A DNA stretch of 63,484 nucleotides, counting the filler, from Sluysia triapertura (lineage: Eukaryota), in the NCBI GenBank assembly GCA_046118255.1. It is 5 parts of 5 records of this genome, joined end to end, with 100 filler letters (N's around TTAATTAATTAA, not from the genome) between each part and the next. Parts side by side here need not be neighbours in the genome. Positions count along the whole stretch, not along the records: positions 26,197 to 38,493 come from JBJNIA010122416.1; positions 38,594 to 52,302 come from JBJNIA010023843.1; 3 more parts are not named here. One strand, given 5' to 3'. Under the pieces are notes generated by a model that did not search any database, was not told the origin of the DNA, and saw only the letters and a program-made list of their open reading frames with translations. A program made the translations under genes and the position numbers. Shown here piece after piece: positions 1 to 63,484 of this stretch (the stretch's first letter is position 1; each line of letters starts with the position of its first letter).

Positions 1-72
1 CAGTGGTGTCAAACCTTTTTGCTTTACGGGCCGCATGATTTGCCTCCGCGGGCCGCCACTTTGACACCACTG
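1..72. mobile_element. hAT-type MITE, 72 bp
   Basis: Perfect 13-bp TIRs CAGTGGTGTCAAA (1-13) and TTTGACACCACTG (60-72). Two internal CGGGCCGC motifs resemble hAT (Charlie-like) subterminal sequence. The TSD cannot be checked at the window edge. Confidence 0.75.
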
Positions 73-618
73 GTGTAAAGAAATGTGTCGTCCATAATTA
101 CGTACTTTTTATTGATTATTCCTCTTTGCTGTATAAAATTTAGCTTTATCGTTAATCTATGCAAATTTCATGTAAGCTTAAATGATTCCATGATAAAGCT
201 TTCATGCGCATTTAAAATATCTATAAAAATTAAACCAATTTTTAAAAGTGAACTTTATTTTTTATATTATTGTAATATGTTTTAAATGCTGCACACAAAA
301 TAGGCGAAAGGGGATAACGTGGATTGAAATTGTAGTTTGAATGTAATTTCTTTGTGTAAGTTTGGTGATACTAAAATTTATGACCTCTCTTTCATAATCT
401 AAGGTATTATTATTAAGTAATTTTAATTTAATGTCGATTTTGGAGTTTTTTGGAAAAACTGTAAGGGTTGAAATTTGGCAATAAATGGTCTTAGGTATTT
501 TTTTGGGTAAAATTAGTCTGTAGTATAAATCTGGTAATTTCGGAAATATGATTTTTTTAATAGTTTATTATCTAACTTTCTGAAATTTTTTAATTGCAAT
601 ACAAAAGGAATTAATCAG

Positions 619-3600
619 GATGATTTTGCATCAAGTGCAAGCTGCATCTCGCTTCGAGGTAAAATAAATCTGATGATATAGAAAACAGGTTTCATATTAA
701 GATTAGATTTTCAATAAGTTTAATGAATATTGCATTACTCGTGATAAACCAATCACAGAATCATTTTTAATAAATTAAGAGTATTAATGTTAGAATATTA
801 AACCATCTTTTAATTCAGTTCCAGATTCGGTTGTTGATGCTGACCTTCAACACATTATTGGAATGAAGTCAGAAAAACATTCAGCCGAGGATCCTGATAA
901 TGATTATCGTCATTTCCCATACGACGAAGACTTTAACGATTTAAACGACGATGAGTATATTGCCACACATAGCGAAGAAAATGAACCAGATGAAGAAATT
1001 ATCGATGATGCAGATGTGATGCAAGAATTCACTTATATTACTCGTCCTCCGCCCCGAAAACGAGGTCGAAAGTCCAAAGCCGAACTTGCAGCCATGGCAG
1101 CTGCAGCTGCTGCAGCACAATCACAAAAGCGTAAATACATTTATTTGCAACAGAATTCGAAAAGCAGCAGTTCATATGATGAAAGTTCGTATCTTCATCA
1201 GTCTAGTTCTCACATTACTAAGCAACTATTATTTGAAGAATTAAGTAAAAAAATAATGTTGAAAAAGGGTACAGTCAATAATTCGGGATCAATGCAAGGT
1301 AAAATGGCGTTGTCGTTGGTCGGTTTGGACGATTTTCAGCTACACGCAACAGGCATAAATTTGAATAGTGCATCTGGAAGTGGAGGAGACATTGATCCTT
1401 CGTATCAGTATGCAGATTCCGACTTAAAATCCGATGAAGAAAAGTCGTCTAGTATGTATTTGAAAAGAGATTCAGAGATGAATCCGGAAAAGTTAGAGAT
1501 GATTCGAAAAGCCGAGCATAATAGAGGTAATTTTCATTTATCAGTTCACAAATTTTCATTTTATTTAGTTGAGCGTCGTCGTCGAGATAGAATTAATAAT
1601 TATATTCACGAATTACATCGGATTTTGCCGCCTAAGGAAAGACTGTATAATTCTAAAAGTAAAGGTGCCATTCTAAGATCAGTATATGAGCATTATAAGA
1701 AGCAATGTGATGCTTTTAAATTATTGAAAGAAAAATACAAGACAGTGAGAAATTGTTATATTTATTAATTATTTTGTATCAGTTAGCTAATCAGAATCGT
1801 ATGAAAGATGGAAGAATTCGGGAATTAGAAGAAGAGAAAGCTCATTTATACGAGCAATTAACTTTCATCAATCATAGTGTCTCTTCCACTATTCTTGAAT
1901 ATCAGGGTCCAAAGAAGTTAGTTGAATTTATTTAGTTTCCAATTTTTTTACAGTTATTTTAATTGATATCAGTATGGTAATTGATTGATTTAAAACTTAT
2001 TTTTAATCATTTTAATTGTGAAACTAATGGAAAATACGAAAACTGAAAGACTTCTGATACATAAATTGTCATAAAAAACTATATTCAGTAGAAGAACTAA
2101 TTGGAAGGAAGTGTAAGTTGAATATTGTCGCTAGCCAATGGAAGGATCGCATTACAAATATGCTTATGATTTAAATATGGATTTAAAAGCACATATTCGA
2201 GTAATATCAAGAAATATTGTAATAAATAAGAAGCACTTGGATAGTGTCACGAATATGTACAAATAATAATGACGTACAAAATTTTTGTGTTTCTTTGCCT
2301 ATAGTAAACTTGAGGAATTGAGTTTTAAAATAATATTGGTGTCACAAAGGACTAGCTATCTCAAATAAATCTTTGAAAGTAATTAAATCCATTCAATTAT
2401 ACTAATAAATATAGAATGAAGGACACTAAAAAACAAATTAAAACTTGATGGATATCTTTTCATGTTCGATAAAAAACAAACAAACTTATTATTATGCAAT
2501 TACGAAATTTTAAGATTGATTTTAAATAAACCCATTATTGTCATTAAGCAAAACATAAGAAAAACATTCTATTCACAAATTAAAATAAACGTGCTTGCCA
2601 TTTTACGAAAATGTAACTGTTATATAATATAAAATTAATTTTTATGTTCTTAATCTCAGAAATATTACTAAGAATAGTTCTACCTCTGTTCAAAAATGAT
2701 TGTCTCATTTGGCATTTGTTGCTATATAAGATGACAATAAGTCATTTGTTTATGAACAATAGAATTATAAAATGCTAAAATAATTTTTGGGAAATAATTG
2801 TTCAGTTTATAATAATTTTATAAACAAACAATTTTTGGTGTGTACAAAAATATACCGCTGCTATTTTCTTTTTCGTCCAAATAACTTTAAATCATAGAAA
2901 TCAAACATTCTGGAGTAAAGTACAGAAAATTAAGTGACAAAGTGAAAAATGCCATCCCGCGAACACTCTGGTGCGATCTAACAAAATGAAATTGCCAAAA
3001 GGAACAATTAAAGATGTTGCTGGAGAATTTAAAAAGACCCCGAAAACAATTTCACGAATTTGGGGGAGAGGCAGCCAATGTACACTCCAGGGCATGGAAT
3101 TTATTAATGTGTCAGTTCCAGAATTAAAGGAAATTCTGGTTACAGGAAGTTATGTCGACAAGAACTTCAAAACAAAATTTTAGCACTAGAAAAATGCGAC
3201 AGAAGGAACATGGACAATAAGTAAAAACCCAATTTCCTTGGGTACACTGTAATTTTACAAAGGAAAAGATAATCAAGCGACATTGCAACTCTCTGAGGCC
3301 AATGTTAACACCGCAAAACAAAACTGAGTTTCAAATCAATGGAGAATATCGTACGTGTGGAGGAAAAATGGTTCTGCCTTTCAAGAGATGAAATGAATTT
3401 CTATTTACTTTCTGAAGAAGTACCCTGTTGTCAAAGTAAACAATTCATATCTAAAGTAATGTTTATCGCTGCTTCGGCTAAACCCCGGTAGGACTATAAC
3501 CGAAAAACTAAATTTGATGGAAAACTTGAATATGAACCTGCGAAACGAAATTCTAAAAATCAGCCAAAAGGAACATTTGTTACAAAACCAATCGAGAAAT

Positions 3601-4860
3601 TTGTACAAAGCTTATTATGGAAAAAGTTATTCCTGCAATTAAAGCGAAATGGCCACGAAATCAGAAATGTATCGAAATTAAAATATAACAGGATAACGCT
3701 CGCCCTGTTATAAAATCTTGGCATGCGGACGGATAGAATATTAACTTAATTTGTCAGCCTCATAACAGTCCAAAATTTAATGTTCTTGATTTAGTTTATT
3801 TCAATTCCATTCAGTCTATTCAATGCCAAAGTTCTCCGAAAAGTGATGACGATTTTATTGCCTGTTTAGTGTGCTTGGGAGGATCATGCTGTAGAAAATA
3901 TTTTTTGACTCTTCAAAAGGTGTTCGAAAGTTCCATGTTAGCTTGAGGAAGCAATAATTATCTACCAGTACACATTGGGAAAGAAGCATTACGAAGAATG
4001 GATAAACTTCCAGAAGCATTAACATGCAATTTGGAAGCAACTGAAACTGCTCGCAAATGCTGCTCGTAATCAAGTAATTTCATTAATAAAAAAGTTGCCT
4101 AAAGCGAAATTGATGTTAATATATATTGTATATAAAACTAACGAAAGAATCATTATTGAACAAAAAGTTATAGTTGTACATAACTTTAGAAACGATCAAA
4201 ACAGTAAAATTTGAGTAGTTTATAATAAAGCAAACATCAGAGTCATTGTTTTATTACTACAGGAATAGATGGTAGGCTTCAATAAAATGCATGTTTGACT
4301 TTAGACGTCACTTAGAAGTTTTTTCATTTTCATATAATTGTATAACATAAGTTCCACCATTTAAATTTGGTACTTTTTGCCTATGCGCTGATTCTATTTT
4401 TGTTACAATCATTCTGAATTAATTTCGCTTAATGAAATCAACTTTTCTCATTTTATGTTCATTATTATTATAAACATCTGTGCGAATGTTCCACTTTATG
4501 GTATTATATAAAAGTGCTTGCAGTAACCCATAGAGTAACCTGTATATATTGTATTTATATAGTATATAACTTAAATGTTAGTGTCGCATTTTGAAAAAGT
4601 AGATCTAAGTGTAATGTACTAAAATTAAAAAGTTAATAATGGAAAATCAAAGTAAAGTAAAATAGTTAAATCAATATTGTATAATTGTTCTAAAATTGTA
4701 ATGTTAGAGATTATTCTATCACATTAAATTGTATACTTGTTTATTACCGATTCAGTAAATGATTATTTTATTTAGACTACCCGAATCTCATACAGACACA
4801 ATAAATCAGCACAAGACAACTCGAAATGCGAGTAGTGGTAGTGGTAATTATCAGTTCTAA
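619..4860 (+). CDS. USF-like bHLH-leucine zipper transcription factor with AT-hook. Exons ~619-658, 819-1526, 1569-1744, 1783-1916, probable last exon 4776-4860; 5' start unresolved.
   Basis: Removing GT-AG intron 1527-1568 gives HNRVERRRRDRINNYIHEL..SKSKGAIL, a USF-type bHLH. Intron 1745-1782 joins the zipper LANQNRMKDGRIRELEEEKAHLYEQL. AT-hook-like PRKRGRKSK. A phase-2 splice 1916->4776 gives KLPESHTD...NYQF*. Confidence 0.85.
2680..4170 (+). mobile_element. Decayed Tc1/mariner transposon, DD39D (plant-mariner/Guest-like) type, inside the last intron of the USF-like gene
   Basis: Frameshifted fragments KTISRIW, RHCNSLRPMLT, KVMFIAA, EPAKRNSKNQPKGT, VIPAIKAKWP, QDNARP and QPHNSPKFNVLDLVYFNSIQSIQ. 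Degenerate TIRs CTACCTCTGTTCAAAAATGATT (2680-) and AATCATTATTGAACA (4148-). Confidence 0.85.
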
Positions 4861-7800
4861 GTTTCTTATGATCTTATGCTGTTTAGAGTCATTCAATAAT
4901 GGGATGGCCTCTTAATTCCACTTCAGTTTATCTGTTTACCAATTCTTCAGTTGTCACCATTAGTAACTAACCATCCCATGTATTACGTCGTTCCCATTTC
5001 ATATCAATACTCTTCCAGTCATCTCTATGTCAAATTACATGCGCAATGTAAAACTGGTTAATTTGAAACATAAAATGCGTAGTTTTGAAGTCAAAATTAT
5101 CCAATATCGGTTCTACAGTCTTATTGCTCGTGTTAAGCAAGAAATTATTCAATAGTTTATTAGTACTCGTGTTCTCGATTGATGTGTCGCAAGATTGCCT
5201 TGTTATTATTTATTCTTTTATATTAACGAATGAATGATCACGAAGACGTAATTTCAAAAGATTTATAGATCTCGAAATATTTAATTTGAATTTAATCCCA
5301 TTTCTTTACTTGCTGTTGTATTTTAATCCTTTTTAGTAATATACTTGTTTTCTTTATACTTTATTTTCTTAAAGCAACGAATATTTCATCTTAAATACTG
5401 TCGAAATGATATAAGGTATTGGTGATGTGATTTAAGAAAATACAATATAGTTTATATGCAAATGTAATGTGAATAAATTGTACATATGTTAATTTATTAT
5501 TTATATTTAAAATTATAAATGGTCTTGTGTTTGAAAAAAATTTCATGTTAACACGTCGCAAAGTGCAGCTACAGCCGACAAAAATATTTCCATTAATAAG
5601 GAACACTGTTTACCAGTGCATTAATGCAGTCTTCCAATCAACAAAAATTGTAACATTCTACTAACAGCTAAGAATATGTTTTGTACGAATATTAATGTCT
5701 TGAATAAGTCAGAACATGTTATATTAAGCAAATTACAGTTATAGCCGTCAAGAGTTTTCCTCAAAAAATATTGAAAATGCGTGGTAATTTTAGTTTTTAG
5801 ATATGCAAATCATGTTTATTTGCTTAAAGCATTATCAAATAATTTTTAAAAAAGTGAGTCTTTGGGCAAGATGAGGCAAAAGAGTGCGTCAACGTGCTAA
5901 ACTAAACAATTACCAAGTGAAATAATGCAGTTTAAATGTAACATTTTAACTGCAATTTTTTCATTACTATTTTACATCGAAGTTAATAATAATATTAAGT
6001 CTATAAGGTTACTTTACCGAACATTAAATATTTTATTGGAGTTTGTAAAAAATTACCATTGTCATTAAAAATATAAGAAATTTTAATATAAATAATTTTA
6101 CTATAAAATATAATTTTCTGGCACGAATTAAATTTGTAGCCTAGAGTTTTGTCTATTTATACTGTTTTCCATGATTTATTTATTGTGATCGTATTGTATC
6201 TATTTGTCAAAGTGTTTCAAGAGGCTCACGGATTAAATAATACTAAAATAATAAGAAAAAATTAATATTTCAATTAACAAAAAGCATAACTCCAATTAAA
6301 AAGTAGTATAAATAATAGCTATTGCTAGAATTAAGACAAGAAACAATTATTAAAACTTACGATTGCAACTAATATTTTTATGATCCTACCAAGACTGTTA
6401 AAACAATTATCACGAGATACTTGCGAATTAACTCATTTTCATGATATTCTGTTTAGGTCAAGTAGCCGATAAAGATCTGGATAAGAATTCTTTGTATGTA
6501 CAGCTGTTTGATGAGATTTATTTGAACATAAAAAGATTAGTGTGTCATTGTCTATTCATCTTCGATGCTTTAATCTTAAGAAGTTTTATAATATAAGGGG
6601 TTCCTTAATTTAAAAGTTAGAATCTCACTTTTTCATATTACTTTTACTTTACTTATTGTTAACATTTAAGGTCATTTATTTGAAAAATGTCTTGTGCCTG
6701 TAAAGTAATTATTAATCATAAAATCATCACCAGTATCCGTTAAGTTTAAGTTATTAAGTTTTAGCATGACACAGAAATTAAATGTGTTCAACATGTTTTT
6801 CTACATGCATTTCTTTAAAAAATAAATATTAATCACAAAAACGTAACTCAGGACATATAAAATAATTATGACAGAAAAATTTGTATAACTTATAATTCTT
6901 TACATTAATACGTAGAGAAAAAATTAATAAATGGAGAAATTAATTAATAAATAGAGAAAAAACTTGTGATAAATAATGAATCATATTTTCTTTGTTCAAT
7001 AAGTATATAGTTTCAATATACAATTAAAAAGTAAAATAATATTTAACCAAAACAAATGCGTTATTAAAAAACTCCTTTATTTGATTAATTTTTATAAATA
7101 ATGTACTACTATTTTAAATGGCATATTTTATAAAAATTATTTTTTAGTGACTAAAATTATTTTTGTTTACTTACTACCTACAAACTTTTTTTGATAATAC
7201 AAAGACAAATGAAACAGAAATATTTATTAATACAACACTTATAAAAATTGTATACAAACTTTGTGTGAAACAATGAAGTGTAGTGCCAAGCATTTTAGAA
7301 ACGAACAATGAATGTTATGATGATGAAATTTATTCATGGTACTTTCTTAAGTTTGTTGCACATCATATACAAAACTTTTTCACAGTCGTACATTTTTCGA
7401 CACCAGATATATAAAATACTGTCTGTTTAATATCATATTTGAATTTGATTTACTACGTACATAATGATTGATGTTCGTGTTTCATTAAATACTTGCTTGT
7501 TTTTTTTAGCTTTTTCCATTTAATTGATAGTAAGTGTATATCATGCATTGAATCAAACAAACCGAACACATTCATAGTGTATAATTATTTATTTAATTTT
7601 TGCTTTTATCATTAATAAAACCTGTATTAATAGATGAGTAAGTCATTTTATATCTTTTGGCGGTTAAATTTTTATTTATACAAAACATGCAATTAATACA
7701 CTAGGATATTTAAATAAAATTATTTATTAAAAATACATAATTGTTCAATAACTGTTATATTTTGAATTGTTTGTCTACCAACTTGATTAGCACAATTAAC

Positions 7801-8094
7801 TAATGAATTTCGAAAATAAAAACAAAATTGGTCAAATTCAGCAACACATTCAAATTTCACATAAATTTCAAATAAATTACTTATATGTGTATAAGACGGA
7901 ATTTTGTCCTGAGAGTATGTGCAAGGAGAACTAATTAAATTTTATTAAAAATAACAAACTTATTTCATTTACAATACAATAAGACGGTTGTTATTTATTT
8001 GCATATTACAAAAAATTTAGTTTATTTATTATTATTTTCATTTTGATTATTATTAAATTTATTTCATTATTGTTATTATCATTGTCGATATTTT

Positions 8095-8096
8095 TA

Positions 8097-8162
<66 letters not shown>
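8095..8162. repeat. (TAT/AAT)n microsatellite. Similar tracts at ~15422, 17327, 20305, 20855, 47880, 53955, 56410 and 62620.
   Basis: Read directly from the sequence. Confidence 0.95.
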
Positions 8163-8196
8163 GTGTTATTATTTTTCATTAGCATCATTATATAAT

Positions 8197-8274
8197 CTGT
8201 CTTTAGCCTACAGTTTTAATTAAAGTTAATGTAAATCATTTTGTTAACTGTCGCCTAATGACAGTTGCTGAGTA
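8197..8274. repeat. Paired TGTC...GACA palindrome element, copy 1
   Basis: Hairpin AACTGTC-gcctaat-GACAGTT. 8241-8274 matches 48021-48054 at 31/34 positions. Confidence 0.8.
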
Positions 8275-8558
8275 GTAGAACTTAATTTTATTTCGTCATG
8301 TCCATTGCACAATATTTTAATTATGCTCGATTAGAATTGGTTGAATCTATGGTAATAGTGCTCTTATACATTAATTCTGATTCACCAACCAATCATTGGC
8401 AATTCGTGGTTGTTACACAATAATTATTAAAAACATAGTGTTTTAAACAAAAATTAATGCAAAAATGTTACGCAGTTAAAAAATTCTTTAATACAACTCA
8501 AAAAATTATGCTATTCTAAAAATTGAATGAATCTCATTAAATAAAAATAAATGTAAAA

Positions 8559-9760
8559 ATGTTTGATACTTCTTCATTTTCCGATAACATAACTAAGAGA
8601 ACGTTATCAACATCAAATGTAAAATCCAGTAAAAGGCATGCCGGTCTATATAAACAAAATAAACAAGTTCATCTTGATCATTGTAAAGAAGAAAAGGCAG
8701 TAAAAGTATCAGAAAGTGATGCTCATATAAATCGAAAAAGATTTACTTCAAATTTAAAATCAAAATACGACAATAAATGTTTAAGCTAAGAAGATTTTAT
8801 GTCTTCAATTTAATTACTAGACTTTTTCAAAAAAGAATTATTAGATGTAACTTTATTATACGCCAGTGAAGTAAGAAAATGTAAAGCTGGCCACATTGTT
8901 ATAGCTTATTCTGTAAATTGCAATTCAAGATCTATGTTTATAAAAGAAAAGAAAGATATTCAATGCTTAGTTAAAATAATATCTGAAGACAATATGTTTA
9001 TCCAATGTTTAATTAAAATAAGAGTTGAAGACAACCAGATTAATTACTATATTAAAGACTTTGTAGGACAGTTTACCACAGTGGTTAAAGTTTTACAAGA
9101 TATTTACAATATTTTCTTTAAATATTGTCAAAAAAGATTACTTTCAAATGTCAATAAATCAAGCTGATTGCAGTTCTAAAGATACTTTAAGCTTTGCAGA
9201 TAAATTTAATCCTTTTATGATAAAAATTCTAACATATATTTGTAGGAAATGAAATGTCAGAAGGAAAAAGAATAATTTATATTATAAACTTTATGAATTA
9301 TGCAAAATTTGATCGAAGTGATAAATTCACTTATGAATGATTGAAGCTCGTTGATATTAACAAAGAAAACATGCGTAAACAAGTTTATGAAGCCATTAAT
9401 TTTATTGTTAAAGACAACATGTTTAATATAATTGATTTTAAAAGATTATTTATAATGGAATCACATTCATCTGATGAACGTCGTTATTATGCCCGGCTCA
9501 TGAATACTATGTCAAATGAAGGTCATATGGAAATCCTTCAATATGTCAAAAATATCAATCCTATTCCTGTACATATGAGTCGCAATGAAGCAGTTCTATG
9601 TCCATTTGACACGGATCAATGCGGTTTATGTATCAAATATAGTCGTTACAGCCACATTGTTATAGAGTTATGTTCCAGTTCCTTGAAGGAAGACATTTTC
9701 AGTAATCACTTAGAACGCATGCATAATTTATTAAATTCTATACAGATCCATCAAGTTTAA
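8559..9760 (+). pseudogene. Fragmented orphan gene, intronless-looking, downstream of the palindrome element
   Basis: Successive ORF pieces 8559-8789, 8934-9167 and 9341-9760. The C-terminal part resembles 48983-49306. Confidence 0.5.
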
Positions 9761-10148
9761 TTGAATAAATGCAAGATCAATTCTGAAGACAAAGCTCATT
9801 CAAACGGTTCTATTGATTATTCAGGACTAAAAGTAATCTTTCTTCTTTGTAGTAATAATAACAGATATCATCTTAATATTTATTATCTTTTTAGTATGAT
9901 CTATTTCCAAAAAATTGTGGCAATCCGGAACATAAACTTTCCAACAATTGTGTTTTTATATCTGACATTTTATAGTTCTTTAATCGTTTATGCTTGTTTA
10001 GTTTGTGTTATAAATAATAAACCTTTCGTATTTTACTTTATAATTTTACTAGAAAAAGATTTCAAACTTAATTAAAAAAATTGTTTTCTTAAATTTATAA
10101 AAGACGATTTTAATAATTCAATTTTCATTTTTATAAAAGTTAATGAAA

Positions 10149-10583
10149 TTAGTAATAAACAGTTTTTGATAAAAATAAAAACATTCCATAATAACCGAAA
10201 GATGTTTTAAAGTGTAGCGGATTGTTAAGAAATGGATGTGACTTGGAAGAGACAATGCAGATGCTAGGTGTACGAACAGACCCAAAATACAGCTTAATCT
10301 CGTCTTCATAGTGTGATGGTCGAGTTATATTATTGTTATTGATTTTAGAATTAAAAATTATAAATTTAATATTAAGAAAATTGGACTTAAGGTCCTTATA
10401 GCTATAACGATTATGTAATTCAAAATCATTAAAGAAATTATTACTATTATTGAATTTCATATTACAAATTGAAATTTTAAAATTACTTAAGAAATAATAA
10501 CAAATGACAAGATTATAATCGATATTAAAACTAAAAAGATCGTATTCATGATGAGTATTATAGTCTATAACGTGATCATACAT
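10149..10583 (-). CDS. Orphan ORF (~145 aa), possibly 5'-truncated
   Basis: Open frame unusually long for this AT content. No recognisable motif. Confidence 0.3.
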   Translation of the reverse strand: MYDHVIDYNTHHEYDLFSFNIDYNLVICYYFLSNFKISICNMKFNNSNNFFNDFELHNRYSYKDLKSNFLNIKFIIFNSKINNNNITRPSHYEDEIKLYFGSVRTPSICIVSSKSHPFLNNPLHFKTSFGYYGMFLFLSKTVYY

Positions 10584-10588
10584 CTTAG

Positions 10589-12344
10589 TCAACTCAAGTT
10601 CTGTAGAATCATAAACAAAAAATTATTATAATAACCAACAGATAAGGTCTCTGGGGCTGAGTAACCGGACGATCCGCAAATTACTTTTAAGTCTTGTTCA
10701 TTATTTACTTTAATAGCTGAACCAAAACCTGTCGTTTTAATACTATTATTAACATCCGGCAGGATATTTTCCGGTTTCAAGTCGTGATCTATAACACCTT
10801 TACCGTGTAATTTGTCAATTTGATTCATTAATTTAACTACTTCATATTCTTTTTGTTCTTCACTCATGCCTTCAAATGGATCTTTATATGGTTCTTCTAT
10901 TAGTCCAGTTACTAGATTAACATCAACTTTTACTTTAGAATCTACATCACTTGAACTAAGTACCGAACCTTTAGTATCACCTCCGGCTTTATTGGAATTT
11001 CTACTTAACATTGAGCATCGATTCAATAATGAATGACGTACTAGAAAGCCTGCGTAATTGCCAAATCCGGTATACTTGATTTCTTGATCAACTGAATTTT
11101 CACATAAAACGGAAATAAACAACGCAGCAGCCTCCGTAAGATTATCATCAGTACTTTGAAGTAATTTACACAAATTATTTCTTAAACTATTTGCTTCTTT
11201 AGGTAACTTATAAACTTCTTTCTTTAGATAAAGCAAGACTTTTAAACGAAGGTATTTACGAATGTTTCTATCACATGCTGCGGACTTTGTTAGTGTTTGC
11301 ATATTTGACGTCAGAATTTCAATATAGTTTTGATAATTAGATAACTTGTAATCCAAAGGATTAACAAACACTTTAAAACATTCCATAGATTTATCTGATA
11401 GATAAGCATTTTTCATTTGAATATCGGTATGATCAACAAGACACAATAGAAGTTTATCTGGTATATTAAGAAGCATATTAATAGCATTGCTAATAAATTC
11501 TTGAAATAATTCTCTGTTTTTCCCTAGGCACTTTATTTATTTTTATTATTAAATTTCTAAAAGTTTTTAACATGTTTTTTAATCTTGCGTCGGCTTCCTC
11601 ATCTCCTTCCAATTTATTTAAAATGCAGGTTACATTAAAGAGAAATTTTAAAATTTCAATATCGATTTTAATAATTTCAAAATTTTCTTTAATTAAAATT
11701 GTTATGTGTTCTCTAAAAATATTAGCCACACTTTCATCGATGGCACAATCACCAATAGCAGCAAAACGTAAATTCTCCTCCAGTGCAGCTAACAAAAACA
11801 ACAATCGCATTTCAAATATCTTTATGCTTGATTGATCAAAATTGTGATTATACAGACCCATTTTTGTAATACCTCCTTTAAGTGTCGTCGTTTTCGAATG
11901 ATTAGAAAAATTAGTGCCGAAATTTTAACGATATTAAATAATGCCTTTATTGCAGCTTCAACAATTAATGGATCGGATGATGAAAGTACACTGATACACC
12001 GTCTATCCTGATTGCTATATTTTTCAAAATCAGTTAAACCAATAATTATATTAATAATGCCATCATTAAATACATTCTGTTTCATATCAACCGAATTTTC
12101 CCTAGCTAGTATTCTAATTGCATTTAAAGCGTCAATGGTTTCATTACTATTTGACTTTGAAACTAAAACTGAATGGCATTTTTGGTAAACATCCTGTTAC
12201 ATAAGCTTATATATTTTACAAATTTACTTTTTTATATTCCTGACTTAAATTAAATTGAAAACATGACTCGTGCTGAAAAATAATTAAAATAATTGAATGA
12301 AAACATACCTCGTATACAAAATCACTAATACAAATTTCGGACAT
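10589..12344 (-). pseudogene. RIC8: Ric-8 (synembryn) duplicate with two frameshifts, fused at its 3' end to a Ser/Thr kinase fragment (phosphorylase kinase gamma-like)
   Basis: Ric-8 motifs ALNAIRILARE, AIKALFNIV, MRLLFLLAAL, IKYTGFGNYAGFL and VNLVTG..EGMSEEQKEYEVVKLMNQIDKL. ATG at 12344 with two mini-introns (~12273-12308, ~12194-12227). Then DHDLKPENIL..IKTTGFGSA..CGSSGYSAPETL, i.e. degenerate kinase subdomains VIb-VIII. Confidence 0.88.
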
Positions 12345-12682
12345 TTAATGTTAAATATAAATATTTTTTAGTTAAAGTATTACATATATTATTTATTCAG
12401 ATTAACCTATTTTATTTATTAAGATTTAAATTAATAAATTAAAATTTAGCTTATAATCTATATATGATATTAGATATCGTTAAATATGTATAACTTAATT
12501 TTATAAACAAAATATACAAATTAATTTAGAATTGTTTTACTGTGTATTTTGCATAACACATATTTTGCACTATATTTTGGTATATGTATTAATATATATA
12601 AATTAAAATATCAAGTCATGCGGTAATTAGTTTTAAATTTTGTTTTAATAGTCTGTTTTTATATATTTAGAAGTTATATATA

Positions 12683-27570: not shown

Positions 27571-29689
27571 TTGCTGGGTGTTTTTCTTTATAAAAGAACT
27601 TAACTCGCAGCAAAATAAATTCTTATTTTGAGTCCGTTTACAGTTTACGACTTACTGTACCTGTAAAATTTACGTGAAAACAATTCTACAGATTAACTAT
27701 ATAAAAATACTCCTTGCCTTGACTTAAACAAAAATCGTCGATTGTGTTAACCAATAACTGAATAACTTATAAAATATAAGGATATCAACCACCAACGCGG
27801 GTGTCTGTATTTAAGACTATGTAAGAATAAGATTAATAATATTGGTATAAAAACATATTACTCTTATTTTTAAAACTTCAATTATTTATTAAGTCTTACT
27901 ATAATAATCGTGAATTTTTCACGTGATATTTTATATAAACTGTCAATAAAAGTTAGTTTTTCGATTCTCTAAAGAATTAATGAGTTTACAGTGTAATCAA
28001 AGTACTTCAATAAGAAATTTATCTAATTTTGAATTTCCTGCAATATGAAGAAGGTAAGGTTGACTTATGTTACAAATTTAATGTAAAAATTACAATAAGT
28101 TAAAACTCAATAATGACTAAATTTTATTATACTACAAATTTAATAAACTTAATAAATTAAAATTTATAAAATGAGAACACAAATAACTTAAATTGAATAA
28201 TAAGAAGTATAATAACAATATTAAATTAATTATAATAAAAGGTCTAGCCCGAAGATTCTACCTATTGATAAATATTTTATAACTGACCTTAAGAACCAAC
28301 TAAAAAACGATGATTTTAGATTTTCAAATGATTTTATGAATGATTTTAATGACCAACCGAAAATAGTTATTTTACGTGAATATTTAAATCTAGCGAGTTT
28401 TCAATCTCTATGAAACAAACTTAGTGATTCAGTTAATAAATTAATTGAATAATAAATTGCAGGATATTATGCTGCTTGATGATTGATTAGCTTCGTGACT
28501 TCTGGAGTACAGAGAATAACCAAAAAACAGTGGACGGATTGATAATTTTTGAATTAATGGCGTTTCTTACAAAAATTATGGCTTCTTCAATTTGAAATTT
28601 TCATACAAATGGCGCCTTAACAATGGCGTCTGTACTCCTTTGCTTTTCTTTATATACGAATAAAGACACGTCTATTAAAATTACATCGTTAAAACACTTC
28701 CTTGTCTGGAACATTCTTTTAAATTCTTTTTAAATTATAATTTATTTTTTAATTTTTTATAATTTATAATTTTTAAATAATAATAATAATAATTTTATTT
28801 TTAGCATTTTTAATACTATTTTACCATTTTTGAAAATATTCAATCCAATAAAAATAAAAATTTTTTTTACACCTTTACATAAGTAATATTTGAAAAATTG
28901 AATTAATAATTTAAACAATGCAATTTGAATATGTTTAACATATTTTGTAAAAACTATTATAAATTACTTAATTGTATTATATTTAAATCCTTTGGACGAG
29001 CTCTTATTTGTGTAAGACTCGGATCACAGATGAATTCTTAAATGAAAATTGTAAAACCAATTATGGCTGGAGGTTTCGCACAGAGAATCACATCATAATT
29101 CGGATATCTTGGATATAAAATAGAATAAGAATATTATTAGTAATAGTTAAGTTAAGTTAATAAGTTTTATTTACGATAAGTTTAAGTTTATGAAATTTTA
29201 AATTTTAATGTTTATATTGTAAGTTTTATTTGTAAACCCTATTGTTTTAGGTTTTCTTTAAGTAATTAATCTTAAGTTGTAATTTTTATCACGTTTTATT
29301 AGTAATGTTTCACTAGCACTTTAAGTTTCAAAGTGATTAATTTGTTTGAATTAAATATTTGCTATTTTCATCTATATTTAAATTAAGTTTTACATTAACC
29401 GATAATAATTAATTAGTCTTTGTGATTCCTGAGCATAAAAAGAAATGACATTAAAAGATTTTAAGGAAATATTTAAAAACGAAGGAGTATAGATGCATCT
29501 CGTAATAATAGTATTAGTAGATGATGGTTTATTTGAAAGTCTTAAGATTAACATTTTCAAATCGTATTATATAAATATGGCCGTATATTCATTTATGATT
29601 ACGATAATATTGAATGACGTCTTTTTATTTACTATAATTATTATTTATTTTCATTATTATTATTGATCATTGATCATTTATTCAGAAAT

Positions 29690-30690
29690 GCAAAGTTATA
29701 ATGAATAATGGGACAGCAATAGAAACAGGATCAGAAGGTTCTGGAGTTTTAAATTATGATTTAATAATTCTCGTTGAATCTGAGAATTGTTCTTCCAACA
29801 TTCTTGCTCAAGCTGCTGCATGTGCATTGGAAAAAGAACTGGATAGGTTGTCACTTTCTTTGTATTGTCAAAATATTTCATTTGAAATAACTTCTTTAAT
29901 TACAAATTTGTAAAAATCCAAACCATTTTAAAGGTAAGTCGCTCGTAATATAAATTGACATCGTTTCTACGAAAATTACAATCACTTTTATTATTTATGT
30001 CTTCGTAACGATTCCACACTTTCCATTTGGGTTCCGCTTCTAAATTGAATAAACTTGTTTTAGAATGTCACATATCCATTGTTTGAAGTATTCATAAAAT
30101 TTTAAACAAACGATTCTAGGAAAAACTTCATTTTGTAATCTCTGCACGTCTTCTGATTGAAAATAGCGTCGTCACAAACTTCAGTATTCAAAATTTCTGA
30201 ATAATGTGTATCTTTAACAGAGTCATCGATTTCAACATTGACTTACTACCAAATCCATGAATGTATTTTGTTTTTGATGATGATAACGAAAAGTTTCTTC
30301 TTTGTGCTTCTTTTGTTGAATTTGCTGTGAAGCTCTCTATTGTTGGTTCTCATTGAAACACGGAATTGTTTCAGGATCCATGTTATGTCAACCATGGAAT
30401 CTTTTGTAAATTCTTCAAGTGATCTAATTTGTACACTTATCTACTTTATTATTGAGTCTAACAATGACACACTGATTTATAAACGATGTTCGAATACTTA
30501 GTCGCATTAAATCCGATGGCGTCGTTTCAAATTTAGCAGCAAAACTTTCAATCGAATCATTAGAGTGGACTGCATAACGAGTAGAGCTTTCATCATCAAA
30601 TAGCAACGAATTTTTCTTACCATAATTTTTTCGTAATGTTGTAGGAAATTTCGGAGTTCTTATAGAATCATTAATGATGGAATTAGAACA
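29690..30690 (-). pseudogene. OXR1/NCOA7-like LysM-domain gene fragment, decayed
   Basis: RYAVHSNDSIESFAAKFETTPSDLMRL matches the OXR1-type LysM pattern. Downstream frames are broken by stops and frameshifts. Confidence 0.55.
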
Positions 30691-32232
30691 TACTGAAAGA
30701 TTTTTATGTTAAATTAAAACTTAATCTTACAAAATAAACTGAAAGTCAAGTCTACCTAATAAGCACGATTTATATCATAGTAGAAGACGTGTTATTAGGG
30801 TTTACAATAAGTTCCAAAAAAATAGTTAAATTAGTCATTTATGTAGCTCAAATTAAAAAGTATTTTAATATGGGTTAAACTAATCATTTTATAATCTAAT
30901 ATATATAAACAATTTAAAATAGCCTTTGTGTATACTTTTATTATTTTTATTTATTTTAATCATAACAAATAAATAATCTTACAAAGTTATTAATTAAAAT
31001 TTTTTATTTACACAAAAATTATAATAATGAATTTTAAACAATACTTAAGGAGTTTGTAATAATAAAAAATTTAATTAAAATATTAATCCAGCCTTTTACG
31101 GTACAGAATAAAAGGCTTTATTCGATAAAATAAAAAAGTACAATTACTAATTAATTTAATTATAAATTGTATAATGTAATAATTTTGTGAGAAATGTTTG
31201 TGACTGATAAAATAATATTTCATCAGTATTGACAATGGTGAAATGTTAGGAAACCTGGCGACGTAGATAACTTAAATATAAAATAAAATTTATGCACGTT
31301 GTAATGCCTAAGTATAATTAAAGTATATATTAAATTAATTCTCAGGAAGATACCAACTCAGATACGTTCTTGAAATCACTGAGCGACGTAGGCTTGGCAT
31401 ATAACGTATCATATGGTATTTGATTAGTTTTATCTTTATTATAAGTTGATAAATTATGTTAATAACTGAATATTAATGTAATAATGTTGATAAGATAAAG
31501 GAAATGTTTAAAACAGATTGTCGGAGACTGACGAAAATTACTGTTGAAATTTAATTGTTAAAATTGATCGGCCTATGACCGACTAAAAAGAATGAATAAT
31601 TTTATAATTATTTCCATTTTTCCAATTTTGATTACTCTACTGTCATAAAATCAGAACAAGAATAGCTGAACTAAAGAAAAAACGTGGTATCCAAAACTGC
31701 CTCAACACATTTGTGATGATTACCGTGATCGAGGACTTATTTTCTGAAATTTGATTAAACTCTACAAAAAGCAGTCTTATTGTTAATATTGGTCGCTTAT
31801 TCTTGTTTTGTTGGTTTTAATACGGACGTCAACATTTATTGTGTTATGTCATCCCTGGATTTTACAGATTCGGTGACTTATAATTATTGAATTTATATAG
31901 AGTATATTGCAAAAAAGAACAGTTGAATTTATATAGAACAGATGAGTTTACACATTTGACTGTATTGTTATAATCGATACTTTATTGTAATAATTGATAA
32001 TATATTGAGATTTATAATTTAAATTTGTAATTGATAATTTATTGTGATATTTGAGAATATATTGAGCTTTCGTACTAATTTAATTATTAAGTTATTTTTG
32101 AATAGACGCAACATTATTTTATTTTTATTTTAATGATTAACAATTTTATTTTACAAAGTGAAACGGATATGTCAAAGTGTTTTTCATCTTCGATCAGATC
32201 TAGAATTATTAAAATCGTTAGACTTCATAAAA

Positions 32233-32372
32233 TTGACCGACCGGGGATCGAACCCGGGACCCTAGCTGCGCAGTTCGAATGCTCTACCACTGAGCTATCA
32301 GCCCGTCTAACGATTTTATTTTATTATAGTCAATTTTACCTAATGGCACTTTTAGGCCTTTTTACCCCAACA
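32233..32372 (-). repeat. tRNA-containing dispersed repeat (tRNA-like part 32233-32304)
   Basis: A box TAGCTCAGTGG and B box GGTTCGATCC. The anticodon stem does not pair. Confidence 0.8.
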
Positions 32373-33835
32373 AAAATCTTATTCAAATAGTTATTAAGAG
32401 ATCCCAAATAAAGATATGAATAAATATTATTTTTATAATTTCATTATGTACCACAATAATTCAAATAATCAATAATTTCAGTATTTCATTATAATAACTA
32501 TATGTAGACCTATTCTCGGGGTTTTAAGACTGTGTTCGGGAAATTTCGCTATTAAAACAAACTACGACTACGAAATTAGAGTAGTAGTGCATCAAATGTT
32601 ACACATTTTGGTTAGTGTGTCTTATTTTTATAAAATATATAATTTATAATGTCATAATTTTACAACATTTAATATTTGGCATCATATTTTTAACAAAATA
32701 TTTATTTTAGTTGGATATTCATTCATTCATTAATTTTATTTTAATTAGGGATTCTCTGTTAGTCAGTATGCTTTCTATCGCGACGAACAAGGCATTCCAT
32801 ACGTGCCTCGAAACGATTTCAACCTTCCCAGTTTAGGTGTTCACAGTGATGGGTTAGTTTGCTCATTTATATTGCACATTATTGATTCTATTAGCTGTGT
32901 TGTGTTTCTTGTGTCCCATAATTTGAATTTTATACCTTCACTCACAAAACACAAATATAAACAGCCATCCATTAAAAGTAAAATTCATAAAATGAATGAG
33001 AAAACATATAAAAACAAATATAGGATAAATCGAGTTTGAACTACAAGATATCTACGAAAAACTGTGCCATTAATGTCTTCAATACTTCATCAATTAACGA
33101 ATTCAATGCTAACTACGAATATACTTTCAATATATATTATAACGTACAATTTGTGGAGCTGCAAACATTTTATGGCCACAAACGTAAATGAACAAGTATA
33201 AAAATTGAATAAAAGCTACAAATAATTCTTAGTTATGACAAAATATGTGTTTTTATTTTGAAATAAACAAACAGAAATGACAAAGCGAATAACTTCATAC
33301 AATTTAGACTTGGCGGCAAATTGAGTTACTGACATGGTCAAAAATTTTAAAATATCTCATCAATACCCTTATTCAAAGATGAATTAATTCGGAAAATTAT
33401 CTCAGAATAATTTACGTTTTCCTCTATTTCTAATTCAATAAGAATAAGAATTTGTTTTTTACACGGACTAGTATTGTACAACCAGCATTTAGATAACGTT
33501 TTACATTTTTATTTACATATAGCATAATATGCCATACGATTGTAGAAGTAATTAAATATAACTGTGATATAAAATTTATATTTGTGTAAAGTTAACGCAT
33601 GGTTGTAGAGTGAGCAAGACTAATTGATAAACTAATTAGTAATAAACGCCATGTTTTATTATCCCAAAATACAGTATAAATCGTGATGCATCACTGAAAT
33701 AAAATATCTGTGAAGTAGACACAGTCATGCAAAACTATTTGTTTCAACTTTGTACTTGCGTCTCTGAATTTCTATAATGACTTAATAAAGTTAAAATAAA
33801 TAATATATTGAAATAGTATTCCGTTAGTCATATAT

Positions 33836-34730
33836 GACATGCTTTATTTAACATAAGTATTACTTTGTACTGATAGTTTCTATAAATATTCAATAATAAC
33901 GGTTTTGAAATTCAAAATATAAATTAAACTTCAATTGATAGTTCATTCCATTCTATCCATGCTTTATTTGGCATAATTTGAACTTTATATTGATAGTTTG
34001 GAAATCCAAATTGTAAGTTTAATTTTGAAGTTTCTCTTTATCTGAAATTGATAGTTCGATTATATTTGATATACTTTATTTAACATAATTCATATTTTTA
34101 CTGATAGAATGATATGAGCCCTAGAAATTTGAGTGTATGATCACTATTAAAAAATGATTCAGTGCATATATAGTTTGGAAATCCAAATTATCTGAAATTG
34201 ATAGTTCATTCATATTTGACATGCTTTATTTAACATAATTCATACTTTGTACTGATATTTTGGAAATCCAAATTATAAAGTGTATCTTTATTTGAAATTG
34301 ATATTTGACATGCTTTTTTAACATAATTCATACTTTGTACTGATATTTTGGAAATCCAAATTATAAAGTGTATCTTTATTTGAAATTGATAGTTCATTTA
34401 TATTTGACATGCTTTATTTAACATAATTCATACTTTGTACTGATATTTTGGAAATCCAAATTATAAAGTATATCTTTATCTGAAATTGATATTTGTCACG
34501 CTTTATTTAACATAATTTTGGAAATCCAAATTATAAAGTATATCTTTATCTGAAATTGATAGTTCATTTATATTTGACATGCTTTATTTAACATAATTCA
34601 TACTTTAAACTGATATTTTGGAAATCCAAATTGATAGTTTCTATAAATATTCACTAATGACAACTTGGAAATCCAATCTTAGTAAAATTAATTTTAAAGT
34701 ATTTCATTATTTGAAATTGCTAATTCATTT
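33836..34730. repeat. Degenerate tandem repeat (satellite), ~90-100 bp unit, about 8 copies
   Basis: Recurring GACATGCTTTATTTAACATAATTCATACTTTGTACTGATATTTTGGAAATCCAAATTATAAAG...TGAAATTGATAGTTCATT. Confidence 0.9.
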
Positions 34731-35352
34731 TAAGACCCTAATTATTGATTACTTGAATTGATTATTTTATATTCTTTATTTATTTCATCAAATAAAAACT
34801 GATTTAAAAAATCTATTCTTGTGTACGAATATTTTTTAAACAATGTTTTCAATATTTAATCATTCATGTTATGCATCTTTTAATAAAATATTTTCTACAC
34901 ATACGGAATAAATCGAGTTCGCCTAAAGTGCCTTACTATTAAAGTTACTTAGTATTAATTTAGAATTTAATTATTTCCATGTGCTTTGGTTTTATTATAA
35001 TAATAAATGAATTATTCTAAATCAGTGAGTTCGTTTGTGATCCTAAAGGTACAAACTTATTCGATGAAGTATGAAAGGTCAAAAAAGTTATGAAGAACCA
35101 TTATTTACTGACAGCACTGAATATAGAGAAAATCTTGGGTGTATTACTCTGGCCTTTTTCATTATTTCGATGTGCTCATTCAATATCTCAGTGTGGTGGA
35201 ACGGTATCGCATACGGACGTAACTTAATGGGCTTGTCTGTAGTTTAAAGGAACTTTTGATTTTTGTATAATTTCACTGGATCACATTGGGATTGCATATT
35301 CTGATTAGTCACTTCACTAATACTTCGCGGCAGTAAGATTGAATATTTATAG

Positions 35353-35496
35353 TGTTGGGGCAAAAAGGCCTAAAGTGTCATTTGGTAAAATTGACTATAA
35401 TAAAATAAAATCGTTAGACAGGGCTGATAGCTCAGTGTTAGAGCATCGAATTGCGCAGCTAGAGGTCCCGGGTTCGATCCCCGGTCAGTCCATTTT
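35353..35496 (+). repeat. tRNA-containing dispersed repeat (72-nt pseudo-tRNA 35421-35492 plus TTTT)
   Basis: Acceptor stem GGGCTGA/TCAGTCC, D arm GCTC/GAGC, T arm with GGTTCGATCC and a T4 terminator. The anticodon stem is unpaired. Confidence 0.8.
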
Positions 35497-35869
35497 ACAA
35501 TACTGTAAACGTTTATTGAGATGGGTGAAAGTGAAAAGTGTAGAAAGAATCACAATCACAATCATACCAATGATAAAGCTATTTGTGATGAATAAAGAAA
35601 CAAGAATATGGGAAAATAATGAAGGGAAAAATAAAAATAAAAGAATATAAGAAATAAATAAAAACATTAAATACAAAATGAAAAGAAGAAGAAGGAAATG
35701 AAAATGAAAATGAAAATGAAAATGAAAATGAAAATGTGAAAGATAATATCAGTTATTGTATAATAGATTGATTATTTACAAAGACTTAATTCCTAAAAAC
35801 AAAAGATTAAAGATTAAAAGCACCGAAGGAAGAGGATAAACGAACGAGTTAATTGAGTAAAGTACCAAG

Positions 35870-38270
35870 ATTAAGTCACATAAAACAACAATATTATTTA
35901 TGTGGGATATTGGAAGGAATGGTCCTTGTAGATATTACAAGATTCAATTATACACTGGCGCGCTAAACCAGTAATATCGGCCCTACGGAAGACTAGTTTT
36001 TTCAGAAGGATATCATTTTCAGGATCCCAAGAACCAAGGGCTCCAACTACAAATGTTTCAAGGGATACCTAACATTTCTTACATATAGTCAACGTAAGAA
36101 GAAATCAGGCTTAAACCGCCGTGATTTTTTGGCATAAAAGAAAGAATTGTTTAAATGAAGTTTTTCAATCCTAGGAAGCCCTTGAATCTATGGTTCATTT
36201 TTCGTCATATCCAACAGATTGGGGTAGGTTTTGGGACTGTATTACGTGAGGATTACAAAGGGTTTGGATTATTCAAGTGAAATGGAAGGAGCGAGTGAAT
36301 AAAATTGCGAAGCATAAGAAATTTGTTTTTTGCTATTTAAACTAGAGTCTTTGATTTTTTGTGTCTTTGTTAGGTTCTCCCAAAGAAGTTCACCAAATGG
36401 GACCCCTAGATCGATCACATTTTCACCATCTTTCATATTTACAATTGAAGTGGAAAAATAAACATTTACTATGGCGGAAGATCATACTAGCAGATTTACA
36501 ATGTCGTTGAGCATCTACTAGAGGCGTTTATGCGAAGTAGCAATATCATCTGCATAGGCAAGATAGGGAGGAAATGATATTCTACTAATTGAGATATTCT
36601 ACTAATTCCGTGGAGGTGAACCTACGAAATAAGTAATCAATGGCTGAATAGAAATGAGTCATTGAAATAGGACAACCTTGTTTTACACCACAACTAATTG
36701 GAACAGGATCAGTATTGAGGTTATTGCCTTTTTAACATGTGCTACTATTCTCGTATTGGCTTAGACCCAAGAATGATAAAATGTTCCAGATCAGTTGGTG
36801 AGGGATAGAACCAAAAGCACTGGTTACGTCAAGGAATAAAGCATGGAGTTTAATCTTCCTAGCCTTTTTGTGATTTAGGAATGTAATAATTTCCTGTAGG
36901 GAATGCATCAGGAAGTTATGCTTCGTGCAACCATCAGAAAGTAAATAAGCAGCCTTATGAAAACTGATAAGGTTGCTAGCGTGTATCCAGGAGAGAAGAC
37001 ACTCGTTGATTATCTTGGTAAAAATGAGATATGTGAATCAAGTATAGCAATAGGCTAAACCTCATGCGCAAGGTGAAATTTATTAGGTTTTATTATAAGA
37101 AGGATGGCAAAGTTCTTCCAGACCCGTGTTATTTTTTGGATCGAAATAATTTTATTAAAAAGGAAGCATAAGGTGTATAAGGTGTCAGACAGTGTACGAA
37201 GTTCTGATGGGTCAAAAGAAGGCACAGTACCAGAATGTATTAATCGCATATTTCAATATCTGAAGTTGTAATTGGAGGGCAGGTAGTACTAGTTATTAAT
37301 TGGAATATCTTAGAATGGTTCAGTGTGATATTTTTCAAACTGACATAGGATGTTGGGAAGTTTGATGGAATTAATTTCCTATGTATTAAATCAGAGAATT
37401 CCGAAAAGACTTCATTCTACACAAAGGTCGTTCTTACTAATTTTATTGCAAATGGACACAAGAGAAGATTGTGGGTGTTTAGCTTTCATGTCAGATGGAA
37501 GTTTAATAGATTGAGGAATGACATTATTTCCTTTGTAGCATCTATATCAGTTTAGCTAACATTTGTACATTGGCAATGTTACACATGAAGGGATTGAAAT
37601 TAGTATGAATAATTTGAGTAAGATGGGGAATGAGTTTATGTACAAAATCCTGTTTAGCTAGGTACACTTTTAATATTGTGCATGCGATCATAACATTTTT
37701 AAGAAAGTCACATAGAAAAGAACATGTGATATGGAGAAGAGTGTCAATGATGCTAGAAGTTAGAATCTAAGTTTCCACGAAGTTGGCCTTGATGGAATCA
37801 ATTACTACTGAGTTAGGATCAGAGATGCATGCATGATCGCATTCAGGGATAGCCAGTCTGACTGGTGGGTGGAATCAAGTCGAGTTATTGGCTGCAGTGT
37901 GCGTTACCATATACTGTCGACTATTTGTTGCATACTTGTTGCCTTTAAATCCTATTGTTGATGAGAAGTCGTTTTTGTGGTTTCCTTTCTCTTAGGCCAC
38001 ATAAAGCTGTTCATTTGTCATTGCTGGTAAAAATATATCCCTTCTTTGGTTTCTTATTTCATCTTCCCTCTACATCTCTAAGTAGTTGTCGAATAGATTA
38101 ACCTACACCGTTCTTCGTTTGGGGGTTTAAAAGGTTTTAGTGCTACATATCTATGTAGGTAATTTGTGATGTTAAAAGATTGAAACCAGTTTGTATGTTT
38201 TATAATGTTTACAAGTTGATTCGATGTTCTAGGTTTGACTACAGTACTCAGTTAACAATTATTCATCAGT
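35870..38270 (-). mobile_element. Decayed non-LTR retrotransposon RT region (R2/NeSL/R4-like)
   Basis: Minus-strand DGCTKHNFLM, LFLDVTSAFGSIPH (~36800-36840), GVKQGCPIS (~36670), LAYADD (~36550) and LGVP. Many stops. No endonuclease domain recognised. Confidence 0.85.
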
Positions 38271-38644
38271 GTATTAGTTAGACCGATTGAATGAAAGGTT
38301 AAAGTTTCATTTAATTATAAAGGTTCTAATATTTATCTATATTATAATGTGTAATAATAATAATAATAATAATAATAATATATTAATTTATATTGCGCTC
38401 ATATCTACCGCGAAAGGCGCTTATGGTATATCATTCACCATAGTATTTCTGAAACAGAAAAAACTTTGCTTTTTTCTTAAATATTTCATAATCNNNNNNN
38501 NNNNNNNNNNNNNNNNNNNNNNNNNNNNNNNNNNNNNTTAATTAATTAANNNNNNNNNNNNNNNNNNNNNNNNNNNNNNNNNNNNNNNNNNNNATCATTC
38601 GTGACTTAGAACTTCCGTTTGGTTGGCTCAAGGGGATTATTAAT

Positions 38645-39145
38645 CTTTCCAATAATAATCTCATAGCCTATTCGACCGACAACGCGATTTTGAGAGGAAG
38701 GCAGACTTTTATAATATGTGTAACAAAAATGGCAGCAATAATTTTAATTCCTTAAATAATAAAAATATATATGCACAATACTTACCTATACATGTGTTCA
38801 CTATTAGTCGACGAAGCTATCATAATTAAAACTATTAAAAATAATAGTCTTATTAATTAATAATCTTGAGTTTCTCCCAAAGTGAATATGTAAAATAATG
38901 TCCATAATGTATAACATATAGTAAACATAAACAATAATAATGTAACCTTACTTATTAACTTATATTCTGTCAAGGAGCTTATTTTACCTAATGAATTATT
39001 ATTTAATGTTGTAGTAAAAATGTGACAAGGTTTTGTTGTAGTACTTGAAATAATTGTACGATTATTAAGAGACTGGTAAAATTTTTCGATAATAGATTTA
39101 CTTCCAGTGTCTACCAAAGAAAGTGTTATCAACATGGGTCTATTA
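38645..39145 (-). pseudogene. Retropepsin domain 3, partly deleted or rearranged
   Basis: NRPMLITLSLVDTGSKSII, with a YEIIIGK motif at ~38650-38670. Confidence 0.55.
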
Positions 39146-39724
39146 GCATAACGCAGACCTTGTGAAATTTGTAGTGTACGGCTTTATACGGCTTGAGATA
39201 GATACAATGAATTAATATTGAATGTCGAGGAATTTTCATCATAGGATTTATTATCCAATATTGCTTGTAAAAATTTTTAAGTATAAATTTTGTTCGAAAT
39301 CGTAATGCATTTCTAGTATTTCTCATTTATTCAACATCAACTATACATTTGGAACCTGTAATTCTAATACAAAGTAGCAAAATTAAGAAAAGTAATTTTA
39401 ATACAGAGAGTGATTTTATCCTGAATGTAGTAACTGTACTGCACGTTGAAAACAAATTACATTCGGATGATCGGGCTCAATTCCGGAAGAAACTGATGTT
39501 ACGTCTGTGTTATCTGTATTATCGAATGAAGATTCGGATGTCAAGTCTGGTTTAGGAAAAACTGGTGGATTCCTATGATGTGGAGTAATGTGTGGTGCAA
39601 TAAAATCATATACTACGACTTGTTGGATTTGGTTGAAAGTCTACAGACGGAAGAACCACGAGGTAAAATTTATGAGCCTACTGTTAGTTTCATAAATCCG
39701 TCTCTGCTATGAATTACTACATCT

Positions 39725-39975
39725 TCTAAATGTTTGATTACATCTAAACCTACAATTATTTCATAATGACATTTATCCCATACCAGTATTAGAACATAAA
39801 CATTCGTATCTAAGATCGTAATTTGACATTGAAATACCCCATTTACGTCATTGGGAGTATTGTTGACACTATAGACAGTACTGGTTGATGCATCAATGCG
39901 ATTTCTAAGGTAGTCAACATATTGTAATTAACGATAGAATTACATGCGTCAGTGTCAATAATAGCTCTTATCCAT
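39725..39975 (-). pseudogene. Retropepsin domain 2
   Basis: IRAIIDTDACNSIV... then, after a frameshift, CHYEIIVGLDVIKHL. Confidence 0.75.
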
Positions 39976-40089
39976 GTTTAATTTATCTGAGCGGTTTGTG
40001 TTGCATGCTTAATTAAATTTAATTTCAGTGAAGAATTTAATATCATTACTTGTTTGTCAGTATGTGATTTATATCTATCTTTTAATATA

Positions 40090-40385
40090 ACATTGTCAAA
40101 GTCGAAAATAAAACCTTTAAGCTCTTATAATACATCTATTTCTATATCATCGGGGCAATCTCTCAACACTTAATTTTGTTTCAAATTTATTTTTGCCTAA
40201 TTCACATTGAACTTTTATTACTCCTACTATTTTTGTAGTATCTCATGTCACACCTGCGAAATTAGAAACATGGTCAACTAAATTCTTAAGTACCTCATTT
40301 ACCAAGGAGGCTGCCGCTTCTGTGTCGATTAATGATGAAATAACTCGACCATTAATTCTAATTTCAACCAATGGTCGTTTCGCAC
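40090..40385 (-). pseudogene. Retropepsin domain 1
   Basis: KRPLVEIRINGRVISSLIDTEAAASLVN...IVGVIKVQCELG (DTG changed to DTE). Confidence 0.8.
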
Positions 40386-40549
40386 CATAATAATTGTTGT
40401 TTGCACAAATAATATAAACTACATTCTTTGGTGGTGACGTTGGAGGAATTGGATATAAAAGATTTTTTTGTTTTTAGGTTCTTTATTTTCTTCAATATCT
40501 TCTATGTTTCCATCCTTGATTTCGTTATTTTGATTCATATTTGTGTTTT

Positions 40550-42440
40550 GTATAGTTTGTAATAATATATTTTATTAACCTGTGAACATTACTTTTTTTA
40601 GTGCATTTATTTGAGAATTTGCTTGGTAGTGAAGTAAATATTTAGCTAAGAAAGGAAAACAATCTATGAGTAATCTCCCATTACAGAAATTATTTGCGAA
40701 ATGATCAAACTATTACCTTAATAATAGTATAAATTCCTATTAAATCTGAAAAACCTGTCCTAAAACTAAGAAACTATCCCCCAAATGTGTTGTAGTGTAT
40801 TTTGAGCAGCTTTCTTAAAATGATCACATCCTAATAATAGTTCAAAATTAACTTGATCGTCTTTTTTCACAATTGCTTTATCTACAAAATCTATTTTAAA
40901 ACCTTAGATTGCTTTATCGGAAATAGAATTTCATGCCATGCGGCTTTTATAACATTAGTATAAATACCAGAATTAGGAATATTTTTAGCTGTCTATAATC
41001 TTAATTTACCTCTTAATTCAGTTAAACTTCTAGCGTCTTAACTTGACTTTTATGTGGTAATAAAATCCATAAATTATCACCTATCCTATTCGGGTGCCAT
41101 GATATTCGAGCAGTGCATGGTTTTTGGTTTAATTTTATCATTAGGTAATAATACTCGCGTTGCTGGTTCTAAATATGTTTGTGATTTTTCATAAGTCATT
41201 GGTAAACTCCGATTCTTGTCGTATTTGCATCTCGACTTTCTTACATTTATAGGTATATAATACTTCGCCCATTAGTCGTCTGCCAATACACCTTCTAATG
41301 GTAAAAGTGGTGCTACTTTTAGTAATAGCGATTGCTGACTTAGTTCGTAAAATATCCTTATTTAGTTGACAGTCTCTTACTATCATTGCTTGATAAACTT
41401 TTTCTAGCGACATTAGTCCCAAATGATAGTAAAAGTCAATCTTATTGTTAAACTATGTGCTTCATTTTAAATTTTTAGAGTTAACTCCATTTTTCTCTTG
41501 TGGAATTATATGTTCAGACAAATAAATACCTTGGTAATTAGTCTCTGTTACTTCCTTATCATATGTAATGATTGAATTTTTTGACATAAATATTAAACCG
41601 TCTTCTTCCTTATTTGCCATAAGAATAGTAGGAGTTTATACTTCTTTCAATCTTTTTCTTTCTAAATTTTCCTTATCTATTTGTTTCTTATTTAATTCCT
41701 CAGTCGGTAATTCATGATTATTTTGAAATATGAATCCTTATACAAGATTAAACTTAATTTATTTTAAAAATATCAAGGACACTGAAACTTATTTAATTCA
41801 TAGAATAATAGAGATTATCCTGTGTCAAAACTAGTTTGATCCATTTTACAAAATGAACGTGACATCATAGTACATTTTTCTATATAAAAACTTTCATTAA
41901 AAGATTTTAAACTGGCTACATATATTTCCTGTGCAACAACATTATGATATATTTCACCTTCGTATTCTATAGAACCTCTTTCACATGTTCCATCTAATAA
42001 TACATTTCCTGCTGTCCTAACATTATAAATAATCTTTTCGTTATCTTTTGTTCTCAACTTGTCTTCCTTATTTAAATTTATATAACCGATTTCGAATGTA
42101 TCTCTACAATTATTGGGTGATATTTTCAAAGGTTTTAAAACGTTTAATATATCAATAATCGATGAGTGATTATGATGTCCACAATACCACATTACGACTG
42201 ATCGTTTAACCGAACATTAAATTAAATTACCTTTTGGTACATATTCAGTATCTTACTATCTATTGAGTCGTAACTCCGGCCAATTTTCGTGTCGAGCAAT
42301 GAAAATTCTCTACCTATTTGAGGTCTATTACAATCAAATGCCTTAATTCCATGTGTCTTATCTATGACGAACATAGCAAGAAAAATAATTACGAATAACA
42401 TATTAGTAGAATTACCTAATCTAGGAAGTATATTATTCAA
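40550..42440 (-). pseudogene. Chuvirus-type (class III, gB-like) envelope glycoprotein
   Basis: Hydrophobic signal followed by IKAFDC..FSLLD; WYCGHHNHSS; ISPNNC; AGNVLLDGTCERG; NVVAQ; DCQLNKDIL; GEVLYTYKCKKVE; NSGIYT..HEILFP; membrane-proximal FLSF..LIGIY. Same motif order as chuvirus G. Confidence 0.85.
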
Positions 42441-45400
42441 TAGGTTATCATTTGCTAATATATTTGTGAACCTATTGAGAGTTTCATTAGAGTTTAATTT
42501 ATCTCATTCTTTAATTATATTTTTCGAACCACCTTGGTTTTCAATCCATAACTCAATTTTTTTATCTACGAAATTTATTATCTTATCTACTTTCTCCTTA
42601 GTAAGAAGTTTCACTTTATTGCATTGGAGCAATGTTAAGGCAATAATGATTTTGAGATTTTCTTTGTTTAATCCAGCATAATTTGTTTACCTATTATTAA
42701 CTTATATTGTCCCGTCTATATACTCAATTACATCCTTATCTCTATATTTTTCATCTAACTGTTGCGTTAGTTGTGTAATTGCACTTTTATAATTCTTAAT
42801 CTTAGGTAATAATATTTTATACTTATCAAAACTTATTAAACTTATCCGACAAAAGTGTGTAAATTAAAATTTTCGCATCTAATTCAATTTTATTGAAATC
42901 ATAAATAATTTTCGTTAAATCTATTAGGAGTTACTAATTGATCATTATATTCTTTTCTTGGCCCGCCTAGTCTTGAGAGTATTTGTTTCCTTATTTAACG
43001 TTTCAATATGTGAGTTGTCATTTAAATCTAGTATGTAATCAGGTTGTTCATTATCTGTATCAGTAATAACATTTTTCTTAACTTCATTAACTCGAATGGG
43101 AAAGGTAATCCGTGTCCATATTAACTTTATTCGGAGTAGAATATTGTCATGAATTCCAAGAGCGTAACCATAATCATTTAAAAACTCATCGGGCGCCAGA
43201 TTTTTATCATTAAAATATAAGTATTAGAGTCATTCATTTTAATTAACTCAATAATTTCTTTAACTGGCGTAGTAACAGTTCCATTACTACACTTATTGAA
43301 TCATTAATTAATATTTTAATATTCATTAAGGTTACTTCACTTTTCTTTAGCATTCTTCTTGCTTTAACTTTATGAGGACTCTCTTCTCTACTTAATTCAA
43401 CTAAAATAGACTTAATTTTATGGCCATCTGGAAAACTTAAATGGGTCGTCTTACATAAATTTTCTAAATTAATTTCGATGTCTTCTGCTTTTAGTCGTCC
43501 TTATTTAAACACGAAAGGAATGTATTAACTTCTTTATTTGCAGTTAATTCTAATTTGTTTGCTTTCTTCTCCTCATTGACGGATACTATTATTGGTTCCG
43601 GTTCACTTCACTTTCTATAATAACTTCGTCGCTTGCATTCGAATTACTAATTTTACTTATATTTGAATTTTCATATTCACTTATGCTTGAACTTTCATTT
43701 AGCCTGATTGTTGAATTTGTTTTGAGATATTCACTCATCATTGATTCCGCATCTGCTGTGTTATCTTTTTCCAAATTGAATTCGGTACTATAATTTAAAT
43801 CATTTTCCTCAGTTGTAATCGAATTGGTGTCGGTACTCTCATCTGATGTTAAACTCAAATTGTCACTATTTTCATCTGTTTATTATTTACTTTAACTGCA
43901 TTTTATTATTTAAGTCCTTCTCGAATTCCTTATATTTCAACTCCTTTCTTTTTAAATATTTAAAACAATACACATACATATAATTTATAAATGGATCTTC
44001 TTTTTGTCTATTATACCTATCTTCATTTTCATCATTATCGTCACCGTCTAATTTTATTATAGAGAACTCATTAATAAATACATTTTATTATATTCTGTCG
44101 CTCTCCTATAGTTTTCGTCTTCGAAATCATAATCTCTGTGTGCTCCTTCATCGTAATTATTGTAACTATTTCGAATTTTATTATAATTATAATTTATTTG
44201 TCCCTTACTCTTATTCTCACTTATTAAACCTTACTTTTCTATCTGAGCTTGTCCCTCTCGAATAATCTGGTATTTTAGTAAGCTTTTTGATTAAAAGTGT
44301 CAGCTCTTAACTTCCTACAATTTCTAGCATAGTGACCTTGTTTACCACAGTTACTACATATTACATTCCCTTCTACGTTTGTCTAAGCCTTATAGTTATT
44401 ATAACTAAACTTCGCAGGATTCTTATTTCTAGTGCTACTACTATTATTTAGTCGATCACAATATTCACCAGCCGAATTTGGCACCGCGATACAAGTCTTT
44501 GTTCGTACCCAATAAAGCTTGAGGTTTTATTATAACTTTTAAAACCGAAATTATTTTTATCTTTAAAAGTCTGAAAGTTATTTTTGTTACATCTTTGAAA
44601 ATTATTAATTACTTTAATTCAATATTTATTGAATTAGTTTAAAATGAGATTTTCTTATGCAAGTACGCCATAAATCAAATATAAGTTTTCAAAAATTCCC
44701 GTATTTAATATCAATAATTATTCACCCCAAAAATTAAACTCTTTGAAATCAAATCAAAAATGACACAATAATTTACTATGAAACAAAAAATCAAAATATA
44801 ATTTATTATTATTAAAAATCTCTACTAAACAATATTCAAACTGGCTAATAATAATGTTTTTAATAATTTAATGACACTACAATATAACTAAAGAAACCAG
44901 GATTGACACAACAGACACTAAAAATATCAATATCGAGAAAGTAAAGAATAATGATGCTGCCCAAATATTTCTAGACAGCTTAACTAAACGTAATTACAAT
45001 TAAATATTATAACAAAAACTTGAGCAGAGATTCTTCCTAAAATTTAACAGTAATGTATAAATAAACTAATATTTGAAAAGTAAATTGTGTAGTGTCTCTC
45101 ACAAAACTAATTTTAAAATCCCAAAAAATAAAATACCAGATGATATTAAAATCCATTTAAAACAAATTTAATATTTTAAAACAAATTGCAAAGGGAGTCT
45201 CTCACCAAATGATTTTAAAATTCCTCAAAAACAGATGAAATAATAATGATAATAATAATCGGAATATTATAAAAATATTATAACGATATTAAAATAATAA
45301 ATTAGAATAATAAAATAATACAATATTCCTACCAAGAGCATGGATATTCTTAATTCTGCAAATCTTCTTGTGTCTTGTGTTTGTGTGATTGTGTTGTAAA

Positions 45401-47879
45401 AATTTAGAAATTATTATTTTATACTCTCTCATCATCCAATCAATTTTCATTCTCACAACCAAACACTCTCTCACACAAATCATCCAAACCTCTTTGAGAA
45501 TCAAACCAACAATAACAAATTTGACAATTAAATGGTGCGATCTGTTAAACTTCATTAGCTACAAAACTCAGAAATCTGATTTATTATCAACTATCATTTC
45601 CTTTTACTCTACCAAATCTATTTTTACTTAAATTACTTCTCGCATTAAAATAACAATCAGCAATACTATTAACATACATAAAAATAATGAATTTAGTTTC
45701 ACTTTCTATAATTTAATTAATTTTCTATTTTTCACACCCAATTTTCTAATGAAAAATGTTTTAAGGTTCTTATTGTTCTTAAATATAACAATAAACTAAA
45801 TGGAATTTCTTTTAACACCTCTAATTTCATTAAGTCTATTTCATAACTCTCTTTCATATCTTTTTTTATTTTTTCTTTTTATATTATTAAATCAAATATT
45901 AATGAAAATATACATCATCACAAACAATAACATGAGCTTCCTCGTCATCATTATTATCTCCGCAAGTAACATCACCAAATTCATCAACGCGGTCACCAAG
46001 TCAACAAAATGAAATCGAAGATAGAGTAGACAAAAGAAATAAATCCGAAAAATCACAACGGAATAATAAATCAAAGAAACATTTCTCTTTAATTGGCCAA
46101 GATTTTCCATTTCTTGGACCAGAAAGTAGTCATGAATTTGAAGATTCTGATGAAAAAGGGAAATAAAGTTTTGACAAGTCAAAGAATGAGAATTGAGATA
46201 GATATTTGTTTATAATTTTTATTTTATTATTATTATTATCAGTATTTTTAAGTAAACATTATTATTATCATTATTATCATAATTATTTTTACTATTTTTA
46301 ATTACGCTAACTGTCAATTTAGACAGTTTTTAATTATGTCTAGTTTTATTTGGTGTCATCAATTGACAACCTTGTCTTTGATAAAATTTACATTGAAATC
46401 TAAATAGCTACAAGACACTTGCTTTTATTGGCTATTAAAATTTACGTGATAATTTTATGTAATTTTTAATCGGCCACATAAAGTTGGAAAAATTAATTTG
46501 CATTTCATGTTTTTAACCACAACAATTTTAACGCAAATACTAATTAAATCTTAATCGAAAATAAATAAACGACCAAAAAAAAACAAATTTTCCAAGTTAT
46601 GTTTGATTTCAAATCTTATTATCATGTGGCTTCTAGCTCCTAAAAGTTTCAAAACAAATCCTAATACATTGACATATCTTTTACATGTTAGTTACCCGAT
46701 TCATGATCAAGTGGTATAATGCGATCAATAACATCATCAATTTCATCATGTATAACTTTTAAACGAATCTCACCAAATGAATTTGTAAAGTACGATTCAT
46801 TTAATGTATACGATTATATTCGAATATAAACATCATCGTCATCATCACTGACGTCACAACAAAACAAAACAAATATTATTATTATCTTTGAAAATTAATA
46901 TTTAATTGGATAATATTTTTTACTAGTTTACCCAAGAAAAATATTTTTATAAAAGAAGTCTTTTTTCTGCAGAAAATATCTTGTGCTATATCTTAAATAA
47001 ATATTTGTTTAAGCTTCATTACATTAGAAAGTGGGCGTCTAATCATAAACTATTATTAATTTTTGGGAGTTAACGAGTCGACTAATTTAAACAATTATTT
47101 ATAAATAATTAAAAATTAAAATAAAATTTTTCTGTAGTACATCGTTATAAATATAAATTGTAAACAGAAAACTACACTAAGACACTTGTACAAATTAACA
47201 CATTCACGGACACAAAAAATGTTGGGTTCGTGATGTGACACATTGATTTCTGATTGATTAATATCGGTTTTACTTTAGTAATGCTAATTATAATGTTTTT
47301 AGTATTTGAATGTGATTATCTGTACTAATTAGTGTGTAACTATAACCGTCCTTCCATTTTATGTGATAATAACATGACAATGACCTTTTTATTCAAAATT
47401 TAAATCATTTTTACACATGAAAAATCACAATTCATAACATTAAAATTATGTTTACATCGAAACCATTTCACATTTAATTTAAAACATTTCAAGTTCACAA
47501 TTATACAACATTCACAACATTTATATCATTGAAAAACTTTAAACTTTCATTTCAATATCAATTTTAAAATATTACATTTAAAATGGAATTTCTTTAACAT
47601 CCTCAATTTCATTCTTTTATCATTTCCAGTTAACATTTTTAACTATGTTGTTATATATTTTTAATAATACTTACCTACAATGCAAATGAATTTATATAAG
47701 TCACAAAAACAGAAAATTATGTATTTTTTTAGAAAGAAGACGAAAACTTTTAAAGAAAGATCAGAATTTAAAGAATGTATATGTTTGATGAATTTTTCTT
47801 ATATTATTTTTATTACTATTTTCATTTTTATTATTATAATTATTTTCATTTTTGTTATTGTTTAGTTTACGCCATTTTA

Positions 47880-47925
<46 letters not shown>

Positions 47926-47989
47926 GACTTTATTATAATTTATTATCATTATTATTAATTTTTATTACTATCATTTTTCCTTTCACAGT

Positions 47990-48054
47990 CTGTCATCAGT
48001 CGACAGTCTAATTAAAAATCTTGTTAACTGTCAACTAATGACAGTTGCTTAGTA
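47990..48054. repeat. Paired TGTC...GACA palindrome element, copy 2
   Basis: CTGTCatcagtcGACAG then AACTGTCAactaaTGACAGTT. Follows a (TAT)n tract, as at 8197. Confidence 0.8.
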
Positions 48055-48587
48055 AGTTAGTACATTTGTTATTTGATGCCTATTGGCCATCCAACCATTT
48101 TGCAGAGCATTTGTTGAATATAAATAAAAATAAAATTGGTTAAAAAATTGCAACAAAAAAAATAATTAAAAAGATGTGAGTGTAAAACAAATATTGATAT
48201 CATAAATTTTATTTTTACCAGTTAAAAATTTAAAAGATAAAAAACAGATAGTTAACCAAAAATTTGACTTGTGTTATAATGTACGAATTACTAAAAACGA
48301 GTCGTAAAGTGTTTCATTTCAAAACATATCCATCTCAAAATTCATCTAAGCTTAAACAAGTAATGATTAAAAACAAATGCGTATTTAGATGATCAATTTC
48401 AAATTTGTACCATTTCTCCGTGTTAATGTAAAACCCAAATCATAGATTTAAATTATTATTTCTTAGTAGAAAATAAACCTAGTTCTGCATATTCGATTGA
48501 GATTATATTGAAAAGTGACATTTGCAACAAACTCAAAATATCATTGATGTATATACTTAAATAAATTCAAATATTGATTATAATACC

Positions 48588-49306
48588 ATGAAAGTATGTT
48601 GTTCGATTGATCCACCTAAAAAATCGACAATAACTAATGTCGTTATTAGTCTATCGTATTATACGCTTCACGTTTTAATTTTTTTGAATCAACAATATCA
48701 CCACAAACTCTTGTGCACCGAACTTTGGACACGTAAGCAGAATAAATTTAAATGTAACTCTAACGAAATAATTTCTGCTAACTCATCAAAAGTTAATCAA
48801 TGCGTATCGATACTTGATTTAAGTTCATCCAATACATATTTAATGTTTACATATTTAATGTATATACATATTTATACATCAGTTTCACACATGTCAACAA
48901 CAGATTTATCAACAACTGAATTTGTAACCAATATAACTAATAATCGCAAACCTGTATGTAACCCGGAAAAGTTATATTTCTCATGACAAACAGAATGACA
49001 TCTCGTCAAAAGAATATCCCAAATGAATTTTACAAACATGGGATCTGTATTTATACTACTTTACCAGATGGAAAATTATTTGCAAACTGCAAATACGCAC
49101 ACGACATCTTCGACATTCAAATATAGCGACATTCAAATGAAGAACAGATCTTGGATAATCTCAATCTTATCATGAACATCATTTACAGTATAAACTTGGA
49201 ACCAATCAATTCAAGTCCTTACTTTAATGGTGAACTAGGAAACGTAAACCCTAATGATAATTTTAACTTTAAACATCATGTTTTAGAAGCGGAGGATGCA
49301 AAGTAA
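48588..49306 (+). pseudogene. Fragmented orphan gene, probable paralog of 8559-9760
   Basis: HGICI...KYAH..EEQILDNLNLIMNIIYSINLEPI versus CGLCI..RYSH..EDIFSNHLERMHNLLNSIQIHQV. Confidence 0.45.
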
Positions 49307-49840
49307 CAGGTTCCAACATCAACAATTCTGTCGTTCACATAAATTTAAAATTAACAATTTTAATGGATATCGTAATATGTTTTATGTTTAATAAAGGTAT
49401 CAAAACTTATTTTCATCTTATCTTTTACAGTGTTTTCTATAATAACAGTTTAATAATGATTTTCTTAATATAAATGTTTTCTTTAAATATAATCGTTTTA
49501 ATTTTATTAATAATTTTTACAATTCTAAATTCATTATTAATAACAAATTTCAATTCAATATAAATTTTAAATTTAAACCTAAATCAATATTTTATCTCTT
49601 ACTGTGGAGAGGACTTTATATATTTTAATTTTAATAAATTGTAAATTTTTTGATTTAATTTTTGTTAATAAAAAAATTAAAGTTTCCTTAACAAAAAACT
49701 ATTAAACTATTAAATCGTTTAATTTTCAAACTAGGCTAAGGCCTGTAAAAAATAACAATTTAAAACACACAACAAAATTTATTAATGCAATAACATATAG
49801 CGAAAAAAATATAAATAAACTCACAACATTATGATGAAGT

Positions 49841-50390
49841 TTAGTTGATGTTTCAGTTCCATAAGAAAATCATTTCAGTTTCACAAATAAGAAAATCATT
49901 TTCATTTAAAAATGTATCTGCATTTAAACGTTTCGTATTTTCTACAAATTTTGAACGTCGGTTTTCAGAAAATCTTCCTGTATTTATAACACCAGGCATA
50001 ATCGTATGTTTTAGTTCTTTAGTAGCAATTCGGTAAGTTAAATGAGCATAAGAAATACCATCTTCGCAATCACAACAAAACTCTTTATCATGTGCATCAA
50101 ACCATTTTTTGCTACATGAAAATCAACACATCATCAGTATTTTCACCAGATTTTTTTAATTTGAAATTTTCTGGACGTAAATAAGAGTTAATATCTTGTA
50201 TACATCCACTGCGAATATTTTGCCATAAAAACTCTAGAATAGCTGTCGGAGAACCGTTGTAGAATTGATTTAAATCATTCGATTTCAAATTAGTACAAGT
50301 AAGGCCTTCATCTCTATATACTGAGTAATACAAATTTCGGAATACAATAACAATAATTATGACACAAATAGGATTTGCTGTTTTCAACAT
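49841..50390 (-). pseudogene. Cys-rich orphan gene with one frameshift
   Basis: ORF 50112-50390 continues in another frame as SCSKKWFDAHDKEFCCDCEDGISYAHLTYRIATKELK... Confidence 0.4.
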
Positions 50391-53272
50391 ATCACAAAAA
50401 ATATAAAAAAATTAATTTTTTGTACCATTATTTTTTAAAAAGATATTAAATATATTAATGCAAAGTTGTTTTACGATGCAAATAGTAATCTGGAGAGAGT
50501 TCGCCTAACAGAAAGCGGCTTAAGTTTGAGCGACGGCGGTCTGTTAGGATTGTAAGAGAAAGATCAACTTATAGAAAATCACGTATCGGTTATTGGCTTG
50601 AGGTAAGGAGTATCTACGAAGAATCTGGAGTTATTTTAACACTGCTTTATATCTAGTTAGCCTTTTTACGGTCTAACTTTCATAAATGGAATATTAAATT
50701 ATGGTCTAATTGTTGAAAGCTCTTTATACTATTTTATTATTATTTATTATTATTACCGTCTAGCGCTTAATGATGATTTTAATAATAATACAAGAAGTTA
50801 ACCAGAAAGTTTATTATCCAAGGTATAGTTACACAAAATCGGTACAAGATACAACTGTATAAAAATAATAAGTATTTTAAAATACTTAAATTCAAATTAG
50901 TAAATTTAGTATTATGATTTTAAAGTAATGTTAACTTATCCGTATTACGGTATAAGCAAAATGCAATGATGATTTTAAGTCGGAGTTACATCTCCCTTTT
51001 ACGGTGAGAAGATATAAAATCCTATAATAAAACATCTCACTTGATACATGGAAAAATCAGCTTTTCGAAGAATAAATTATCTGGCAATTGGCTAGTGTGA
51101 AATTCTGCAAAAATCACTAGTTTTTATACAAAATTTCTAACCGCCATATTGCGGTGTTTATTAAATTTAAATAAATATTTTATTTAAACAAAATATAGTA
51201 ATTTAGTTTAACAAAACAAAAATTTAGACTTATTTTATAATTTTAATTTTTTAATTATTATTATGATTATTTTCCACATATTACATTTGACTTCTTTAAT
51301 TTTTAAATTTAATTTCTTTATTTGTTTCGTAATGATAGTAATAAACATTGTTTTATAACTAAACAAATAATAAATAAAATGAACAAATAAAATAAATAAT
51401 TGTTAAATAATATAATCAAATGTTTAATTATAATACGATAATCTGCTTTTAAATGTTAATATTGTTCCGGAATAGGTTCTGATCCTCATCCTCACAGTAG
51501 TCTTGTGTAAAATTTATTTCTACAACAGTTAAAATACGAAATAATGATGAAACAAAACATTTAAAATTAAAAAAAATAATAAGTTCTTCAAATGTATCAT
51601 GTATCGTAGCTTTCTTAACATACATTGGTATAATTAATGGTATATCTAATTTTTCAAGTCGAATAATTCTAAGAATAATCATCGAAATCTGTGATAGACG
51701 AACTTTTTCTTCCACTACCCCAACATGATATTGGTAATCTTGTTATTACGAATTTATCCATTTATCCATTTGGGAGTAATTTAACCTTGTTGCTGGACCA
51801 CAGTTTTAACAGATTTAACCGTGTTCAGACTATATCCGCACATACAGTACAATCGACTACACTGATACAACTTGAAATAGAAAATAACTGACTAAAACTA
51901 AATCTTAAACTGCATGCAATGGACATCAGAATATTTGTAATCGTTTGCTAAGATTAAAACAGAACTAAATTATAAACTATTCCTATTTCTCCAGTTTAAA
52001 ATGCCATATACTACAGGTATACATCGTGCAATGTACAGTAGTAATGTTTTTTTTCAAGTTGAATGTTTGATTATGGTAAATTTTTTTATAAAACTTTTTT
52101 CATTTTGAAAATTAAAAGTATTCGAATTTTTGTTCATTGTCATTGTCCCACTGAAAAATTTTCACTTTTTCCGCTCCATCTGAGGTCATTAATCTCTGTT
52201 CTATTAATTTAATTTTGGTGATTGACCTTTAAAGATTAGAGAATCATAAATTCAAGCTTTATCTACAATTCTAAAGTTATGAAGCTTGACCTTCTTTCAT
52301 ATNNNNNNNNNNNNNNNNNNNNNNNNNNNNNNNNNNNNNNNNNNNNTTAATTAATTAANNNNNNNNNNNNNNNNNNNNNNNNNNNNNNNNNNNNNNNNNN
52401 NNGATTTTTTATACTTATATACTATTTTGCTTTGGTTTCACAATATAAAAACCAAATAATTGCGTAAAAATATTTTGAAATTAAAAATACAAATGAGTTA
52501 AACATTTTATAACAAGAAATCAAAATGTTTAACAAGCTAGAAATAGAAGACTGTTAAACCCGTACCTTTTTTGAATCAGAATAACATGCTTCAGATAAAT
52601 ATGCTAATGAGAATAATAATATAATGCTTGAGTTAAATTAATCGTAGAACATTTGTAAATCATTTATATTTAAATATATTTATATTTTTTATATATTAAA
52701 TTAAAAGTAAAATATCTAATTATATAACTGATTATAAATACATAAAAGTCTTAAAAAATAAAAACCAAACAAAATATATTAAATACAAAAATTTGTTAAT
52801 AAACAAAATATTACGTTTTATTTATATGGCCTCGAACATTTATTATAAATATTTTGAAATATAAAACATTTTTTTATATTTAACTAAAATAAAGTATTAA
52901 TTAATATAATATTATCATCTATACTAAGATTTGGTTACCTTAGTGAAATGATTTCGAAATAAACGATTCACTGTTTTCTATGTTTTTTTAATAAATGTCT
53001 TCTAATTGAATATTGTGATATTTATAACTTAGTGGAATTGGATTAAATAGTTGAATTTTATTTTTAAATATTCTTATTCGGTCGTATTTTTAAGGATTTT
53101 ATCATAATTAGTAATGTTAAATTTATAAGAAATTTCATTAATGCCGATAATTTTACAGTTATATAAAGAACAATGTCGCATTTTAAACGTATTATTTAAC
53201 TTTTTGCCTGTATAGGACATTTTTTTTATACTTGTTAATGCAAACAAAATTAAAAATACTTGTTTTATTTAG

Positions 53273-53953
53273 ATCGGACGGATTTTTGAGTCAAGAATTG
53301 ATGATATTATGATGTCTTGCGGTTATTGTTGTGGTCGGTATTATGTTTATTTACCCCAAGTTCTCATTTGTTGTACTTCAAATATGTGTCTTATTGGTCG
53401 AGATATTGTTTACTATGCCTTTCAGAACGATAAAACGAATGGGTAATTTTGATATTAAGTAAATAAATAAAAAATAGTTAAACTTAATAAGATAGTATAT
53501 ACTAAATGAGTCAAAAATACTTAAACAGATGAAAGTAGAAGTTATTAACACTTTGGCTACCGGCTCAGTAAAAATACGTTCGTATTTCATTTGCATTTAG
53601 ATGTAGCTTTTTCATTATTTCAAACATAAAAATTGAAAAAAGGCACTACAACCCATTTATCGAGGAATATTATCGAAAAGTGCTGCTCAAGTGCCACTAT
53701 GAAGGCCATAACACGATCATCCGATCCACATTTTATCGAAGAGGTGATGCAGCTAAACCAGGTAAAAAAGATTTATTTGCTCGCAAATAGTGGAATATTT
53801 GATATTCGATGTGTAAAGATTGCAATGCTGTTCTTTGTATTGGTGAATATTTCCACTCATTTCAACCGTTAAACGAAGTTTTAAAAATTTTTTATTTCTC
53901 TCAAAAAAACGGTAACCGAAGGGTTAATAACTCTAACGTATTCATAATAATTC

Positions 53954-54013
<60 letters not shown>

Positions 54014-63484: not shown

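Follow-up and report, generated by a model that had tools for sequence, protein, structure and literature searches.

A dead, truncated copy of a probable GAG-ENV-POL retroelement in Sluysia triapertura, with a gB-type glycoprotein between a Gag knuckle and diverged retropepsins

A continuous gag-env-pro-pol ORF is reportedly carried by the nematode NERVs, as Sacco et al. are said to have described in 2022. According to the accessible text of Chary & Hayashi 2026 (PMC13524379), which also places Env ahead of pol in the NERVs, GAG-ENV-POL errantiviruses with an HSV/gB-type env occur in Platyhelminthes, Nematoda and Bryozoa; in its main text the word 'protease' appears once and tandem proteases are not discussed. 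In the planarian Burro elements env lies in frame between gag and pol (Arkhipova & Yushenova 2019, PMC6431247, accessible sections). The same sections describe Burro and GYPSM1 as giant gypsy-like planarian elements of more than 30 kb with long LTRs and report decayed fragments in a third planarian. Dezordi et al. 2020 (PMC7642597, accessible sections) report a chuvirus glycoprotein in Anakin, a BEL/Pao element of mosquitoes. The position of env between gag and pol, which a first-pass annotation of the present locus had implied to be novel, is thus already published for Burro (PMC6431247) and the GAG-ENV-POL errantiviruses (PMC13524379), and there is nothing new in the layout.

The window analysed here, a stretch of 63,484 nucleotides joined from five parts of assembly GCA_046118255.1, contains what is very probably a dead and truncated copy of a likely flatworm Ty3/gypsy retroelement of the Burro-like or GAG-ENV-POL kind, with a gB-type Env preceded by the Gag knuckle and followed by two or more protease domains (Table 1). 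Pfam and homologue profiles gave the minus-strand order CCHC knuckle, linker, internal signal segment, glycoprotein and two diverged retropepsins, followed by a possible third. All the parts named in the first-pass annotation were found on this one strand in the sequence it gave, with zf-CCHC, PF24664 and RVP as Pfam matches, Gag being represented by the knuckle only and Pol by the proteases only. The host looks like a flatworm, as had been presumed.

Table 1. Features of the element and the gap that truncates it (positions along the window)
Feature	Position	Strand	Basis
Gap (N run) truncating the element	38494..38593	none	N runs
Possible retropepsin 3, weak, near 39120	38950..39150	-	Asp-Thr-Gly motif
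Retropepsin 2, two frames, triad degenerate	39721..39992	-	Homologue protease profile iE 3.9e-5 and 5.6e-9
Retropepsin 1, catalytic triad degenerate	40165..40377	-	Pfam RVP E 4.4e-4; homologue protease profile iE 5.6e-6
Cytoplasmic tail of Env / spacer ahead of the proteases, hydrophobic-Tyr-Pro motif at 40458-40450	40380..40619	-	Motif in homologues
Env of class III (Monjiviricetes/gB-type): ectodomain plus membrane region at the C-terminus, with stops and frameshifts	40620..42347	-	PF24664, tblastn, hhalign
Internal hydrophobic signal segment	42348..42413	-	Hydropathy and homologue profile
Candidate Bcl-2-like domain, in the frame of and directly before the signal segment	42513..42815	-	Homologue-segment profile
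Candidate ubiquitin-like (Ubl) domain, two frames, weak	43110..43330	-	By eye
Acidic, Asn/Ser-rich linker after the knuckle	43592..44100	-	Read from translations
Gag nucleocapsid remnant, one CX2CX4HX4C knuckle (44358-44317)	44308..44499	-	Pfam zf-CCHC, tblastn

The reading frame changes at least six times across the glycoprotein and its tail and is interrupted there by about 18 stops, so that the copy lacks the uninterrupted ORF of the elements listed as intact in PMC13524379 (accessible text). These broken ORFs mark decay and not a separate family, and the potential infectivity that had been suggested does not apply to such a fossil. The gap ends the element ahead of any RT, and the 3' end is lost there. 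No RT, integrase, LTR or capsid could be assigned to the copy: Pfam, homologue profiles and local tblastn detected no capsid domain upstream of about 44500, and the window holds no LTR repeat pair and no convincing PBS. Membership in Ty3/gypsy is predicted from homologues about 30% identical in Env. Other retroelement scraps occur in the window, namely a gag piece at 27233-26970, an RT start at 35243-35121 and an RT at 36899-36426; the latter, past the gap, we take from its motifs to be of the non-LTR type and have kept apart from the element.

Within the signal segment, positions 42413-42360 have a mean hydropathy of 2.06, and the signal together with the first Env residues (42407-42288) matched a profile of nine homologue N-termini with an iE of 7.8e-11 (best reversed control, 0.26), which bears out the hydrophobic segment of the first-pass annotation. 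Four collinear single-frame pieces matched PF24664 (Monjiviricetes_fusion) at profile positions 72-215, 244-357, 330-398 and 399-564 of 653, with E-values of 6.6e-22, 0.005, 1.4e-5 and 5.2e-8, respectively, and homologue profiles recognized the C-terminal membrane region at 40888-40682 (iE 5e-10). The glycoprotein, earlier called essentially full-length, is near-complete. It gave collinear tblastn matches with the long homologues and 99.4% in hhalign against the homologue alignment. The lack of any profile match to class III fusogens had been set as grounds for rejection; PF24664 provides such a match, and a structural model of a homologue matches gB. This model is that of homologue P0015, not of the window protein (mean pLDDT 59.9); herpesvirus gB made up all 40 Foldseek matches listed (best E 7e-11), with TM values to gB of only 0.13-0.26. 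In an Env tree of 21 rows, from which seven of the 27 phmmer matches described below were left out as short or repeat-like, the window fell in no strongly supported group. Word-indexed protein searches with an Env piece yielded 0/99 and 0/5 candidates, viral contigs 0/12, and the ESM Atlas no usable match; PDB sequence searches returned PPR-repeat artefacts or nothing relevant, and NCBIfam no match for nine pieces. Two metagenome contigs with 25-residue matches were dropped, that on L001 being a shadow-frame chance match within bacterial genes and L002 having the same ORF layout.

At the other end of the element, the knuckle matched Pfam zf-CCHC with an E-value of 8.7e-6, and the Gag remnant matched homologue Gag C-termini in a local tblastn search (E 5e-4 to 7e-4). 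Some 1.9 kb separate the knuckle from the signal. The first-pass annotation had put here about 1.8 kb of coding-like, unknown sequence; the linker is indeed present, and it probably, if on weak support, holds Burro's Bcl-2-like domain. The profile used, built from three homologue segments that each match Pfam Bcl-2 below the cut-off (E 2e-5 to 5e-3), aligns over positions 21-118 of 120 with an E of 0.89 window-wide and was equalled in 4/2000 local shuffles. The hhalign probability of this piece is only 1.8%, and against the PDB the profile found Bcl-xL at E 0.11 or worse, ranking under designed helical proteins. In a local profile test the two halves of the Ubl candidate gave 20/2000 and 436/2000 shuffles, with no significant match window-wide, in Pfam or in the PDB. 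The acidic linker has no Pfam family match; acidic stretches occupy the corresponding place in homologues P0012, P0035 and P0038. Pfam matches to MATH, BIR or ankyrin were absent from the minus-strand frames of 38594-45600.

The architecture of intact relatives was read from a phmmer search of 1.84 billion proteins, which gave 27 matches; three of these (P0023, P0032 and P0037), with many short stretches, were treated as repeat artefacts. The Pfam scan covered 16 proteins, 14 phmmer matches and two cluster members, the other 13 of the 27 matches lying outside it. One or more proteases follow Env in the same ORF in seven of the 16, and in three the ORF continues to RT-RNaseH-IN in the order PR-RT-RH-IN. 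A knuckle precedes Env in four of nine homologues checked, and in P0012 a single ORF runs from the knuckle through Env, protease, RT and RNase H to the integrase. Natural intact homologues thus have one ORF with the order knuckle-X-signal-Env-protease(s)-RT-RNaseH-IN, the layout that had been proposed for a Gag-X-Env-PR ancestor, possibly one polyprotein with an internal signal. For the lineage of the window itself the one-ORF state is not directly demonstrable because of the frameshifts.

That the knuckle and proteases derive from other elements than the glycoprotein, itself from one element or a viral insertion, with the pieces nested or in tandem, is very improbable. Separate retroelement scraps do litter the window and the linker homology is weak, but the parts are spaced as in the intact homologues that have a single ORF, and the motif ahead of the proteases is retained. 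From the Env anchor to the first protease there are 630 codons in the window versus 635-863 residues in seven homologues, too short a distance to accommodate an inserted element. The spacer between Env tail and protease is bridged by a contig of depth 2398 that matches on both its sides, and in further contigs Env is linked, over deletions, with protease 1 or with protease 2. An LTR at this junction, named beforehand as evidence against a single element, did not appear: there is no LTR-like repeat at 40350-40650, and no stretch of the spacer longer than 18 nt recurs in the rest of the window. Matching spacing, single ORFs in homologues and the junction-spanning contig therefore make one element the most likely origin. 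Of the 12 small-gap contig rows listed, 11 fall within the stretch from the knuckle to the C-terminus of Env and have a uniform depth of 1,746-2,268, compared with 8-24 for the eight listed pieces; the uniform depth suggests one high-copy family, contig depth not being copy number and the contigs coming from one read run, perhaps the assembly's own source.

Within a single element, Gag-linker, Env and Pol might still have been separate ORFs, or joined by programmed frameshift or readthrough, which we consider unlikely. The frame changes between parts of the window copy would fit this, as would homologue ORFs P0013, P0018 and P0039, which start just upstream of Env without Gag. Against it, frame changes are no rarer inside Env itself, the Bcl-2-like piece, the signal and the Env start share one frame (P0014 match, 42596-42285), and Env is fused to protease in seven homologues and to the knuckle in four. 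The least probable reading, with hardly any weight, is an Anakin-like BEL/Pao element with a chuvirus glycoprotein. Peptidase_A17 and DUF1758/1759 are Pfam markers of the BEL/Pao type; they were absent from the window frames and from the 16 homologous proteins, and the homologue pol parts instead gave RVT_1, RT_RNaseH, Integrase_H2C2 and rve. The window's own RT is missing and Anakin has a glycoprotein of the same family (PMC7642597, accessible sections), but by eye the end of Env domain II is closer to the Schmidtea rows than to the mosquito BEL or insect rows in the available alignment.

Returning to the single Gag-Env-Pol element, the retropepsin earlier placed about 150 bp after the glycoprotein is present; its start lies about 250 nt past the Env membrane region, and a second one follows. 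The N-half of retropepsin 2 is similar to retropepsin 1 (0/1000 shuffles), with no similarity at the DNA level. The possible third domain had an iE of 3.3 window-wide and 10/2000 local shuffles. Further downstream, 39190-38950 as a dUTPase-like spacer and 38740-38596 as a pre-RT linker failed the shuffle test (669/2000 and 891/2000), and a profile of three homologue spacers found no dUTPase-like domain at 39190-38594; it may sit past the gap. Six homologues have 1, 2, 3, 3, 4 and 7 protease domains per ORF, with 19-47% mutual identity in the three compared; the retropepsins of these arrays appear diverged and mostly catalytically intact. A hydrophobic-Tyr-Pro motif lies 32-56 residues before the catalytic Asp of the first protease in 7/7 homologues, and about 43 codons before it in the window. 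Neither the multiple proteases (1-7 per ORF) nor this motif was found for such elements in the literature searched, most subscription papers, figure supplements and RepBase entries being outside its coverage.

Retropepsins are homodimers made from one gene. An ORF that keeps as many as seven diverged protease domains after a membrane anchor therefore poses a testable question, namely how an ER-crossing Gag-Env-Pol polyprotein is processed. In the intact ancestor, presumably translated as one polyprotein, the internal signal segment would thread Env into the ER while Gag and the Ubl/Bcl-2-like linker stayed cytosolic, and signal peptidase would cut to free Env at its N-terminus. By way of the C-terminal membrane region the chain would re-enter the cytosol, and the protease(s)-RT-RNaseH-IN part would therefore initially be tethered to the Env tail. 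The element's own retropepsins might then release the Pol part, with the conserved hydrophobic-Tyr-Pro motif as the likeliest point of cleavage, and Env could mediate fusion of particles with neighbouring cells. More tentatively, and with the odds rather against it, Env-in-middle elements may have repeatedly duplicated the protease into arrays acting as tethered intramolecular or specialized dimers that cut the membrane-spanning polyprotein and free Pol from the Env tail at hydrophobic-Tyr-Pro, a motif that may alternatively serve as a budding signal of the YPxL type. If true, this would amount to a mode of polyprotein processing not yet described in LTR elements. The arrays as such may interest retroelement specialists.

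Compared with known systems (each in the accessible parts of the papers), the locus resembles Anakin as an LTR element with a captured glycoprotein of the same family, but Anakin has a BEL/Pao backbone and resides in mosquitoes, whereas no BEL/Pao marker occurs in the window or its homologues (PMC7642597). The nematode NERVs belong to another host phylum, and their Env rows are by eye unlike that of the window (PMC13524379). With Smed_errantivirus_1-6 it shares gene order, gB-type Env and a probable flatworm host; Env domain I of Smed_errantivirus_1 is identical at 40/133 residues in an ungapped hand count (~30%), with 5/6 cysteines kept, but the Smed members are intact with RT and IN, four of six being multi-copy, whereas the window copy is broken (PMC13524379). 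Burro proceeds in frame from a CCHC-knuckle Gag through ubiquitin/SUMO-like (Ubl) and then BCL2-like parts to a mononegavirus-like fusion glycoprotein and protease (PMC6431247). The window has a CCHC knuckle, a fusion glycoprotein and proteases in this order, with weak candidates for the Ubl and BCL2-like parts between knuckle and glycoprotein. The window differs from Burro in its linker of only ~1.9 kb without a MATH, BIR or ankyrin match, in an undetected dUTPase-like domain (between protease and RT in Burro), in two or three proteases where the accessible text of PMC6431247 names one, and in being dead and truncated. The locus extends the published flatworm lineage to one more genome, which seems to harbour a related family in high copy number.

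Six-frame translation revealed a decayed stretch of coding sequence on the minus strand. Pfam scans of its single reading frames, with stops written as X, returned a zinc knuckle (E 8.7e-6), PF24664 Monjiviricetes_fusion as four collinear pieces that together take in positions 72-564 of the 653 in the profile (best E 6.6e-22) and, at E 4.4e-4, a retroviral aspartyl protease. None of the three plus-strand frames gave a Pfam family, and no capsid was found in a search upstream of the knuckle. With a hydrophobic segment preceding the glycoprotein, these matches confirm that the knuckle, signal, glycoprotein and retropepsin described in the first-pass annotation are real and were correctly read. 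Expression of this copy is impossible, given at least six frame changes and about 18 stops across the glycoprotein and tail.

Features of the element and of the surrounding sequence
Feature	Position	Strand	Evidence or remark
Decayed coding region	~44500 to scaffold gap 38494-38593	-	six-frame translation
Possible Ubl	43330-43110		seen by eye only
Probable Bcl-2-like domain	42815-42513		homologue profile
Hydrophobic segment	42413-42360		upstream of glycoprotein
Protease 1	40377-40165	-	homologue protease profile iE 5.6e-6
Protease 2	39992-39721	-	homologue protease profile iE 3.9e-5 and 5.6e-9
Weak third protease candidate			profile iE 3.3; 10/2000 local shuffles
CBP/p300 histone acetyltransferase exons	56363-62728	+	best match a flatworm protein
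Very abundant repeat upstream of element	45188-45815		summed contig depth 4e5 to 1.3e6
Decayed RT beyond scaffold gap, separate from element	36899-36426	-	Pfam RVT_1 E 1.1e-9; presumably non-LTR type, by its motifs
Isolated gypsy-type RT start beyond scaffold gap, not attributable to element	35243-35121	-	iE 9e-5
tRNA-like repeat, copy 1	35353-35497	+	92.5% identical to copy 2
tRNA-like repeat, copy 2	32228-32372	-
tRNA-like repeat, partial copy	21803-21848
Degenerate tandem repeat	33828-34730		units ~90-190 nt
Isolated gypsy-type Gag N-terminal fragment	26970-27233	-
Overlapping ORFs	10149-12196	-	resemblance, by eye, to Ric-8-like protein leading into kinase-like fragment

A stop-free 133-residue piece of the Env, searched with phmmer against 1.84 billion proteins, gave 27 matches at 23-36% identity, 14 of which were scanned with Pfam together with two cluster members. 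PF24664 was present in 15 of these 16 proteins; one or more proteases followed Env within the same ORF in seven, and RT, RNase H and integrase lay further along it in three. A CCHC knuckle preceded Env in four of the nine homologues checked. The complete series, knuckle through integrase, is found within the 2627 residues of the homologue P0012, whose source label, a bacterial MAG, would reflect contamination. By tblastn the homologues aligned collinearly along the window from 42596 to 40778. For the predicted model of another homologue, P0015 (mean pLDDT 59.9), every listed Foldseek row was herpesvirus gB (best E 7e-11), with TM values of 0.13-0.26, so that the agreement concerns local domains only; together with the PF24664 match, this bears out the proposed relation of the glycoprotein to gB-type fusogens. 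A further homologue, P0031 (370 aa), in which mitochondrial ribosomal L47 is fused to an Env N-terminus, may be a chimeric gene call.

For Burro elements the published order is Ubl, BCL2, env, protease (PMC6431247). Immediately upstream of the signal, three homologues showed weak Pfam Bcl-2 matches that fall short of the cut-off (E 2e-5 to 5e-3), and a profile built from them aligned nearly full length to a linker segment in frame with the signal. Its score there, for a segment first picked by eye, was reached by 4 of 2000 local shuffles, with E 0.89 window-wide and 1.8% in hhalign.

The first-pass annotation had named an LTR or target-site duplication at the Env/protease junction as the mark of separate nested or tandem elements. 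No LTR-like repeat was seen there, and no repeat longer than 18 nt joins 40350-40650 to the remainder of the window. From the first conserved cysteine of Env to the first protease Asp there are 630 codons in the window, versus 635-863 residues in seven homologues. In all seven (six clusters) a hydrophobic-Tyr-Pro motif lies 32-56 residues before this Asp; the window has one at a distance of about 43 codons. Of 13 other protease motifs, 2 are preceded by it, and it turns up in 36 of the 492 background windows, all counts that are not independent because the homologues share ancestry. Contigs from the single listed run cover this entire stretch; one of depth 2398 flanks the Env-tail spacer on both sides, and others connect Env with protease 1 or 2 across deletions. 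Among the matches listed, 11 of 12 small-gap rows fell in the interval from the knuckle to the C-terminus of Env, with depths of 1,746-2,268 versus 8-24 for the eight listed pieces. These joins and depths suggest one high-copy family, bearing in mind that depth cannot be read as copy number and that the run is possibly the assembly's own source.

The protease profile was built from 13 homologue domains (best reversed control 6.9). Proteases 1 and 2 are similar as protein and not as DNA; their duplication is therefore old. Homologues carried 1, 2, 3, 3, 4 and 7 domains, plus at least one in a truncated protein, as counted with a profile made from many of these same domains; identities inside one element were 19-47% in the three elements compared. 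Two to seven retropepsins per ORF occur in P0039 (4844 aa), P0035, P0014, P0018 and P0013. In P0039 five of these domains separate Env from RT and two more follow the integrase, as does one in P0018.

An intact ancestor would have made one polyprotein, its internal signal directing Env into the ER and the Env membrane region bringing the chain back to the cytosol; the tethered proteases would free Pol, with the Tyr-Pro site as the most likely point of cleavage. Retroviral proteases classically cut at aromatic-Pro bonds, and YPxL is recognised as a budding motif. Because Leu stands two places after the Pro in only three of seven homologues, we favour a cleavage site over a budding motif. Env-mediated cell-to-cell spread is a published hypothesis and, for most such elements, still a hypothesis.

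The best of 11 matches to the CBP/p300 exon (two of them named) was the monogenean flatworm Protopolystoma, at 62%. An Env-piece tree placed the window, without strong support, among homologues of the polyprotein type and away from two stand-alone glycoproteins. Multiple-protease arrays, in the literature searched (mostly without subscription journals), and the conserved pre-protease motif are the aspects for which we found no description in print. The placement of Env between Gag and Pol is already known: Chary & Hayashi 2026 (PMC13524379) gives gB-type Env in GAG-ENV-POL order for Nematoda, Bryozoa and Platyhelminthes, with nine flatworm elements listed. Its Smed_errantivirus_1 row is identical to the window's 133-residue piece at 40 of 133 positions (ungapped, counted by hand). 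The element in the window is likely a new, though decayed, member of the Burro-like GAG-ENV-POL elements of flatworms.
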